Part shown: positions 1 to 64,000 of the stretch, piece after piece
Numbering within the stretch: position 1 is the stretch's first letter
How the letters are laid out: each line of letters begins with the position of its first letter
IMG/VR virus record: IMGVR_UViG_3300018432_000004
Location: 8,156 to 72,155 of that record
Strand: one strand, 5' to 3'
Length of the DNA: 64,000 nucleotides
Origin: a virus
Program-made: the position numbers and the translations under genes
The notes under the pieces: generated by a model
Databases searched by the model: none
What the model was told of the DNA's origin: nothing
What the model saw: only the letters and a program-made list of their open reading frames with translations

Positions 1-1
1 C

Positions 2-250
2 TCGCAGGAGGGCAACCGCGACGACGGGGGCGCCCGGCGCTCCGAGGTCCGCTGGGCGCTGCTGTACGGCGACGAGTACGACGACGGCACGCCGCTCGCC
101 CGCCCGCCCGTCGAGTCCGACGCGGTCGACGTCGAGCGCGACGGCCTGATCAAGCGCTACATCGTCGGGCCGCGCCCGAGCGAGTTCGACACCGGCAGCG
201 ACGTCTTCGGCGGGCAGGTCGTCCTCGTCGAGGTCGGCGACAGCGCATAA
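2..250 (+). CDS. 5'-truncated ORF, possibly head-closure/head-tail adaptor protein
   Basis: Open frame from the window edge (SQEGNRDD...VLVEVGDSA*), directly before the HK97 gp10-like gene; function from position only. Confidence 0.4.
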   Translation, partial: SQEGNRDDGGARRSEVRWALLYGDEYDDGTPLARPPVESDAVDVERDGLIKRYIVGPRPSEFDTGSDVFGGQVVLVEVGDSA

Positions 251-269
251 CTTATGCCATAACTTATGC
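246..269. repeat. Exact 12-bp tandem duplication of AT-rich near-palindrome CATAACTTATGC
   Basis: cataacttatgc at 246-257 and 258-269; GCATAA-C-TTATGC dyad at 245-257. Confidence 0.95.
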
Positions 270-817
270 CTCTGACGGACCCCGACGCCCTGCTCGACAT
301 GATCGACGCCCACCAGGGCGCCACGCGCCGCGCCGCGCGCCGGATCGCCGACGCCGGCGTCGATCACCTCGAGCGCAGCGTGCAACGCCGGACACCGATC
401 GACACGAACCCCTACCGCGCGAAGCCCGAGCGCCCCCGCGGATCCCTGCGCCGCAGCATCCACCGACGCGCCGGCGTGGACTTCGTCGTGCGGGGCGGCC
501 GCGAGTCCTACCGCGGCACCGTCGAGACGTTCGACCCGATCGCCCGCTACGTCGAGTTCGACACGCCGCCGCACATCATCCGCCCGCGCACGCCCGGCAG
601 GCGCCTGCGCTTCCAGTCGCGCCACGGCTTCGTGGACCGCGACGGCGAGTTCCACCCGCCCGGCACCTGGATCACCGTCACGGAGGTCAAGCACCCCGGC
701 ACGAAGGGCTCCCACATGTTCACCCTCGGCGCGTGGGCCACCGAGCGCGAGTTCCGCGCCTACGCCCGCGACCCGCTCGCGCGCTGGAAGCATGAGGTCG
801 AGTCCGTCCACACCTAG
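266..817 (+). CDS. HK97 gp10-like neck/tail-completion protein
   Basis: RTPIDT..GSLRRSI, ARYVEFDTPPHIIRP..LRF..VKHPGTKG motif pattern; position upstream of the tail genes. Confidence 0.7.
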   Translation: MPLTDPDALLDMIDAHQGATRRAARRIADAGVDHLERSVQRRTPIDTNPYRAKPERPRGSLRRSIHRRAGVDFVVRGGRESYRGTVETFDPIARYVEFDTPPHIIRPRTPGRRLRFQSRHGFVDRDGEFHPPGTWITVTEVKHPGTKGSHMFTLGAWATEREFRAYARDPLARWKHEVESVHT

Positions 818-873
818 TCTCCGCTTGACTCCGAGACTACCCCGGCGCTACAGTGTGCGGCACAAGGCAACCC
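815..873 (+). promoter_or_regulatory. SigA-type promoter with conserved operator/leader motif (copy 1)
   Basis: TTGACT 825-830, 18-bp spacer, TACAGT 849-854, then GTGCGGCACAAGGCAACCC; TAGTCTC/GAGACTA inverted repeat (815-821, 833-839) around the -35. Confidence 0.8.
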
Positions 874-898
874 CCGCCCAGCACGAAGGAGCCGCAAG

Positions 899-1117
899 AT
901 GACCGCAGACCCCCTCTTCACCGCCCCGCAGACGATCCCCGGCCAGCTCGCGATGGCGACCGACCCCGTCGAGGTCGACGCGCACATCGGCGACGCCCGC
1001 AACGGCGCCACCGCGATGGACCGGCTGGAGGACGCGCTCGCCGCAGGCGTCCCGATCGCCGCTCTGCTCGCGGCGCAGACCGACCGGCACGCCGCGATGG
1101 GGTACCGCTTCTCATGA
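899..1117 (+). CDS. Hypothetical protein, 72 aa (moron gene 1)
   Basis: GAAGGAG RBS at 885-891; GC3-rich codons; coupled to the next gene by ATGA. Confidence 0.7.
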   Translation: MTADPLFTAPQTIPGQLAMATDPVEVDAHIGDARNGATAMDRLEDALAAGVPIAALLAAQTDRHAAMGYRFS

Positions 1118-1317
1118 GCGACTCCACGAACATCGCGCACGAGGTAGCCGAGGCGATGGCACGCGGCGAGGAGCATCTCGCCCGCGACCGCTTCGGCGAC
1201 GCGGCTGTCGACGCGGCGATCCGCGCAACCCTTGAGGCCGAGGGCTACGACTTCGACGCGTGCGTCCAGCACGCCAACGGATTCGACGGGCTCGCGGCCG
1301 GGCAGCCGATCCCGTAG
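1114..1317 (+). CDS. Hypothetical protein, 67 aa (moron gene 2)
   Basis: ATG overlaps the upstream stop; MSDSTNIAHEVAEAMARG...; C-terminal part of track ORF 853..1317. Confidence 0.7.
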   Translation: MSDSTNIAHEVAEAMARGEEHLARDRFGDAAVDAAIRATLEAEGYDFDACVQHANGFDGLAAGQPIP

Positions 1318-1361
1318 CATCGCGAACGCGTTCCTTCCGACGCGTTGTTCCGCCGACTCGC

Positions 1362-1395
1362 CCGAAGCCGTCGCGCCTGCCCGCGACGGCTTCGG
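1362..1395 (+). terminator. 14-bp perfect hairpin, probable terminator of the two-gene insert
   Basis: ccgaagccgtcgcg-cctgcc-cgcgacggcttcgg followed by cgcttct. Confidence 0.65.
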
Positions 1396-1420
1396 CGCTT
1401 CTCGACGTAGGCTTGTGCTC

Positions 1421-2239
1421 GTGCGAACTGAGACCGACGCCCTGCTCTCGCTCCAGCGGTTCGTCGCGGCGGCGCTCCCCGACTTCACAGAGGTCCTGAC
1501 GGAGGTCGAGAACGAGCGGCCCGTTCGCCCGTTCGCCGTCGTGTCCAGGGACGACGACCTCACGCCCGACGAGTTCCGGATCGCGCCCGAGGTGACGATG
1601 CCCGTCACGATCTACGCCTACGTCAAGGCGACCACGCGGACGCTCGCGCGCAAGGCCGCCGAGGACGCGAGCGAGCAGCTCTGGCAGGCGCTCCTCGTCG
1701 GCGGCGAGCGCAACCGCGAGCGCCTCGTGCCGCTGTTCGACTACGCCGGCCGACCCGCCGTGCAGCGCGTCCAGCTCGCCGGCGCCACGGCGGGCACCTG
1801 GACCCTCGCGCTCGACGGCGTCGAGTCCGACCCGCTCACCCCTCGAGCGCAGCCCCGCCTCGTGCGCCTCGCCGTCGAGCAGCTCGACCCCGCCTTCGTC
1901 GGCAACGTGTGGGTCTACGGCCGCCTCGGCGGACCGTACGACGTGCGCTTCGACCACGCGCTCCGCGGCGCGCCCGTCGACACGATGACCCTCGACGTCG
2001 GTGGCCTCACCGGGCCCGACCCCGCCGGGTCGATCGAGGTCCTGTCGGTCGGCGCCCCCGAGGCCTGGCGCGGCGAGCGCGACTGGATGCGCGTCGAGGC
2101 GCCCACCTTCGGTGGCCTCGTCGACCCGGACGATTCGCGCCGGCGAACCGTGACCGTCGGACTTCGGTTGACGTGGGGCCGATTCGGGCGTGTACGCTCC
2201 GGCGAGATGAAGCTCCGCACGATCGACCACAGGCTTTGA
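1421..2239 (+). CDS. Putative tail terminator protein with an inserted beta-rich domain
   Basis: GTG 7 nt after TAGGCT (1408-1413); located before the sheath gene; internal VQRVQLAGATAGTWTL..GNVWVYG..GGPYDVRF..LTG segment. Confidence 0.55.
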   Translation: MRTETDALLSLQRFVAAALPDFTEVLTEVENERPVRPFAVVSRDDDLTPDEFRIAPEVTMPVTIYAYVKATTRTLARKAAEDASEQLWQALLVGGERNRERLVPLFDYAGRPAVQRVQLAGATAGTWTLALDGVESDPLTPRAQPRLVRLAVEQLDPAFVGNVWVYGRLGGPYDVRFDHALRGAPVDTMTLDVGGLTGPDPAGSIEVLSVGAPEAWRGERDWMRVEAPTFGGLVDPDDSRRRTVTVGLRLTWGRFGRVRSGEMKLRTIDHRL

Positions 2240-2250
2240 GGAGGGCGCAC

Positions 2251-2622
2251 GTGTCCGACCACGACGAGGCCACCGACGCCCCCAGCGTTGAGGACCTGCG
2301 CGAGCGCGCGAAGGAGCTTGACGTTCCCGGCCGCTCACGCATGAACGGCGAGCAGCTCGCCGCAGCGATCGGGATCGCCGAGCGCAAGAAGGCCGAGGCC
2401 GACGCAGCGATCGCGCGCAGCACAAGCGACGGTCCCCGCGAGCAGAGCTTCCCCGTGTCCCGGCTGCGGTCTGACCCGGCCATCCTGGGCGGCGTCAGCC
2501 GCGCCACCCTCGCCGCCGCGCTCACCGACGCCGACGTCGGCGACGACGACGAGCTCACGCGGCCCGAGGTCGACGAACTCATCGAGCGCTCCCAGCAGCG
2601 CCCGGTCAACGAGGAGGCGTAA
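2251..2622 (+). CDS. Small protein with Rho-N/HeH-like motif
   Basis: GAGGAGG RBS; VEDLRERAKELDVPGRSRMNGEQLAAAI matches the Rho-N-like helix-loop-helix pattern. Confidence 0.65.
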   Translation: MSDHDEATDAPSVEDLRERAKELDVPGRSRMNGEQLAAAIGIAERKKAEADAAIARSTSDGPREQSFPVSRLRSDPAILGGVSRATLAAALTDADVGDDDELTRPEVDELIERSQQRPVNEEA

Positions 2623-2625
2623 CCC

Positions 2626-4125
2626 GTGGCGCAGCTACTCAACGCACCCGACGAGGAGATGATCCTTCCCGGCTCGGGGTTCTACTTCGAGGTCGACCAG
2701 CCGGCCACCTTCCCGGTCTCGGCGGGCTCCCGCGTGCTCGTGCCGTTCACGGCCAACTGGGGCCCGGTCAACGTCCCGGTCGTCCTCGCGAACTACCGCG
2801 AGTACGTCAACGGCGGCGTGCGCAACGGGCAGCGCTTCAGCGGCTTCGGCCCGGCCGACACGTCCGGGCGCCGTCGCGTCCTGCACGCGTTCCTCGGCGA
2901 GGGACTGCCCGGCAAGGGCGGCGCCGGATCGGTCGCCGCCGTCCGCATGGCGACCGCGGCGGCAGCGAAGGCCGCGCACACCTTCAACAACTCCACGCCG
3001 GCGCCCGCGTTGACGATCACGGCGCGCTACGAGGGCACCCGCGGCAACGGCTTCGGCTTCACGCACCGCCCCGGCGCCGAGGCCGGAACCGACGAGTTCG
3101 TGCTGATCGAGGGCGGCCGCGAGAAGGAGGTCTACCCCTACCCCGAGACGAACGTCGCGCAGCTCGCGGCGGACATCAACGCGACGACGACCTCGCTCAT
3201 CACGGCCGCGTCGGTCATCACGGGGGTCGCGCTCGCCGACGTGTCGAACGTGGCGCTCACCGGCGGCAACGACGGCTCCGGCCTGCTCGTCGGCGACTGG
3301 ACCGCGTTGTTCGACGCGCTCGCCTACGAGCCGTTCGGCGTCTTCGCCGCCGCCGGCCTGACCGACGCCGGGATCCTCGCCGCGCTCTACGCGTGGCAGG
3401 AGGAATCCGAGGCGCTCGGCAAGCCGTTCATGGTCGTCGAGGGCGGACCGGCCGCCGAGGGGTTCAGCGCGCACAAGACGCGCGCGACCGCCCGCAACAA
3501 CTCCAACGTCATCGTGTTCGGCACCGGCAGCATCGGCGACACCGTCCTCAGCGGCGACGGCACGGAGATCGTCATCTCCACGGCCGAGGCCGCCGCTCGA
3601 GTCGCGGGCGCGGTCGCGCGCCGCGGCGAGGCGCTCGACATGGTGAACGTCCGGTTCGCCGGCTGGCGCGCGATCGCCGGCGCCAACCGCTCGCAGGCCG
3701 AGATCGCCGCCTCGTCGGGGATGACGCTGCTCACCCGTGACGGCGACCCCGACGCCCCGACAAAGATCGGGCTCGGCGTCACGTCCTACTCCGTCGGCAC
3801 CCTCGAGCGTCCGCTGTGGCACTACTCCAACGTGAAGTTCGTCCGCACCGACCACGGGCTCGTGACCGACATCACGGCCGACCAGGAGTTCGGCGACCTC
3901 ATCGGCGAGATGGGCGTCGGCGAGCGCGCCCGCGACATCGTGCTCGGCCGCGCCACGGAGATCGTCGCGGAGCGCATCCGGCGCGGCATCCTGCAGCCGC
4001 GCACGACGGTCATGCTCGACCCCGACGTCCCGATCGACGACAACTCCGACGAGATCGCGCTGGCCTACGACGTGTGGGACGTTCGCGGCCTGCGCAAGAT
4101 CCGCAACCGCATCCGACTGCACTAG
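2626..4125 (+). CDS. Contractile tail sheath protein (XkdK-like)
   Basis: 499 aa; PGSGFYFE, VPFTANWGPVN, TARYEGTRGN, LTGGNDG, sheath-like C-terminus. Confidence 0.9.
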   Translation: MAQLLNAPDEEMILPGSGFYFEVDQPATFPVSAGSRVLVPFTANWGPVNVPVVLANYREYVNGGVRNGQRFSGFGPADTSGRRRVLHAFLGEGLPGKGGAGSVAAVRMATAAAAKAAHTFNNSTPAPALTITARYEGTRGNGFGFTHRPGAEAGTDEFVLIEGGREKEVYPYPETNVAQLAADINATTTSLITAASVITGVALADVSNVALTGGNDGSGLLVGDWTALFDALAYEPFGVFAAAGLTDAGILAALYAWQEESEALGKPFMVVEGGPAAEGFSAHKTRATARNNSNVIVFGTGSIGDTVLSGDGTEIVISTAEAAARVAGAVARRGEALDMVNVRFAGWRAIAGANRSQAEIAASSGMTLLTRDGDPDAPTKIGLGVTSYSVGTLERPLWHYSNVKFVRTDHGLVTDITADQEFGDLIGEMGVGERARDIVLGRATEIVAERIRRGILQPRTTVMLDPDVPIDDNSDEIALAYDVWDVRGLRKIRNRIRLH

Positions 4126-4134
4126 GAGACCCCC

Positions 4135-4734
4135 GTGGCCGAGCCCGCAAACGACGGCAACATCCGCATCTCCGGCCGATTCGGCGAGGTGTTCATCGTC
4201 CAGCGCGCCCTCGTCTTCCCCGGCGGCGGCGAGCGCATCCCCGGCCCGCCGGTCGGCCTCAAGCTCATGGAGGTCGAGTCGATCGAGGCGACGCAGGAGC
4301 GGACGTTCGTGGACGTCAACCTGCCCGGCACGGGCGAGGTCGGCAGCAAGCGCAGCAGCATCTCGCGCAACGGCACGATGACCGTCCAGCACATCACGAC
4401 GGAGTGGCAGCAGTACGTCAACGCCGTCCAGTTCACCGGCACGCTGCGCGAGCGCCGGCGCGCCCGCGACATCGGGCAGCGGCTCGACGGCAAGCTCGTC
4501 CTCCAGATCTGGAATGACGACGACGCCGCCCTCGGCGCCGAGGGCTGGCAGGCGTCCGGCGTCGACATCGGCCGCCTGACCGTCGGCTTCTCGCAGGACG
4601 ACCTGCTCACCCGCGAGCTGCCCTACCGCTTCGACGACCTCAAGTGCATCCGCGGCTTCCAGCGCCTCGGCGGTCAGATCGACGCCGTGACCGGCCTGCC
4701 GTCGATCGAGTACACCGTCGGCGCTCCGGCCTGA
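4135..4734 (+). CDS. Tail tube protein (XkdM-like)
   Basis: Follows the sheath; ISGRFGEVFI..GSKRSSISRNGTMT..RELPYRFDD pattern. Confidence 0.75.
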   Translation: MAEPANDGNIRISGRFGEVFIVQRALVFPGGGERIPGPPVGLKLMEVESIEATQERTFVDVNLPGTGEVGSKRSSISRNGTMTVQHITTEWQQYVNAVQFTGTLRERRRARDIGQRLDGKLVLQIWNDDDAALGAEGWQASGVDIGRLTVGFSQDDLLTRELPYRFDDLKCIRGFQRLGGQIDAVTGLPSIEYTVGAPA

Positions 4735-4758
4735 GCACGACCCGCTCGAGCACGTCCC

Positions 4759-4782
4759 CGCCGCCGCCTACGGGCGGCGGCG
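4759..4782 (+). terminator. GC hairpin with UACG tetraloop after the tube gene
   Basis: cgccgccgcc-tacg-ggcggcggcg; followed by TAGGCT at 4808-4813. Confidence 0.55.
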
Positions 4783-4853
4783 ATCGTTGGAGGTCCTGCG
4801 CAGGGGCTAGGCTACGCCGGGCAAGCAGCCCCCCGTACCCCGAGGAGGACCCG

Positions 4854-5411
4854 ATGCCAGCCGATCCGTCGCCCGAGGGCGCCGACGCCGTGAAGGACGC
4901 CGCGACGAACCCGAGCCCGAGCCCGCAGGTCGCCGCGAGCGCCCTCGCCTTCTTCATGGGGGACGCGCCGCCGCCCGGCAGCACCCCCGACGACCACTTC
5001 CCGCTATCGATCGACTTCGGGACCGTCGCGCGCCCGAACTTCCAGACCTGCACGTTCCGGCCGCTCGACAACGAGGAGCTCGTGAAGTGCGAGGAGCTCG
5101 CCACGGTCAAGGACGACGCCGGCCAGATCACGCGCATCGACCCGTTCACGCGGTGGTCCTACGTCTACGCCTACGCGTGCATCACCCCGGACCTCGACGG
5201 AGTACTCCGGGCGCGCATCGAGAAGGGCGACACCGTGAACCCGAAGACGGGCAGGCCGTGGGTCGATACCGCCGACCTCGTGCGGCACGTCTTCCGCAAG
5301 CAGCCCGGAGTACTCCAGCAGGCGTCGCACGCGATCGAGGAGCGCTCGCGCCTCGGGCAGGAGCGCGGGAGCGCGGTCCGCGAGGTCGAGGCGGGAAAAG
5401 GCTCGTCCTAG
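4854..5411 (+). CDS. Tail assembly chaperone (XkdN/gpG-like)
   Basis: GAGGAGG RBS; between tube and tape measure; ends just after a slippery heptamer. Confidence 0.8.
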   Translation: MPADPSPEGADAVKDAATNPSPSPQVAASALAFFMGDAPPPGSTPDDHFPLSIDFGTVARPNFQTCTFRPLDNEELVKCEELATVKDDAGQITRIDPFTRWSYVYAYACITPDLDGVLRARIEKGDTVNPKTGRPWVDTADLVRHVFRKQPGVLQQASHAIEERSRLGQERGSAVREVEAGKGSS

Positions 5412-5719
5412 CCGGCGGCGAGGCGTCGCTGCTGCATCGCGTCTGGCGGTACGGCGGCGGCGACTGGACGCTGCCGTGGCGGATCTACCACGGCCTCGGC
5501 GAGGACTTCCGCCCGCTCAACGACCCTGCGGCTGCGCCGCGCCTCATCCAGCACGTCGCGCGCTACCGGCGGCTGATGTACGGCTTCGCGAAGGCGTCGG
5601 CCGTGCTCGAGGAGGGCGCGCCGGACAGGGCGCAGCCGCCGCGCCCGAGTCGCTCGCGCGACCAGCGCACGCCCGGCGGCGTCGTACTGCCGACGGGCAG
5701 CACCGCACCTCCGCGATGA
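5393..5719 (+). CDS. -1 frameshift extension of the tail assembly chaperone (gpGT-like)
   Basis: G GGA AAA at 5393-5399 in X XXY YYZ register; -1 frame open to 5719, ending 10 nt before the tape measure start. Confidence 0.8.
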   Translation, partial: GKRLVLAGGEASLLHRVWRYGGGDWTLPWRIYHGLGEDFRPLNDPAAAPRLIQHVARYRRLMYGFAKASAVLEEGAPDRAQPPRPSRSRDQRTPGGVVLPTGSTAPPR

Positions 5720-5729
5720 TCTGACCGGG

Positions 5730-8700
5730 ATGCCAATCGCAACCGCCAGCTCGGCCTACGTCCTCGAGGACCGCGCGAGCCCCGCCCTGCGCGGCATCCG
5801 GCAGGAGGCGGTCCGTACGACGGCCGCGCTGCGGGGCACCGCCGACGCCGGCGACAAGATCGGCGCGCCCGCGCAGCTCCAGCGCCTCGAGCGCTTCGAG
5901 AAGCGCCTCGGGTCCGTAGCGCGCACGGCGGAGAACATGAGCGGGCGCGTACAGCGCACCGTCGGACACATGGAGGGCGTGATCCGACGCGACACGCTCA
6001 AGGCCGAGGCGCGCATCACCGCTCTCGGCGGGCGCATGGACGAGCTCGCGCGCAAGCGCGCCGCACCGCGCGTCGACCTGGACGGCTACGCGGTCACGCT
6101 CGCGCAGATCGCGAGCCTGGACCGCGCAATCGCCGCGCTCGGGCGCCGCACGGCCACGATGGGGGTCGGAACCACCGGCGGCGGCGCGGCGGCGGCTGCC
6201 GCAGGCGGCGCGGGCCGCGCCGCTGGCCGCTCCGGCGCGTTCATCGGCTCGGGCGGCGTCGGCTTCGGCACGACCAGGCGCGGCCTCATCGCCGGTGCGG
6301 CCGTCACGGCGCTGCCGGTCGTCAGCGCCCTCACGGGCACGATCCTTCCCCTCGCGGGGTCGCTGAGCGGCGCAACGGTCGCGGGGGGCGCCACAAGCCT
6401 CGCAGCCGGCGGCGCGCTCGCCGCCGGCATCGGCGCCGTCGTGTCGGTCGCGAAGCCCGCGAACGCCGCGGTCAAGGAGCTGCGCAAGGAGCAGGAGCGC
6501 TACACCGAGGCCGTCCGCGCGTACGGCCCGGCGAGCGAGCAGGCGCTCGAGGCGCAGAAGGCGCTCGACGCGCAGGTCCGCAAGTCGCCGGCGGGCGCGC
6601 GGAACCTCATCCGCGAGCTGGACGCGCTCACCGGCCGCTGGCGCCGCGTGACGCAGGCCGGCCAGACGGACATCCTCGGCCTGCGCGCCGGCGCCGCGCA
6701 GCGCGTGCGCTCGGCCTCCCCGTTCCTAGGCGAGCAGTCCAACCGCGCCGCCGGCGCCGTGCGCCGCGAGGGCCTCAACTTCACCGACTGGGCGACGAGC
6801 CCGGCGGGGCTCATCATCGTCCGCGACCTCACCGACGCGTTCGTCGACAACCTCGACGAGGCCGAGGGCACCCTGGAGAACATCGCCGGCACGTTCGGCA
6901 ACATCGCGCGGGCGTCGCGGCCGTTCTTCGACGAGGGCATGGACTTCCTCGAGCGCTGGACCGGCGGGTGGGAGCACTCAACCCGCGACATAGGTGAGAC
7001 GCGCCGAACGATCGGCGGCTACCTCAACGACCTCAAGGCGTGGGGACGACTCGGCGGCGCCGGCTTCGATCTGATCCGCGACCTCATCATGCCCGGCCGC
7101 CAGCAGGGCACGAGCGCCGTCGAGGACCTCACGATGCAGCTCCGCGAGTGGGACGACTGGGCGAAGCGCAACCCCGAGCGCATCCGCCGCTTCTACCGCG
7201 ACAGCATCGACGGCACGAAGGAGCTGGCCGGCTTCATCGGCGTCATCGCCCGCGACCTGCACGAGGTCGGGCAGCTCCTCCTGCCGATCCTCAGCCGCTT
7301 CGCGCAGCTCGGGCAGCTCGCCGGCGGCGCCGGCCTGCTGTTGCCGACGCTGCTGCGCCTCGGCCTCGGCCGCGCGATGGGCGGGCGCGGCGCCGGCGGC
7401 GGCGGAGCGGGAGGCGGAGCGGGAGCAGGCGGCTCCCCGATAATCGTGGGCGGTCCAGGACGGGCCGCAGGCGCCGCGCCGCGCACCGACTGGACCGGCT
7501 GGACCGGAGGCACCGCCGCGCGCCCGACGAGCAGGCTCGCAGGCGCCCGCCAGCGCGCCGTAGGCGGCGCGCGCTCGGCCGGACGGTTCGCAGCCCCGGT
7601 AGCGGGCATCTCGGGCGTGCTGGGCGCCGCGGGCACGCAGGGCGACCTCAACCAGCGCGTGCAGGGCGGCGTGTCGGCGCTCACGTTCGGCGCGCTGCGC
7701 GGGCCGACGACATCGGCGCAGGCGCGCGAGCAGGGCGAGGCGCGCGCGATCGGCGACGTCGAGCGCCTCAACGTCCCGCGCTCGCCTGCGGACTACCGCC
7801 GGCAGATCGCTCGCCTCGAGCGCCAGCGCGCGGCCGCGCGTGCGAAGGCGGGCCCCCCCGATCGTGCCGGCAGCATCGTCGACAAGATCCCGGTCATCGG
7901 CGGCGCGTCGAAGGCGATCGGCGACACATTCTTCGGCGACGACGAGGCGGAGGCGAGGCGCAACGCCGCGGCCGTCAAGAAGTACACGGCGGCGATCCGC
8001 GAGCTGCGCGCCGAGCAGCGCTCCTACCGCAACGAGCAGGACCGCCGGAAGGGCGTCGCGTCGCAGGCGCACGGCGGCGCGCTCGCCTCCAGCCTGCAGG
8101 AGGGCTTCGGCACGCTGCGCCGCCACGAGGGGCCCGAGGCAGCGCTGCAGCAGACCGTCGACAAGACCGTCGCGAAGATGCGCCAGATGCGCCCCGAGGG
8201 CGCGAAGATCCTCGGCGAGTCGATGCTTGAGTGGGGGCGCACGATCGCGCGCGGCAACCCCCGCATGCAGGCGATCGTGGCCGACATGACCAGCTCGATC
8301 GAGCGGCGCTTCGCGCGGATGGGCAAGCGCGTCGAGGTCGTCAACGGGCGCATCCTGACGGGCTCGCGGTCGGAGTGGCGGCAGATCAGCAACGCGCTGT
8401 CGATGCCCGCAGAGGAGGCGCAGCAGCGCGTCACGAAGGCGTTCACGGCGATTCAGCGCGAAGCGATCGGCTCGCTCAAGTCGATGGGGTTCAGCTCGTC
8501 GGAGGCGACGGCGATCGTCAAGGGCCGCGAGTCCGGCGGCGACAAGGGACGCGCCGCCGACTACGCCGTGAAGCAGGGCCCCGACAGCTACCAGGCCGGC
8601 GTGGTCGGCGGTCAAAAGGCGGGACCGCCGTCGGCGCCTAAGCGCGCGCGCGGCGGCCGGATTCCCGGTCAGGGCCTCGCCGACAAGGTCCCGTTCGGCG

Positions 8701-10136
8701 ACAGCATCACGGCGCCCGGCGAGCTGTGGATCGCCAACCGCCATACCGAGCGGCGCGTGGACCGGATGCTCGAGCCGTACGGCACGACGCTCGCCGGCGA
8801 GATCGAGGGCGAGACCGACCCGCACGGGTCGGTGCTGCGCGAGAGGCCGCGCCTCGGGCGAGGCGGCCGCGTGCGCCGCGACGCCTCGGGCGCCAACGTC
8901 CAGGGCGTAGACGTGAAGGGGTCGAAGCCCGGCTTCTCCGTGTTCATGGATCACTTCCGGCGGCTGTTCGGGCACGATCTGTACGTCATGTCGGGCTTCC
9001 GCGGCGGCTCGCGCGTGGCGGGATCGGGACGCGTGTCAAACCACGCGTCCGGCGACGCCCTCGACATCTCCAACCCCCGCAGCGCCGGCGGCACGCCGCA
9101 GAGCCCGCCGCCGCGCACCGGCCTCGACGAGCTGCACGGCTACATCCGGGCGAACATTCCGTCGCCACCGACCCGCGACCTGCTCTGGCGCACGACCACC
9201 GGCGGCAACCACTACAACCACGTGCACTGGGGCGCGGACCCGAGCGTCACCGCGAGCATCGGCGCGGCCCGCGCCTACGTGGCGGGCCTCCCCGAGGCCG
9301 GCGACGTGTCCGCCTACGGCGGCGTGGCGCTCGGCGGCGACTCGACCGCTGCCGCGCGGTCGATCCGACTCAAGCGCCGGCGCTCGGGGATGCGCGGCGT
9401 GCCCGGCGCGATGGCAGACCGCGCGATGAGCGGCTACGCGACCGGCCTCGAGCGCCGCGTCAACCGCAAGCTGGGCAGCGGCGCGGCGGCGGGCATCAGC
9501 GGCGTGAGCACCGGCGGCGGCAGCGTCGCCGAGCTGATCCGCGAGGTTGGCCTGCCGTCGATCTTCAACGCGATCGTCCGCGCCGAGTCCAACAACAACC
9601 CGCGGGCGCGCAACCCCTCGGGCGCCAGCGGGCTCGCGCAGATCATGATGCCGTTGCACGCCGGGCTCGTGGCGCGCTACGGCGGCGACGTCTTCGACCG
9701 CCGCACAAACCTGCGCGTCGCGAAGCACCTCTACGACGAGTCGGGGCTGTCGCCGTGGGCGGCGTCGCGGCACGCCTGGGGGTCGGCGCTCAACCGCCGC
9801 GAGCGCGGCGGGCGGGTCGGGTGGTACGGCCGGGGCGGCGAGGGCACCGCGAAGCGTCCGACGCTCATCGGCGTCGGCGACGCGCCCGGCGGCCGCGGAG
9901 AGGACTTCAAGGTCACGCCCCGGCGCCTCGGTCCCCCGAGCAGCCGCGCCGGCGCGCGCGGCACCGGCGGCACCCGCGGCCTCGGCAACGTCACAATCCA
10001 GAGCATGACCGTGCACTGGCAGCGCGAGGGCGACCTCAAGAAGGCGATCAAGGCCGAGGTTCACCAGGCGTTCGCCGAGCTCGCCGACGAGCTCGACGAC
10101 GGCGTCGACGCCGACGAGGACGCCCTGATCCGCTGA
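5730..10136 (+). CDS. Tape measure protein with C-terminal LAS/M15-like peptidase and lytic transglycosylase domains
   Basis: 1468 aa, Ala/Gly-rich helical; SNHASGDALD...HYNHVH and IVRAES..NPRARNPSGASGLAQIM motifs. Confidence 0.9.
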   Translation: MPIATASSAYVLEDRASPALRGIRQEAVRTTAALRGTADAGDKIGAPAQLQRLERFEKRLGSVARTAENMSGRVQRTVGHMEGVIRRDTLKAEARITALGGRMDELARKRAAPRVDLDGYAVTLAQIASLDRAIAALGRRTATMGVGTTGGGAAAAAAGGAGRAAGRSGAFIGSGGVGFGTTRRGLIAGAAVTALPVVSALTGTILPLAGSLSGATVAGGATSLAAGGALAAGIGAVVSVAKPANAAVKELRKEQERYTEAVRAYGPASEQALEAQKALDAQVRKSPAGARNLIRELDALTGRWRRVTQAGQTDILGLRAGAAQRVRSASPFLGEQSNRAAGAVRREGLNFTDWATSPAGLIIVRDLTDAFVDNLDEAEGTLENIAGTFGNIARASRPFFDEGMDFLERWTGGWEHSTRDIGETRRTIGGYLNDLKAWGRLGGAGFDLIRDLIMPGRQQGTSAVEDLTMQLREWDDWAKRNPERIRRFYRDSIDGTKELAGFIGVIARDLHEVGQLLLPILSRFAQLGQLAGGAGLLLPTLLRLGLGRAMGGRGAGGGGAGGGAGAGGSPIIVGGPGRAAGAAPRTDWTGWTGGTAARPTSRLAGARQRAVGGARSAGRFAAPVAGISGVLGAAGTQGDLNQRVQGGVSALTFGALRGPTTSAQAREQGEARAIGDVERLNVPRSPADYRRQIARLERQRAAARAKAGPPDRAGSIVDKIPVIGGASKAIGDTFFGDDEAEARRNAAAVKKYTAAIRELRAEQRSYRNEQDRRKGVASQAHGGALASSLQEGFGTLRRHEGPEAALQQTVDKTVAKMRQMRPEGAKILGESMLEWGRTIARGNPRMQAIVADMTSSIERRFARMGKRVEVVNGRILTGSRSEWRQISNALSMPAEEAQQRVTKAFTAIQREAIGSLKSMGFSSSEATAIVKGRESGGDKGRAADYAVKQGPDSYQAGVVGGQKAGPPSAPKRARGGRIPGQGLADKVPFGDSITAPGELWIANRHTERRVDRMLEPYGTTLAGEIEGETDPHGSVLRERPRLGRGGRVRRDASGANVQGVDVKGSKPGFSVFMDHFRRLFGHDLYVMSGFRGGSRVAGSGRVSNHASGDALDISNPRSAGGTPQSPPPRTGLDELHGYIRANIPSPPTRDLLWRTTTGGNHYNHVHWGADPSVTASIGAARAYVAGLPEAGDVSAYGGVALGGDSTAAARSIRLKRRRSGMRGVPGAMADRAMSGYATGLERRVNRKLGSGAAAGISGVSTGGGSVAELIREVGLPSIFNAIVRAESNNNPRARNPSGASGLAQIMMPLHAGLVARYGGDVFDRRTNLRVAKHLYDESGLSPWAASRHAWGSALNRRERGGRVGWYGRGGEGTAKRPTLIGVGDAPGGRGEDFKVTPRRLGPPSSRAGARGTGGTRGLGNVTIQSMTVHWQREGDLKKAIKAEVHQAFAELADELDDGVDADEDALIR

Positions 10137-10933
10137 TGGCCGTCAGCGAAACCGCGTCCGGCTCGTGGCGTCCCGATAAGCCGTTCGACGGCGACGACGG
10201 CGTGAAGATCACGCTTCGCCGCGAGCCCGGTATGACGCCCGCCGGGATGCTCAAGGTGCCGTTTCGCTTCCAGGCGCCGCCGCTCGACTCGATCCAGCGG
10301 CGCTGGGCGTTCGACTGGCAGACGGCGAACACCGTCGCCGCGGGCGAGCAGGGTCGCGAGGCCGGCCCGCTGCTGGACCGCCTCGCCTTCCAGACGATGT
10401 TCCTCGACGAGGACCTCCGCTGGCTCGTGTGGACGGGCAGCCTCGACGTCCAGCGGCTCCTCGACGAGCTGCACGCGCTGCTCGACGCGCCCGCACCGTT
10501 CCGCCTGACGCTCGGGCAGCCCGCGCTGTGGGGACCGAAGCCGCTCGTGAACATGATCGCCGTGTTCACGTCGATCACGCCCGAGCAGCGCGGCGGCGAG
10601 ATCGGCACGGAGTACACCGGCGTCGAGTTCATGGAGCTCAAGCGGCAGCGCCTCGAGCAGCGGTCCTCGCGCTCGCGCCCGGGCGCCTCGTCGGTCCCGC
10701 GGCGCGAGCCGATCCGCAAGGGCGACACGCTCTACAAGATGGCGCTCCGCGCCTACAAGCAGATGAGCAAGTGGCGCACGATCACCGCCGCGAACGGCAT
10801 CACGGGCGTGTCGCCCGACGACGCCGACGAGCTGGCGCGTTGGGCGAAGCGCCACGACCGCACAACGCTGCGGATCCCCGCAGCGGACAACGCGACGCCG
10901 CAGAACACGCCGCTGCGCTTCCAGGGTCCGTAG
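10136..10933 (+). CDS. Tube initiator/baseplate protein with LysM-like domain (XkdP-like)
   Basis: ATG overlaps the tape measure stop; IRKGDTLYKMALRAY...WRTITAANGI. Confidence 0.75.
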   Translation: MAVSETASGSWRPDKPFDGDDGVKITLRREPGMTPAGMLKVPFRFQAPPLDSIQRRWAFDWQTANTVAAGEQGREAGPLLDRLAFQTMFLDEDLRWLVWTGSLDVQRLLDELHALLDAPAPFRLTLGQPALWGPKPLVNMIAVFTSITPEQRGGEIGTEYTGVEFMELKRQRLEQRSSRSRPGASSVPRREPIRKGDTLYKMALRAYKQMSKWRTITAANGITGVSPDDADELARWAKRHDRTTLRIPAADNATPQNTPLRFQGP

Positions 10934-10934
10934 C

Positions 10935-12191
10935 GTGGCGACGACCGGGCGACAGCGCTACGCGGCGTCGCCGAAGGGCCGCAAGCGCGGCAGCCGGCCG
11001 AAGGCGCGGAAGATCGCCCCCGTCGAGTACGGCCGCGAGTCGTTCCGCATCACATGCCGCCGCGTGCGCGGCCCGGTGAAGCTGTCGACGCTCAACCTCG
11101 ACCCGCTCGTGACGTCGTTCGGGTGGGAGCGCTCGGGCGCGGTCATGACCGGCTTCCTGTCCTTCGGCGATCCCGCGCTGCGCCGGCTGCCCGGCCTCGT
11201 CGCGAAGGGCGACGTGATCCGCTGCGAGGTTCGCCCGAGGCCTGGGGCGGCGTGGCGCCCGCTGTGGGAGATGTCCGTGGTGAAGCCGACACGCTCGATC
11301 TCGGGGCGCACGACGGAGCTGACGCTGCGGTCCCGGCTGCTGCCGGCGCAGCGCACCCGCCACAACTGGCGCTTCAAGAAGGGCAAGGCGAAGCCGCAGG
11401 GCTGGACCGCCGATCAGATCACCCGCAGCGCGTGCCGACGCTTCGGCGTCAAGATCGGCGAGCTGCCGCGCGGGCGCCATCGGATCACGAAGCTCGTCGA
11501 CAAGTCCGCGTCGGTCGTCGAGATCGTCACGGCGGCGTGGCGCGAGGAGCGCGAGTCGACCGGCCGGCGCTTCGACGTGTCGATCGCTCGCGGCCGGATC
11601 GACGTCCGCGAGGTCCGGCGCCCGCGCTACATGCTGCTGATGGGCGCGTCGCTGCACGAGGCGGTGCTCTCGGAGGGCGTGTCGTCGAAGTTCGCGTCGG
11701 CGGTCGTCGTGACGTCCACCGCGAAGGGCAAGGGGTCCAAGAAGCGGCGGAAGGTCCGCGCCGTCGTCGTCGATCGCGCCCGCGTGCGCCGCTACGGCTA
11801 CGTGCGGCGCCACGTGAACAAGTCCGGCCTCGCGACGATCGCCGCCGCGCGGCGCTGGGGCAAGCAGTGGCTCGCGCGGACGGCCCAGCCCTGGACGCAG
11901 ATCACGCTCACGCACCCCGGTATCCCGTGGGTCGGTCGCGGCGACGGCGTTCGCCTCAACCTGCCCGCCGAGCTGCTGACCGCCGACGTCTACATCCTCA
12001 GTGCCAGCCACCGCGTTGACTACGGTGCGTACACGATGGAACTCGTCGCCACGGTCACGGACCCCTACAAGAAGGACGAGCGCGCCGCCCGCGTGAAGCG
12101 CCGCAAGGCCGCCGCAGCGCGCGCCCGAGGCCGCAACGCGAAGCGCTCTCGCGAACGGGTGGCGCCGAAGAAGGCCGCGGTGCGCTCGTGA
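10935..12191 (+). CDS. Baseplate hub protein (XkdQ-like)
   Basis: Position after the LysM gene; TADQITRSACRRFGVKIGEL, GIPWVGRGDGVRL..YILSASHRV..YTMEL. Confidence 0.7.
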   Translation: MATTGRQRYAASPKGRKRGSRPKARKIAPVEYGRESFRITCRRVRGPVKLSTLNLDPLVTSFGWERSGAVMTGFLSFGDPALRRLPGLVAKGDVIRCEVRPRPGAAWRPLWEMSVVKPTRSISGRTTELTLRSRLLPAQRTRHNWRFKKGKAKPQGWTADQITRSACRRFGVKIGELPRGRHRITKLVDKSASVVEIVTAAWREERESTGRRFDVSIARGRIDVREVRRPRYMLLMGASLHEAVLSEGVSSKFASAVVVTSTAKGKGSKKRRKVRAVVVDRARVRRYGYVRRHVNKSGLATIAAARRWGKQWLARTAQPWTQITLTHPGIPWVGRGDGVRLNLPAELLTADVYILSASHRVDYGAYTMELVATVTDPYKKDERAARVKRRKAAAARARGRNAKRSRERVAPKKAAVRS

Positions 12192-13036
12192 GGTGGGGGA
12201 ACACGACGATCGGTCCCGACGTCCTGTCGCTGCCCGGCGACCGGCTGCTGCTGCTCGACGTCGGCGGCGTGCTCGACGGGCCGCTCGTCGTCGGATCGCT
12301 CCTCGCGCACCTCGACGGCCTCGGCGCCGGCAGCGGCCAGCAGGTTCTCCGCCCCGTCGTCATGGAGAGCGGCCGACCGGAGACGCTCGCGATCGGCGAC
12401 GAGGTCGTCATCGACGAGGGCCAGGCCGCAGGCTGGGTGCACCTCCTGTTCGACGCGCCGCCGCGCCTGAGCGCCGGCGCGGAGCCCCGCCTCGGTCTGC
12501 TGTCTGGAAGCGCGAGCAACCTCGCGCGCCTCGCCGTCGACAACGGCGCGCCGGCGGGCGCGACCGTCCGCTACGTGTCGCCGTACAGCGCGCCCGAGGT
12601 CGGCGCGATCGACGCCGACCTTCTCACGCTCGCGTCCGTCCTCGCCGTCGCCGTCGAGCCGTGGACGCCGCCCTCCGCGATCACCGAGGACGAGCTGGCC
12701 GACCTGCCGATCGACGTCGTCCAGGCGACGCTCACCGGCGGCGCGGTCGACGTCGTCGAGGCCGCCGCGTGCGGCTGGCACTACTCCAACGAGTCGCCGC
12801 CGCCCCCCGCGAGCGCGATCGTTCGCACCGGCGGACCCCTCGAGCAGCTCGTCGGCCAGCGCGTCCGGCTGACCGCGGCGACGCCGGCGGGGCCCGCAGC
12901 CGTCGGTGTCGTCGTGGTGGACGAGCAGCCCTTCGACGTCCTCGACGAGGACCTCTCCATCGCCCGCGACGCGTTCATGCGCCTCGGCGGGCTGTGGGCG
13001 GACACCTTGACCGTCCGCGTAGAGGTGCTCGGCTGA
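12188..13036 (+). CDS. Baseplate-region protein with C-terminal RlpA/DPBB-like domain
   Basis: GQRVRLT..VVVVDEQP..DLSIARDAFMRLG..LTVRVEV resembles a double-psi beta-barrel. Confidence 0.5.
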   Translation: MRWGNTTIGPDVLSLPGDRLLLLDVGGVLDGPLVVGSLLAHLDGLGAGSGQQVLRPVVMESGRPETLAIGDEVVIDEGQAAGWVHLLFDAPPRLSAGAEPRLGLLSGSASNLARLAVDNGAPAGATVRYVSPYSAPEVGAIDADLLTLASVLAVAVEPWTPPSAITEDELADLPIDVVQATLTGGAVDVVEAAACGWHYSNESPPPPASAIVRTGGPLEQLVGQRVRLTAATPAGPAAVGVVVVDEQPFDVLDEDLSIARDAFMRLGGLWADTLTVRVEVLG

Positions 13037-13320
13037 TGGCCGCCCCCGAGATCCGCAAGCTCGCCGGCGCGATGCGCCGCTCGGCGAAGCGCGAGGCCGA
13101 CCGCCGCGGCTCCGGCCGCTACGAGGGCGTCGTCGAGCACGTCGACCCCCTGCGCGTCGATGTGCTCGGGCTCGACGGGGATCTCGACGACGACGACATC
13201 ACGATCGGCAACGCCCTCGCCGCGCACCTCGACGACGAGCCGCTCGAGGTCGACGACATCCTCGTGCTCGTCGAGGACGCCGACGGCGACTACACCGCCG
13301 TGGAGGTGATCCGCGACTGA
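13036..13320 (+). CDS. XkdR-like spike/baseplate protein
   Basis: 94 aa; EGVVEHVDPLRVDV..LEVDDILVLV; position before the wedge gene. Confidence 0.6.
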   Translation: MAAPEIRKLAGAMRRSAKREADRRGSGRYEGVVEHVDPLRVDVLGLDGDLDDDDITIGNALAAHLDDEPLEVDDILVLVEDADGDYTAVEVIRD

Positions 13321-13859
13321 TGGCCGAGCTCGTCGAGAACGAGGGCTTCGACATCATCCCCGCCGAGGCCGAGCCGCCCGAGGGCGACGACGAGCTCGCG
13401 CTACAGGAGGAACTCGTCTCGACGGAGGCCGACGCACCGGCCGCACCGGCGCCGCCCGTCGTCGGCCGCACGTACGCGCTCGACATCGACGCCGGCCGAC
13501 TGCTGCCGGAGGGCCGCGCGCCCGCGTCGATCCAGGGACCTGCAGCGATGCGCCAGGCCGTCGAGAAGGCGCTGCGCACCTCGCGCGGGTCCGCGGCCGT
13601 CCAGGGCGACGACTACGGCCGCGAGGACGCCGACCGCGACGTTGAGGGCCAGCCGTTCGACGACGCAGCGTTCGCCGACAACGAGGAGCGCATCCGCGAC
13701 GCCCTGCTCGCGCTGCCGTGGGTTCTCGCCGTCCAGGACTTCGATGTCGTCGAGGAGCCCGAGGACACGGCTACCGGCGCGGTCGTAACCTTCCGCGTGG
13801 TGCCCGAGGGCGACGACGAGCCGCTCGACTTCGATCGCTTCCCGCTGCCCACCCCGTAG
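13320..13859 (+). CDS. Baseplate wedge/sheath initiator (XkdS, gp25-like)
   Basis: AMRQAVEKALRTSRG..DYG..ERIRDALLALPWVLAVQDF. Confidence 0.75.
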   Translation: MAELVENEGFDIIPAEAEPPEGDDELALQEELVSTEADAPAAPAPPVVGRTYALDIDAGRLLPEGRAPASIQGPAAMRQAVEKALRTSRGSAAVQGDDYGREDADRDVEGQPFDDAAFADNEERIRDALLALPWVLAVQDFDVVEEPEDTATGAVVTFRVVPEGDDEPLDFDRFPLPTP

Positions 13860-13867
13860 GAGGACGA

Positions 13868-15043
13868 ATGGCGACGCCCGACGATCCCGACCGGCCGACG
13901 CTCAGCGGCGAGGACCTCGACCGCATCCGCGCGAGGCTGGCGGCGCGCGTCAACCTCGGCCTCGACCCGGCCAGCCCGGCGTGGCTCGACGCGATCGCCG
14001 GCTCGATCTTCGGCGACCTTGAGGGCCCCGCCGCGCTCGAGGTCGACCAGCTCTACGACTTCGCCGACGTGATCGCCCGAGCCGTCATCCCCTCGACGGC
14101 GTTCGGCGTCTACCTCGACGAGTGGGCCGAGTCGCTCGGGCTCGAGCGCAAGGACGAGGCGTACGCCGGCGGCGCGGTTACGTTCACCGGGGCGCCCGGC
14201 GCGATCATCGCGCCCGGCCAGCAGGTCACGACGACCGCCATCGGTCCCGACGGCGACCCGATCGCCTTCCAGGTCGTCGAGGGCGGCACGATCGGCGGCG
14301 GCGGCGCCCTCGACCTCGTCGTGCTCGCGGTCGCCGCCGGAGCGGCCGGGAACGTCTCCGCCGCGACGGTCACGATCCCGAGCCCGGCCGTCGAGGACGT
14401 CACGGCCGTCTCCAACCCGGCCGCCATGACCGGCGGCGCCGACGTCGAGGACGACGAGCAGCTCCACCGCCGCGTGGACGGCGCCCTCAGCGGCAGCGTC
14501 GGAGCGGGCAACATCTCCGATTACGAGCGGTGGGGCTTGGCCTATCCCGGCGTCGGATTCGTGACGGTCCGCCCGGTCGCGCGTGGCCCGGGCACCGTGG
14601 ATGTCTACGTCACCGACATCGACAACGCGCCTATGCCGAGCCCGGCCGTAGATGGCCTGCAGGCGCAGCTCGACCCCGTGGCCGGGCAGGGCCTCGGCCT
14701 CGCGCCGATCGGCCACGACGTGCTCGTGCTCACGCCCGACAGCTTCATCGCCGCCATCGTCGCGGAGATCCAGCACGACACCGGCTACACGCTCGACGGC
14801 GCCGGCGGTACGCGCGCGACGCAAGCAGCGATCGAGGCGGCGATCCGCCTCTACATCGACGGCCTCGCCGTTGGCGCCGACATCGTGCGCAACAAGGTCG
14901 TCGGAGTGATCGTCGGGGTGCGCGGCGTCGCGAACGTCACGACCTCGGGCGGAACCTCGCTCACGATCAACGCGTCGACCGCCGACACGATCGTCGTTCC
15001 CGCCGACGAGGTTGCCGTGTCCGGCGCGATCACGCTGACCTGA
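13868..15043 (+). CDS. Baseplate J-like protein (XkdT-like)
   Basis: AFGVYLDEWAESLGLERK, GAAGNVSA, GGADVEDDEQL, GNISDYERWG..GPGTVDV. Confidence 0.9.
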   Translation: MATPDDPDRPTLSGEDLDRIRARLAARVNLGLDPASPAWLDAIAGSIFGDLEGPAALEVDQLYDFADVIARAVIPSTAFGVYLDEWAESLGLERKDEAYAGGAVTFTGAPGAIIAPGQQVTTTAIGPDGDPIAFQVVEGGTIGGGGALDLVVLAVAAGAAGNVSAATVTIPSPAVEDVTAVSNPAAMTGGADVEDDEQLHRRVDGALSGSVGAGNISDYERWGLAYPGVGFVTVRPVARGPGTVDVYVTDIDNAPMPSPAVDGLQAQLDPVAGQGLGLAPIGHDVLVLTPDSFIAAIVAEIQHDTGYTLDGAGGTRATQAAIEAAIRLYIDGLAVGADIVRNKVVGVIVGVRGVANVTTSGGTSLTINASTADTIVVPADEVAVSGAITLT

Positions 15044-15585
15044 TGGCAACGCTCAGCGATACCGCGGCGGTCCTGTTTGACCACCTCCCCTCGACGTACG
15101 GCACGGACCGCGACGACGTCGACCCGATCGTCGCGCGGTGGCTCGAGGCGCTCGCCTTCGAGCTCGACCGCGTCCGCGCACTGGTGATGGCGCTGCGCGC
15201 CACCACCATCCCGTCCGCGGCCGACGACACCGTTGGCTCGCTGAGCCGCTGGGAGGGTCAGATGCGGCTTCCCGTCGCTCCGGCGGGCCAGACCGTCGCG
15301 CAGCGCCGCGCGCAGCTCGTCGGCGCGATCCTGAGCCGACGCGTCGCGCGGGGCTCGGACTGGACGGCCAGCATGACGAAGGTCGTGGGGTCAGCGGACT
15401 GGACGCCGATGGAGCACACGGGACCGAACGAGCTGACGATCGCGATCCCCTACGACGCCGGGACGACGAAGGCGGGGCAGATCGCCGCGCACGCCCGCCG
15501 CATCACGCCGGCGAACCAGCAGATCATCTTCCAGCACACAGGCGGTTTCGTTGTCGGCGCGTCGCAGGTCGGCGACACCCTGTAG
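15043..15585 (+). CDS. Baseplate/tail protein (XkdU/YmfQ, DUF2313-like)
   Basis: Follows baseplate J; LSRWEGQMRLP..QRRAQLV; RITPANQQI. Confidence 0.75.
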   Translation: MATLSDTAAVLFDHLPSTYGTDRDDVDPIVARWLEALAFELDRVRALVMALRATTIPSAADDTVGSLSRWEGQMRLPVAPAGQTVAQRRAQLVGAILSRRVARGSDWTASMTKVVGSADWTPMEHTGPNELTIAIPYDAGTTKAGQIAAHARRITPANQQIIFQHTGGFVVGASQVGDTL

Positions 15586-15625
15586 CGAGGACGCCTCGCT
15601 ATGAGGCGGCGTTAGGCTACGCGGC

Positions 15626-16591
15626 GTGACCCAGCACGTACCGCTCGCAGCCGGAGACATCGCCGTGGAGGCGTTTTTCGACGCCGTCCAAGAGATGCTC
15701 TCCGGGCTCGCCGTGAACTTCGAGGTCGTGCTGCTCAACAGCACGACCGTCGCCGTGCCAGCCGGCGTCGCCGCGTCGCAGGTTTCCGTCGCGATCGAGG
15801 GGCAGTACCGCTGGATCACGGTGCAGATCACGCGGGCGCATCCCGGTGGCGCGGCCGGGGTGTACGACCTCTACGTCACGGCGGCGGCGAACGATCCCGT
15901 CAGCGGCGCGCCCGCCGGAAACGACTTCTCGTTCGCGCTCGCCATCGTCCCGACGAACACCCTGCCCGCCGGCGTCGCCATCGCCCGGAAGATGCGCCGG
16001 CTGCAGTGGAGCGGGACGGAGATCACGCGGATCGACCGCCTCGACATCGAGCCCCCGCTGCGCCCCCCGCTCGTGACCGCTCTGCCCCTCCTGCAGCCCG
16101 TCGGCACCGAAATCGACCTTCAGACGGCCGCGATGGCGTCGGCGGGCGCCGGCCCGTGGCGCTACCGCCGCAACGCGGGCGGCTGGTCGGTCGTGAGCGC
16201 AGGCGCGGCCTGGGCGTCGCACCGCGACAGCCAAGACGTCCTCGTGGGTCCTGCCGCGGGCGCATGGACCGGGTTCGGTAGCGACCCGTCGGTAGTGGCG
16301 CCGATTGATGGTCACTACCGCGTCCATAGCGTCGCGCAGTTCCGCAACAACTTGGGCGCGCTCGGTGTTGAGATGGGGGTGCGCGTCGGCGCGGTCGATC
16401 CCTCGGGCCTGAACGGGACCGCGATGGGGCAGATACCCGCGGCAGACCAGTGGTGCTCACTGAGCCATGTGCGCACGCTGCTATCGGTCCCGGCCGGCAC
16501 GACGCTGAGCCAGCGCGTTCGATTCGCGGGCGCTACCGGCGTCGTCACGCGCATCGGCGCGGCCCTGATCGTCTCGCCGCTGCAGGCCTGA
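15626..16591 (+). CDS. Putative tail fibre/receptor-binding protein
   Basis: Last gene of the tail block; GTG 7 nt after TAGGCT; beta-rich C-terminus (VAPIDGHYRVHSVAQF) with visibly more A/T-ending codons. Confidence 0.6.
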   Translation: MTQHVPLAAGDIAVEAFFDAVQEMLSGLAVNFEVVLLNSTTVAVPAGVAASQVSVAIEGQYRWITVQITRAHPGGAAGVYDLYVTAAANDPVSGAPAGNDFSFALAIVPTNTLPAGVAIARKMRRLQWSGTEITRIDRLDIEPPLRPPLVTALPLLQPVGTEIDLQTAAMASAGAGPWRYRRNAGGWSVVSAGAAWASHRDSQDVLVGPAAGAWTGFGSDPSVVAPIDGHYRVHSVAQFRNNLGALGVEMGVRVGAVDPSGLNGTAMGQIPAADQWCSLSHVRTLLSVPAGTTLSQRVRFAGATGVVTRIGAALIVSPLQA

Positions 16592-16655
16592 GTTGGCAAC
16601 CATGCCCGCCTTCGGGCACCTTGGCCGCCCCGAGTGGGAGTAGGCTTCCCGGTCA

Positions 16656-17321
16656 ATGCCGACCATCGTGAACGGCCGACCCCTCGGCGTCGCACAGAAC
16701 GGCGTCTTCACCGAGGCGAACACAGACCCGATCCCCGGCGGACGGCTCTGGCCCGAGGCGGCGCTGACGTGGCTCGCGATGCGCGCCGAGTTCATCGCAG
16801 ACGGCGGCAACCCCGACCACTTCCGGCCCGGCGGCCCGGCCTCGAGCGCCCGGTCGATCGGCCAGCAGCAGCACTTCTGGAGGAGCCAGCCGCCGCCCGC
16901 CGCCCGCCCGGGCACGAGCAACCACGGGTGGGCGATCGCCGTCGACATCCCGTTCGCGGACGCGCAGGCGTGGCTCATGCGCAACTGCCAGCGCTTCGGG
17001 TGGTCGCACGACGAGGGCGCCCGCGTCGGCGAGGCGTGGCACTACCGCTACGTCGGCGCGTCGCCGGCGCTGCTGCGCAAGCTCAAGCGCGACCCGCTCG
17101 CCGGCTACACCGCGAGCGAGAAGCGCTGGGTCAAGGAGTACGACCGCCTCAAGCGCGCGGACCGCGACGCAGCTCGCCGGCGCGTGCTCGTGCACGTCAT
17201 GCGCGAGCAGCGCAAGCGCATCTGGAAGGCCGCGCAGCCGAAGGCGCGCGGCGGGGACGGGAAGGGCTGGACGAAGACGCGCCGGCGGCGCTACACGTCG
17301 CTGCAGGCGCGCACCACATAG
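16656..17321 (+). CDS. Endolysin A: M15B/VanY-like Zn peptidase plus C-terminal basic domain
   Basis: ARSIGQQ, AARPGTSNHGWAIAVDI, EAWHYRY. Confidence 0.85.
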   Translation: MPTIVNGRPLGVAQNGVFTEANTDPIPGGRLWPEAALTWLAMRAEFIADGGNPDHFRPGGPASSARSIGQQQHFWRSQPPPAARPGTSNHGWAIAVDIPFADAQAWLMRNCQRFGWSHDEGARVGEAWHYRYVGASPALLRKLKRDPLAGYTASEKRWVKEYDRLKRADRDAARRRVLVHVMREQRKRIWKAAQPKARGGDGKGWTKTRRRRYTSLQARTT

Positions 17322-17343
17322 GCACCACAACGGAGGGCACCAC

Positions 17344-17730
17344 ATGCTGAAGGCATTCGCAGGCGCGCGGCCGGACATCACGCCGGCCCAAACCACGGCG
17401 ATCATCGCGGCCGTCGCGCAGTTCCTTCGCGCGTTCGGGATCTACGACGTGTCGCCCGAGCAGCAGGACGCGCTCAACGTCGCGTGCGGGCTGCTGCTCG
17501 CCGTCGTCCTGGGCGACGTCGGGATCCGCGCCGCCCGCAACTCCGCCGACGCGAAGCGCGACGTCGCCGCGCTGACCGCCGCGCCGCACCCGCCGATGAG
17601 CGACCCGCCCGAGGACCCCGAGCACGACGAGCTCATGGCCGAGGGAGAGGACCTCCCCGGCGACGCCGAGGAGTTCGCCGCGCAGCCCGACCAGGCGTCG
17701 CGCGTCACCCCCGACGAGCCGCCCGCATGA
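17344..17730 (+). CDS. Putative holin
   Basis: Two hydrophobic segments, acidic C-tail, between two endolysins; GGAGGG RBS. Confidence 0.7.
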   Translation: MLKAFAGARPDITPAQTTAIIAAVAQFLRAFGIYDVSPEQQDALNVACGLLLAVVLGDVGIRAARNSADAKRDVAALTAAPHPPMSDPPEDPEHDELMAEGEDLPGDAEEFAAQPDQASRVTPDEPPA

Positions 17731-18389
17731 ACCGCAAGCTCTCCGACGCGGGCGCGCACCTGATCGAGTCCTTCGAGGGGTTCAGCTCCAAGCCCTACTG
17801 GGACGACGATGGCGGCGTCTGGACGATCGGGTTCGGCAGCACCAAGGGCGTTCGCAAGGACTCGCCGCACATCACGCGCCAGCAGGCCCACGACCGCCTC
17901 ATGCGCGAGGTCGACGCGACGTACGGCGCCGCGATCAACGCCCTCGGGCTGCCGCTCTCGCAGCCGCAGTTCGACGCGCTGACGAGCTTCGTCTACAACG
18001 TCGGGCCGGGCGGCGTCGCGACCTCGACGGGCGTCGGCCGGGCGCTGCGCGCCCGCGACTGGCGGACGGCCGCGGACCGCCTGCTCGACTGGGACAAGGC
18101 GGGCGGGCGCCGCCTGCTCGGGCTCACCCGTCGCCGCCGGGCCGAGCGGGCGCTGTTCCTGCGCACGCCGGCGGTCGATCCGCTCGCGGGATACCGGGCC
18201 GACGAGAAGCGCTGGATCCGCGAGTACGACGAGCTCAAGCGCGAGAACCGCAACGAGCGCCGCCGCGAGGTTCTGCGCTCGGTGATGACGACGCGCCGCA
18301 AGGCGATCTGGACCGCCGGCGAGAAGGCCGGCTGGGACGTCGCCAAGCGCCGCCAGCGCTACCGCAGCCTGCTCGCTCGCACGACCTGA
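17727..18389 (+). CDS. Endolysin B: GH24 phage lysozyme plus C-terminal basic domain
   Basis: LIESFEGFSSKPYWDDDGGVWTIGFG, QFDALTSFVYNVG, GLTRRRRAERALF. Confidence 0.9.
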   Translation: MNRKLSDAGAHLIESFEGFSSKPYWDDDGGVWTIGFGSTKGVRKDSPHITRQQAHDRLMREVDATYGAAINALGLPLSQPQFDALTSFVYNVGPGGVATSTGVGRALRARDWRTAADRLLDWDKAGGRRLLGLTRRRRAERALFLRTPAVDPLAGYRADEKRWIREYDELKRENRNERRREVLRSVMTTRRKAIWTAGEKAGWDVAKRRQRYRSLLARTT

Positions 18390-18440
18390 CCGCTCGGCGA
18401 AGCGTCCAGGTATCGGCGGTCTGCTGCTGTACGCTGACAC

Positions 18441-18545
18441 GACGACGACGCACGGTTCCTCCGGTGCAAGGGGTTGCTTCGGCAAGGCCCGCGTCGTCGT
18501 CTCCGGTACGCGCCGGTCCCGTCGCCTTCGGGCGGCGGGACTAGC
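18441..18545 (+). ncRNA. Candidate ~100-nt structured small RNA
   Basis: TACGCT at 18430-18435; 11-bp stem 18441-18451/18491-18501 enclosing a ttgc-TTCG-gcaa hairpin; second cUUCGg hairpin 18516-18541. Confidence 0.5.
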
Positions 18546-18562
18546 GCCCGCAGGTTCCCCGC

Positions 18563-18585
18563 GCTACGGTTGCCAGCGGCAACCC
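18563..18585 (+). promoter_or_regulatory. Variant of the promoter/leader motif upstream of the Bet-like gene
   Basis: GC-TACGGT-tgccagc-GGCAACCC, then GGAGG RBS. Confidence 0.6.
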
Positions 18586-18601
18586 ACCACCGGAGGACCG
18601 C

Positions 18602-19795
18602 ATGCCCCCGAAGAACGCCGCCAAGACGCCGCCCGCTCAACGCGCCGCCCGCCCGAAGGCGAAGCCGAAGCCGAGGCCGCAGAGCGCGGCCGTCCCGCGC
18701 CGGAGCGGCGGCGCCGCTCGCCGACCGCCGGGCCGTGCCCGGCAGCTCCCCCCGCTGACGGCCGACCTCGTCGAGCACTTCGGCGGGCAGGACCGCGTCG
18801 ACCTGATCGTCTCGGAGTGCGTGCCGCCCGACGCGACCGCTGGCGACGTGCTGCGGCTGCTGCTCGAGGCGCGCCGCCTTCGAGCCGACCCGCTGCGCCA
18901 CGACGTCTACCTCGCGCGCGGCAGCTCCCGCGACGGCGCCGGCGTCGAGTACTCCGTCGCCGCTAGGCGCGACGCCCTGCTCGCGTTCGCCGAGCGCCAG
19001 GACGACTTCGAGGGCTTCGAGGCGGAGGCCGTCTACAAGGGCGACACGTTCGGCCGAGCCGAGCCGATCGCCGACGGCGACACGCTGCGCAAGCGCGCCG
19101 GCGTCACGCACACGACCGTCGGCGTGCCCGAGGACGCCGAGCGGCCCGTCGCCGCGTGGTGCATCGTCGCGCGCCGCAACCGGCCGCCCGTCGTCTTCGT
19201 CGCTCGAGCGGCCGAGTACATGGCCGCCGCCGACTTCGACGCGCTCGACCCCGACGACCCTCGCAAGCGCTACCCCGACCGCTGGCTCGTCAAGGTCGCG
19301 ATGTGCTGGCCGCTGCGGATGGCCTTCGGCCTCAACGACGTCGTCGGCGCCGAGGAGCTGACGAAGCGCCCCGACCCGCTGCCCGACCTCGGCGAGCGCG
19401 CGGCACCCGCGATCTTCAAGGAGGGCCCGGTGGACGACCTCGACGCACGCATCCTCGACGCCTACACGCAGGCGCAGGCCCTCGACGCGCTGCTGTGGCC
19501 GCCCGCGAAGGTCAGCGCCCGCCTCGCTAGCGCCCGCGCGAAGGCCGCCGAGACGGGCGGCGATCCCGCGACGTTCGATGCTCTGCGCGACGAGCTCGCC
19601 GCAGAGATCGAGGTCGCCGTCGCCGCCGAGACCGCGCGCCGGCGCGACCCGCACGCGAACCGCCGGCGCCTCGCGGAGCTGCGCGCGTTCGACGCGTCGA
19701 CGCTCGACGAGGACGACCTGCGCGGCTACCGCACGGAGCTGGCAGCGGTCGAGGCGATGGTCCAGGCTGACGAAGCCTCGGCGGCCACGGCGTAG
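18602..19795 (+). CDS. Red-beta/RecT-like single-strand annealing protein
   Basis: ADPLRHDVYL, ALLAFAERQDDFEGFEAEAVYKGD, AAWCIVARRN, WLVKVAMCWPLRMAF. Confidence 0.7.
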   Translation: MPPKNAAKTPPAQRAARPKAKPKPRPQSAAVPRRSGGAARRPPGRARQLPPLTADLVEHFGGQDRVDLIVSECVPPDATAGDVLRLLLEARRLRADPLRHDVYLARGSSRDGAGVEYSVAARRDALLAFAERQDDFEGFEAEAVYKGDTFGRAEPIADGDTLRKRAGVTHTTVGVPEDAERPVAAWCIVARRNRPPVVFVARAAEYMAAADFDALDPDDPRKRYPDRWLVKVAMCWPLRMAFGLNDVVGAEELTKRPDPLPDLGERAAPAIFKEGPVDDLDARILDAYTQAQALDALLWPPAKVSARLASARAKAAETGGDPATFDALRDELAAEIEVAVAAETARRRDPHANRRRLAELRAFDASTLDEDDLRGYRTELAAVEAMVQADEASAATA

Positions 19796-19805
19796 AGTCG
19801 CCGCC

Positions 19806-19883
19806 ATGCAACCCCTGCGCCGTGCGCTAGCGGCTCGTCGTGTGTGCTCGACCATCGCAGCGCGTCGAAAGCGCTCGTCGTGA
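19806..19883 (+). CDS. Possible 25-aa leaderless basic peptide
   Basis: ATG 7 nt after TAGAGT; begins ATGCAACCCCT; stop overlaps the next GTG. Confidence 0.35.
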   Translation: MQPLRRALAARRVCSTIAARRKRSS

Positions 19884-20077
19884 GCAGGCGGCGTCCGGCG
19901 CGCTGTACGAAGGTCCGATATGGCAGCGTCGCGACGGCGAATGAGGCGCTTGACCGCATCGACGCCCAGCGACCTCGCACCGGCAAGCTTCCCGTGCGGG
20001 CGTACCAGTGCCCGGTCTGCAAGGGGTGGCATCTGACCTCATCCGTCACTGGTTACGAGCGGCGGCGGGCGTCATGA
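19880..20077 (+). CDS. Small Zn-finger-like phage protein
   Basis: CTKVRY..ANEAL..RAYQCPVCKGWHLTS. Confidence 0.7.
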   Translation: MSRRRPARCTKVRYGSVATANEALDRIDAQRPRTGKLPVRAYQCPVCKGWHLTSSVTGYERRRAS

Positions 20078-20238
20078 CGTGCCTGCTCACGATCCTGCTC
20101 GTCGCGTTCTTCGTGGCCTTGTTCTTTCTCGGCGAGTGCATCCTCAGCGGTGGGGGCGGTCATCCACCCCCGCGCAACCCTCCGCCGCCAAGGGGCCACA
20201 TTCCGCCGCCTCCGCCTCCGCCACGGAAGGACGACTAG
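20074..20238 (+). CDS. Small membrane protein with polyproline tail
   Basis: One TM segment then GGGGHPPPRNPPPPRGHIPPPPPPPRKDD; coupled by ATGA. Confidence 0.55.
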   Translation: MTCLLTILLVAFFVALFFLGECILSGGGGHPPPRNPPPPRGHIPPPPPPPRKDD

Positions 20239-21624
20239 ATGTCTGCTTTGCAACGGGACGAACGGCCGGCGGTTCCGTACCCGACGGCGCTGCTGCACTT
20301 CCCGGTGCTGCGCCAGTCGACGCTCGCCGGCTTCGCGGACTGCCAGCTCGCCGCAGGCTTCGGTCTGCGGATGGCGATCCCGAAGCCGGGGACGCAGGCG
20401 CTCCACACGAGCGGCTTCACGACGCACCGCCAGGCCGCGGGCCGGTTGATCCACGCGACGATCGCCGCGGCGCTCCGCCACATGGTCGAGCGGACCGAGG
20501 AGGCGATCGCGCCCGAGATCGTCCTCGACCTGTGGGACCGCGTCGTGCGCCAGGCCGACGCGCCCGTCGAGGACACGTTCGCGCTCCCCGCGCACGAGGA
20601 CGCGCTCGCGCGCCGAACGCTGCGCAAGTGGGCGCGCGACAACTCGTTCACGATCGCCGAGATATACGGCGTCGAGGAGCGGCTGCAGGCCGTCATCACG
20701 TACCCCGACGGAGCGGGCGGCGTCGTCGAGCGGACGCTGACCGGCCAGCTCGACCTCCTGCTCGTCGACCCGAGCGGCGCGCACGCGACCGTGCCCGACT
20801 GGAAGGACACGTGGAAGCTCCCGACGAAGAAGGGCGCCGAAGCTGACCTCGACGACTTCGACGACGAGGCGGAGGACGTCGGCGACGACACGCTCAGCCT
20901 CGAGGGCTACTTCCAGCAGCGCTTCTACGCGCTGCTGATCTTCCTCTGCCTGCCCGCCGTGCAGTCGGTCACGCTGCGCGAGTTCTACGTCCGGCGGTCC
21001 AAGCCGCGCGAGGCGACGATCTGGCGGCACGAGCTGCCGAACCTCGTCGCGTACTTCTCGGCGACGGCGGAGCGCTTCGACCGCTGCTACGAGACGGCGA
21101 TCATCACGCGCCGCGGCCGCGTGCGCCGGCGCGTCCTCGCGACCGTCGCGCAGTGGGGCGAGCCGAGCCCCGGCGCGCACTGCTCCTACTGCCCCGGCGC
21201 GATGGACTGCCCCGTCCCGCCCGAGGCGCGCGAGGCCGGGATGATCACCTCGCCGGCGGAGGCGCAAACCATCGCCGGGATCCTCATCCGCGCCAAGCGC
21301 GTCGTCAAGATGACCGAGGCGAGCCTGCGCACCTGGGCGGACCGCGAGGGCCCGGTCCGCGTGAAGGACGCGAAGCGCGACCGCTTCTTTGGCTACGTCG
21401 AGGCCGAGCGCGTCGAGCGGCCCTCGCTCAAGAAGCTCAACGAGGCGATGCTCGCCGGACGCGATCCCCGCACGCTCTACCGGGCGAAGACGCATACCCG
21501 GTTCGCCGACTTCAGCCCCGACGATCAGGTCAACCGCGAGATCAGCGACGAGGACACCGTCGCGATGTTTGAGGCCGCGGTCGAGCAGGCGAAGGCGAAG
21601 CGGCGTCGAAGGTCGGCGGCGTGA
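20239..21624 (+). CDS. Cas4/RecB-like PD-(D/E)XK exonuclease
   Basis: LTGQLDLLLVD..VPDWK, FQQRFYA, HCSYCP..DCP, N-terminal Cys (FADCQL). Confidence 0.8.
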   Translation: MSALQRDERPAVPYPTALLHFPVLRQSTLAGFADCQLAAGFGLRMAIPKPGTQALHTSGFTTHRQAAGRLIHATIAAALRHMVERTEEAIAPEIVLDLWDRVVRQADAPVEDTFALPAHEDALARRTLRKWARDNSFTIAEIYGVEERLQAVITYPDGAGGVVERTLTGQLDLLLVDPSGAHATVPDWKDTWKLPTKKGAEADLDDFDDEAEDVGDDTLSLEGYFQQRFYALLIFLCLPAVQSVTLREFYVRRSKPREATIWRHELPNLVAYFSATAERFDRCYETAIITRRGRVRRRVLATVAQWGEPSPGAHCSYCPGAMDCPVPPEAREAGMITSPAEAQTIAGILIRAKRVVKMTEASLRTWADREGPVRVKDAKRDRFFGYVEAERVERPSLKKLNEAMLAGRDPRTLYRAKTHTRFADFSPDDQVNREISDEDTVAMFEAAVEQAKAKRRRRSAA

Positions 21625-22130
21625 AGCGCGGGAAGGGCCTATCGCACGATCCGGCGCGCGCCGCTGAGCGCCGCCAGCGCCGCGAGGCGCGCAGGGCAGC
21701 CGAACCCCCACGCCCAGAGGACGCAGCCCGAGAGGCGCGCCGCGCGGCACGCGAGGCGCCCCAATCCGCGACCGACCACGACCGCGACGGCGCCCGCGAG
21801 TGGAACCGGGCGGCTCGGCGCGCCGGCTGCGCCATGTGCCGCCACCGCCCGCCGGCGGCGTGGGTCCGCCGCGAGCGCGCCGCCGACCTCGCCCGCATAG
21901 ACGGCCACCACTGCATCCCGAAGCAGGACCTCAAGCGCTGGGGGCTGTTCTCGCGGCTGTGGGACCTCGCGAACATGCTGCCGCTCTGCCGCTACCACCA
22001 CTTCCGCCACGAGGACGCGTACGAGCGCGTCCCGCGCGAGCTGCTGCCGCCCGAGGCGTTCGCGTTCGCCGACGAGATCGGCGCCCGGTACGTGCTCGAG
22101 GACGACCGCGTCTACCCCGTGGCGGCGTGA
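21621..22130 (+). CDS. HNH-like endonuclease
   Basis: CAMC..DGHHCIPKQ..NMLPLCRYHHFRHE. Confidence 0.7.
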   Translation: MKRGKGLSHDPARAAERRQRREARRAAEPPRPEDAAREARRAAREAPQSATDHDRDGAREWNRAARRAGCAMCRHRPPAAWVRRERAADLARIDGHHCIPKQDLKRWGLFSRLWDLANMLPLCRYHHFRHEDAYERVPRELLPPEAFAFADEIGARYVLEDDRVYPVAA

Positions 22131-22264
22131 GCGGCGCCGGAACTTGCCGCAGGGTGCGGGGCGACGCTCGCAGCTTGAGCGCGCGTCGTGCTACGACCGG
22201 ACTACCTGACCGCTCGGCGCCGGGGACGCCGACGGCCGAACACTGACTCCCCGCTGGAGGTCGC

Positions 22265-22741
22265 ATGGCAGACGACGAAAGCAAGTCGATTCGAGAGATG
22301 GCCGAGGCCGACGCCGACGCCGCAGACGACGCCGAGCTGTTCCCCCTCGGCTCGCTCGAGGGCGACGAGACGACGCTCGCCCAGCTCATCAAGCCCGGCC
22401 ATACCGTCGAGGTGACGGTCTCGATGGGCACCGCCGAGGTGCCGTCGCCTCGCGGCGGCCTGCTCGACCCCGCCAACGAGGGGATGGTGCTCGTCACGTT
22501 CGAGGTCGCCGGCTACACGCCGGTGCCGGTGCGCAGGGGCGATCGCGTCAGCGGCAAGGAGATCACCGGCTGGAAGCTCCGGCAGAACCTCCGCCCGATC
22601 CACGTCGAACGGGTGCAGGGCGAGGCCGGCGCGATCGAGGCGGCGTTCGCCGACCTGCTGCGCGCCGACGAGGCCGCGGCCTCGTCGCTGCTCGACCGGA
22701 TGCGCGACCGCGCAGACAAGGCGCTCGGCGCCCCCGTCTGA
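22265..22741 (+). CDS. Hypothetical protein
   Basis: GGAGG RBS; 158 aa with strong GC3 bias. Confidence 0.75.
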   Translation: MADDESKSIREMAEADADAADDAELFPLGSLEGDETTLAQLIKPGHTVEVTVSMGTAEVPSPRGGLLDPANEGMVLVTFEVAGYTPVPVRRGDRVSGKEITGWKLRQNLRPIHVERVQGEAGAIEAAFADLLRADEAAASSLLDRMRDRADKALGAPV

Positions 22742-22803
22742 TCGCAGAAGCACGAACGGCGCCGGGGAGGGCGCCGCTCGTTCGGAGAAGCCACATGACT
22801 ATG

Positions 22804-22833
22804 GCCCGCCGGACTGTATTACGTCCGGCGGGC
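22804..22833. promoter_or_regulatory. Perfect 11-bp inverted repeat upstream of the replication initiator
   Basis: gcccgccggac-tgtattac-gtccggcgggc. Confidence 0.55.
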
Positions 22834-22849
22834 GGAAAAGGAGAGCCCG

Positions 22850-23668
22850 ATGGATCCACCTAAGCCGCCCGACCCGTGGGCGTTTCAGCGCTGGGCGTTC
22901 GCGACGACCGTCGGCAATCCGGTCCGCAAGGCCGTGCTGTCGATGCTGGCGATGATGGCCGACAGCTCGAGCGGTAGATGCGAAGCCAAGCAGGCGACGC
23001 TCGCCGCGGGCGTCGAGGCCGGCGAGCGCGCCGTGCGCGGGCACCTTCGAGCGCTTGAGCAGGCCGAGGTCATCGCACGGAGGCCGCAGCGCCGGCTGGA
23101 CGGCAGCCGCCGCGGGGATGAGTTTCTGCTGCTGGCGCCCTGGATCACCGAGTGGCCCGACGGCGAGACGATCATGCGGCACGAGGTGCCGCATGATCCA
23201 CCCGGCACGGATCGACCGGGCCACCCGGCACAGATCGACCCCGCAGTAACGACCTCTTCTCCGAACGGCCACGCTAAGGCGTCTGGAGGCGCGCGCCCGG
23301 ACGCGTTTCCCGACGACCTGCCCGAGGCGCTGCACGAGCCCGCGGTCGCCGCCGGGCGGATCCTCAAGGGCGTCGCCGTCGAGCGCGGCCAGGCGAAGCC
23401 CGTCACCCGCCTCACCGTCGGCCACGCGGTGCTGACGTACCCCGACCGCGACCACGTGCAGGTCGCCCGAGAGGTCGAGGCGTGGATGCTGCACGGCCGC
23501 GGGGCGCAGCGGTCCTGCCGCGACGTCGTCGCTCGCTTCCGCAACTTCCTGAGCAACGCCGAGCCGCGGCCAGGCCCACCGATCGCCGGTTCCGCCGCGC
23601 CGCGCGGCGCACCGTCCACCGGATCGGGCAGACTTCGGGCTATGGCTGCCGAACTGCGAGACGAGTAG
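22850..23668 (+). CDS. Phage replication initiator with N-terminal winged helix
   Basis: VRKAVLSMLAMMAD..CEAKQATLA..ERAVRGHLRALEQAEVIARR; internal repeat cluster; followed by a loader-like gene. Confidence 0.7.
   Translation: MDPPKPPDPWAFQRWAFATTVGNPVRKAVLSMLAMMADSSSGRCEAKQATLAAGVEAGERAVRGHLRALEQAEVIARRPQRRLDGSRRGDEFLLLAPWITEWPDGETIMRHEVPHDPPGTDRPGHPAQIDPAVTTSSPNGHAKASGGARPDAFPDDLPEALHEPAVAAGRILKGVAVERGQAKPVTRLTVGHAVLTYPDRDHVQVAREVEAWMLHGRGAQRSCRDVVARFRNFLSNAEPRPGPPIAGSAAPRGAPSTGSGRLRAMAAELRDE
23171..23240. repeat. Origin-like iteron cluster inside the initiator gene
   Basis: 12-bp perfect inverted repeat atcatgcggcac/gtgccgcatgat (23171-23197); 20-bp direct repeat ccacccggcac(g/a)gatcgacc at 23198 and 23221. 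Confidence 0.65.
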
Positions 23669-24418
23669 ATGCCCGCCGTGGCCGACCGCGAGCGGATGGC
23701 CCGCGCCCTTGAGCTCGTCGCGCTCGTCGAGGAGAGCTTCCCGGCCGCGCGCTTCAACGACGAGCACCGCAAGCGCTACGCCGCCGACGTCGTGCACCTG
23801 GACCCCGACGAGGCCGTGGCGGCCGTCGAGGTCCTCAAGCGCACGCCCGGCCGGGACGGCCGGGCGCCCGAGTTCCCGCCGCCCGCCGGCGACGTCTGCC
23901 GCGAGGTCGCGCGGCTGCAGGTCGACGCCCCGGACTGGGGCGAGGTCAAGCGCCAGCTCGTGAAGCGCTGGGAGGCGACGATCGAGGCGCGCGAGCGGCC
24001 CGACGGCTGGACGTGCCCGCACGACCGCTGCGACGGCTCGGGGATCGTGCACCACGACGAGAAGAACGACTCGTGGCCGTGCGAGTGCCGCGCCGCGATG
24101 ATCGCCGCGCGCCGGCTCGCCGATCCGCTGCACCCGCTGCTGCGCGAGTTCATCGACGAGGGCTACGTGACGTGGACCGAGGTCGAGGCGGTCGGCCGCG
24201 GCATGGCGACGACGCTTGAGTCGCAGATGCGCGCGAAGTGGGAGGCGTTCGCCCGGCAGGCCGTCGAGTCGCGCGCGATCGCCTCGCTCGACGGCCCGCC
24301 GACGCTCCGCCGCCTCGAGCGCGCCCGCGACGAGGACGGGCTGCGCAGCGGCCACGAGCCCCGACGGCTCGGCGCCGCGGTCGACGGCGTCGTCGCGGCG
24401 CTCACCAGCGGCTCGTGA
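23669..24418 (+). CDS. Helicase loader/inhibitor-like (G39P-like) protein with Cys cluster
   Basis: Directly after the initiator; EFPPPAGDVCREV..APDWGEV; CPHDRCDGSG..WPCEC. Confidence 0.5.
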   Translation: MPAVADRERMARALELVALVEESFPAARFNDEHRKRYAADVVHLDPDEAVAAVEVLKRTPGRDGRAPEFPPPAGDVCREVARLQVDAPDWGEVKRQLVKRWEATIEARERPDGWTCPHDRCDGSGIVHHDEKNDSWPCECRAAMIAARRLADPLHPLLREFIDEGYVTWTEVEAVGRGMATTLESQMRAKWEAFARQAVESRAIASLDGPPTLRRLERARDEDGLRSGHEPRRLGAAVDGVVAALTSGS

Positions 24419-24624
24419 ACCCCGACCGCATCCGCCACTGGGAGGACGACGCGCCGGCCGTCGCGATCTGTGTGTGCGGCGGGTCGCTCATGCTCGTCGA
24501 GGACGATCCGCCGCTACCGATCGAGGCGCAGTGCGCGAAGTGCGGCGAGCTGACCGGCGTATCGCGCGACGCGGCGCAGCTCGTCGGTCCGGCGGGGGGA
24601 ACGCCCGAGGACCTCGGGTTCTGA
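24415..24624 (+). CDS. Small Zn-ribbon protein
   Basis: CVCGG..QCAKCGE; GTGA coupling. Confidence 0.6.
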   Translation: MNPDRIRHWEDDAPAVAICVCGGSLMLVEDDPPLPIEAQCAKCGELTGVSRDAAQLVGPAGGTPEDLGF

Positions 24625-24626
24625 TC

Positions 24627-25241
24627 GTGCCCGACACGCTGCCGGGCGTCGCGCTGCCCCCGCTGACCTGCCGCCTCCCCGACAACGTGTGGGGGCTCGA
24701 CCTGTCGACGCGCCGGATCGCGCTCGGCGTCGTCCAGGGCGCCGGGCCGCACCGCCAACCCGAGGTCGGATGGTTCTCGCTTGAGATCGTGCAGCACGAG
24801 GGCGGAGCGTCGCGGCTCGCCGGCCTGCTCGACGCCCTCGTGCCGTTCGTGCAGCGGATCGCGACGGCCGCGCCGCCGGCGGCGATCCTCGCCGAGCAGC
24901 CCTACGGGCAGGGCAAGGCGCGCCCGCACCCGCAGAGCTACTACGTCGTCGGCGTCGCCCTCGCCGTGCTCGCCCGCGAGTTCCCGCTCGCCGACGTCCA
25001 GATGGTCGAGCCGACGAGCTGGAAGGCCGACGCGCTCGGCGCCGGCGCCGGCTTCGCGAAGAAGCCGCGGATCCTGCGCTGGGCGCAGACGACGCTCGAC
25101 TACACCGGCGACTGCCCAAAGTGCCACGGCCTCGGCAACGCGAAGTGCGACCACGCGTGCCGCGCCCACGACGAGGCCGACTGCCTCGGCGTCGCGACGT
25201 GCGCCGCGATCAGATGGTGCAGGGACCGTCGCCTGCGCTAG
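24627..25241 (+). CDS. RuvC-like Holliday junction resolvase
   Basis: WGLDLSTRRIALGV, ILAEQPY, VEPTSWKA, HDEADCLGVA. Confidence 0.75.
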   Translation: MPDTLPGVALPPLTCRLPDNVWGLDLSTRRIALGVVQGAGPHRQPEVGWFSLEIVQHEGGASRLAGLLDALVPFVQRIATAAPPAAILAEQPYGQGKARPHPQSYYVVGVALAVLAREFPLADVQMVEPTSWKADALGAGAGFAKKPRILRWAQTTLDYTGDCPKCHGLGNAKCDHACRAHDEADCLGVATCAAIRWCRDRRLR

Positions 25242-25259
25242 GCTGTGCGGCGCAACCCC
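25237..25259 (+). promoter_or_regulatory. Promoter/operator/leader motif (copy 2)
   Basis: gctaggctgtgcggcgcaacccc. Confidence 0.75.
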
Positions 25260-25278
25260 TCGACCCCCCGGAGCCCTC

Positions 25279-25449
25279 ATGGACACACTGATCGCCTACG
25301 TCCTCGCCTACGGCGCCCCGCTCGCGTACTTCGCCGGCGGGCTGCTCGCCGTCGTCGCGACCCGCGCCCTGTACGAGCACGCCCTCGTCGTCCAGGCGCA
25401 GCGCCGCGCGCGCCGCCGCTCGCAGCGCCGCCGGGGGTTCGTGCTGTGA
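25279..25449 (+). CDS. Small single-pass membrane protein
   Basis: GGAG RBS; hydrophobic N-half, Arg-rich C-tail. Confidence 0.65.
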   Translation: MDTLIAYVLAYGAPLAYFAGGLLAVVATRALYEHALVVQAQRRARRRSQRRRGFVL

Positions 25450-25748
25450 GCCTCACCGACGAGCAGATCGCCGACGCGCTGGGGGCGCTCGAGGACGGCG
25501 CCGTGCTCGTGCGCCCCGGCGATCTGCTCGGGCCGGGCGACGCCGCCGCGATCATCGGCGTCGACCGCTCAACGGTCAGCCGGTGGATCCGCGAGGGCTA
25601 CATGCCCGAGCCGCTGCAGGTCCTCATGCTGCGCGGCGCGAAGGGCGTCCCGGTCTGGACGCGCCCGACGATCACGAAGTTCGCCGCCGAGCACCACGGG
25701 CGCTCCGACGCCGCCGGCCGCCGCCCCCTCGGAACCGCGCAGCGCTGA
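25446..25748 (+). CDS. MerR/excisionase-like HTH DNA-binding protein
   Basis: LLGPGDAAAIIGVDRSTVSRWIREGYMPEP. Confidence 0.8.
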   Translation: MSLTDEQIADALGALEDGAVLVRPGDLLGPGDAAAIIGVDRSTVSRWIREGYMPEPLQVLMLRGAKGVPVWTRPTITKFAAEHHGRSDAAGRRPLGTAQR

Positions 25749-25783
25749 CGATCACCGCGGCATGCTGGATAGGCTTATTGTCG

Positions 25784-26092
25784 ATGCCACGCGTACCGCG
25801 AGCGCCGGACCCGCCTCCGGCGATGAGCTACTTCGACGTGCTCGGCCACCGCTTCTACACGCAGCGCAAACCCAGCGAGCCGGCCGGACCCGTGAGCATC
25901 TCTCTGCTGCTGACGATCATCGGCCTGATGGTCACCGCGTTCCACGAGCTGACGTACCGCCAGACCGGCGGCGGCGAGTTCCCGGTGCTGCACGTGCTCT
26001 CGCACGCAGGCGGCGACATGCTGATGCTGCTCGGGATCCTGATCGCGTCGGTTGCGATCGCGCAGCTTGTCAACGTGCGGGGAGTTCGATGA
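25784..26092 (+). CDS. Membrane protein (2 TM)
   Basis: ATG 8 nt after TAGGCT (25770-25775); two hydrophobic segments. Confidence 0.6.
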   Translation: MPRVPRAPDPPPAMSYFDVLGHRFYTQRKPSEPAGPVSISLLLTIIGLMVTAFHELTYRQTGGGEFPVLHVLSHAGGDMLMLLGILIASVAIAQLVNVRGVR

Positions 26093-26487
26093 GGCCGGAT
26101 AACACGATGCGCTCAGTGCTGCTGGCGCTGGGCATCACGTTCGTGACGCTCGGCTCGGTGTTCACGATCTCGCCCGAGCTGCTCGAGCACTCGCCCGTCG
26201 GCTTCGAGCAGCGCGGCGCCGTCCATCACATCTGGCACTACATGATCCTGATCGGCGGCCTGTCGCTGCTGATCGGCCTGCTGATGCCCGACCGCGCGTT
26301 TGAGAGGATCGGACTCGTCGGGTGCGGGCTTCCCGTGCTGCTGAACCTCGCCGCCGCCATGCTCGCCGACGATGAGAGCTTCAACACAAGCCTGAGCCCG
26401 AGCGTGTCCGGGATCGGCATCGCCCTGCGCGTCGTCGTCCTAGCCCTGATCGTGGTTCGCTTACGCGAGATGCGGGAGGACCGATGA
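26089..26487 (+). CDS. Membrane protein (about 4 TM)
   Basis: ATGA coupling; multiple hydrophobic segments. Confidence 0.7.
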   Translation: MRPDNTMRSVLLALGITFVTLGSVFTISPELLEHSPVGFEQRGAVHHIWHYMILIGGLSLLIGLLMPDRAFERIGLVGCGLPVLLNLAAAMLADDESFNTSLSPSVSGIGIALRVVVLALIVVRLREMREDR

Positions 26488-26685
26488 ATGGAAACGCTGT
26501 CCGCCGCCGAGAGGGCCTGGATCTGGCTGGCCCGGCTGCTCGGCGGGTCGATGTTCGTGTACTCGATGGTGGCGCTCGGGGGGGACGTGCCGACGCCGGC
26601 CTACGCTGTGATCGGGGGGCTGCTGGGCGGCGGGTTCGTCTACAAGGCGCAGAAGAAGGCACGAGCGGAGGAGGCCGCCTCGTGA
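26488..26685 (+). CDS. Small membrane protein (2 TM, holin-like)
   Basis: WLARLLGGSMFVYSMV..AYAVIGGLLGGGFVY then basic tail. Confidence 0.65.
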   Translation: METLSAAERAWIWLARLLGGSMFVYSMVALGGDVPTPAYAVIGGLLGGGFVYKAQKKARAEEAAS

Positions 26686-26780
26686 CGCGGTTCGTCCGTC
26701 GCAACATGTTCGTGCTGTGGGTGGTCATGGTGACGGGCGCCACGCTGATCTTGGCGATCATTGAGGCGGTGTCCCGATGA
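26682..26780 (+). CDS. 32-aa membrane peptide
   Basis: GTGA and ATGA overlaps on both sides; one TM segment. Confidence 0.55.
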   Translation: MTRFVRRNMFVLWVVMVTGATLILAIIEAVSR

Positions 26781-27424
26781 GCGAGGGCGAGGGCGAGGGC
26801 GAGCGCGGACGCGACGGAGCGACGGGCGCCGAGGGACGTGCCGGAACCACGGGCCGCGAGGGGTCCACCGGATCCACGGGCGCGGAGGGGTCCACGGGCG
26901 GGGAGGGCCCGCGGGGCGCCGCGGGCGCAAGGGGCGAGCGAGGGCGCGAGGGCGTCACGGGCGCCGAGGGTCGCGCCGGCACGACGGGCGCGGAGGGCCA
27001 CATCGGCGCCACGGGCGAGGCGGGAGCAGCCGGCGCGCAGGGTCCGCGCGGACGCTACGGCGCCGCCGGCTTCCTGATCCTGATGACGTTCTGCTTCGCC
27101 GGTTTCTTGGCGGTCGATAGGCAGGGCGCTCGCAGCGTCCAGGCCGACCGCGACGGCTGCGAAGACGTCAACGTGCTGCGCGTCAACCAGGCGAGGAACT
27201 ACCTCGCCGATATCCGCCAGACCGAGCGGGCCCTGCGCGGCGAGCTCGGCCCGCTCAGGCAGTTTCGCGGGCAGGCGCAGCGCGGCGTGACGCGCCGCAA
27301 GGATTCCCTGCGCCGGCTGCGCGAATCGGTGCAGGAGCACCCGCTGCAGGGCAAGGCGGCGCTGCTCTACCCGAGGGACGAGCGCCGGTATCGCATCGAT
27401 TGCGTCCGCGCCTACCCCGGATGA
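26777..27424 (+). CDS. Collagen-like repeat membrane protein
   Basis: 30 consecutive Gly-X-Y triplets (about 26798-27067), then a TM segment and a C-terminal region with two Cys. Confidence 0.85.
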   Translation: MSEGEGEGERGRDGATGAEGRAGTTGREGSTGSTGAEGSTGGEGPRGAAGARGERGREGVTGAEGRAGTTGAEGHIGATGEAGAAGAQGPRGRYGAAGFLILMTFCFAGFLAVDRQGARSVQADRDGCEDVNVLRVNQARNYLADIRQTERALRGELGPLRQFRGQAQRGVTRRKDSLRRLRESVQEHPLQGKAALLYPRDERRYRIDCVRAYPG

Positions 27425-27513
27425 TCGCCCACGCGGGGCACTGGCTCACCGAGGCGTTGTTCGTCGTGCCGCTCGTGCTGCTCGGCGTTGCGCTGTGGGC
27501 CACGCGGCGTTGA
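27421..27513 (+). CDS. 30-aa membrane peptide (HAGHW motif)
   Basis: MIAHAGHWLTEALFVVPLVLLGVALWATRR; ATGA coupling. Confidence 0.55.
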   Translation: MIAHAGHWLTEALFVVPLVLLGVALWATRR

Positions 27514-27561
27514 GTTGCCGATGACGACCCGCGCGCGCTAGGCTCGCCCTCCGCCCTGTCC

Positions 27562-27584
27562 GCTACAGTGTGCGGCGCAACCCC
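27562..27584 (+). promoter_or_regulatory. Promoter/operator/leader motif (copy 3)
   Basis: gctacagtgtgcggcgcaacccc upstream of Ku. Confidence 0.8.
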
Positions 27585-27605
27585 TACGGCTTCGGAGGCC
27601 ACCAC

Positions 27606-28592
27606 ATGCGCGCAGTGTCCAGGACCACCCTCGCCCTCGGCGACCTGCTCGAGATCCCGATCGGCGTCGTCGCCGCGACCGGCACGGACGACATCACGTT
27701 CGACACGGCCGCGCCCGACGGCGCCCCCCGCGTCCAGCAGTACGTCCACCCCGACCGCTCGCGCACGCTCTACGCGCCGCCGCCGGGCGTCAACCTCGAC
27801 GAGCTCGACGACGACGCGTTCGAGGCGCTGCAGATCGGCGATCTCACAGCGGTCGAGGTGCCCGAGGTCCTCGACGAGTCGATCAAGGGCAAGCGCGTCG
27901 GCGACACGTTCCGCGTCGTCCCGCCGTCGGAGATCGAGTACGCGACCGCTGCGACGAAGCTCGACCGCGTCGAGCTGCTCGAGGTCATCGACTACCGCAA
28001 GGTCCCGACCGACCGGCTCGCCGGCGCGTTCTGGCTGCAGCCCGATCCCGGCTTCGAGCGGCCGTTCCGCACGCTCATGGTCGCGATGCGACGCGACGGC
28101 AACGCCCTGCTCGTCAAGTGGGCCGCGAAGTCCAGGCAGCGCCTCGGCGTGATCCGCGTCCGGTCGACGCCCGAGGGCGACGCGCTCATGCTCAACGACG
28201 TCACGTTCGCCGCGAACCTTCGACCCGCCAGCGATCAGGTCCTCGCAGCCGCGAGCGTCGAGGCCCTCGACGAGCGCGCGGTGACCGCCGCGTGCGCGAT
28301 CCTCGCCGACCTGCACGGCACCGGCGAGGCGCTCGCGACCGCCCGCGACGACCTGCCGGAGCTGCTGACTAAGATCGTCGAGCACGCCCACGAGGGCATC
28401 TACGACGACCCCGCGCGCGTGCTGGAGCTCGCCGCGACCTTCGGCGACGGGCTGGACGAGCGCCACGACCGGCTCGTGCTGTGGGCCGAGGCGCGCTGGC
28501 CCGAGCTGGCCGACAAGCGCGAGGAGGTCGAGCGCGTCATCGCGGACGGCGGGGAGGACGTGGGCGAGAAGCTCGCTGCGATCGTCGGCTGA
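27606..28592 (+). CDS. ku: Ku-like DNA end-binding protein
   Basis: MRAVSRTTLALG.LLEIPIGVVAAT, FWLQPD..PFRTLMVAMR, RQRLGVIRV..LMLNDVTFAANLR, ARDD. Confidence 0.8.
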   Translation: MRAVSRTTLALGDLLEIPIGVVAATGTDDITFDTAAPDGAPRVQQYVHPDRSRTLYAPPPGVNLDELDDDAFEALQIGDLTAVEVPEVLDESIKGKRVGDTFRVVPPSEIEYATAATKLDRVELLEVIDYRKVPTDRLAGAFWLQPDPGFERPFRTLMVAMRRDGNALLVKWAAKSRQRLGVIRVRSTPEGDALMLNDVTFAANLRPASDQVLAAASVEALDERAVTAACAILADLHGTGEALATARDDLPELLTKIVEHAHEGIYDDPARVLELAATFGDGLDERHDRLVLWAEARWPELADKREEVERVIADGGEDVGEKLAAIVG

Positions 28593-28597
28593 CGCCG

Positions 28598-28735
28598 ATG
28601 CTCGCGCTAGTCCTGCTGTCGGTCCGCTGCCTCGCGTGCCGCCTGCCGTGGGTCGACACCGCCGACGCACACGAGCACGCGTCCGGCTGCCCGTACTGCG
28701 GGCACGCGTGGACGGAGGCGCACGCTCATGCCTGA
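28598..28735 (+). CDS. Small Zn-finger protein
   Basis: CLACR..CPYCG; 45 aa. Confidence 0.5.
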   Translation: MLALVLLSVRCLACRLPWVDTADAHEHASGCPYCGHAWTEAHAHA

Positions 28736-29075
28736 CCGCCTCCAACTCGTCGGCGGCCCGCTCGACGGCCACGAGATCACGAAGCCCGCCGGAAAGTACG
28801 CGTGGGTGCGCGGCACCGTATCGGCGCTCCCGTCGCTGCGCGTCCACGACAGCTACAGCCGGCTGCGGCTGCTGCCCGGCGCGAAGGCGCGGTTCCTGCG
28901 CGGCGCCGCCGCCTCAAGCAGACCACGCGACGGAGCGGCGCTCTACGAGGACGTCGGCGGCGTCCTGCTGTACGCCGGCCATCGCGTCACGCTCTGCCGC
29001 GACTGCGGCGCGTACCACGGCAAGTGCGAAGGAGGCCGCGAGAAGCGTCGCTGCGCGTTCGGGGACAGCGGATGA
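28728..29075 (+). CDS. Hypothetical protein with C-terminal Cys cluster
   Basis: LVGGPLDG start motif; CRDCGAYH..C..C. Confidence 0.65.
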   Translation: MPDRLQLVGGPLDGHEITKPAGKYAWVRGTVSALPSLRVHDSYSRLRLLPGAKARFLRGAAASSRPRDGAALYEDVGGVLLYAGHRVTLCRDCGAYHGKCEGGREKRRCAFGDSG

Positions 29076-29344
29076 CCGGCAAGGCGCACGGTGCCCGCGA
29101 GCGCGAGCAGGACGGGCTTTACATGGACGACGTTCTGCTGCTGCCGCGGGGCGACTGCGCAATATGGGTTGGTCGGGACTTCCCCAACCCCGAAAAGGTC
29201 CATGTGCGCGACTGCGTGATCCTCGTCGGGGCGTTCCACATCCGGCCGTTTCTGCGCCGGCGGCGCCTGCGGTGGCTTCGTGACCCCGTCGCCCGTCTCG
29301 ACCGCTTGATCGCCGTCGACAAGGCGATGCGCTGGACGCTGTGA
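29072..29344 (+). CDS. Hypothetical protein
   Basis: Coupled on both sides; 90 aa. Confidence 0.5.
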   Translation: MTGKAHGAREREQDGLYMDDVLLLPRGDCAIWVGRDFPNPEKVHVRDCVILVGAFHIRPFLRRRRLRWLRDPVARLDRLIAVDKAMRWTL

Positions 29345-31209
29345 CTGAGCGCTGGCGGGTCGAGCTCGGCGACTGCATTGCGGTCCTCGAGCGGATGCCC
29401 GCGGACTCCGTCGACGCCGTCGTGACCGATCCGCCCTACGGCCTTGAGTTCATGGGGCAGGCGTGGGATCGACCGTGGGCGGTCAGCTCGGAGGTTCCCG
29501 TCGGCTTCGCGGGCCGCGAGGGGTCGACGCTGCCATCGCACCGCGACGGGCGCAACGCGAACTGCCGGCGCTGCGGCGGCCGCGCCCGCGGCGAGAACCG
29601 CTGCGAGTGCCCGGAGCCCGCGTGGGACCGCGCGCCGGCGCAGGACATGCGCGACTTCCAGGCGTGGTGCGAGGTATGGGCGCGCGCCTGCTGGCGCGTC
29701 CTCAAGCCCGGCGGAATGCTCCTAGCATTCGGCGGCACCCGCACCGCGCACCGCCTCGCGTGCGGCATCGAGGACGCGGGCTTCGAGATCCGCGACCGAG
29801 TACTCACGCTCAACGGGCACGTCCTCGGCGCCGAGGTCGATTGGATCTACGGCTCGGGCTGGCCGAAGTCGCGGAACATCGGCAAGGCGATCGACGCGCG
29901 CGCCGGCGCCGAGCGCGAGGTCATCGGCACGAAGGTCGGGCAGCCCGGCTACAGCCTCGCCGAGTCGAAGGGCGGCGCCGTCTACGGCGACGGCATCGGC
30001 GGCACCGGCGATCCCGAGCGCGAGGCCGAGATAACCGCGCCCGCGACCCCCGAGGCCGCGAAGTGGGAGGGCTGGGGCACCGCGCTCAAGCCCGCCCACG
30101 AGCCGATCATCGTCGCGCGCAAGCCGTGCCGCGGCACCGTCGAGGCGCAGGTCCTCGCGACCGGCACCGGCGCCCTCAACATCGACGCGTGCCGCATCGA
30201 CTCGGGCCCCTCGCCGTCGGCCGAGCGTCGACAGGGCAGCGCCGCGCATCTCAACCGTCCCCACGGCGCCTCGGGCTGGACGGACCGGCAGAGCGCCGAG
30301 AACTACGCGACGACCAGGCCGGGCGAGCAGCTCGGGCGCTGGCCGGCGAACGTCTGCCTCGTGCACTCCCCCGACTGCGAGCGCGTCGGCGAGCGTCGCG
30401 TGCCCTCAAGCGTGACCGTGCGCCGTCACGTCGAGCCGGGCACCCCCGAGCCGGGCATCTTCCCGAAGCGCGCTATCGGCGGCGACGACGTGACCTTCGG
30501 CGACGGCGACGGCATGGAGACCGTCGAGGCGTGGGACTGCGCGCCCGGCTGCCCCGTCGCGCAGCTCAACCGCCTCTCCGGCGAGCTGTCAAGCGGCGAC
30601 CCGACCGCCCACGGGGATCCCGCGCGGCGCAACGGCCAGAACACCTACATGGGCGAGTCCAGGCCGGAGGGCACGCCCCTCCTCGGCTACGGCGACCGCG
30701 GCGGCGCCTCCCGCTTCTACTACTCGGGCAAGGCGAGCCCCGTCGAGCGCGACGCCGGGCTGGAGGGCTTCGACGAGCGCGAGGCGGGTCAGTTTGAGGA
30801 CGACGCCTACGCGTGGGCGACGGACGGCCGCGGCAACCCGCGCGCGGCGCCCGTCAGCAAGCGCAACATTCATCCCACCGTCAAGCCGATCGAGCTCATG
30901 CGCTGGCTCGTGCGCCTCGTCGCGCCGAAGGGCGCCGTCGTCCTGGACCCGTTCGCGGGCTCGGGCTCGACCGGCTGCGCCGCCGCGCTCGAGGGCGTCC
31001 GGTTCGTCGGGATCGAGCGCGACGAGGCGTTCGCGGCGATCGCGCGCGCCCGCGTCACGTTTTGGGCGGGGTTCCCCGTCGGCACGCCCGTCGCTCGCGT
31101 CCTCGCGGAGGAGAACGCGCGCCGGCGTGGAAGGGACGAAGCGCACGAGCGCCAGCGGGATGCCCGCGCCGCCGGCCAGCTCGACCTACTCGCGGGCGCC
31201 GGGGAGTAA
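29341..31209 (+). CDS. N6-adenine/N4-cytosine DNA methyltransferase (beta class) with large insertions
   Basis: VDAVVTDPPYG; HPTVKPIELMRWL; VLDPFAGSGSTG. Confidence 0.95.
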   Translation: MTERWRVELGDCIAVLERMPADSVDAVVTDPPYGLEFMGQAWDRPWAVSSEVPVGFAGREGSTLPSHRDGRNANCRRCGGRARGENRCECPEPAWDRAPAQDMRDFQAWCEVWARACWRVLKPGGMLLAFGGTRTAHRLACGIEDAGFEIRDRVLTLNGHVLGAEVDWIYGSGWPKSRNIGKAIDARAGAEREVIGTKVGQPGYSLAESKGGAVYGDGIGGTGDPEREAEITAPATPEAAKWEGWGTALKPAHEPIIVARKPCRGTVEAQVLATGTGALNIDACRIDSGPSPSAERRQGSAAHLNRPHGASGWTDRQSAENYATTRPGEQLGRWPANVCLVHSPDCERVGERRVPSSVTVRRHVEPGTPEPGIFPKRAIGGDDVTFGDGDGMETVEAWDCAPGCPVAQLNRLSGELSSGDPTAHGDPARRNGQNTYMGESRPEGTPLLGYGDRGGASRFYYSGKASPVERDAGLEGFDEREAGQFEDDAYAWATDGRGNPRAAPVSKRNIHPTVKPIELMRWLVRLVAPKGAVVLDPFAGSGSTGCAAALEGVRFVGIERDEAFAAIARARVTFWAGFPVGTPVARVLAEENARRRGRDEAHERQRDARAAGQLDLLAGAGE

Positions 31210-31214
31210 CCGCG

Positions 31215-31547
31215 ATGGAAGACGACACGCAGGGGTTCGACGGGGACGGCGGCGGGTCGGAGCAGCGCAAGCGCTCCCCGATCGGCCGCGCGATCGCCGC
31301 GGCGCAGGCCGCGCTGGAGGAGGCGATCGAGGCGGAGGGCGGCAAGGTGCTGTGCGCCGTGATGATCGTCCACGCCGGCGGCGTGGCGCCCGACGGAGGG
31401 ATCGACGCGTGCGCCGACGATGTCGACGGGCCGCAGAGCCCCGACGACCTGCTCGCGTTCGCGCTCAACGGCGTCGCATCGCTCGCCGACCGCTACGGCC
31501 TGCCGTTCGCCGTCATGGACGTGCCGACCACCGGGGGGCAGGGATGA
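31215..31547 (+). CDS. Hypothetical protein
   Basis: GGGGAG RBS; 110 aa; coupled to the next gene. Confidence 0.65.
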   Translation: MEDDTQGFDGDGGGSEQRKRSPIGRAIAAAQAALEEAIEAEGGKVLCAVMIVHAGGVAPDGGIDACADDVDGPQSPDDLLAFALNGVASLADRYGLPFAVMDVPTTGGQG

Positions 31548-32470
31548 GCAGCACAAAGATCGAGTGGGCGACCGACGTCTACAACGCGTTCACCGGCTGC
31601 GACCGCCTGTCGCCCGGCTGCGCGCACTGCTACGCCCTGGACTACGCGCTGCGACTCAAGGCGCAGGAGATCGGGCGCGCCGCGAAGATGATCGCCGACG
31701 GCAAGCCCGAGCCCGTCATGCGCTACCAGCACGACGGCGACCCGCGCACGAGCGGGCCCGGCTTCGGATTCACGGTGCACTGGGACAAGCTCGAGCGCCC
31801 GCCGCGCTTCAAGGCGGGCGCCCGCGTCTTCGTCAACTCCATGAGCGACGTGTTCCACGAGAACGCGCCGTGGGCCGCGCACCTCGCGCTGTGGCGCGTC
31901 TTCGCCGCACGCCCAGACGTGCATTGGCTCGTGCTCACCAAGCGCGCCGAGCGGATGCGCGACGTTGTAGATCAGCTCGGCTTCGCCGGCGGCTGGCCGG
32001 AGTGGCCGCTGCGCAACGTGTGGCTCGGCGTGTCGATCGAGAACCGCCGGTTCGTGCACCGCGCCGACGAGCTGCGCGACACCGCAGCAGCCGTGCGCTT
32101 CATCTCCGCCGAGCCGCTGCTCGGACCGCTGATCTATGACACCGCGATCATGGAGCCGAGCACGGGCAGCTACAACCCGTGCTGGCACGACGATCGATTG
32201 TCGCCCGGCCAGGAGTACCCGACCTCGACGCCGGAGCTCGACCTGGCCAGCATGGACTGGCTCATCGCCGGCGGCGAGTCGGGCAAGGGGCATCGCCGCC
32301 TCGACCTCGGGTGGATGCGCGCGCTACGCGACGAGTGCGCCGCGCAGGGCACGGCGCTGTTCGTCAAGCAGCTCGGCGGCCACCGGCCCGGCGACAGGCT
32401 CGAGGATCTCCCCGAGGATCTGCGGATCCGCGACTTCCCGGCCGTGTACGCGCGCCAACCCGCCGCGTAA
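31544..32470 (+). CDS. DUF5131 (Gp37/Gp68-like) radical-SAM-like protein
   Basis: TKIEWATDVYNAFTGCDRLSPGCAHCYA, VFVNSMSDVFH, NVWLGVSIEN, RFISAEPLLG, WLIAGGESG. Confidence 0.95.
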   Translation: MSSTKIEWATDVYNAFTGCDRLSPGCAHCYALDYALRLKAQEIGRAAKMIADGKPEPVMRYQHDGDPRTSGPGFGFTVHWDKLERPPRFKAGARVFVNSMSDVFHENAPWAAHLALWRVFAARPDVHWLVLTKRAERMRDVVDQLGFAGGWPEWPLRNVWLGVSIENRRFVHRADELRDTAAAVRFISAEPLLGPLIYDTAIMEPSTGSYNPCWHDDRLSPGQEYPTSTPELDLASMDWLIAGGESGKGHRRLDLGWMRALRDECAAQGTALFVKQLGGHRPGDRLEDLPEDLRIRDFPAVYARQPAA

Positions 32471-32496
32471 GTCGAGTGGAGACCTCCAGCGGGTCT

Positions 32497-32519
32497 GCTA
32501 CACTGTGCGGCGCAACCCC
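32497..32519 (+). promoter_or_regulatory. Promoter/operator/leader motif (copy 4)
   Basis: gctacactgtgcggcgcaacccc. Confidence 0.8.
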
Positions 32520-32544
32520 TTGTCGATCTAACGGAGGTCTCGCC

Positions 32545-33555
32545 GTGTCTGCCTCAACCACAGCCGTCCGCGTCCCCGGCTGGGAGCGCGTGCTCAACGC
32601 GTTCATGGCCGCGCCCGACCGCACCCTCACGAACGTGCAGCTCGGCGACGTCCCCGGCGTCCAAGCGTTCCACCAGCGCATCCAGGACATGCGGCGCTAC
32701 GGCTACGTCGTGACCGAGGCCGTGCTCGTCAAGAAGGGCCGCTACGCCTACACCCTCGTGGGCGTCCGCGGCGACGAGGGCGTCTCCGACCTGCGACACG
32801 CCGACGCGCTGCCGCACCTTCACGACGAGGCGATCGACGCCGCGATCCGCGACGCCGAGGGCGCGATCGAGGCCAACCGCGAGGCGCTCGCCAAGCGCGA
32901 GCGGGCACCCATCCGCCCGCCCGCCCGCACCGTCGAGCAGTCGCGGATGGTCCGCGACGCCGTCGCGTCGCTGCAGGACGGCCTGCCCGAGGGCGTGCTC
33001 GCCGACCTCGGCGACGGCCGCGACGACCTGCTCTCGCTGGCGCACGCCGCCCGCGACGCGATGACCGTCTACAGCAGCAGCGTGGCGGCAGAGGTCATCT
33101 CCGCGCACCGCACCGCGCTCGTCGCCGTCCTCAACGTCCTCGGCGACCCGCCCCCGATCGAAAGCGCCGACATTCTCGTGGCGTGGGCGCAGGAGCGCCG
33201 CGACAGCATCGTCGCCGCTGAGATCGCGGCCGACCGCGCGGAGCGCCGCCCCGCCGCACGCGCGCCGCGCGCCGACCGCGCGCCGACCGGCCCGACGCTC
33301 ATGCGCAAGGCGCTGGAGCACCACGAGCAGCCGATGCACTCCGCCAAGATCGCCGCATGGGTCATGGAGAACGGCGGCGCAGACGTCTACAAGGGCAAGA
33401 CGCCGGCCGCGACGATGGCCGCTCAGCTCGCCACCAGCAACAAGGAGGAGGCGGAGTTCGTGAAGGTCGCGCCCGGCTGCTACGCCCTGCGCGAGTGGAC
33501 CGGCAAGCACGACCAGTTCGGCGACCCCCTCCTCGACCTCGACCCGATCCGATGA
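32545..33555 (+). CDS. DNA-binding protein with N-terminal wHTH and C-terminal HARE-HTH-like domain
   Basis: GGAGG RBS; FHQRIQDMRRYGY; ALEHHEQPMHSAKI..GKTPAATMAAQL..FVKVAPGCYALREW. Confidence 0.75.
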   Translation: MSASTTAVRVPGWERVLNAFMAAPDRTLTNVQLGDVPGVQAFHQRIQDMRRYGYVVTEAVLVKKGRYAYTLVGVRGDEGVSDLRHADALPHLHDEAIDAAIRDAEGAIEANREALAKRERAPIRPPARTVEQSRMVRDAVASLQDGLPEGVLADLGDGRDDLLSLAHAARDAMTVYSSSVAAEVISAHRTALVAVLNVLGDPPPIESADILVAWAQERRDSIVAAEIAADRAERRPAARAPRADRAPTGPTLMRKALEHHEQPMHSAKIAAWVMENGGADVYKGKTPAATMAAQLATSNKEEAEFVKVAPGCYALREWTGKHDQFGDPLLDLDPIR

Positions 33556-33653
33556 CCCTTGCGCTGCTGCCGCTCGCGTGCGTGTCGCCGACGGTCGTCG
33601 TCGTGCTCTGCCTCATCATCGCGTTCCTCGTGTTCATCGGCGCGACGGCATGA
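33552..33653 (+). CDS. 33-aa hydrophobic peptide
   Basis: ATGA overlaps on both sides. Confidence 0.55.
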   Translation: MTLALLPLACVSPTVVVVLCLIIAFLVFIGATA

Positions 33654-35554
33654 CGCCCGCGAAGACGCTGAGGCTCGGCAAGGGGCTCGCGCTGCCCGTC
33701 GCGGCCGTGACCCGTACCGTCGCGGTCGTCGGGCAGAAGGGCACCGGCAAGACGTCGACCGCCGTCGTCCTCGTCGAGGAGGCGGCGGCCGCGGGCGCCC
33801 GGTTCGCGTGGATGGACCCGACCGGCGCGGCGTCGGGGCTGCGCGCGAACGCGAAGGGCGACGGTCCCGGCCTCGATTGCGTCGTCATGGGCGGCTACAA
33901 CGGCGACGTCCCGCTGTCCTCGGGCGCCGGCGCGGTCGTCGCCCGCCTCGTCGTCGTCGAGGGCTACAGCATCGTCTGCGACCTCGAGCGGATGCCGCGC
34001 TCCGAGCAGATCACGTTCGTCGCCGACTTCGCCGAGGCCGCGCTTGAGCTGTGCCGCTCGGCCGTGCTCGTGGTCTTCGACGAGGCGCCCCGCTTCGCGC
34101 CGCAGGGCGGCGCCGGCATAGACGACGACGGCACCCGCTGCCGCGTCGCCGTGACCGAGGCCGTCATGCTCGGGCGCCGCAAGGGACTCGGAACGATCCT
34201 CATCTCCCAGCGGCCGTCGAAGCTGCACAAAGACGTGCTGGAGCAGGCCGACGTACTGATCGCGCACCGCCTCATGGGCAACAACGACCGCAAGGCGATC
34301 AAGGGCTGGCTCGAGGACCACGAGGAGGGCGACGACTGGCTCGCGCGCATCTCAAGCCTCGACACCGGCCAGGCCGTCGTGCTCGGCCCCGAGTACCGCG
34401 TGGGCGGCGTCTTCCAGGTCCGCGCGAAGCGGACGTTCGACTCGTCGGCGACGCCCGAGGTCGGCGCGGAGCTGCTCGACGCGCCGCAGCGAGCATCGAT
34501 CGACCTCGCCGACCTTGAGGCGAAGATGGGCACCGCGCTGGAGGCCGCGCAGGAGAACGACCCGGCCGCGCTCAAGCGCAAGGTCGAGCGCCTCGAGCGC
34601 CAGCTTGAGGAGGGCGGCGGCGCCGACGTCGAGGAGCTGCGGGCCGCGTGCGCGAGGATCGCCGACCTTGAGGCCAACCAGCTCGGGGACGGCCAGCGCG
34701 CGGAACTGCGCGTACGCTTCCACAACGCCGACGAGAGCGCCGACGCCCTCGAGCGCGTTATGACACAGCTTCACGACGAACTGGACCGGCTCGCCACCGG
34801 CCTGCTCGACATCGGCGTCGATCTCGACTTCACGGCGGACGACGGCGCGGCGCGCAGCGCCCCGACCGGCGAGAAGGGGGTCCAAAGCGTCGCGGCCCCG
34901 ACTGCCCCGGCTCAAGGCGACAGAGCGCCGGATCAGCAGTCAAACGGCGACGGACGTGCGCCCTCGTCGTCCCCCGCGGGGGGTGGGAACGCAGTAGACG
35001 CCGGTGGCGCCCGCGCGCAGCCGGCGTCTTCGATTGAGCGGCGACCGCCGCCCGCCGATCCGGCGCGGCGCGCCGACCAGCCCGAGCTCGTCGCGGGCGC
35101 CCGGCGGATGCTCGACGCGCTGCGGCGCTACCCGCCGCTGACGCGCGCGGAGCTGGCGACGCTCGCCAACTCGTTCGGCGGGTCGATGCGGACGAACCTC
35201 TCCGCGCTCAAGGGCCTCGGCTACGTGGACGAGCAGGACGGCCGCGTCGCGCTCACCGCCGAGGGCGACATGGCCGCCGGCGGACCGGCGAAGCCCTGGA
35301 CGCCCGACGAGGTCATCGCGAAGCACTCCGGCAAGCTCGTCGCCGGCGCGCGCCGCGTCCTCGGCGTCGTCATGCGCGGCGGACTGGACGGCGGGTTCAC
35401 CCGCGCCGAACTCGAGCGGCTCGCCGACAGCAAGGGCGGCTCGTTCCGCACGAACCTGTCGAAGCTCAAGACGCTCGGGCTCGTCGAGGAGCGCAACCGC
35501 CGCGTCTACCCCGGCCACGCGCTGTACGCGAGGCAGATCGCCCACCGGCGATGA
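33650..35554 (+). CDS. HerA/FtsK-superfamily ATPase (DUF87/DUF853-like) with two C-terminal winged helices
   Basis: VVGQKGTGKT Walker A, VVFDEAPRFAPQ Walker B, GRRKGLG..ISQRPSKLHKDVLEQ. Confidence 0.85.
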   Translation: MTPAKTLRLGKGLALPVAAVTRTVAVVGQKGTGKTSTAVVLVEEAAAAGARFAWMDPTGAASGLRANAKGDGPGLDCVVMGGYNGDVPLSSGAGAVVARLVVVEGYSIVCDLERMPRSEQITFVADFAEAALELCRSAVLVVFDEAPRFAPQGGAGIDDDGTRCRVAVTEAVMLGRRKGLGTILISQRPSKLHKDVLEQADVLIAHRLMGNNDRKAIKGWLEDHEEGDDWLARISSLDTGQAVVLGPEYRVGGVFQVRAKRTFDSSATPEVGAELLDAPQRASIDLADLEAKMGTALEAAQENDPAALKRKVERLERQLEEGGGADVEELRAACARIADLEANQLGDGQRAELRVRFHNADESADALERVMTQLHDELDRLATGLLDIGVDLDFTADDGAARSAPTGEKGVQSVAAPTAPAQGDRAPDQQSNGDGRAPSSSPAGGGNAVDAGGARAQPASSIERRPPPADPARRADQPELVAGARRMLDALRRYPPLTRAELATLANSFGGSMRTNLSALKGLGYVDEQDGRVALTAEGDMAAGGPAKPWTPDEVIAKHSGKLVAGARRVLGVVMRGGLDGGFTRAELERLADSKGGSFRTNLSKLKTLGLVEERNRRVYPGHALYARQIAHRR

Positions 35555-35751
35555 GCGAGCACGTCCACGACTACCAGCCCGTCGTTCGGCGGGTGCCGGG
35601 CACGTCGCTGGAGATGATCGACGGCTACCGCTGCGCGTGCGGTCAGCGCCGTCCGCTCGCGGCCAGCACCTTCGACCCGCTCGCGAACGCGCGCGCCGCC
35701 CTCGCCATCTACCGCCGCCGCTTCCGGCAGTGGCGCAAGGAGCCCGAATGA
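35551..35751 (+). CDS. Small hypothetical protein
   Basis: HVHDY..YRCACG; coupled on both sides. Confidence 0.65.
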   Translation: MSEHVHDYQPVVRRVPGTSLEMIDGYRCACGQRRPLAASTFDPLANARAALAIYRRRFRQWRKEPE

Positions 35752-36995
35752 CCGACGAACCCCGCCCGCTGCTGACCGTGCTGGAGGTCCCGCTCGGAGA
35801 CCTGCACCCCGACGCGTCGAACCCCCGCAAGATCAACGGCCGCCGCATGGCGATCCTCAAGCAGCAGGTCGCCGACGACGACTTCATGCGCGCCCGCCCC
35901 GTCATCGCGCTGCCCGACGGCATGATCGTCGCCGGGGAGCAGCGGTGGCGCGCGCGAGCGCTGATCAAGCGCGACACGTGCTTCGCGCTGTTCGCCGACC
36001 TCGACGAGGACAAGCGCGTGGAGTGGGCGGCGCGCGACAACAACCACGCCGGCGAGTGGGTCGGCGACGCGCTCGGCGAGCTGCTCGGCGACGAGCGCCG
36101 ACCGGACCGCCTCGCGCTCATGGGCTTCACGACCGACGACGTCGAGAAGCTCGTCAAGCCCGCCAAGCGCGAGCGCGGATCCGCCGCAGGCTCCGACGAC
36201 CTGCCCGACGTCGTGGACGACCCCGTCACCAGGCCCGGCGACCTGATCGAGCTCGGGGCGCACCGCCTGCTCTGCGGCGACTCTACGACCGGCAGCGACC
36301 TCGACCGGCTGCTCGCCGGCCAGCGCGTCGACGCCGTCATCATGGATCCGCCGTACGCGATCTACGGCAGCTCGACCGGCCTCGCGGCGGAGGTCGCCGA
36401 CGACAAGATGGTCCGCCCGTTCTTCCGCGAGGCGCTGCGCGCCGCGAACCGCGCGCTCATCCCGTTCGGGCACTGCTACGTCTGCTGCGACTGGCGGAGC
36501 TGGGCGTCGTGGTGGGAGGTCGCGAAGGGCACCGGCATCTCGCCGAAGAACATGATCGTGTGGGACAAGCGCGGCAGCGGGCTCGGCAACAACTACGCGA
36601 ACACGCACGAGCTGCTGTTCTTCGCGACGGCGATCCCGCGGCGCACGCGGATGACCGTCGACAACCCCGGCCAGCGCCCCGTCCTGGACTCGAACGTCTG
36701 GCACATCGCGCGCGTCCCGTCGGGCGAGGACCGCATCCACAACGCGCAGAAGCCCGTCGAGCTCGTGACGCGCGCGCTGACGAACTCCACGGTCGCCGGC
36801 GAGCGCGTCCTGGACCTGTTCGCGGGCTCGGGCACGACGCTCATCGCCGCCGAGCAGGAGGGCCGGACCGCGTTCGCGATGGAGATCGACCCGGCCTGGT
36901 GCGACGCGATCGTCACCCGCTGGGAGCGCCTCACCGGGCAGCAGGCGAAGCGGCCCCGCCGACGCGCGAAGAAGCCGCCCGCAGGCAAGCCGTAG
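35748..36995 (+). CDS. ParB-like N-terminal domain fused to an amino-methyltransferase
   Basis: LHPDASNPRKI..IVAGEQRWRA; HRLLCGDST; MDPPY; HNAQKPVEL; VLDLFAGSGTT. Confidence 0.92.
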   Translation: MTDEPRPLLTVLEVPLGDLHPDASNPRKINGRRMAILKQQVADDDFMRARPVIALPDGMIVAGEQRWRARALIKRDTCFALFADLDEDKRVEWAARDNNHAGEWVGDALGELLGDERRPDRLALMGFTTDDVEKLVKPAKRERGSAAGSDDLPDVVDDPVTRPGDLIELGAHRLLCGDSTTGSDLDRLLAGQRVDAVIMDPPYAIYGSSTGLAAEVADDKMVRPFFREALRAANRALIPFGHCYVCCDWRSWASWWEVAKGTGISPKNMIVWDKRGSGLGNNYANTHELLFFATAIPRRTRMTVDNPGQRPVLDSNVWHIARVPSGEDRIHNAQKPVELVTRALTNSTVAGERVLDLFAGSGTTLIAAEQEGRTAFAMEIDPAWCDAIVTRWERLTGQQAKRPRRRAKKPPAGKP

Positions 36996-36997
36996 CC

Positions 36998-37024
36998 GCT
37001 ACAGTGTGCGGCGCAAGCAACCCC
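36998..37024 (+). promoter_or_regulatory. Promoter/operator/leader motif (copy 5)
   Basis: gctacagtgtgcggcgcaagcaacccc. Confidence 0.8.
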
Positions 37025-37036
37025 GGAGAGGACCCG

Positions 37037-37423
37037 ATGCACCTGACGCCCATCCAGCTCCGCGCGGCGCTCACGCAGGCGCTCGCCGCGCTCGAGGCCG
37101 CAGGCGTGCCGGCCGAGAACGTCGTGCTCGGCTTCACGAACACGCCGCGCGACGACGAGGACACCGCCTACGAAACGCACGTCGGCGCCGGCCACGAGCT
37201 AGACACGGCCTCGCTCGTGCACCTCGTCGCCGAGGACCTCGCGGAGGAGGCGGGCGCCGCAGCCGTCGCGCTCACCCGCCGCGAGCAGTGCACGCGCTGC
37301 GGCTCGCCGCGCTGGCGGTTCCGTCAGCGTCGGCGCCCGCCGCGCCGCGGCCAGCCGCCGGGCATCTACATTGAGACGTTCGACGAGTGCATGGACTGCG
37401 GCGAGCGCGGGCCCTCGCGATGA
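37037..37423 (+). CDS. Hypothetical protein with C-terminal Zn ribbon
   Basis: GGAGAGG RBS; CTRCG..CMDCG. Confidence 0.7.
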   Translation: MHLTPIQLRAALTQALAALEAAGVPAENVVLGFTNTPRDDEDTAYETHVGAGHELDTASLVHLVAEDLAEEAGAAAVALTRREQCTRCGSPRWRFRQRRRPPRRGQPPGIYIETFDECMDCGERGPSR

Positions 37424-38514
37424 GCACCGAAACCCTCGACGAGCGCATCGCGAAGATGTCGCGCACGATCCAGACGAAGAACGAGGAGATCGCGCAGCTC
37501 CAGGGCTCCCTCGACGGCGCCGTCGCTCGCGCCGGCGAGGCGGACCGCCAGGCGCGCGAGGCGCGCGACGCGCTCGCCAGCGCCCGCCGGGACGCCGCGG
37601 CCGCGTCCACGCTGCGCGTCGACCTGCAGCGCGCCCGCGAGGACCTCACCGAGGCGCGCCACCAACTCAAGGTCGCGCGGGAGCTGGCGCCGCCCGACGA
37701 GTCGCAGATAGTCGCGGCGCTCCGCGAGGCGTACGACGCGAAGGAGGCCGAGCTGCGCGAGGAGCTGCGCGAGGTCCAGGCCGACCTCGCCGCCCTGCGC
37801 GACGAGCACGGAGAGCTTGAGTCGACCGCCGAGGAGCGCCGCGACTGGGCGAACCTGACGCAGGGCGAGCTCGACGAGGTCGCCGAGGCGCTCGGTCTGC
37901 CGAAGGACGGGAAGCACGGCGCCGTGGCCGTGGCCGTGGCCGGGCTGCTGCGGCGCCTTGAGCTCGCCGAGCACCAGGGCGCGATCGCCCGCGAGGCTGC
38001 AGCCGCAGTGGACGGGCGGCTGGAGGAGGCCAGGCGCGCCGGCGGCGGCGATCCCGCCGAGGCGCCCACGGAGGGCGTCCGGGAGCGCCTCAACGCCCTC
38101 GCGACGATCGCGCTCAAGCTCGGGCTGCGCCGCAACGCGAAGCCCGACGTGATCCTTGAGGCGTTCATCCGCGCCGAGCTGACCGCGCACGAGGCCGGCA
38201 TGCAGGCCAGCGTCGGGCCAGGTGAGGCCACCGCGGTCGAGCGCCTCGAGCGCCTGCTCGTCGCGCTGTGGCCCGACCGCAACGTCCACGACGCCGAAAC
38301 GACGCCGACGCTCGAGTCGGTCCCCGACGCCGTCGAGCGCATCGAGGAGCTGCGCGACATGGCCGACGAGTGGGCGGACGGCGGACGCCCGGCCGGACCG
38401 GCGACGGACCTCATGCAGCGCCTGTTCGACGCGCTGCTCGCTCGCGTCGAGGCGGGCGAGGCGGATACTGACATGCTCGACCGGCTAGAACGCCTCGCGA
38501 AGGAGACGACATGA
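37420..38514 (+). CDS. Long coiled-coil protein
   Basis: Heptad-rich Ala/Glu/Arg sequence; ATGA coupling. Confidence 0.75.
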   Translation: MSTETLDERIAKMSRTIQTKNEEIAQLQGSLDGAVARAGEADRQAREARDALASARRDAAAASTLRVDLQRAREDLTEARHQLKVARELAPPDESQIVAALREAYDAKEAELREELREVQADLAALRDEHGELESTAEERRDWANLTQGELDEVAEALGLPKDGKHGAVAVAVAGLLRRLELAEHQGAIAREAAAAVDGRLEEARRAGGGDPAEAPTEGVRERLNALATIALKLGLRRNAKPDVILEAFIRAELTAHEAGMQASVGPGEATAVERLERLLVALWPDRNVHDAETTPTLESVPDAVERIEELRDMADEWADGGRPAGPATDLMQRLFDALLARVEAGEADTDMLDRLERLAKETT

Positions 38515-38798
38515 CCGACGACCGCACCGACGCCGAGCGCCTCAACGACGCGCTCACAGACGGCGCGCTCGCCGTCGCGTCCGTCGTCGGCCTACCCTCC
38601 CACGATGCGCGCGAGGATCGCATCCGCCTGCACTGCGACCTCGTCGACCGCGACCGCGTACCCGAGCTCGCGTGGAAGGCGGCGTGCATGGCCGTCGACT
38701 ATCTGACCGTCGCGATGGGTGTCCTCGCCGACGGCGCCGCCATCAGCGTCGAGGATGGCCTCGCCGCCATGACCCGAAAGGACCCGCCCCCATGCTGA
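38511..38798 (+). CDS. Hypothetical protein
   Basis: AGGAG RBS; coupled. Confidence 0.65.
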   Translation: MTDDRTDAERLNDALTDGALAVASVVGLPSHDAREDRIRLHCDLVDRDRVPELAWKAACMAVDYLTVAMGVLADGAAISVEDGLAAMTRKDPPPC

Positions 38799-39157
38799 TC
38801 TTTCGCCCCGAGCTGGCCGCGAAGGTCATGGACGGCACGAAGACGCAGACGCGCCGCGCGCTGTCGGACAACCCGCGGTCCCCGTGGTGGCGCGGCAAGT
38901 GCGCGCACGAGCCCGGCAGCCGCCACGCCGTATGCCCCGGCCGCTCGCAGCACGGCATCGGCTTCGTCGTCGTCGAGGACGTCGCGCTCGTGCGCCTCGG
39001 GCACATCACGCACGACGGCGCGCTCGCCGAGGGCTGCGCCGACGTCCGCGACTTCATCACCACGTGGGAGCAGATCAACGGCGCGTGGAAGCCGCGCGAG
39101 CGCGTCTGGCTCATCCGCTTCCACGTCGAGATCTCTGCCGACCGCGTGACGCTATGA
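38792..39157 (+). CDS. ASCH-domain protein
   Basis: LIFRPELAAKVMDGTKTQTRR..ALAEG..F..W..ING..VWLIRF. Confidence 0.85.
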   Translation: MLIFRPELAAKVMDGTKTQTRRALSDNPRSPWWRGKCAHEPGSRHAVCPGRSQHGIGFVVVEDVALVRLGHITHDGALAEGCADVRDFITTWEQINGAWKPRERVWLIRFHVEISADRVTL

Positions 39158-39444
39158 GCGACGGCTACTTCACCCCCGACGAGGCGGCGACCGCAGCAAT
39201 CACGCTGCACGCCGCTGGCCTCAACGTCTACGTCTCGCTTCGCCACCCGTCGCGAAGCGGCGTCCTCTATCAGGGTGACAGCGAGCGCGCGCAGGGACGC
39301 TCGGCGACCGTCGGCGTCGAGGCCGCGCACGACCTCCCGATCGACGAAATGGTCAAGCTGCGGACCCGCATCCGACGCCTCGGCTATGACGCCGAGGTCG
39401 AGGCCGGCAACATGGCCATCCTCGGAGATTGGACGAAACCGTGA
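39154..39444 (+). CDS. Hypothetical protein
   Basis: Coupled on both sides; 96 aa. Confidence 0.6.
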   Translation: MSDGYFTPDEAATAAITLHAAGLNVYVSLRHPSRSGVLYQGDSERAQGRSATVGVEAAHDLPIDEMVKLRTRIRRLGYDAEVEAGNMAILGDWTKP

Positions 39445-39698
39445 ACACGGCCACGATCAGCGTCCACCTCCGCTACGGCGACAGCGACGACGCCGCCGAT
39501 GCCGTACGCAAGCTGCACGACGACCTCATCACCCCCGCCGCGCCCGCGCACTCCTGCGACGCCGAGCTGCGCGCATCCCCCGCCTTCCAGCCGAACCACT
39601 GCGAGGACGGCGCCCTCTGGACGTGCTCATGCGGCAAGGTCTACGAGCACGTCTGCGACGAGGCCGAGGGCTGCTTGTGGCACGAGGTGGACGCGTAG
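39441..39698 (+). CDS. Hypothetical Cys/His-rich protein
   Basis: HSC..HC..WTCSCGK..HVC..C. Confidence 0.6.
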   Translation: MNTATISVHLRYGDSDDAADAVRKLHDDLITPAAPAHSCDAELRASPAFQPNHCEDGALWTCSCGKVYEHVCDEAEGCLWHEVDA

Positions 39699-39875
39699 AT
39701 GGGACAGCCCGGCAAGGTCAAGGCGCCCCCCAAGCTCAAGCTCGCGAAGGCGCCGCAGCTACCGCACGGCGCCGTCATCGTCGGCGCCGTCCCCGTCACC
39801 CGCGACGGCCAGCACAGCCCCGAGACCGGACCCGACCGCGCCGCCCGACTCCGCGCCCTCACGCATGGCCGGTAG
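39699..39875 (+). CDS. Hypothetical protein, 58 aa
   Basis: Fills the gap exactly between flanking genes; below the track length cutoff. Confidence 0.4.
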   Translation: MGQPGKVKAPPKLKLAKAPQLPHGAVIVGAVPVTRDGQHSPETGPDRAARLRALTHGR

Positions 39876-40710
39876 ACCACAAAAACGCGCCCGCGAAGCC
39901 GCTGCCGCAGCGTCGGGAGAGGACGGTTCGCACGCACGCGCTCCGCGGGCCAGGCCCGGCACCAAGCGCGACCGGGCGAAGACGTCGCCGAAGACCAAGC
40001 GCGGACCGGACCGCCCGCGCTTCGAGCCGGCCAGCGACGTCGACTTCGCGCGCGTCCAGGAGGGCGTGGCGCGCGCCGCGATGGCCGCCGACGTCGCGCG
40101 GCGGGCCGGGACGCCGGCGCAGCGCGCGCAGGCGCTCGCGGAGTTCGGGCTCGTCCCGACCGGCAAGGCCGCAGACGACAAGAAGCTGTTGGACGCTGCG
40201 GCCCGCGTGAAGCGCGACGAGGGGATCGTCGCCGCGTGGGCGCTCGGGCTGACGCCGCCGACGATCGCCGCGCAGTTCGACCTCAGCTCGGACCACGTCG
40301 CGAGGATCATCGACGCACACCGCCAGCGCCGCGCCCGCGTCCCGCTGCCGCTGTCGGGCGACCTGCTGCACGACGCGCTGGAGGCGCTCGAGGCGCAGAT
40401 GGAGCGCTGCACCCTCATCGCGTCGCGGCCGGGCGCTGGCGACTCGGCGAAGGTCGGAGCGATCCGCACGTGGGAGAGCATGTTCGTCACGCGGCTGGAG
40501 CTGCTGCAGGCGATGGGCCACGTGTCGCAGGCGCCGAGCGCCGAGGCGCGACTCGCCCGGGCGCGCGACCTGCTGCGCGGCCTGCTCGACGGCCTGCGCG
40601 ACGAGAACGTGCCGCAGGACGTCCTCGACCGCGTCGCCGCGCGCGTCCTGCACGCCGGCGGCGGCGAGGATCTGGAGAACGTGATCACCATCGAAGGGAG
40701 AGCCCGATAA
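39865..40710 (+). CDS. Putative terminase small subunit
   Basis: Basic disordered N-terminus, HTH (AWALGLTPPTIAAQFDLSSDHVARII), helical C-terminus; upstream of the large terminase. Confidence 0.55.
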   Translation: MAGRPQKRAREAAAAASGEDGSHARAPRARPGTKRDRAKTSPKTKRGPDRPRFEPASDVDFARVQEGVARAAMAADVARRAGTPAQRAQALAEFGLVPTGKAADDKKLLDAAARVKRDEGIVAAWALGLTPPTIAAQFDLSSDHVARIIDAHRQRRARVPLPLSGDLLHDALEALEAQMERCTLIASRPGAGDSAKVGAIRTWESMFVTRLELLQAMGHVSQAPSAEARLARARDLLRGLLDGLRDENVPQDVLDRVAARVLHAGGGEDLENVITIEGRAR

Positions 40711-41129
40711 TGCGCCAGACCGCACCCGAGCCCACCGTCCTGCTGTCGCTCGTCGAGCGGCTCGCCTACCGCCCCGAGTGGACGTTCGGCGTCGCCGACA
40801 TAGACCGCGGGCAGGGAAGCGAGGGCCTGACGTTCACCGTCACGACCGTCGGCTTCGACAGCTACCACCCCGAGCGCGGCCAGACGTACCGCGTCGCCCA
40901 CTACTTCCCCGTCCCGCCGGCGGCGTACGACGAGCGCTCGTGGCGGCGCTGGCTGCTGGACCGCCTGCTCGAGGTTGAGCGCCACGAGGCGTGCGAGTTC
41001 TTCCAGATCGACGGCGAGCGTCCCTACGCCCCGCACCACGGGCCCGGCAACGACCCCTACCTCGTCTTCGAGCACGGCAGCGACGAGGACGCGCGGACGT
41101 CCTTTCGCGGGGAACTCAAGCCGGGGTGA
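40710..41129 (+). CDS. Conserved-looking actinophage hypothetical protein
   Basis: LVERLAYRPEWTF..VPPAAYDERSWRRWL..VERHEACEFF..YAPHHGPGNDPY. Confidence 0.75.
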   Translation: MRQTAPEPTVLLSLVERLAYRPEWTFGVADIDRGQGSEGLTFTVTTVGFDSYHPERGQTYRVAHYFPVPPAAYDERSWRRWLLDRLLEVERHEACEFFQIDGERPYAPHHGPGNDPYLVFEHGSDEDARTSFRGELKPG

Positions 41130-41935
41130 CCAGCGTCCGCGACCTCATGGAGCCCGAGCCCGCGCCGTTCACGGGCACGCCGTGGTGGGAGCAGCGGATG
41201 GTCGGCTTCGACCTAGAAACGACGGCCGCCGACCCCGAGGAGGCGCGGATCGTCGTCGCGGCCGTCGTTGAGGTCGGCGCCGGCCTGCCGCCCGTGTCGC
41301 GGTCGTGGCTCGTCGATCCGGGTATTCCAATACCCGCCGAGGCGACGGCCGTGCACGGCATCACGACCGAGCAGGCGCGCGAGGCCGGCTACTTCGCCGG
41401 CGACGTGATCGCCGAGCTCGTCGAGCACCTCGCGCGACGCCCCGAGGGCGCCGCGCTCGTGGACTACAACGCCCCGTTCGACGTGACGATCCTCGACCGC
41501 GAGGCGCGCCGGTACGGCGTCGAGCCGCTCACCGACCGCGGGCCGCTGCTCGTCGTCGACCCGCTCGTGATCGACAAGCACCTCGACCGCTACCGCAGCG
41601 GCTCGCGCAAGCTCGCCGACGTCGCGGCGCGCTACGGCGCCGACCTCGACGGCGACGGCCACGACGCCGACTTCGACGCCCTGCTCGCGTGCCGCCTCGC
41701 GTGGGCGATCGCCACCCGCGGACGCGTCATCCGCAAGGGCGCGTGGGAGCAGGACCCGCTGCAGCACGACTGGGATCGCATCCGCCCCGACCTCGCCGCT
41801 CTGCACGAGGCGCAGCGCCAATGGGCGTACGTCCAGGCGCGCGGCCTCGCGCGCCACCTCCGCCAGGAGATCCGCACTGACTGGCCGCTCGTGCCCTGTT
41901 CTGTTCCGTTGATCGCCGACCAGGCGAACAAATAG
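41126..41935 (+). CDS. DEDDh 3'-5' exonuclease (DnaQ/epsilon-like)
   Basis: GFDLETT, VHGITTE, YNAPFD, HDADFDAL. Confidence 0.9.
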   Translation: MTSVRDLMEPEPAPFTGTPWWEQRMVGFDLETTAADPEEARIVVAAVVEVGAGLPPVSRSWLVDPGIPIPAEATAVHGITTEQAREAGYFAGDVIAELVEHLARRPEGAALVDYNAPFDVTILDREARRYGVEPLTDRGPLLVVDPLVIDKHLDRYRSGSRKLADVAARYGADLDGDGHDADFDALLACRLAWAIATRGRVIRKGAWEQDPLQHDWDRIRPDLAALHEAQRQWAYVQARGLARHLRQEIRTDWPLVPCSVPLIADQANK

Positions 41936-41938
41936 CCC

Positions 41939-42646
41939 GTGGCGCTGCTCAGCGACGACGAGTGCTGGACCTGCGGCGCGCGCCGCGGCCTGCTCGTCGT
42001 GTGGTACTGGCGCCCCGCGCGCCCGTTCGGCAACGGCAGCCTGCCGCCGCACCTCTACGCCCGCCCGAGCTGCATGGATGCAGCAGCGTGCAACGCCCGC
42101 GTGCGCAAGCGCCGCGACCGCGCGCAGCAGCGCGCCGGCGCGATCTTCGTCCACGAGCGCCCGTGCGCGAACCCGCCCCTCGACGCGTGCCAATGGTGCG
42201 GCGAACCGATCGAGCTCGCCGACCCGACCGACTACCGCCGTCGGCAGCGCACGATGCATCAGGGCGACGAGCACGAGGTCGGCGACCGCAACTGCCGCCA
42301 CGAGTCCGCCGGCGCCCGCGTGTGGAACGCCCGCGACGCGCTGCGCAGCGCCGCGCGCCACGCTGGCCAGACCGCGCTCGCCTGCGCCGACTGCGGCGAG
42401 GTCGTCGAGCAGCTCGGCGACGACGGACGCTGGCGCGGACTCCAGACCGCCACCGTTGACGGGCGCACCGTCAGCACGCGCGTCCCGCATTGGGAGGCTG
42501 ACCACGAGCAGGCGCTCGAGGACGGCGGCGAGCACACGATGGAGAACCTGCGCTGCCGATGCGTCCCGTGCCACCAGGCGAAGACGGCGCGCGAAGCCCG
42601 CGAGCGCGCCGCCCGACGTTCCGCCTTTGCAAAGGCAGAGCCGTGA
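41939..42646 (+). CDS. HNH endonuclease with several Cys clusters
   Basis: WEADHEQALEDGGEHTMENLRCRCVPCHQAKT. Confidence 0.85.
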   Translation: MALLSDDECWTCGARRGLLVVWYWRPARPFGNGSLPPHLYARPSCMDAAACNARVRKRRDRAQQRAGAIFVHERPCANPPLDACQWCGEPIELADPTDYRRRQRTMHQGDEHEVGDRNCRHESAGARVWNARDALRSAARHAGQTALACADCGEVVEQLGDDGRWRGLQTATVDGRTVSTRVPHWEADHEQALEDGGEHTMENLRCRCVPCHQAKTAREARERAARRSAFAKAEP

Positions 42647-43053
42647 CGACGAGCACCGCCGCACGGATCCCCGCGCTGCTGGCGCTCGACCAGCGCGTGC
42701 TCGACGCCCTCGCCGTCGACCGCGGGCGCCGAGGCGATCGCGTCGCGCAGCTCGTGCACGGCGCGCCCGGCTGGCGCTGCACGAGCTGCAACCGCGAGGT
42801 GCTCGTCGAAGATCGGCTGCGTCGCGCGTGGGGCAAGGGCGAGCCGATCCGCTGCCTTGTATGTCTCGACCGCGCCCAGCGGGACGCCCGCGCTGTCGGC
42901 GGCTGGCTGTCGTTCGTCGACATGCCGCGAACGCTGTACCCCGTACTCAGTACAACGCCCGAGCAGCGCCGCGAGATCCGCGAGGTCCTCCGCGGCCTCG
43001 AGCGCGTCGACCAGGCGCAGCAGACGGGAGGATGGTGGCGCCGTGTCCGGTGA
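42643..43053 (+). CDS. Hypothetical protein with Cys pairs
   Basis: CTSC, CLVC; GTGA coupling. Confidence 0.6.
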   Translation: MTTSTAARIPALLALDQRVLDALAVDRGRRGDRVAQLVHGAPGWRCTSCNREVLVEDRLRRAWGKGEPIRCLVCLDRAQRDARAVGGWLSFVDMPRTLYPVLSTTPEQRREIREVLRGLERVDQAQQTGGWWRRVR

Positions 43054-43210
43054 GGGTCGGCGATGCCCGCCCCCGGCCATGCTCCGGGCGGGATGGGGCT
43101 GGGGGCAATCACCCGCCGCTCACATCGCCGCGCCGAACTCTAGCGCGTTGCGTGCTGCGGCAAACTTGCAGGTCAACGAGGCCGGAGAACCCGGCGGGAA
43201 GGTAGGCCAG

Positions 43211-43354
43211 ATGACGGAGGACGAGAAGAACACGCCGGACGTCGAGACCGGCGACGTCGCCGGCGACGTGAACGTCGGCGCGCCCGAGGAGGTCCTGCGC
43301 GGCGGCGAGGACCTTCGCCCCGACGAGGCCGACGACGAGCCCGACGACGACTGA
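43211..43354 (+). CDS. 47-aa highly acidic protein
   Basis: MTEDEKNTPDVETGDV...DEADDEPDDD; followed by a hairpin. Confidence 0.55.
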   Translation: MTEDEKNTPDVETGDVAGDVNVGAPEEVLRGGEDLRPDEADDEPDDD

Positions 43355-43360
43355 GCGCCC

Positions 43361-43393
43361 GAGGGGTCGGCGACGAAAACACGCCGACCCCTC
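43361..43393 (+). terminator. 12-bp hairpin
   Basis: gaggggtcggcg-acgaaaaca-cgccgacccctc. Confidence 0.6.
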
Positions 43394-43408
43394 TCGCGCC
43401 CCTGCGCC

Positions 43409-43729
43409 ATGACCGACGAGCACCTCAACCGACGAGCCGCGACGATGAACGCCTTGCCGTTCGTTCGATGGGACCGAGCGATTCCCGGCGGGGGGTTCAT
43501 GGACGTGTACGGCTGGATAGATCGCGACGACGGGCGGTTTGACTTCGTCCTGCTGACGTTCTTCGACGAGCACCCGCCAGACGCGCCGCCGTGGTGGTCG
43601 ACGTCCTCGGCGCGCTACTCGGCCGAGATCGCCACCATCCTCGGCGGGAGCACGGACACGCACAACGACTGCCAGCGGATCGATGACGTGTTCGGCGACC
43701 GCGTCCCGAATCGAGTCGGGAGCGCATGA
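43409..43729 (+). CDS. Hypothetical protein
   Basis: 106 aa; coupled to the terminase by ATGA. Confidence 0.7.
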   Translation: MTDEHLNRRAATMNALPFVRWDRAIPGGGFMDVYGWIDRDDGRFDFVLLTFFDEHPPDAPPWWSTSSARYSAEIATILGGSTDTHNDCQRIDDVFGDRVPNRVGSA

Positions 43730-45651
43730 TCGGCCGCGGTCCGTCCACCGGCCTCGGGCGCATCTTCGACCCGCCAGCAGCCTCCGACGTCGAGGACGAG
43801 CTACGGCAGGCGTGGGCGGACGACTCGCGCGAGCAGGGCGTTCAGGTCGCGAGCGCCGACACGTTCCTCGACTTCTCGGCCGCGGTCCCCGAGCCGAAGC
43901 GCCCGCTGGACCTCGACCGCTTCCGCTTCCAGCGCGAGCTCTACTCCGACGCCGGCGAGGTCGCGGCGCTCATCAGCGTGATGAAGGCCGCGCAGATCGG
44001 CGTGTCGGCGTGGCTCATCCGCTGGGCGCTGCGGACCGCCGACCGGGGCGCCACGACGCTCTACGTCATGCCTCGCGAGCGGCAGGCGACGGAGTTCTCG
44101 ACGCTGCGCCTCGGGACCGTCATCCAGTCGAGCGAGTACCTCCGCGGCAGGCAGGACCTCCGCCGCACCGCGAAGTCCGACACCAAGCGCCTCAAGTCGA
44201 TCGGCGACGGCTTCCTCGCCGTCCGCGGGTCGAAGTCCGAGGACGAGCTCGTGTCGGTCGACGCCGACGCCCTCGCCCTCGACGAACTCGACCGGCTCGT
44301 GCAGAGCAACCTGCCGCGCGTCATGCAGCGCGTAACGGGCCCGCTCGCGTGGAACGTCGTGCGGCAGGTCAGCACGCCGACGATCCCGAACTACGGCATC
44401 GCGTCGGCGTTCGCCGACTCAGACCAGCGCCGCTGGACCGTGCGCTGCGGCGGGCTCGAGGGCTCGCGCAAGGCCGCGGGCGGCTGCGGGAAGTGGCACA
44501 CCCTCGGCGGCATCGAGACGTTCGCGACGCTGCTCGACTACGAGGACGCGATCCTCAACCGCGCCGGCCAGCAGGTCGGCGGCCCGCCGATCGTGCTGCG
44601 CTGCGACGACTGCCGCCGCGAGATGGACGTCCGCGAGGGCGAGTGGGTCGCCACGTTCACCGACGGGCAGCGCCCCCGCGGCTACCACGCCCCGAAGTTC
44701 GTGGTGCCCGGCGTCAACCTCGCCGGCGTCGTGCACCGCTCCCGCGCCACGAAGGACAAGGCCAGGCGCGCCTTCCACAACGAGGACCTCGGCGAGGCGT
44801 GGCAGGCGACGAACGCCGGCCTCACCGACGAGCAGATCGCCGCCGCCGTCCGAGACTACGACATGACCGGGCAGGGCTACATCGGATCCAACCCCGTCAC
44901 GATGGGGGTCGACGTCGCCGATACCCGCGGCCTCAACGTCCGCATCTCCGAGCACCTGAGCGAGCACGAGAAGCGCGCGATCTGGATCGGGATCGTGGAC
45001 GACGGCCTCGCGCCCTGGGGCGCCACGACCGGCAGCGCGCACGAGATCCTGTCGGAGATCATGCGCCGCTTCCGCGTCCGCATGGCCGTCATCGACCACG
45101 CGCCGGGCGGCCGCCTCACGCGCGGATGGTGCGAGCTGCACTACGGCCGCGCCTACCGCGTGCAGTGGTCCGACAACCAGCGCGCCGTCCTCACCCGCAC
45201 CGACCCGAAGGGCGACCCGACGAAGCTCGTCGCCCGCTACTACGAGGGCATGGACGCGACGCTCGACCTCATCCGCCAGCAGGCCAACCTTCTGCCGAAG
45301 CACCGCCCCGAGAGCTACGACCGCGACCTCAAGGGCCGCGTCCTGCTGGAGGTCGAGATCGAGGAGGACGAGTCCGCCGCGCCGGAGCGGCAAGGCGGCG
45401 CGAAGGTCGGCGAGCTCGTGCAGCGCTGGATCAAGGTCGGACCCGACGACTACCTGCAGGCCGAGGCGTACGATGTCATCGCCACACACATGATGTACGT
45501 CCACCAGGCCGGCGGGCAGATCGCGGCGCAGGACGGCACGATCGTCGCCGGGCGCTCGACGGACGTGCAGCGCACCGGCGACAGCTACCGCCAGCGCGAC
45601 GACCTGGACTACACCGCAGGGCCACCCGACGAGCCCCTCGGCGGATGGTAA
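43726..45651 (+). CDS. Terminase large subunit (GpA-like ATPase plus nuclease)
   Basis: VMKAAQIGVS, TTLYVMP, ALDELDRL, VSTPT, CxxC pairs, TMGVDV nuclease motif. Confidence 0.9.
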   Translation: MIGRGPSTGLGRIFDPPAASDVEDELRQAWADDSREQGVQVASADTFLDFSAAVPEPKRPLDLDRFRFQRELYSDAGEVAALISVMKAAQIGVSAWLIRWALRTADRGATTLYVMPRERQATEFSTLRLGTVIQSSEYLRGRQDLRRTAKSDTKRLKSIGDGFLAVRGSKSEDELVSVDADALALDELDRLVQSNLPRVMQRVTGPLAWNVVRQVSTPTIPNYGIASAFADSDQRRWTVRCGGLEGSRKAAGGCGKWHTLGGIETFATLLDYEDAILNRAGQQVGGPPIVLRCDDCRREMDVREGEWVATFTDGQRPRGYHAPKFVVPGVNLAGVVHRSRATKDKARRAFHNEDLGEAWQATNAGLTDEQIAAAVRDYDMTGQGYIGSNPVTMGVDVADTRGLNVRISEHLSEHEKRAIWIGIVDDGLAPWGATTGSAHEILSEIMRRFRVRMAVIDHAPGGRLTRGWCELHYGRAYRVQWSDNQRAVLTRTDPKGDPTKLVARYYEGMDATLDLIRQQANLLPKHRPESYDRDLKGRVLLEVEIEEDESAAPERQGGAKVGELVQRWIKVGPDDYLQAEAYDVIATHMMYVHQAGGQIAAQDGTIVAGRSTDVQRTGDSYRQRDDLDYTAGPPDEPLGGW

Positions 45652-45671
45652 GGTCGCGCCCAAGCAACCCC
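45649..45671 (+). promoter_or_regulatory. Variant promoter/leader motif
   Basis: TAAGGT-cgcgccc-AAGCAACCCC. Confidence 0.55.
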
Positions 45672-45685
45672 GACGGAAGGACCGC

Positions 45686-45865
45686 ATGAGCTACGACGAA
45701 CCCTCCCACAAGCCCCCCGCGCTGCCCCGCGTGGACTACTTCGGGCCGATGTTCCCGATGTGGCCGAGCAAGATCGAGCGCCCGCCCGAGGATCCCGGCG
45801 CGCCCGAGCGCCGGCGCAAGCGCAAGGCGGCGAAGGCAGCCCGCCGACGCAACCGGCAGCGCTGA
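45686..45865 (+). CDS. 59-aa protein with basic C-terminus
   Basis: GGAAGG RBS; ends RRRKRKAAKAARRRNRQR. Confidence 0.6.
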   Translation: MSYDEPSHKPPALPRVDYFGPMFPMWPSKIERPPEDPGAPERRRKRKAAKAARRRNRQR

Positions 45866-45868
45866 GCC

Positions 45869-46054
45869 GTGCCGCTCACCCCCCGCCGCGAGGACCGGCC
45901 GTGCGCCGCGCCCGACTGCGGCCTGCCAATCCAGAAGGGCCAGCTCTACGCGCTCGAGCACGGCCAGCCGTTCCACATCGCCTGGGCGCGCCGCGTGAAG
46001 TTCGCGGTCCCCCGCCAAGCCCCCACGACGACCCGCAAGGAGATCCATGCCTGA
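45869..46054 (+). CDS. Small hypothetical protein
   Basis: CAAPDCG..H; overlaps the next start. Confidence 0.5.
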   Translation: MPLTPRREDRPCAAPDCGLPIQKGQLYALEHGQPFHIAWARRVKFAVPRQAPTTTRKEIHA

Positions 46055-47222
46055 CGCCCCCGCCCGCGAGCTGGTGCACGTCCACGACGTCTGCGCGCCG
46101 CCCAACATCGCCCGGTCGAGGTTCATGGCCACGGCGCTCAACCGGCCGCACCTCCGCACGACGGCGTGGGCCACCGACCGCGCCGGGATCCCCGACCTCG
46201 CGGGCGTCGCGCTGCGCCACCGATCCGGCAGCAACGACGAGGTTCTCGTCGAGCGCGACGGCCTCGCAGCGCTCATCGACCTCGGCGACGGCCGCGCCGC
46301 TCTCAGCGTGTCCGGCCAGGACGCCGCCGACGTCGACCGCTTCGTCGTTGAGGTCCGCGACCTGCTGCCGCGCACCGCCCCGGACCCCGAGGCGCCGGAG
46401 GTCCCCGTGACGTTCTGGAGCTACCACCCCGCCGGCGTTCGCTCGCGGCGGCGCCGGATCACCGTCCCGCCGTGGGCCGACTGCATGGGCAACTACCCCG
46501 AGGCGACGTTCCGCGCCCTGAAGCCGCTCATGGACGGCTTCAAGCCGGGCGCCGCAGGCCAGCTCCTGCTCTGGCACGGCGAGCCGGGCACCGGCAAGAC
46601 GTACGCGCTGCGCGCCCTCGCGTGGGAGTGGCGCGATTGGTGCGACCTGCACTACATCACCGACCCCGAGGTCCTGTTCGGCGACAACGCGTCCTACATG
46701 CTCGACGTGCTGCTCGAGGACGACGGGCCGGAGATGCTGGAGGCGCGAGCCGTCGGCGACATCGCGCTCGACGAGCCCGAGCCGAAGATCGACGAGCGCG
46801 CCGCGGACGGCCGCTGGCGCCTGCTCGTGCTCGAGGACACCGGCGAGATGATGAGCGCCGACGCCCGCGAGCGCACGGGGCAGGGCCTCGGGCGGCTGCT
46901 CAACGTGGTCGACGGCCTGATCGGGCAGGGCTTGCGGATCCTCGTGCTCGTGACGACCAACGAGCGCATCGGCCGGCTGCACCCCGCCGTCGCGCGCGCG
47001 GGCCGCTGCGCCTCGTCGATCCCGTTCCACGCCCTGCCGTACGCCGAGGCCGTCGAGTGGCTCGCCGAGCGCGGCGTCGGTGGCCCCGGCGAGACCGCGC
47101 TGCCCGACGATTGGGAGCACGAGCCGCCGAAGGTCGTCACGGCCGCCGACCTGTTCGCGATCGTCGCCGGCGCCGAAACGTCCAGCGATCGCGAGCCCGC
47201 GCCCGTGGGGTTCACGTCGTGA
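46047..47222 (+). CDS. AAA+ ATPase (DUF5925-type, actinobacterial)
   Basis: LLLWHGEPGTGKT, LLVLEDTGE, GRLLNVVDGLIGQG, LHPAVARAGRC. Confidence 0.9.
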   Translation: MPDAPARELVHVHDVCAPPNIARSRFMATALNRPHLRTTAWATDRAGIPDLAGVALRHRSGSNDEVLVERDGLAALIDLGDGRAALSVSGQDAADVDRFVVEVRDLLPRTAPDPEAPEVPVTFWSYHPAGVRSRRRRITVPPWADCMGNYPEATFRALKPLMDGFKPGAAGQLLLWHGEPGTGKTYALRALAWEWRDWCDLHYITDPEVLFGDNASYMLDVLLEDDGPEMLEARAVGDIALDEPEPKIDERAADGRWRLLVLEDTGEMMSADARERTGQGLGRLLNVVDGLIGQGLRILVLVTTNERIGRLHPAVARAGRCASSIPFHALPYAEAVEWLAERGVGGPGETALPDDWEHEPPKVVTAADLFAIVAGAETSSDREPAPVGFTS

Positions 47223-47995
47223 GCTTCTCGACCGACGACCTCGTGCGCGGCGCGCCGCCCGCGCTGCCGCTCTGCGCGCCGCTCTGGACCGACACGGCGC
47301 ACGTCCACTCGACCGCCGCCTTCGACCTCGGCGGCGACGCCGAGCAGATGCGCCGCGCGTACGAGGCGGTCCGCAAGTCCTGGAAGTCCTACACCGAGGA
47401 GCCCGCCGTGCCCGAGCCGCCGCCCGCCCCCAGCAGAAACCCATACGCCCGCCGCACCGATGCGCAATGCAGCAGCGGCCCTGATCCTTCCAGCTTCATC
47501 ACCGCCGCCGACCTGCTCGCCATCGCGCAGCACCGCGAGAGCAAGGGCTATGCGACCGGCTATCGCGAGCGCCACGAGGTCGCCGCCGGCCAGATCGAGC
47601 GCGCCTACGACGAGGGCTGGCGCGCCGGTATGGCCGAGCAGCACGACGCGATCGCCAGCACGTTCGGCGAGCGCCTCCACGCCCTGCACGAGCTGCTGCA
47701 CCTCCTCCCCGACGCGTTCACCAGCTACGCCGACAAGGGCGCGCGGTTCGCCGAGTTCGTCCAGATCGCCGGCGCCGTCACCGGGTCGCTGATCGACGAC
47801 CACGCCGAGGGGCCCTACGCCGAGCCGACGGACAAGCGGCGCGTTCCGAACCCGCGAGCGATCGACGCGTCCGGCGACGACGAGGGCGCCGCAGCCGCGC
47901 TGCTGGACCGCGTCGAGCAGCTCCGCGACTGGCTCAAGCCGTTCTTCGACCGCGAGCTCGCCGCCGTCGACCGCGTCGGCGAGTCCGCCGAATGA
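47219..47995 (+). CDS. Hypothetical protein
   Basis: GTGA coupling; 258 aa. Confidence 0.6.
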   Translation: MSFSTDDLVRGAPPALPLCAPLWTDTAHVHSTAAFDLGGDAEQMRRAYEAVRKSWKSYTEEPAVPEPPPAPSRNPYARRTDAQCSSGPDPSSFITAADLLAIAQHRESKGYATGYRERHEVAAGQIERAYDEGWRAGMAEQHDAIASTFGERLHALHELLHLLPDAFTSYADKGARFAEFVQIAGAVTGSLIDDHAEGPYAEPTDKRRVPNPRAIDASGDDEGAAAALLDRVEQLRDWLKPFFDRELAAVDRVGESAE

Positions 47996-48273
47996 CGGCG
48001 TTCGCGCTCGCGGCGCTCGGGCTCGTCGCGGGCGCCGGCCTCGGGATCTTCGTCACGCGGCGGCTGCACCGCCGCGTGGGCGGCTGGGGCGCCCGCCTGG
48101 GCCGCTCGCGGTTCCGCCGCGCGAACCTGCCCGTTGGGGGCTCGTGCACGCTCGTGCTGACGCTGACGCTGCCGACGCCGGGCGTTCTCGTGCCGGTGCT
48201 GCTCGGCGCCTCGGCCGCCATGGCGGCGACGGCGATCGGCTGGCGCTACGTCGACCCGCTCCCACCCGCTTAG
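47992..48273 (+). CDS. Membrane protein
   Basis: About three hydrophobic segments. Confidence 0.6.
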   Translation: MTAFALAALGLVAGAGLGIFVTRRLHRRVGGWGARLGRSRFRRANLPVGGSCTLVLTLTLPTPGVLVPVLLGASAAMAATAIGWRYVDPLPPA

Positions 48274-48328
48274 TCTCACGTTGCGTCGAGACTGGCGGAG
48301 CGCTACACTGTGCGGCACAAGCAACCCC
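48271..48328 (+). promoter_or_regulatory. SigA-type promoter with motif (copy 6)
   Basis: TTGCGT 48281-48286, 17-bp spacer, TACACT 48304-48309, gtgcggcacaagcaacccc; TAGTCTC/GAGACT around the -35 as in copy 1. Confidence 0.8.
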
Positions 48329-48351
48329 GCCGCACGAAGGAGCCCCCCCCA

Positions 48352-48816
48352 ATGATCGTTTCCGCCGTCATCCCCGACGCCCGCAAGCACAAGCGCTCGA
48401 CCGAGTACGTCTGCTACGTCCGCGACGGTGCCCGCGTGGACGTCCTGCGCAGCAGCGACCCCGACAGGCTTGAGCGCGAGCGCGCGCACCTGCTGGCCGA
48501 GGGCGCGACGGTCGACGGCGCGACCTCGCCGAGCCGCGAGCTGACGCCCGAGCAGGCGTCGTTCGCGCTCCGCCTCGCCGACGAGTTCGACACGGTGAGC
48601 GCCGAGCTTCTCCCCCTGCGCGGGCGGGCCATCGTCCACGGCACCAACGACGCTGGCGATCAGCGCGTCTGCCTCGTCTTCGCCGACGGCGACGCGGTCA
48701 CGGCCGACGCCGACGCCGACGGGCGCGTCGTCAACTGCTCCGCATGGGAGCGCAGCCACCTCCTCGCGGAGTGCGGCGCGGCGACGCGGCGCGACGGCTG
48801 GCTGTTCGTCGACTGA
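48352..48816 (+). CDS. Hypothetical protein
   Basis: GAAGGAG RBS; 154 aa. Confidence 0.7.
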   Translation: MIVSAVIPDARKHKRSTEYVCYVRDGARVDVLRSSDPDRLERERAHLLAEGATVDGATSPSRELTPEQASFALRLADEFDTVSAELLPLRGRAIVHGTNDAGDQRVCLVFADGDAVTADADADGRVVNCSAWERSHLLAECGAATRRDGWLFVD

Positions 48817-48817
48817 G

Positions 48818-49087
48818 ATGTACGCCGACCCCGAGAACTGGATGGACCGCGAGCGCGAGGAGGCGCGCGACGCCGCCGCCGAGGACTTCCGCGACGACCG
48901 CCCCACGCGCGCGGAAGCCGAGCGCGACGAACGCGACGGCCCGAAGGCCGGGCGATGGACCGGAACCTGCGGCGGCTGCCTCGGCGCGATGTCCTCGGAC
49001 GACAACGACTTCTGCCTGTGGAAGGGCGGCACGTGGCACCCCGCTTGCCGCACCGCCGACCAAGCGAAAGGAAACACCGATGGCTGA
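48818..49087 (+). CDS. Hypothetical protein with Cys cluster
   Basis: CGGC..FC..WHPAC. Confidence 0.6.
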   Translation: MYADPENWMDREREEARDAAAEDFRDDRPTRAEAERDERDGPKAGRWTGTCGGCLGAMSSDDNDFCLWKGGTWHPACRTADQAKGNTDG

Positions 49088-49670
49088 GCAGGACGTCCAG
49101 GACGGCGCGGCAACGATCGCGCGCATCGGCGAGGCGTGCGACGCGCTCGCCGACCTCGGCTTCGACAGCGTCGCCGGCGCGCTCGCGCGCAGCACCCGCC
49201 AGCGCCGCGGGCTGCTGCGCCGCAAGGTCTACCCGGCAAGCATCGCCCGCGAGCTGATCGACCTCGCAGCCAACGCCGAGCGGCTCGTGCGCGACCTGAG
49301 CCCGCCGGGCGACGCGTGGTACTGCCGCGACTGCGGCGCCGAGTTCGAGGAGGCGGAGATCGAGCACGACACGTGCCCGCGCTGCGGCGGCAAGCCGCGC
49401 CGCGATCACTGCGACGACCTGCGCGTCCTGACGGGCGGCAGCGACGCCGAGGACGCCGCCCGCGTCGCCACGCTCGGGCGCCTCGTCCGCAGGGTCGAGC
49501 ACGAGGTCGCAGCCCGCGGCGAATCGCTGGTGCTCGAGTTCGACGAGCAGGACGGCGCCCCCATCGCCGTAGCGATCGAGGCGCCGCGCGACCGCCCCGG
49601 CGTCCTCGTGACGACCGCGCTGCACGGCGAGTCGCTCGACGTCGTGCGAGCGCTCCGCCGCAGCGCATGA
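49080..49670 (+). CDS. Hypothetical protein with Zn ribbon
   Basis: AAAGGA RBS; WYCRDCG..CPRCGG. Confidence 0.7.
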   Translation: MAEQDVQDGAATIARIGEACDALADLGFDSVAGALARSTRQRRGLLRRKVYPASIARELIDLAANAERLVRDLSPPGDAWYCRDCGAEFEEAEIEHDTCPRCGGKPRRDHCDDLRVLTGGSDAEDAARVATLGRLVRRVEHEVAARGESLVLEFDEQDGAPIAVAIEAPRDRPGVLVTTALHGESLDVVRALRRSA

Positions 49671-50104
49671 GCGCCGCAGACTCCGACGAGCCCGAGCCCC
49701 TCCTCCCCGAGGTCCTGCTCGGCCTCGCGCGTCAGTCGGCGCAAAAGGCCGGCGAGGTCCTCGCGGAGCCGTGCGCGCCGGCGCACGCCGCATCATGGCT
49801 GCGCGCGACCCGCGAGGCGCTCGAGGCGCGCAGGATCGCCGAGGAGCCGCTGAGCGACGGCGAGCGCGCCGCGACCGCCGAGCACGTCAAGGCGCTGCGC
49901 GAGAAGAACGCGACGGCCGAGCAGGCGCTCGGCGACGTCGTCGGACAGCGCGACGAGCTGGCCGTGTTTCTCGGCACGATGGCCGGCGAGTTTGAGTCCG
50001 CGCAGACCGACACCGCAGGCCGCGTCGCCGCGCGGATCCGCCGCCTGCTCGCCGAGGTGTTCCCCGCCGCCGACGAGCGCGACGACGGCGAGCCGCAGCG
50101 ATGA
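49667..50104 (+). CDS. Hypothetical helical protein
   Basis: Coupled on both sides. Confidence 0.65.
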
Positions 50105-50631
50105 CCACGATCGACGACGAGATTCAGGCGATCATGGCCGAGACGTTGGAGGCGATCAAGCGCGGCGAGATGCAGCCGGAGAAGGTCCCGTGGTGGTGGG
50201 AGCCGCGCCGCGAGGGCGAGATGACGCCCGAGTACCTCGGCCGCGTCCTCGCGGACATCGGGCTGCCAGCGCTCGCGGAGCGCGCGCGGCTCGGGCACTT
50301 CGACGACTTCCACGCGCCGGCGGAGGTCGCCGACGGCTTCGAGTTGGTTCGGCTCGTCGTGGAGCTGCGCCGCGAAGCTCAGAACGTCGCGGATCCGCTT
50401 GGACACCCGTTCCTCACAGACACGATCACGCTCCGCCGCGAGCGCATCGCGGCCGTTGAGAACGCGGTGCGCCGCGGCGAGTTCGACGCGACGCGGGCGG
50501 AGTCCGACCGCTGGGCGGCGTCGAAGGACGGCCAGGACACGTTCGCGGAGCTGCTGCAGAAGAAGCCGGGCCGCAACGACCCGTGCCCGTGCGGGTCGGG
50601 ACTCAAGTGGAAGCGCTGCTGCGGCGCATGA
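50101..50631 (+). CDS. Protein with C-terminal SEC-C metal-binding motif
   Basis: [21 protein letters not shown]. Confidence 0.85.
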
Positions 50632-51068
50632 CCGCGCGCCGATGGTTCGCAGCGATCACGCCCGTCGCGGTCGCGATCGCCGCCACCTCGAGCGGCCACG
50701 ACCTCGTCGACGCCGTCAAGGTCGAGGCGTCCCGCGCGCAGCGCGACGGCTGCCGAACGAAGGCGTGCCGCGTCCGCGTGCTGTGGCGCCACTACCGGGC
50801 GCACCCGATGCCGGCGTGCACCTGGAAGCCGGAATCCGGCTGGGATCCGCGCACCGGCGAGTCGTTCCACGGGCGGCCGTGGGCGCTCGGGCGCTACCGC
50901 GTCGTCAACCCCTCGAGCGGAGCCGGCGGCAAGTTTCAGTTCCTCCCCTCGACGTGGCGCAGCGTCGGCGGGCTCGGCCTGCCGCAGCACGCGACGCGCG
51001 TGCGCCAGGAGGATCTCGCGCGCCGCCTCAAGCGTCGGGATGGGACCGCGCCGTGGGTGAACTGCTAG
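50628..51068 (+). CDS. Secreted Rpf-like/lytic transglycosylase protein
   Basis: Signal-peptide-like N-terminus; [35 protein letters not shown]. Confidence 0.75.
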
Positions 51069-51112
51069 CGCGCGAGCGCAGACCGTCCCGCCAGCGGGCT
51101 ATTCTGCGCTCC

Positions 51113-51505
51113 GTGCCCCCTTGCGATCTGTGCCCGGCAGCGTTTCTCATCGCCGGAGCCGATTCTCAGACGACCGCCTCGCTGTGCCGCATCGACTCGA
51201 CGACGCGCGGGCAGCACGACGCCGGCGCCGGTCCGGTCGCGCTCGTGCGCCCGACGACGAGCCCCGCCGCGTTCTTCGGCTACTGCCTCAACGGGAAGCT
51301 GCAACGCGTCGTGGACCTCGAGCACGAGCTCGGCGCGCTCGCGACGCCCGAGCAGCGCGACATCGCCGAGCGCGCGCGCAACTCCGGCGCGACGCTGAGC
51401 TACGACGAGTGCCCGAGCTGGCGCGCCGAGGCGCTCAACCGCCGGGCGGCCCGCCTCGCGGAGCAGCGCGGCGAACGGCGGGTTCATAGTGCCCCCGTCA
51501 CGTAG
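51113..51505 (+). CDS. Hypothetical Cys-containing protein (leaderless start)
   Basis: GTG 7 nt after TATTCT (51100-51105); same frame as the C-terminus of track ORF 50399..51505. Confidence 0.55.
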   Translation: MPPCDLCPAAFLIAGADSQTTASLCRIDSTTRGQHDAGAGPVALVRPTTSPAAFFGYCLNGKLQRVVDLEHELGALATPEQRDIAERARNSGATLSYDECPSWRAEALNRRAARLAEQRGERRVHSAPVT

Positions 51506-54038
51506 CGGCGGCATGTTCGGCGCCGGCCTCGGGCGGCAGCTCGTCGAGGCCGCAGCGAAGCGCACGCTCGGCGTCGACATAGGCGAGGAGCAGACGCTCC
51601 GCAGCAAGCTCGTCGAGGCGGTCCAGGACCTACGCCTCGCCGATCGCGCGAACCGCCGCCTCGGGATGCTCATCCTCGGCGCCGCGTCGCGCTTCACCAG
51701 CGGGCAGGACGCCGACTCGATGGACCGCCTCTCCGTCGCCGACCGCGTCCGGTCGATCTCCCGCGTCGACAGCCACCTGTTCTACGCCGTGCGGCTGCGC
51801 ATCGCGTTCTGCTTCGGCCGCGGCGTCACCCCGCCGAAGGCCAACGACGACGAGGTGCAGGTCGTCCTCGACGACTTCTGGAAGGCGCCGGCGAACCGCG
51901 CCGAGATCACGAGCGCCGAGGCGCAGTGGCGCTTCGGCAAGGACCTTTTCGAGGTCTGCAACGTCTACACCGTCGTGTTCGCCGACGGCATGGACGGCCG
52001 CGTCCTGCTCGCCGGCCTGCAGCACGATCAGGTCGTCGATGTCGTCCGAGACCCGAAGGTATGGGGGCGCGTGCTGTGGTACGTCGTCAAGGAGTTCGTC
52101 TACGAGTGGGACTTCGAGCACCATCGCCCGAAGCCGAACCCGAAGCAGCGGACGGTCTACTACGAGGCGTTCGACGGCTTCGAGGCGCTCGAGGTCGAGC
52201 TGAAGCAGGGCCGCGCGATGCCCGCGAGCCCGTCGCCCACGCTCATCCGCCCCGGCCGCATCCTGCACACGGCGATCAACCGCGGGCGCGAGCAGGCGTT
52301 CGGCGAGCCGGAGATGCGCACGAACCTGCGCTGGGCCGCGTCGTTCGCGGACCTGCTCGCCGGCCAGGTCGAGAAGGCGCGCGCCGCGCAGCAGTACCTC
52401 GTCAAGATCACCGCGCAGGGCGCCAGCACCGAGCAGGCGCTCACCGACGCCGCCATGCGCGCCGTCGGGCGCCGCTCCCCGCTGTCGGCGAGCTTCGAGG
52501 ACCTCGTGCCCGACCCCGACCCCGACCTGCCGCGTCCCGCGCGGCCCGGCTCGCAGTGGTGGCAGAACGAAGCGATGAACGCCGAGCCGTTCACCCTCGA
52601 CGCCGGCAGCTCCAACGCGAAGCAGGACATGGACGCCGCATCCGCCGCGTTCGCGACCGGCACGAACTTCCCCGCGCACTACTTCACCGGCGACCCGGGC
52701 AGCCTCGCCGGCGCGATGGCCGTCGAGCTGCCGGTCCTCAAGCTGACCGACATCGACCAGGAGGTCGCGCTGTCGCCGCTGCGCAAGCTGTGCGACCTGC
52801 GCATAGCCCGAGCGATCAAGGTCGGGCTGCTCACAGAACGCCGCGAGCCGACCGAGGAGGAGATGCTCGCCGGCGCCGAGGTCGACGCCGACGGCCTCGT
52901 CGAGCGCGACCTGACCTACCAGCTCAACATGCCCGAGGCGCTACGGCGCAACCTCCCCGAGCTCATGGCCCTCGCGACCGACACGCAGAGCACGTGGGAT
53001 CCGATGGGCCAGTCCGAGCCGCTCCAGCGCGCGCTGCTCGGATTCGTGTTCTCCGAGCTGCTCGACTTCCCCGACTCCCCCGCCCTCATCGAGCGCATCT
53101 TCGCCGAGCAGGAGCAGCCGATGGGCGGCGGCGAGGCCGAGGACGACGGGACCGATCCGACGACGTCGACCGGGCCCGACGGCAAGCAGCACCCGCCCGA
53201 CAACCCGATGGGCGCCAAGCGGCAGAGCGCCGCCGTCGAGTCCGCGCTCGCCGTCGTGTGGGCGCGCCTGCAGGATCCCGAGGACGTCCTCGCCGTCGAG
53301 CTGGGCGAGCGGCTGATCGAGGCCGCGACGATCACGCCGAAGCCGCACGACATCCCCAACGCGTTCGGGCAGGGCCAGGACTTCGGGCGCGGCGGCCGCT
53401 TCCTGGGCAAGTTTCACCCCGGCGGCATGAGCCCCGGCGCGGGGCGCCCCAAGAGCATCGTGCACCGCCTCGCAGACAAGGCCGTCGCCGCGGTCAAGGC
53501 CGGCGCGAACAAGGCGTTCCCGAACGCCGAGCCGCGCTACGACGACTCCGCCCTCGCGCAGTACGAGGCGCAGGAGATCGCGTACGCCCTCGCCGATCCC
53601 GGCGCCGAGCCCGGCGCCGAGGAGTCGTGGCTCAAGGACGTCAAGGCCGACGCCCGCCGCGCGAACTCCGCGCTCAACGCCGCGCTCGGGCCGGACCTCG
53701 CGAAGTACATCGATCGCAAGTGGGGGCGCGAGGCCGGCGTCCGGCGCGACCTGCTCGACGGCAAGCTCACGATCGACGACGCGACCGACCTCGCCTACGA
53801 GCAGTACATGGAAGGCGAGAACCGGCGCGCGCAGCGCGAGAACCTGCGCGACCTCGACTACGGCCTCAACCGCAAGTCGATCCCCTGCTTCTCGTGCGGA
53901 CGCTTCAAGAAGCGCCCCTCGGACGTCTGCGGCTACTGCGGCGACGATCCTGTCCCTACGGCGAGCGGCTCATCATCGAACCGCTTCGCCAGTGAAACCG
54001 CGGCGTTCGACCGCGCGTACGGCTACGGAGGAAACTGA
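51489..54038 (+). CDS. Portal protein with long C-terminal extension (start could be ATG 51513)
   Basis: FCFGRGVTPP..VLDDFW..N, INR..FGEPE..LRW portal-like core; upstream of the MuF-like gene; C-terminal CxxC..CxxC. Confidence 0.75.
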   Translation: MPPSRSGGMFGAGLGRQLVEAAAKRTLGVDIGEEQTLRSKLVEAVQDLRLADRANRRLGMLILGAASRFTSGQDADSMDRLSVADRVRSISRVDSHLFYAVRLRIAFCFGRGVTPPKANDDEVQVVLDDFWKAPANRAEITSAEAQWRFGKDLFEVCNVYTVVFADGMDGRVLLAGLQHDQVVDVVRDPKVWGRVLWYVVKEFVYEWDFEHHRPKPNPKQRTVYYEAFDGFEALEVELKQGRAMPASPSPTLIRPGRILHTAINRGREQAFGEPEMRTNLRWAASFADLLAGQVEKARAAQQYLVKITAQGASTEQALTDAAMRAVGRRSPLSASFEDLVPDPDPDLPRPARPGSQWWQNEAMNAEPFTLDAGSSNAKQDMDAASAAFATGTNFPAHYFTGDPGSLAGAMAVELPVLKLTDIDQEVALSPLRKLCDLRIARAIKVGLLTERREPTEEEMLAGAEVDADGLVERDLTYQLNMPEALRRNLPELMALATDTQSTWDPMGQSEPLQRALLGFVFSELLDFPDSPALIERIFAEQEQPMGGGEAEDDGTDPTTSTGPDGKQHPPDNPMGAKRQSAAVESALAVVWARLQDPEDVLAVELGERLIEAATITPKPHDIPNAFGQGQDFGRGGRFLGKFHPGGMSPGAGRPKSIVHRLADKAVAAVKAGANKAFPNAEPRYDDSALAQYEAQEIAYALADPGAEPGAEESWLKDVKADARRANSALNAALGPDLAKYIDRKWGREAGVRRDLLDGKLTIDDATDLAYEQYMEGENRRAQRENLRDLDYGLNRKSIPCFSCGRFKKRPSDVCGYCGDDPVPTASGSSSNRFASETAAFDRAYGYGGN

Positions 54039-54039
54039 C

Positions 54040-54270
54040 ATGGCAGGCATCGGCGCTCGCGTCGTACCCGAAGGACGACTGAAGCTCAGCCGCTCGCCGT
54101 CGGCGGACATCGCCGCGGCCGCGATGCAGGCGCAGGAGGCCGCGGGCCTCACCACGGCGGACTTCATCGTCGTCGCCGTCAAACCCGGCACCGCGACGGA
54201 CGCGATGGCGCGCGAGCTTGAGCGCGTCGCCACGAAGGCGCCGCCCGTCAAGGCGCCCGCCGCGACGTAG
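54040..54270 (+). CDS. Hypothetical protein
   Basis: GGAGG RBS; 76 aa. Confidence 0.6.
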   Translation: MAGIGARVVPEGRLKLSRSPSADIAAAAMQAQEAAGLTTADFIVVAVKPGTATDAMARELERVATKAPPVKAPAAT

Positions 54271-54284
54271 GAGCAGCGGGGCTC

Positions 54285-55076
54285 GTGCCGCCCCAGCGGA
54301 CACCGCCGCCGCCGGCGACGCAGCCGCGCACGCCGGAGGCGATCGGCGCGCAGCTCGCCAGCGCGACAGCGGCGCCCGCCGGCCTGCTCGCCGCCGGCGC
54401 CGTCACGGGCGCGCTGACCGCCGCGGAGGTCCGAGCTATCACCCGCGGCGCGCTCGCGGCTCTGCGCAAGCTGTCGCGCGTGCGCCTCGTCGCGGTCCTG
54501 CCGATCGCGCAGCGCCACGCGTCGCCGGTGCGGCCGGGCATCACGCCCGGCCAGGCCTCCCCGTCGACCGGGCGGCGCGGCGCGCTCGAGCTGCTCGCCC
54601 TCGACGAGCGCAGGTACGAGGCGACGTTCCGGCGCAAGCAGCTCGCCCGCATCCAGCGGGACCTTCCGCGCGCGCTCGCGCAGCCGACGGACGCCGCGCG
54701 ACGTCGGCGGCTTGAGGGCCTCATCGGCCGCGAGACGCACTACACCCGGCTGCGCATGGACGCGATCGCTGTCCGCGCCGTCGGGATCGCCGAGTCGCTC
54801 AACGTCGAGGAGCGATCCCCCGAGGGCGCCGTCTGGCAGCTCGGGCGCACCATGAACCACACGCCCGGCTGCCTGCTGCTGCACGGCCGCGTGCTCGCGT
54901 GGTCCGCGCTGCGGTCCGCCCGCTACGTCCCGCCGGTGCACCTCCGCTGCGACTGCCGACTCGCCGGCCTCGACGAGGCCGTCGAGCGCGGGATCGTCCG
55001 CCGACGGATCGTGCCGACAGTCGGCGACTCGCTGCTGCTGATCGCCGCCGCGAAGCGGCTCGAGGGCGACGCGTGA
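54285..55076 (+). CDS. MuF/gp7-like minor head protein
   Basis: VWQLG..HTPGC..LHGR..PPVHLRCDCRL. Confidence 0.8.
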   Translation: MPPQRTPPPPATQPRTPEAIGAQLASATAAPAGLLAAGAVTGALTAAEVRAITRGALAALRKLSRVRLVAVLPIAQRHASPVRPGITPGQASPSTGRRGALELLALDERRYEATFRRKQLARIQRDLPRALAQPTDAARRRRLEGLIGRETHYTRLRMDAIAVRAVGIAESLNVEERSPEGAVWQLGRTMNHTPGCLLLHGRVLAWSALRSARYVPPVHLRCDCRLAGLDEAVERGIVRRRIVPTVGDSLLLIAAAKRLEGDA

Positions 55077-55567
55077 CCGGCGAGCGCCTGCCGTCCCCCG
55101 ATTGGCAGGTCCGCATGGCGCTCGAGGTTCTCCGCGGCGAGGGCATCCCGTTCCTCGTCGCCTGGGCGCTCGCCGTCCGCGGCGAGATATGCGACAGCTA
55201 CCGATCGGCGCGCGGCACCGCCGAGAAGGACGCAACGTCCGACGCGCACCCCGTCCCGCCGAACCTGCGCACGAGCGAGGGCCAGAAGCGCTGCGCCGGC
55301 TGCCGCTTCGTCGCCGACGCCGCCAGCGGCGGCCGGGCGCGCTGCACGCTGTACGGAGCCGACGTGTTCCCCGGCGTGCTGTGGCCGCACCGCACCGACG
55401 ACCGCCAGCAGTGGCAGAAGGCGATCGCGACCGCCGTGCGCGAGTGGCGCCGCAGCTACGAGGGCGAGCCATCGTCCGTCGCCGCGGTCCTCGACGCGAT
55501 CAAGCTGCGCGGCGCCGAGTCCGCGAGTGCTGGCGCCCGCGAGTCGCGCGGGCACGTCGCCGCCTGA
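55073..55567 (+). CDS. Hypothetical protein with a four-Cys segment
   Basis: ICDSY..GQKRCAGCRF..CTLYGADV. Confidence 0.65.
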   Translation: MTGERLPSPDWQVRMALEVLRGEGIPFLVAWALAVRGEICDSYRSARGTAEKDATSDAHPVPPNLRTSEGQKRCAGCRFVADAASGGRARCTLYGADVFPGVLWPHRTDDRQQWQKAIATAVREWRRSYEGEPSSVAAVLDAIKLRGAESASAGARESRGHVAA

Positions 55568-55607
55568 CGCGAACGACACGACGCCCAGCGGCGGTACGCT
55601 GCCCGGC

Positions 55608-56192
55608 ATGGCTACCAGCTCCGCGAGGCGCGCCGACGCGACATGGCCCGCCGACTCCGCCCTCGTCGCGCTGGCCGCTCAGCACGGCAGCATGTCGGCC
55701 GTCGCCCGAGCCTGCGGGCGCAGCCGCGAATCGCTGCGCGACTTCCTCGCAATCCGCCCGGCGCTCGACTGCACCGTGCGCGCGCACCTTCGGCCACGGC
55801 TGACGCCCGAGCAGGCGAAGTCGAACGATCGCCGAGCCAAGCGCGAGTACCAGGCCCGACAGCGTTGCGAGGACCCCGACGAAGTCCGTCGGCAGCGCCG
55901 CGAGTCATGGCACCGCACGACGACGCCCGAGCGCCGCCGGGCGGGCAACCTCCGAACCCGCACCGCGAGGGCGCACCTCGTGCCCGCCGAGGCCGACTGG
56001 CTGCGCGTGCTCGCGCTCGACCCCTGCGCCTACTGCGGCGCGTCCTGCGCGGAGGTCGACCACATCATCCCGGTAGTCAGCGGCGGCGACAGCTCGCCCG
56101 AGAACCTGACCGCATCCTGCCTGCCATGCAACCGCGGGAAGAACGCGCGCCCCCTGCTCGTCTTCCTCGCCGACGAAGGGCGCCCCCAGTGA
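55608..56192 (+). CDS. HNH endonuclease with N-terminal HTH
   Basis: ATG 7 nt after TACGCT; CAYCG..VDHIIP..GG..NLTASCLPCNRGK. Confidence 0.9.
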   Translation: MATSSARRADATWPADSALVALAAQHGSMSAVARACGRSRESLRDFLAIRPALDCTVRAHLRPRLTPEQAKSNDRRAKREYQARQRCEDPDEVRRQRRESWHRTTTPERRRAGNLRTRTARAHLVPAEADWLRVLALDPCAYCGASCAEVDHIIPVVSGGDSSPENLTASCLPCNRGKNARPLLVFLADEGRPQ

Positions 56193-58861
56193 CCACGAGT
56201 TCCGCCAGCCTCGATCGTTCGCCGAAGTCCAATTGGGTGCAGGAGGCCGGCGGGCTGCCCCCGTACGTCCGCAAGATCGCCCGCGCGATCCACGAGAAGC
56301 GCGGGATCCCGCTGTCGCAGGCGATCCCGTTCGCGATCGGGCGCCTGAAGAAGTGGGCGGCAGGCGGCGACAACGTGACCGCCGAGACGCAGGCGAAGGC
56401 CGCGGCAGCGATCGCGGCGTGGAACCGCCTCAAGTCGAAGGCCGGGAAGCTGACCGAGGCCGAGGCGCTCGGAGGCGTCCAGGTCCGCGACGAGAACCTC
56501 GGCGTGCCGACCCCGCTGCTCCTCGCGTGGATCGACGAGCTCGACGACGCCGAGCAGCTCGTCGAGGCGGCGCTCGGCGGACACGACGAGAAGCTGCACC
56601 CCCGCGACCTGCTCGGCCGGTTCCGCACGAAGGTCGGCGCGCTGAAGGTCGGCGAGTCGGCAACACTGCCGGACGGCCGCAAGGTCGTCAAGACCGACCG
56701 CAAGGCGTTTGAGGGCGACAACTACCACGACGTGTACGACGAGAACGGTCGCATTCAGGCCAGCCAATCAAGCGCTCGGCTGGCGGCGGATTCAGCGGCG
56801 ACACGCAGCGCGCAGTCCACCGACCCCAAGTCGCTCGGCGGCGCGACGAAGTACCGCAACCTCGACGCCTTGCCGGCGAAGTCGGATAGCAAGCCCGTCC
56901 GCGACAGCCCGGCCGGCTCGGGGAAGTCGTTCGCCGAGGGCGTGTCGGCGGCGTACAACGCGAACGCCGCGAACGCCGCGAAGGCGAGCCGCCCCGAGGG
57001 GGCATCCGACGAGCGCGAGCGGGCTCGGGCGTACCAGGCGCTCGACCCGCTCAAGGTCGGCGACTCCGCGAAGTGGGGCACGCTGACCGTCAAGCGCCTG
57101 CCGGACGACTCGCAGGGCCGCGCGCAGTTCGACGTGGACGGCAAGACGATGGGCGGCTCACGGACGATCTCACGCATGGTCGAGAAGGGGCGCGCAACGG
57201 CGACCCCCGCCCGAGCGAACACCCCGAGCGCAGACCCGGCCACCCGCCGACGCAACCGGACGACGGGCACGGTGCCGAAGTCGCAGAAGGGTGGCCCGGC
57301 GGCGGGGGGGCTGGACACCACGCGCGGCATCTTCCGCAAGTACGACGACGCCGGCCTGCTAGTCGCGCTCCGCGACCCGCAGCTCCAGGGAAAGAATCGT
57401 CGGCAGGCGGAGCGGGAGGCGCGCGCCCGAGGGCTCATCTCGGAGGACAAGACGCCGCCGCCGGGCGCGATCGTCCGTGGCAACAAGACCTACATGCCCG
57501 GCGATCCCGACTACGAGCGGCTGAGCAAGATCGTCGGACCGCCCGAGCCGGGAAGCCCGGCCGCGCGCAGCATGGCGAAGGTCGGCCAGACGGCCGGCGC
57601 ATCCGCCACGGTGCACGAGGGCAGGACCGTCAAGGCGGGCGACAAGGTGATCGTCGGTGAGCCGGGCAACGTGACCCGCGACGTGACCGCGACCGTGACG
57701 AAGATCGAGGGCGGCAAGGTCCACGTCAAGGGCCCGCACGGCACGAGCTCGCACGATCCCGCCGACGTCCAGGCCACGAGCACGAGCGCCAGCGCCGCCG
57801 CCGCCGCCGCAGACCTGCGGCAGCAGCTCAAGCGCGTCAACGCGACGCTCAAGTCCGGGAAGGGCCCGCAGGCGTACGCGAGGCGCCGCAAGGCCGAGAT
57901 CGAGCAGCAGCTCGCCAAGCTCGTCGAGGCGGCGACCCCGCCGACCCGCGTCAACCTGCGCACGAAGGGCGGGCGCATGGTCAACGTGTCGGTCGCGCAC
58001 GCCCGCCGGATCCACCTTCAGGGCAACGCCGCGGCCGATCAGCGGCCGGGCGCGAAGCCGCCCGCTGGCGCCCGCGACGGCGACTTCGAGTCGAAGCATC
58101 CGCGCGGCGGCAAGGGCTCGACGTCGGGCGGCAAGTTCGTCAAGAAGGGCAGCACCGGGACCGAGGTCCGTGCGATCCAGCGCCGCGTCGGCGCCCGCGT
58201 CGACGGAGCGTTCGGCGACAAGACGGCTGCGGCTGTCCGCGCCTTCCAGCAGAAGCACGGCCTCAAGGTCGACGGCATCGTCGGCAAGCAGACCGTCGCC
58301 GCGCTCCGCGGCCGCCGCGACGCCAAGCGCGTCGGCACCGGCGAGCTGACGAAGAAAGACCGCGAGTACCTCGCAGGCCACATCAGGGGCACCGGCCGCC
58401 AGACCCGCGGCAAGCTCACCAGCCTCGTTGAGGCCGTCACCCCGCCGCAGTTCCTCGAGCGCGTCCAGGCGCTGCAGCCCGGCGAGATCGCGCGGCTGCC
58501 CGACGGAGGCGCCGTCAAGCACCACAAGTCCGAGGACGGCCGCGACCTCTGGACCGCCGGGCGCCCGACGTCCTACGGCGAGAACGGCCTGAGCTGGCGC
58601 GAGCAGCACCGCACCCCCGAACTCGCCGTCGCGGACGCTCTGAGCGCCTCGGCGGGCTCGACGGACCCCGCGTCGCTCGGCGGCCCGAACCGCTTCGGCG
58701 GCTACACCCGCATCGCCGTCAACGGCCGACCCGCCCGCTTCGTCGGCGTGGACGCGAACTGCTCGCCGCTCGTGCGCTACGACGGCGCGAGCGTCGAGCC
58801 CGTCGCGGTCACGTGGCCCGAGCTCGTGCTCGCGCCGCGCCTCGTCGAAGCTCACCGCTGA
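56189..58861 (+). CDS. 890-aa modular head-associated protein with peptidoglycan-binding domain and internal repeats
   Basis: N-terminal NWVQEAGGLPPYVRKIA..KKWAAG domain; two HPR..G(R/K)F motifs; PGBD (GTEVRAIQ..VDGAFGDKT..FQQKHGLKVDGIVG). Confidence 0.8.
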   Translation: MTTSSASLDRSPKSNWVQEAGGLPPYVRKIARAIHEKRGIPLSQAIPFAIGRLKKWAAGGDNVTAETQAKAAAAIAAWNRLKSKAGKLTEAEALGGVQVRDENLGVPTPLLLAWIDELDDAEQLVEAALGGHDEKLHPRDLLGRFRTKVGALKVGESATLPDGRKVVKTDRKAFEGDNYHDVYDENGRIQASQSSARLAADSAATRSAQSTDPKSLGGATKYRNLDALPAKSDSKPVRDSPAGSGKSFAEGVSAAYNANAANAAKASRPEGASDERERARAYQALDPLKVGDSAKWGTLTVKRLPDDSQGRAQFDVDGKTMGGSRTISRMVEKGRATATPARANTPSADPATRRRNRTTGTVPKSQKGGPAAGGLDTTRGIFRKYDDAGLLVALRDPQLQGKNRRQAEREARARGLISEDKTPPPGAIVRGNKTYMPGDPDYERLSKIVGPPEPGSPAARSMAKVGQTAGASATVHEGRTVKAGDKVIVGEPGNVTRDVTATVTKIEGGKVHVKGPHGTSSHDPADVQATSTSASAAAAAADLRQQLKRVNATLKSGKGPQAYARRRKAEIEQQLAKLVEAATPPTRVNLRTKGGRMVNVSVAHARRIHLQGNAAADQRPGAKPPAGARDGDFESKHPRGGKGSTSGGKFVKKGSTGTEVRAIQRRVGARVDGAFGDKTAAAVRAFQQKHGLKVDGIVGKQTVAALRGRRDAKRVGTGELTKKDREYLAGHIRGTGRQTRGKLTSLVEAVTPPQFLERVQALQPGEIARLPDGGAVKHHKSEDGRDLWTAGRPTSYGENGLSWREQHRTPELAVADALSASAGSTDPASLGGPNRFGGYTRIAVNGRPARFVGVDANCSPLVRYDGASVEPVAVTWPELVLAPRLVEAHR

Positions 58862-58895
58862 CAGCCGCCACGAAGCAGGGCGTAGACTCGCCCGC

Positions 58896-60833
58896 ATGGC
58901 CGTCTTCTCCCGATCCAACCTGATCGCGACCGGGTACACGCAAGACCCGCTCCGCGCGGCATCGCAGGGCCACGACCCCTACGACTGGGCCCCGCACGTT
59001 CTCCGCGGCGCGCTCGAGGGCAACGCCGTGCTCAGCTTCGACGAGGACGAGGTCGAGAATCTCGTCGCGTCGTGGCTCCTGACGCCGGAGGTCGAGGAGG
59101 ACGCCGACGAGCTCGCCGGCTATCGCGCCGTCCTGCTCGCGCCCGGGGAGGATCCCGAGGACGGCGACGTGTTGTTCCGCGACGGTGGGCGATGGATCGC
59201 GCAGCCTGGCGGCGATCCGGTTGCGATCGCGGGGACCCTGGCCAGCTTTCAGACGCAGCTCGAAACGATGGAAAGCGGTAGCGCGTGGGATGACGCCGAC
59301 GACGGCCTCGTGCTGACTATCGACGCTGGCATTCCGGCCTGGCGCACCCCGCCGGCCCCGGCCGCTGCGCTCGCTCTCGCCCCGGCCACGTCGGTCCGCA
59401 ACACGATCCAGGCATCGGCCAACGTCCGCGGCTTGACGATCACCCCGAACGCCGGCCAGAACTTGGGGACGGAGGAGGTCTTCCGCGTCAACGGCCGTGT
59501 GGCTGGCGCGACGGCTGGTGGGATGTGGGCTGACGCGCTGGGCAAGCTGCACGTCCAGGGTGATGCGTCGGACACGGCGGGTGTCATCAATATGTACACG
59601 CTCACCGAAGCGCGACCCGGTGGTGGCTACTTCCGTCCCGGCATGGAGTGGCACTTCGGAAAGCCGCAGGCGCTTCGCGTCGGCGCGCTCAGCACCGGGC
59701 CGGCGGGCGCTCATACGCCGCGCTGGCAGTGCCCGGCGGGCGACGTGACGGACTCCCACGGCCTCGGGCCGGGAAGTCGCATGGACGCGCTCAACGGTCC
59801 TGGATTCAGCAACAACGGCTTCGGCGATCTCGTACTCGCGTACCGCATCGACCCGTACGACCAGGCCAAAAGCCAGGACATCATCTACATCCCGGACGAG
59901 CGAGACTCACGAGTCGGCATCCATGACAACTACCCGACAGCGACGCTCGACGTTGGGCATCGCTCATGGGTTGGACGTACGGCCGGGATGCGGCTCAACA
60001 ACACCACCGCTGCGCCGGGCTGGCTTCTGTCGCTTGCGGAGACGGGCTCGCACAAGGGCGGGTTCTACTCGGCGGGCAACGGCTTCCCGAAGCTCGCGGT
60101 TGGGCACGGTGCTGTCCCGACGTTTGAGGTCGACGTGCTCGGCACCGTCTCGGCCGACATCTTCCAGCCGCGCAATCTTCAGTCGGGCTTCTCGGGGGAC
60201 ACCAACTACCCACGCATCTCCTCGACGGTGTCAGGTGGGGCGTATCCGTTCAGCGCCACCGGAAACCTCGTACTGCGCGCACGCGGATCGGTGGGCAGCG
60301 CGACAGCAGACATCGTGCTCGCGTTCGGGCAGACGCCGACGCCGGGCCTTGTGCTCGGCGGGCCGTCTGGCGCGAACGTGCCCAACCTCTACCTGTTTGG
60401 TGCGAGCCCCGCGGACAACACGACGCCCGGTAACAGCGTGATCGTTGCGAAGAACTCGACGGCGAGCCCCGCCAACGCGGGAGCCACATCGCGCCCGGTG
60501 GGCTCCATGTTTATGTGGGCTGTGGGCTCGACGATGCGATTCATGGAGCCCGCCGGGTCGGTGGTGCAGATCGGAAACGTCGGCCTTGCGTCCGGCTCGG
60601 GCATCGGTTTCACCGCATACGGAACGCACACGCAGGATGCGAAGATCGGCCGTATCGCGGCGGGCGTCCTCGAGACCGACTCGATCATCCGCTACAACGC
60701 CGCCGCCTCATGGCAGACGACGGTCGGCGCGGCGGGCGCGGCGAGCGCGCTCCCGGCGACCCCGAGCAAGTACCTCAAGGTCCGCGACGAAGCGGGCACG
60801 TCCTACGTTGTGCCCGCCTACGCGGCGGCATAG
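58896..60833 (+). CDS. Orphan fibre/spike-like virion protein
   Basis: ATG 7 nt after TAGACT; Gly/Ser/Thr beta-rich body; C-terminal AGAASALPATPSKYLKV..YVVPAY; atypical codon usage. Confidence 0.6.
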   Translation: MAVFSRSNLIATGYTQDPLRAASQGHDPYDWAPHVLRGALEGNAVLSFDEDEVENLVASWLLTPEVEEDADELAGYRAVLLAPGEDPEDGDVLFRDGGRWIAQPGGDPVAIAGTLASFQTQLETMESGSAWDDADDGLVLTIDAGIPAWRTPPAPAAALALAPATSVRNTIQASANVRGLTITPNAGQNLGTEEVFRVNGRVAGATAGGMWADALGKLHVQGDASDTAGVINMYTLTEARPGGGYFRPGMEWHFGKPQALRVGALSTGPAGAHTPRWQCPAGDVTDSHGLGPGSRMDALNGPGFSNNGFGDLVLAYRIDPYDQAKSQDIIYIPDERDSRVGIHDNYPTATLDVGHRSWVGRTAGMRLNNTTAAPGWLLSLAETGSHKGGFYSAGNGFPKLAVGHGAVPTFEVDVLGTVSADIFQPRNLQSGFSGDTNYPRISSTVSGGAYPFSATGNLVLRARGSVGSATADIVLAFGQTPTPGLVLGGPSGANVPNLYLFGASPADNTTPGNSVIVAKNSTASPANAGATSRPVGSMFMWAVGSTMRFMEPAGSVVQIGNVGLASGSGIGFTAYGTHTQDAKIGRIAAGVLETDSIIRYNAAASWQTTVGAAGAASALPATPSKYLKVRDEAGTSYVVPAYAAA

Positions 60834-60842
60834 GGAGAGGCC

Positions 60843-61046
60843 ATGCAGACCCTCGTAATCCCCAAGCCCAAGCCCACCGATCCCGTGGTCACGATCCACG
60901 GCCACGATGGACCGGCGATGGTCACCATTCGACGCGATGGCGTCGTGGAGTTCGGCGAGGACTACGACCTGGCCGAGGCTGCGCGACTCTTCTGGGAGGG
61001 CGTCGCGCAGCACATGCCGAGCGAACTGACGTGCGAGAGCGCATGA
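60843..61046 (+). CDS. Small hypothetical protein
   Basis: GGGAGAGG RBS; 67 aa. Confidence 0.65.
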   Translation: MQTLVIPKPKPTDPVVTIHGHDGPAMVTIRRDGVVEFGEDYDLAEAARLFWEGVAQHMPSELTCESA

Positions 61047-61309
61047 CCCCGCCGAAAAAGCTGCGCCTGCTGAAGGTCGTCGTTCAGCCCACCTTCGTCC
61101 TCGACGACGGCAAGACGCTCACCGAAGTCTCGGCCGAGCCCGTGGTCGTGCAGCCCGACGACTGGCCCACCTACGCCACCGGCCGCTTCGCCGAGAGCGT
61201 CGCGGCCTACGAGGCGCAGGTCAACACGCCGGCGCAGGAGAACGGGCAGCCACCAATCACGAAGAAGCAGCGCGCCGATCGTGCGCGGTCAAAGCACTCC
61301 GCCGGATAA
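61043..61309 (+). CDS. Small protein, possible fibre chaperone
   Basis: ATGA coupling; LKVVVQPTFVLDDG..; position after the fibre-like gene. Confidence 0.5.
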   Translation: MTPPKKLRLLKVVVQPTFVLDDGKTLTEVSAEPVVVQPDDWPTYATGRFAESVAAYEAQVNTPAQENGQPPITKKQRADRARSKHSAG

Positions 61310-61357
61310 TCGGCTGAGTTAGTCGCGAGGACTTCCCGCACCCTGCGCCCGTTTCAC

Positions 61358-61380
61358 GCTACGCTGTGCGGCGCAACCCC
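61358..61380 (+). promoter_or_regulatory. Promoter/operator/leader motif (copy 7)
   Basis: gctacgctgtgcggcgcaacccc. Confidence 0.8.
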
Positions 61381-61407
61381 TCGCCACATTCGATCGGAGG
61401 ACCCGCA

Positions 61408-61761
61408 ATGGCTGTCACGTCCCCGCCCGCGTCAAACCTCGCGGAGTACAACGCGCCGGCGCCGGAGCGCTCCCTGACGCAGCGCCTCGACGCGCTCGAG
61501 CGCGCGAACGTCGTACGCACGAAGCGCGCCGAACTCAAGCGCGACCTCAAGGGCGGCCGCAAGTCGATCCACCGGCTGCTCATGGACCCCCCCGACTACG
61601 TCGAGACCGCGAAGGTCTTCGACATGCTGCTCGCGGTGCCGAAGGTGGGAAGGGTGAAGGCGAACAAGGTCCTCACCCAGTGCCGCATCTCGCCGAGCAA
61701 GACGATCGGCGGCCTGTCGCAGCGCCAGCGCGACGAGCTCGTCTCGCTGCTGCGCCGATGA
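61408..61761 (+). CDS. mihF: Actinobacterial integration host factor (mIHF/sIHF) homologue
   Basis: ALERANVVRTKRAELKRDLK..AKVFDMLLAVPKVGRVKANKVL..ISPSKTIGGLSQRQ (H2TH fold pattern). Confidence 0.88.
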   Translation: MAVTSPPASNLAEYNAPAPERSLTQRLDALERANVVRTKRAELKRDLKGGRKSIHRLLMDPPDYVETAKVFDMLLAVPKVGRVKANKVLTQCRISPSKTIGGLSQRQRDELVSLLRR

Positions 61762-62216
61762 ACCTTCGCGAGCGCTTCGACGCGAAGGTCGACCGGACGC
61801 CGGGCCACGGTCCCGAGGGCCTCTGCCACGTCTGGACGGGCACGACTACGCGCGGCGGCTACGGCATGTTCTGGCTCAACGGCCGGATGCAGCTCGCACA
61901 CCGCGTGGCGCGCTTCCTCGCGACCGGCGAGTGGCCCGCCTTCAAGGTCCTGCACTCGTGCGACTTTCCGCCGTGCGTGCGCGAAGACCACCTGTTCGAC
62001 GGCACGCAGGCCGACAACGTCGCCGATTGCGTAGCGAAGGGCCGAGCGCGCGGCGGTAGCCAACCGGGCGAGAGCAACGCGCACGCGAAGCTCACCGCCG
62101 GGCAGGTCGACAAGATCCGCGAGGCGACCGGGACGCTGCGGTCGATCGGTGAACGCTTCGGCGTGAGCGAATCGGCCGTGTCCATGATTCGCTCCGGCCA
62201 GAGGTGGCGCCGATGA
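61758..62216 (+). CDS. HNH homing-type endonuclease with C-terminal HTH
   Basis: CHVWTG..GYG..AHRVA..VLHSCDFPPCVREDHLFDGTQADN. Confidence 0.9.
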   Translation: MNLRERFDAKVDRTPGHGPEGLCHVWTGTTTRGGYGMFWLNGRMQLAHRVARFLATGEWPAFKVLHSCDFPPCVREDHLFDGTQADNVADCVAKGRARGGSQPGESNAHAKLTAGQVDKIREATGTLRSIGERFGVSESAVSMIRSGQRWRR

Positions 62217-62296
62217 GCCTGCGAGGACTGCTGGACCTGCTGCTGTTCCTGACGACCGGCGGCGACGAGGGCCGCGCCGAACGGCGGCACCGATGA
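62213..62296 (+). CDS. 27-aa coupled peptide
   Basis: ATGA overlaps at both ends. Confidence 0.4.
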   Translation: MSLRGLLDLLLFLTTGGDEGRAERRHR

Positions 62297-62982
62297 CCGC
62301 CGCCGACCCCCTCGACGTCGCCGCCGGCGACGATCGCGCGCGGCCCGTCCTGCTCGGCGAGGCGCCGTCGCGCGGCGGCGACCGCTTCCACGCGTTCCCG
62401 CTGTCGGGGCGGCCCGCGCGGGTGCTCTGCGAGTTGGCGGGGATCCCGCCGCAGGCCGAGGGCTCGCAGTACGGCCGGTGGACGTGGGCGCTGTACGAGC
62501 GCTTCGAGTGCGCGAACCTGTTCGACCGCTACGCCGACGCGACGCCGTGGTCGACGCCCGCCGCGCGCGTCCGCGCCGCCGCGCTGCTCGACGAGCTGAA
62601 ACCGGCAGGACCGGGCGTGCTGCTCCCGAGCTACAACGTGCCGCTGCCCGTCGTCGTCTGCCTCGGGCGGCGCGTCCAAGCCGCCCTGTTCGGCGCCCTC
62701 GACGGCGAGGTGCACGTCAAGCCGAGCGCGCCGGCGCGCTGGGGCACCGGATGGTTCGGCGACTTCGGCGTGTGGGCGCGGCCGTGGCACATCTACACCC
62801 CGATCGTCCGTCCCGGCGGCGGCGACGTCCCCGAGCGGCGCTGGGCGCCGCACGTCGTCACGATCCCGCACCCCTCGGGACTCAACCGCCTGCTCAACGA
62901 CGAGGCGCATCGCGCACGCTGCGGGGAGGTCCTGCGCCGAGCGCTTGAGCTGGCAGCGCCCACCGATACCGTGGGCGCATGA
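62293..62982 (+). CDS. Uracil-DNA glycosylase superfamily protein
   Basis: VLLGEAPS motif A, VVVCLGRRV, IPHPSGLNR motif B. Confidence 0.75.
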   Translation: MTAADPLDVAAGDDRARPVLLGEAPSRGGDRFHAFPLSGRPARVLCELAGIPPQAEGSQYGRWTWALYERFECANLFDRYADATPWSTPAARVRAAALLDELKPAGPGVLLPSYNVPLPVVVCLGRRVQAALFGALDGEVHVKPSAPARWGTGWFGDFGVWARPWHIYTPIVRPGGGDVPERRWAPHVVTIPHPSGLNRLLNDEAHRARCGEVLRRALELAAPTDTVGA

Positions 62983-63449
62983 GCTCCGTCCGCCTGCGCA
63001 CGTGCGGCAACTGCGCCGCCCGCTTCCGCTTCGCTCAGAACCTCCCGACCATCGGCCCGTGCTGCCCGATCTGCCTCAAGCCGGTCAAGCCGGTCGCGCG
63101 GCTCCGGCAGATCGCGGGCACCCCGACGCCCGGCCTCGACGCCGTGTACGTGGACGCGTCCTTCCGCGAGGGCGTCGCCGGCCTCGCGGTCGTCGGCGTC
63201 CTCGGCGAGTACACCCGCCGCGTGTCCGTCGGCACGAGCAGCCTCGCGGAGCGCTGGGCGCTCCAGATGGCGATGGAGATCGCCTCCGGCCTCAAGCGCC
63301 GCGACCTCGTGTTCCGCTCGGACGCCTCCAGCGTCGTGTCGGGCTTCGGGGGACGCCCGTCGATGGGCTGGACCTTCGAGCACGTCCCCCGCGACCTCAA
63401 CCGCCGCGCGCACGAGCTGGCCTCCGTCGCGCGGAAGCGCACGACGTGA
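62979..63449 (+). CDS. RNase H-like (RNase HI/RVT_3) protein with N-terminal Zn ribbon
   Basis: CGNC..CPIC; VYVDASF, AERWAL, FRSDASSVV, HVPRDLNRRAHELA. Confidence 0.8.
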   Translation: MSSVRLRTCGNCAARFRFAQNLPTIGPCCPICLKPVKPVARLRQIAGTPTPGLDAVYVDASFREGVAGLAVVGVLGEYTRRVSVGTSSLAERWALQMAMEIASGLKRRDLVFRSDASSVVSGFGGRPSMGWTFEHVPRDLNRRAHELASVARKRTT

Positions 63450-64000
63450 GCGTCCTCGTCTTCGATCTGTGCCGCGGCGTGGGCGGATGGGAGGCCGCAG
63501 CCGACGACCTCGACCTGCGCACGATCGGGTTCGACATCGACGCCGACGCGTGTGCGACGTCGCGCGCCGCCGGCCTGCACAGCGTCCAGGACGACATCGC
63601 CCGCCTCGTGCCCGCGATCGTCGCCCTCGTCTACGGGCAGCCCGAGGGCATCATCGGCTCGCCGCCGTGCCAGCTATTCAGCGCGGCCGGGAAGGGCACC
63701 GGGCGGCAGATCATGGAGGAGCTGTACCGCGCCGTCGTGGACGCCGCGCGAGGCGCTACGGACGTCGAGATGGCCCGCCACCGCCGCGAGCTGCGGCGGC
63801 TGCTGCTCGCCTACCTCCGCGAGACCGAGGGCTACAAGCGGTCGCGCTCGTCGAAGCGCGCCCGCCGCAACGGGCGGCCGATCGGCCGCGAGTCGACGCC
63901 GATCCGGCGCGGCGAGCTTCGCGCGGAAGCCGACCGCATGGCCCGCAACGTGTCGCTCGTCTGGCAGCCCGCCCGCTGGGTCGCGGCGCTGCGCCCCCGC
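63446..64000 (+). CDS. C5-cytosine DNA methyltransferase (3'-truncated by window)
   Basis: FDLCRGVGGW motif I, GFDID..AC, GSPPCQLFSAAGK motif IV. Confidence 0.85.
   Translation, partial: MSVLVFDLCRGVGGWEAAADDLDLRTIGFDIDADACATSRAAGLHSVQDDIARLVPAIVALVYGQPEGIIGSPPCQLFSAAGKGTGRQIMEELYRAVVDAARGATDVEMARHRRELRRLLLAYLRETEGYKRSRSSKRARRNGRPIGRESTPIRRGELRAEADRMARNVSLVWQPARWVAALRPR

Follow-up and report, generated by a model that had tools for sequence, protein, structure and literature searches.

The sequence analyzed here, hereafter called the window, is a stretch of 64,000 nt corresponding to bases 8156-72155 of a complete virus record of 73,616 bp with direct terminal repeats. The genome (73.6 kb, GC 72.8%) is that of an uncultured soil myophage, and all ORFs of the window with a coding-type codon bias, except one, are carried on the + strand. 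A 212-nt gap separates the gene for an endolysin from that for a RecT-family annealing protein, and the element described in this study is located in this gap (Table 1). Tail sheath, tape-measure and lysis genes are found upstream of the gap, and genes for Ku, a methyltransferase and a HerA-like ATPase, followed by terminase and portal, are found downstream, so that the gap is where the late block (tail and lysis) ends and the DNA-metabolism block begins. A search of the complete 73.6-kb genome for a tyrosine or serine recombinase (integrase) was negative, which points to a phage that is lytic or that persists without integrating; a non-integrating prophage may be compatible with this result. 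Because no recombinase was found, an immunity role in the style of P4 or P1 is less likely for the element than a role in timing within a lytic cycle. Although no recombinase was detected in it, this genome (G000) encodes Ku and RecT plus an exonuclease.

Table 1. Positions of the genes, promoter elements and RNA features considered in this study (window coordinates unless stated otherwise)
Feature	Position	Strand	Remarks
Endolysin gene, GH24-type (PF00959)	17484-18389	+	
TACGCT, -10-like box of the candidate RNA	18430-18435	+	predicted start ~18442-18443
Outer stem P1, 5' arm, GACGACGACGC	18441-18451	+	pairs with 18491-18501 in the minimum-energy fold
CCUCC anti-Shine-Dalgarno box	18458-18462	+	part in an internal loop, part in P2
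Apical hairpin P3, GCAA-GGGG-UUGC (anti-leader)	18466-18477	+	
Outer stem P1, 3' arm, GCGTCGTCGTC	18491-18501	+	
GC-rich hairpin of 12 bp with UUCG loop	18515-18542	+	putative 3' end or terminator of the candidate RNA and the late (lysis) operon
TAGCGC, -35-like box of the RecT promoter	18542-18547	+	17 nt before TACGGT
TACGGT, -10 of the RecT promoter	18565-18570	+	degenerate promoter-leader copy; kept before RecT in every relative
RecT 5' UTR	18579-18604	+	leader GCAACCCA; Shine-Dalgarno GGAGG 18592-18596; ATG 18602
RecT-family annealing protein gene	18602-19795	+	PD-(D/E)XK nuclease gene next
Promoter-leader motif, strict copies (n = 7)	849, 25239, 27564, 32499, 37000, 48304, 61360		
Promoter-leader motif, looser copies	45650, 19795, 18565		18565 is RecT's own promoter
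Reverse SAS copy of Adephagia	L246 38683-38695 (JF704105 58682-58694)		

RecT homologues with 39-65% identity are present in soil metagenome assemblies, and 12 further contigs were fetched through them by exact-protein look-ups, a route that is blind to the element itself. As a result, a total of 13 related contigs formed the comparative set; locus L017 belongs to the same contig as L003, as does G001, which is the second complete genome of the clade (73,425 bp). Other routes added little to this set. The GenBank phage collection gave no relative by DNA or protein match, a search of IMG/VR through RecT gave no relatives, and a metagenome scan with a RecT profile found none. A gapped DNA pattern search returned mostly chance matches together with one true relative (L017), and a metagenome scan with the pattern of anti-leader followed by leader returned only coincidences within coding sequence.

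The genome carries a family of promoters with the motif gcTAC(A/G)(G/C)T-GTGCGGC-GCAACCCC, a longer variant of which ends in ...ACAAGCAACCCC. The leader core GCAACCCC begins ~7-12 nt after the -10 box of ten promoters and is followed by a start codon at 12-27 nt. Since the usual distance from a -10 box to the transcription start is 6-8 nt, the core can be placed at the 5' end of the mRNA, where it would form the first bases of the transcript, or bases 5-12 in the longer variants. In the window GCAACCCC occurs 13 times on the + strand, nine of these copies standing behind a TANNNT box, and once on the minus strand, this single copy being the candidate element. The bare 8-mer is unremarkable in one genome, as composition predicts ~2.7 copies per strand and four of the + copies are not associated with a promoter; for the 13-mer family at up to three mismatches, 12 matches were found against 4.4 +/- 1.8 expected, a number reached in 0/100 shuffles. 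The genes served by these leaders are non-structural and comprise a 72-aa ORF, RecT, a 56-aa ORF, Ku, a HARE-HTH protein, three small ORFs and an H2TH-domain protein. The leader promoters are found in the early region and, as insertions, within the structural region; what they single out is non-structural units, and not a temporal class that has been proven.

Ten leader promoters, one of them divergent, are present in G001. In that contig (11287-11426, loci L239 and L240) two leader promoters stand back to back, and this divergent pair serves the only minus-strand genes of that relative, which encode a collagen-repeat protein and its neighbour; the leader motif thus travels with its -10 box on either strand. 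Perfect palindromes of the form AGTCTC-N10/11-GAGACT cover the -35 region of two leader promoters of the window (816-838 and 48272-48293; two found against 0.01 expected), weaker versions occur near 61318 and 32460, and these palindromes are candidate operators for a protein regulator of the promoters concerned. In relatives (e.g. L001 11225-11260), the PD-(D/E)XK nuclease is called from a GTG directly before GCAACCCC, 9-12 nt after TAGCCT, and this start looks like a leaderless one with the leader motif inside the first codons. At the corresponding place of the window (19793-19883) the motif is one base off relative to an ATG and the frame stops after 25 codons; the nuclease ORF of the window starts at 20239.

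The original prediction, made from the window sequence, had proposed that a small + strand RNA at 18430-18545 carries the antisense of this leader. Most of the parts it listed were found where it had placed them, including the TACGCT box, an 11-bp stem at the expected start, which begins 6 nt after the box, and the closing hairpin with its UUCG loop. Likewise, the segment CAAGGGGTTGCTT at 18467-18479 is the exact reverse complement of AAGCAACCCCTTG, and the match lengths given for the leaders are correct at 37015, 45662 and 48319 (10 nt) and at 32512 (11 nt), the shorter matches at 25252, 27577, 61373 and 19808 being 9 nt long. The multibranch interior, by contrast with these parts, was not borne out, because the window and most relatives form a single long interrupted hairpin with GCAA-GGGG-UUGC at its apex, and the UUGC-UUCG-GCAA hairpin is an alternative specific to the window that is not conserved. 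In the fold of the window two short inner helices lie between P1 and the apex, and the apical hairpin contains GGGGUUGC, to which the leader core GCAACCCC is reverse-complementary. The candidate fold has an energy of -58.1 kcal/mol (z = -3.2; 1/200 shuffles). The concern that the antisense segment is sequestered in a hairpin was largely settled: its GGGG half lies in the apical loop and is predicted to be accessible, and only UUGC is within a stem. For the RNA alone, the predicted probability that the GGGG loop is unpaired is at least 0.8 in 9/13 genomes.

One copy of the element is present in the same gap in 13/13 related contigs, and the gap before RecT measures 200-300 nt in all relatives. 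The order of the features is the same throughout and consists of a TANNNT box (mostly gGTACGCTg), a GC-rich outer stem 4-17 nt further on (13/13), the interior block (G/U)CAAGGGGUUG(C/U/A), a second strong hairpin at the same place with differing sequences, and the RecT promoter with its GCAACCC leader. A CCUCC-type box with at most one mismatch is found 7-17 nt 5' of the GGGG in 12/13 relatives. The columns that never vary in the MAFFT alignment correspond to T, A and T of the box, a single G, and CAAGGGGTTG (13/13). The first T, the A and the final T of the box are thus fixed, and the middle bases vary (CGC, CCC, CGA, GGA, GTC and GAC), a combination which, as far as sequence can tell, is the pattern of an actinobacterial -10 hexamer.

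Each sequence individually reaches the P1-P2-P3 fold, even where P1 itself is different (L003, L004/L005, L230 and L232); P1 measures 6-13 bp in the relatives. RNAalifold on the plain MAFFT alignment recovered P1 and P3 only in part, because divergent rows were misaligned, and a covariance model (R1) was therefore built and the alignment based on it was used for the pairing statistics. R1 finds exactly one copy per locus with scores of 41-76 bits, nothing else in 261 kb exceeds 20 bits, and the copy in the gap is the sole one of the complete 73.6-kb genome. In the model alignment 83.3% of the cells can pair; shuffles give 76.5%, and sliding the partners gives 25-61%. Double changes are seen at nine pairs. 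The covariation looked for in related phages was obtained with a score of 0.273 versus 0.177 (0/500 shuffles reach 0.273), and the contribution of P1 is modest because the sequence of this stem varies rather little. At the closing pair of the apical hairpin, G-C is replaced by U-A in L233 and by G-U in L007. Pairs of the G-U type outnumber those of the A-C type (28 vs 12), an excess that favours a + strand RNA as the folded strand over the minus strand or DNA. The element is real and conserved, and + strand positions 18442-18542 most likely encode a structured regulatory RNA of ~100 nt.

Several known identities were considered and rejected. The reverse complement of the element resembles a leader, a spacer, GGAGG and GTG, as a minus-strand gene might. 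As the original prediction had stated for the window, the minus strand bears no TANNNT at the spacing of the promoter family, and this is true of every relative; 6/13 genomes lack a start codon near the box resembling a Shine-Dalgarno sequence, one ORF has six codons and none is conserved. With neither a minus-strand promoter nor a conserved ORF, the element is not a gene on that strand. A search of Rfam 15 gave no match in the 64-kb window at gathering thresholds, and under permissive settings the best hit in 18380-18610 had 18 bits against a threshold of 60, which is noise. No tRNA or tmRNA was found in the window by ARAGORN. The element is new to curated RNA libraries, and it is a conserved structured non-coding motif in a clade of uncultured soil myophages.

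With respect to transcription, no -35 element conserved among the 13 relatives was found for the putative promoter of the candidate RNA. A look for expression data turned up one DNA run, the likely source sample, and no RNA run. In the window the predicted start (~18442) falls one base into P1; in the relatives it precedes the stem altogether. Only 7-17 nt separate the endolysin stop codon from the box in L008 and L234. No terminator was found between the endolysin stop and the box, so late (lysis) transcripts should end in the element as well. No U-tract follows the second hairpin and termination there is consequently not assured, which means that the RNA could run on into RecT. Stems of at least 10 bp number 26 in the genome, so it is the conservation of this hairpin, not its stability, that stands out. 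A consensus promoter and terminator scan found nothing, a result that says little in an actinophage with 73% GC, as the scan was tuned to sigma-70 -35/-10 promoters and to U-tract terminators. TAGCGC is found 16-18 nt before the RecT -10 in the window, L003, L008, L009, L233 and L234 (21 nt in L010), and because of this spacing it is probably the -35 element of RecT. It follows the hairpin directly, so that a terminator-like hairpin and the next promoter abut.

A plain reading of these features would be that the hairpins only terminate or stabilize the 3' end of the long late transcript, with the TANNNT box incidental, the loop kept for some other purpose such as a protein binding the RNA hairpin, and the complementarity to leaders without function. 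The position after endolysin, the last late gene, is the right one where all genes lie on one strand, and a clean hairpin precedes none of the eight other leader promoters that were checked. However, a terminator requires neither an invariant 10-nt loop region nor an anti-Shine-Dalgarno box, it has no need of a -10 box in which only T, A and T are invariant, and it does not account for a complementarity that ranks first on the + strand and tracks the leader variants of each genome. We therefore give this explanation very little credence.

The interior of the element is, on the evidence of its bases, the antisense image of the generic 5' UTR of the promoter family of this phage. The CCUCC-type box lies 5' of the anti-leader, which is the correct antiparallel geometry for an mRNA in which the leader is followed by GGAGG. 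Against nine leaders, the 39-nt interior gave a mean duplex energy of -36.2 kcal/mol, compared with -25.9 +/- 2.3 for dinucleotide shuffles (1/500), and it ranked first of ~8000 39-nt windows of the + strand, 4 sd below the genome mean; the complementarity put forward by the original prediction thus exceeds both shuffled and genome-wide controls. When both strands were considered (15,992 39-nt windows), only the trivial leader antisense and three minus-strand windows were better. Gene starts bearing the leader pair at -41.1 kcal/mol, compared with -29.8 for 23 other gene starts with a Shine-Dalgarno sequence (Mann-Whitney p = 1e-5); segments from -38 to +3 were used in this comparison, and those with short leaders include a few untranscribed bases. 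The RecT 5' UTR pairs with the interior at -40.7 kcal/mol, no shuffle being as good (0/500), and it is the best predicted target.

The complementarity also follows differences among genomes. Pairing of each element with its own RecT UTR has a mean of -34.15 kcal/mol and cross-genome pairing -31.4 (permutation p = 0.004), a small gain of 2.7 kcal/mol that derives from few independent events. Beyond the common core, the interior of each genome resembles the reverse complement of its own RecT UTR, for example CACCGGAGGA in the window and GG(A/U)GGACAGA in L001. Similarly, GGGGUUGCUU of the window fits its three AAGCAACCCC leaders, and GGGGUUGCCUU of G001 fits its two AAGGCAACCCC leaders. In L233 the first base of the leader and the last base of the anti-leader are both off consensus, and they are not complementary. 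The universal complementary core is just 7-8 nt long, and half of it (UUGC) is within a stem. The complementarity ends at the predicted transcription start, and the conserved GTGCGGC between the -10 box and the leader has no antisense counterpart.

This boundary bears on the idea that conservation acts at the level of DNA, with GCAACCCC belonging to an operator bound by a phage or host protein at every leader promoter and the inverted palindromic GCAAGGGGTTGC as a stronger site, for instance a roadblock between late and early genes comparable to the stoperators of mycobacteriophage L5. Promoter conservation extends from -14 to ~+12, beyond what RNA polymerase itself should need, and GCAA-N4-TTGC is a perfect palindrome that is still palindromic in L233 (TCAA-N4-TTGA). 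As a result, the conservation of this part, the L233 covariation included, fits a dimeric DNA-binding protein equally well. An operator, however, would not be expected to repeat in its inverted copy only the transcribed part of the promoter motif and to omit GTGCGGC. It also has no need for the two further covarying helices topped by the motif or for G-U over A-C pairs, and it leaves the adjacent anti-Shine-Dalgarno box and the conserved -10 box upstream unaccounted for. For two promoters, moreover, the AGTCTC palindromes over the -35 region are better operator candidates. Stoperators share with the leader motif the occurrence of many asymmetric 13-bp copies in one orientation relative to transcription; they are repressor sites in duplex DNA, whereas here the copy in the odd orientation is embedded in a covarying structure of the RNA type. 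Taken together, an operator seems quite improbable.

A further explanation would confine the pairing to a single molecule. The anti-UTR would pair with the RecT UTR on the same transcript, arising from the upstream box or from endolysin read-through, and would hide the RecT ribosome-binding site, while transcripts from the RecT promoter, lacking the anti-UTR, would be translated and the match to other leaders would be a by-product of the likeness among leaders. Indeed, when the whole gap is folded, 18453-18480 pairs with 18570-18600 in the minimum-energy structure; the RecT UTR is also the best predicted target, and pairing within a genome is stronger than across genomes. In read-through RNAs the pairing probability between anti-leader and RecT leader is at least 0.7 in 6/13 genomes; against this, in another 6/13 it is at most 0.01 and the local fold wins. 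Because a very stable conserved hairpin and the RecT -35 element separate the two partners, read-through may moreover be rare, and pairing in cis leaves unexplained why the invariant block is the part common to all leaders and not the part specific to RecT. We consider a purely cis-acting role unlikely.

The reading we favour, with about an even chance of being correct, is a trans-acting RNA that base-pairs with leader-bearing mRNAs, in the form of a small RNA and/or the 3' UTR of late transcripts, and occludes ribosome-binding sites after nucleation by a GGGG/CCCC loop contact. According to this model, the RNA would be made from its own TANNNT promoter, and late (lysis) transcripts would carry it at their 3' ends as well. 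It would fold into the long P1-P2-P3 hairpin followed by the GC-rich 3' hairpin. The free GGGG loop would first contact the CCCC of a leader, and the duplex would then spread to UUGC/GCAA and to the anti-Shine-Dalgarno box and its target. Pairing would thereby occlude the ribosome-binding site at the first gene of each leader-bearing unit, RecT being hit hardest and Ku, the HARE-HTH unit, the H2TH-domain protein and several small ORFs being affected as well, and translation of the targets, possibly also their stability, would fall. The original claim of one trans-acting RNA directed at a whole transcript class stands in part: a conserved promoter-like box, a + strand structure and a loop complementarity beyond controls speak for it, and the 3' hairpin without a U-tract speaks against it. 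From these features we infer the transcription and 3' end of the RNA as well as the direction and timing of its regulation, and the early-to-late switch envisaged at the outset is purely conjectural. The element is accordingly viewed as a strong but unproven candidate small RNA for the regulation of leader-bearing transcripts.

Phage regulatory RNAs have, to our knowledge, been described mainly in a small number of enterobacterial phages, each RNA acting on one transcript. The c4 RNA of phages P1 and P7 and the CI RNA of satellite P4 are small structured phage RNAs in which short loop or single-stranded segments pair with repeated targets in their own transcripts. They are processed from the transcript that carries the target, control a block of phage genes and serve as immunity factors of temperate elements, and the targets of P1 c4 include a ribosome-binding site. 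Membership in this type was rejected for the candidate, whose predicted targets are 5' ends from ~ten separate promoters across the genome and which has its own promoter box, no Rfam match and no integrase in the complete genome. In DapZ and MicL of enterobacteria the promoter lies within the upstream gene, near its end, or at that end, and the terminator is shared with the mRNA, so that the seed is made both as a small RNA and as a 3' UTR. The candidate would resemble them if it overlaps the 3' end of a late mRNA and is transcribed from its promoter-like box, but these are host RNAs that depend on Hfq and end in U-rich terminators, whereas the candidate is a phage element of 73% GC without a U-tract. 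In phage T4, the translational repressor RegA and the endoribonuclease RegB each represent one factor that shuts many early mRNAs at their ribosome-binding sites; they are proteins, and the factor proposed here is an RNA that would recognise a shared leader together with the Shine-Dalgarno sequence.

The closest parallel in genome layout is offered by the start-associated sequences (SAS/ESAS) of Cluster K mycobacteriophages, in which a short asymmetric motif in one orientation precedes 13-19 non-structural genes (PMC3203893, PMC11373665). A single SAS copy in reverse orientation and without a gene was noted in PMC3203893, the role of SAS was still termed ill-defined in 2024 (PMC11373665), and late transcription appears to begin between genes 92 and 93 (PMC11373665). 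In Adephagia we found 16 forward SAS copies and one reverse copy (Table 1), the latter in the gap between genes 92 and 93, where it makes up the 10-nt loop CCUCCUAUCC at the apex of a ~19-bp hairpin (58,660-58,715; z = -4.7). This hairpin is kept in Anaya, Validus and LilPharaoh and is absent from five phages of other subclusters. As in the window, the lone reverse copy of the motif in Cluster K1 sits in the apical loop of a hairpin. The two motifs are unrelated in sequence, however, and the reverse SAS hairpin is found only in K1-type phages. The SAS motif (GGGATAGGAGCCC, 13 bp) includes the Shine-Dalgarno sequence and is found 3-9 bp ahead of the start codon, whereas the motif of the window is at the 5' end of the transcript beside the -10 box; given these differences in sequence and position, membership in the SAS/ESAS family was rejected. 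The Adephagia hairpin repeats this layout independently in an unrelated phage that can be cultivated, and it is a lead and not proof.

More broadly, it is conceivable, though on balance doubtful, that in a lytic actinophage lineage one small RNA acts as a master regulator, with a mimic of the anti-Shine-Dalgarno sequence and an anti-leader loop by which it silences the whole set of genes under the common promoter, and that the same principle would explain the reverse SAS of Cluster K1, whose function has been open since 2011, with Adephagia in M. smegmatis as a cultivable system. If the trans-acting reading is true, an RNA aimed at a leader common to a promoter class would be a new and economical way to time viral genes and the RNA counterpart of T4 RegA/RegB, and the conserved promoter-proximal leaders of actinophages would be RNA-level recognition tags. 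It would also supply a testable hypothesis for the unexplained SAS of Cluster K. Whatever the mechanism, a new conserved structured motif has been added to the biology of these phages, with the covariance model R1 in hand.
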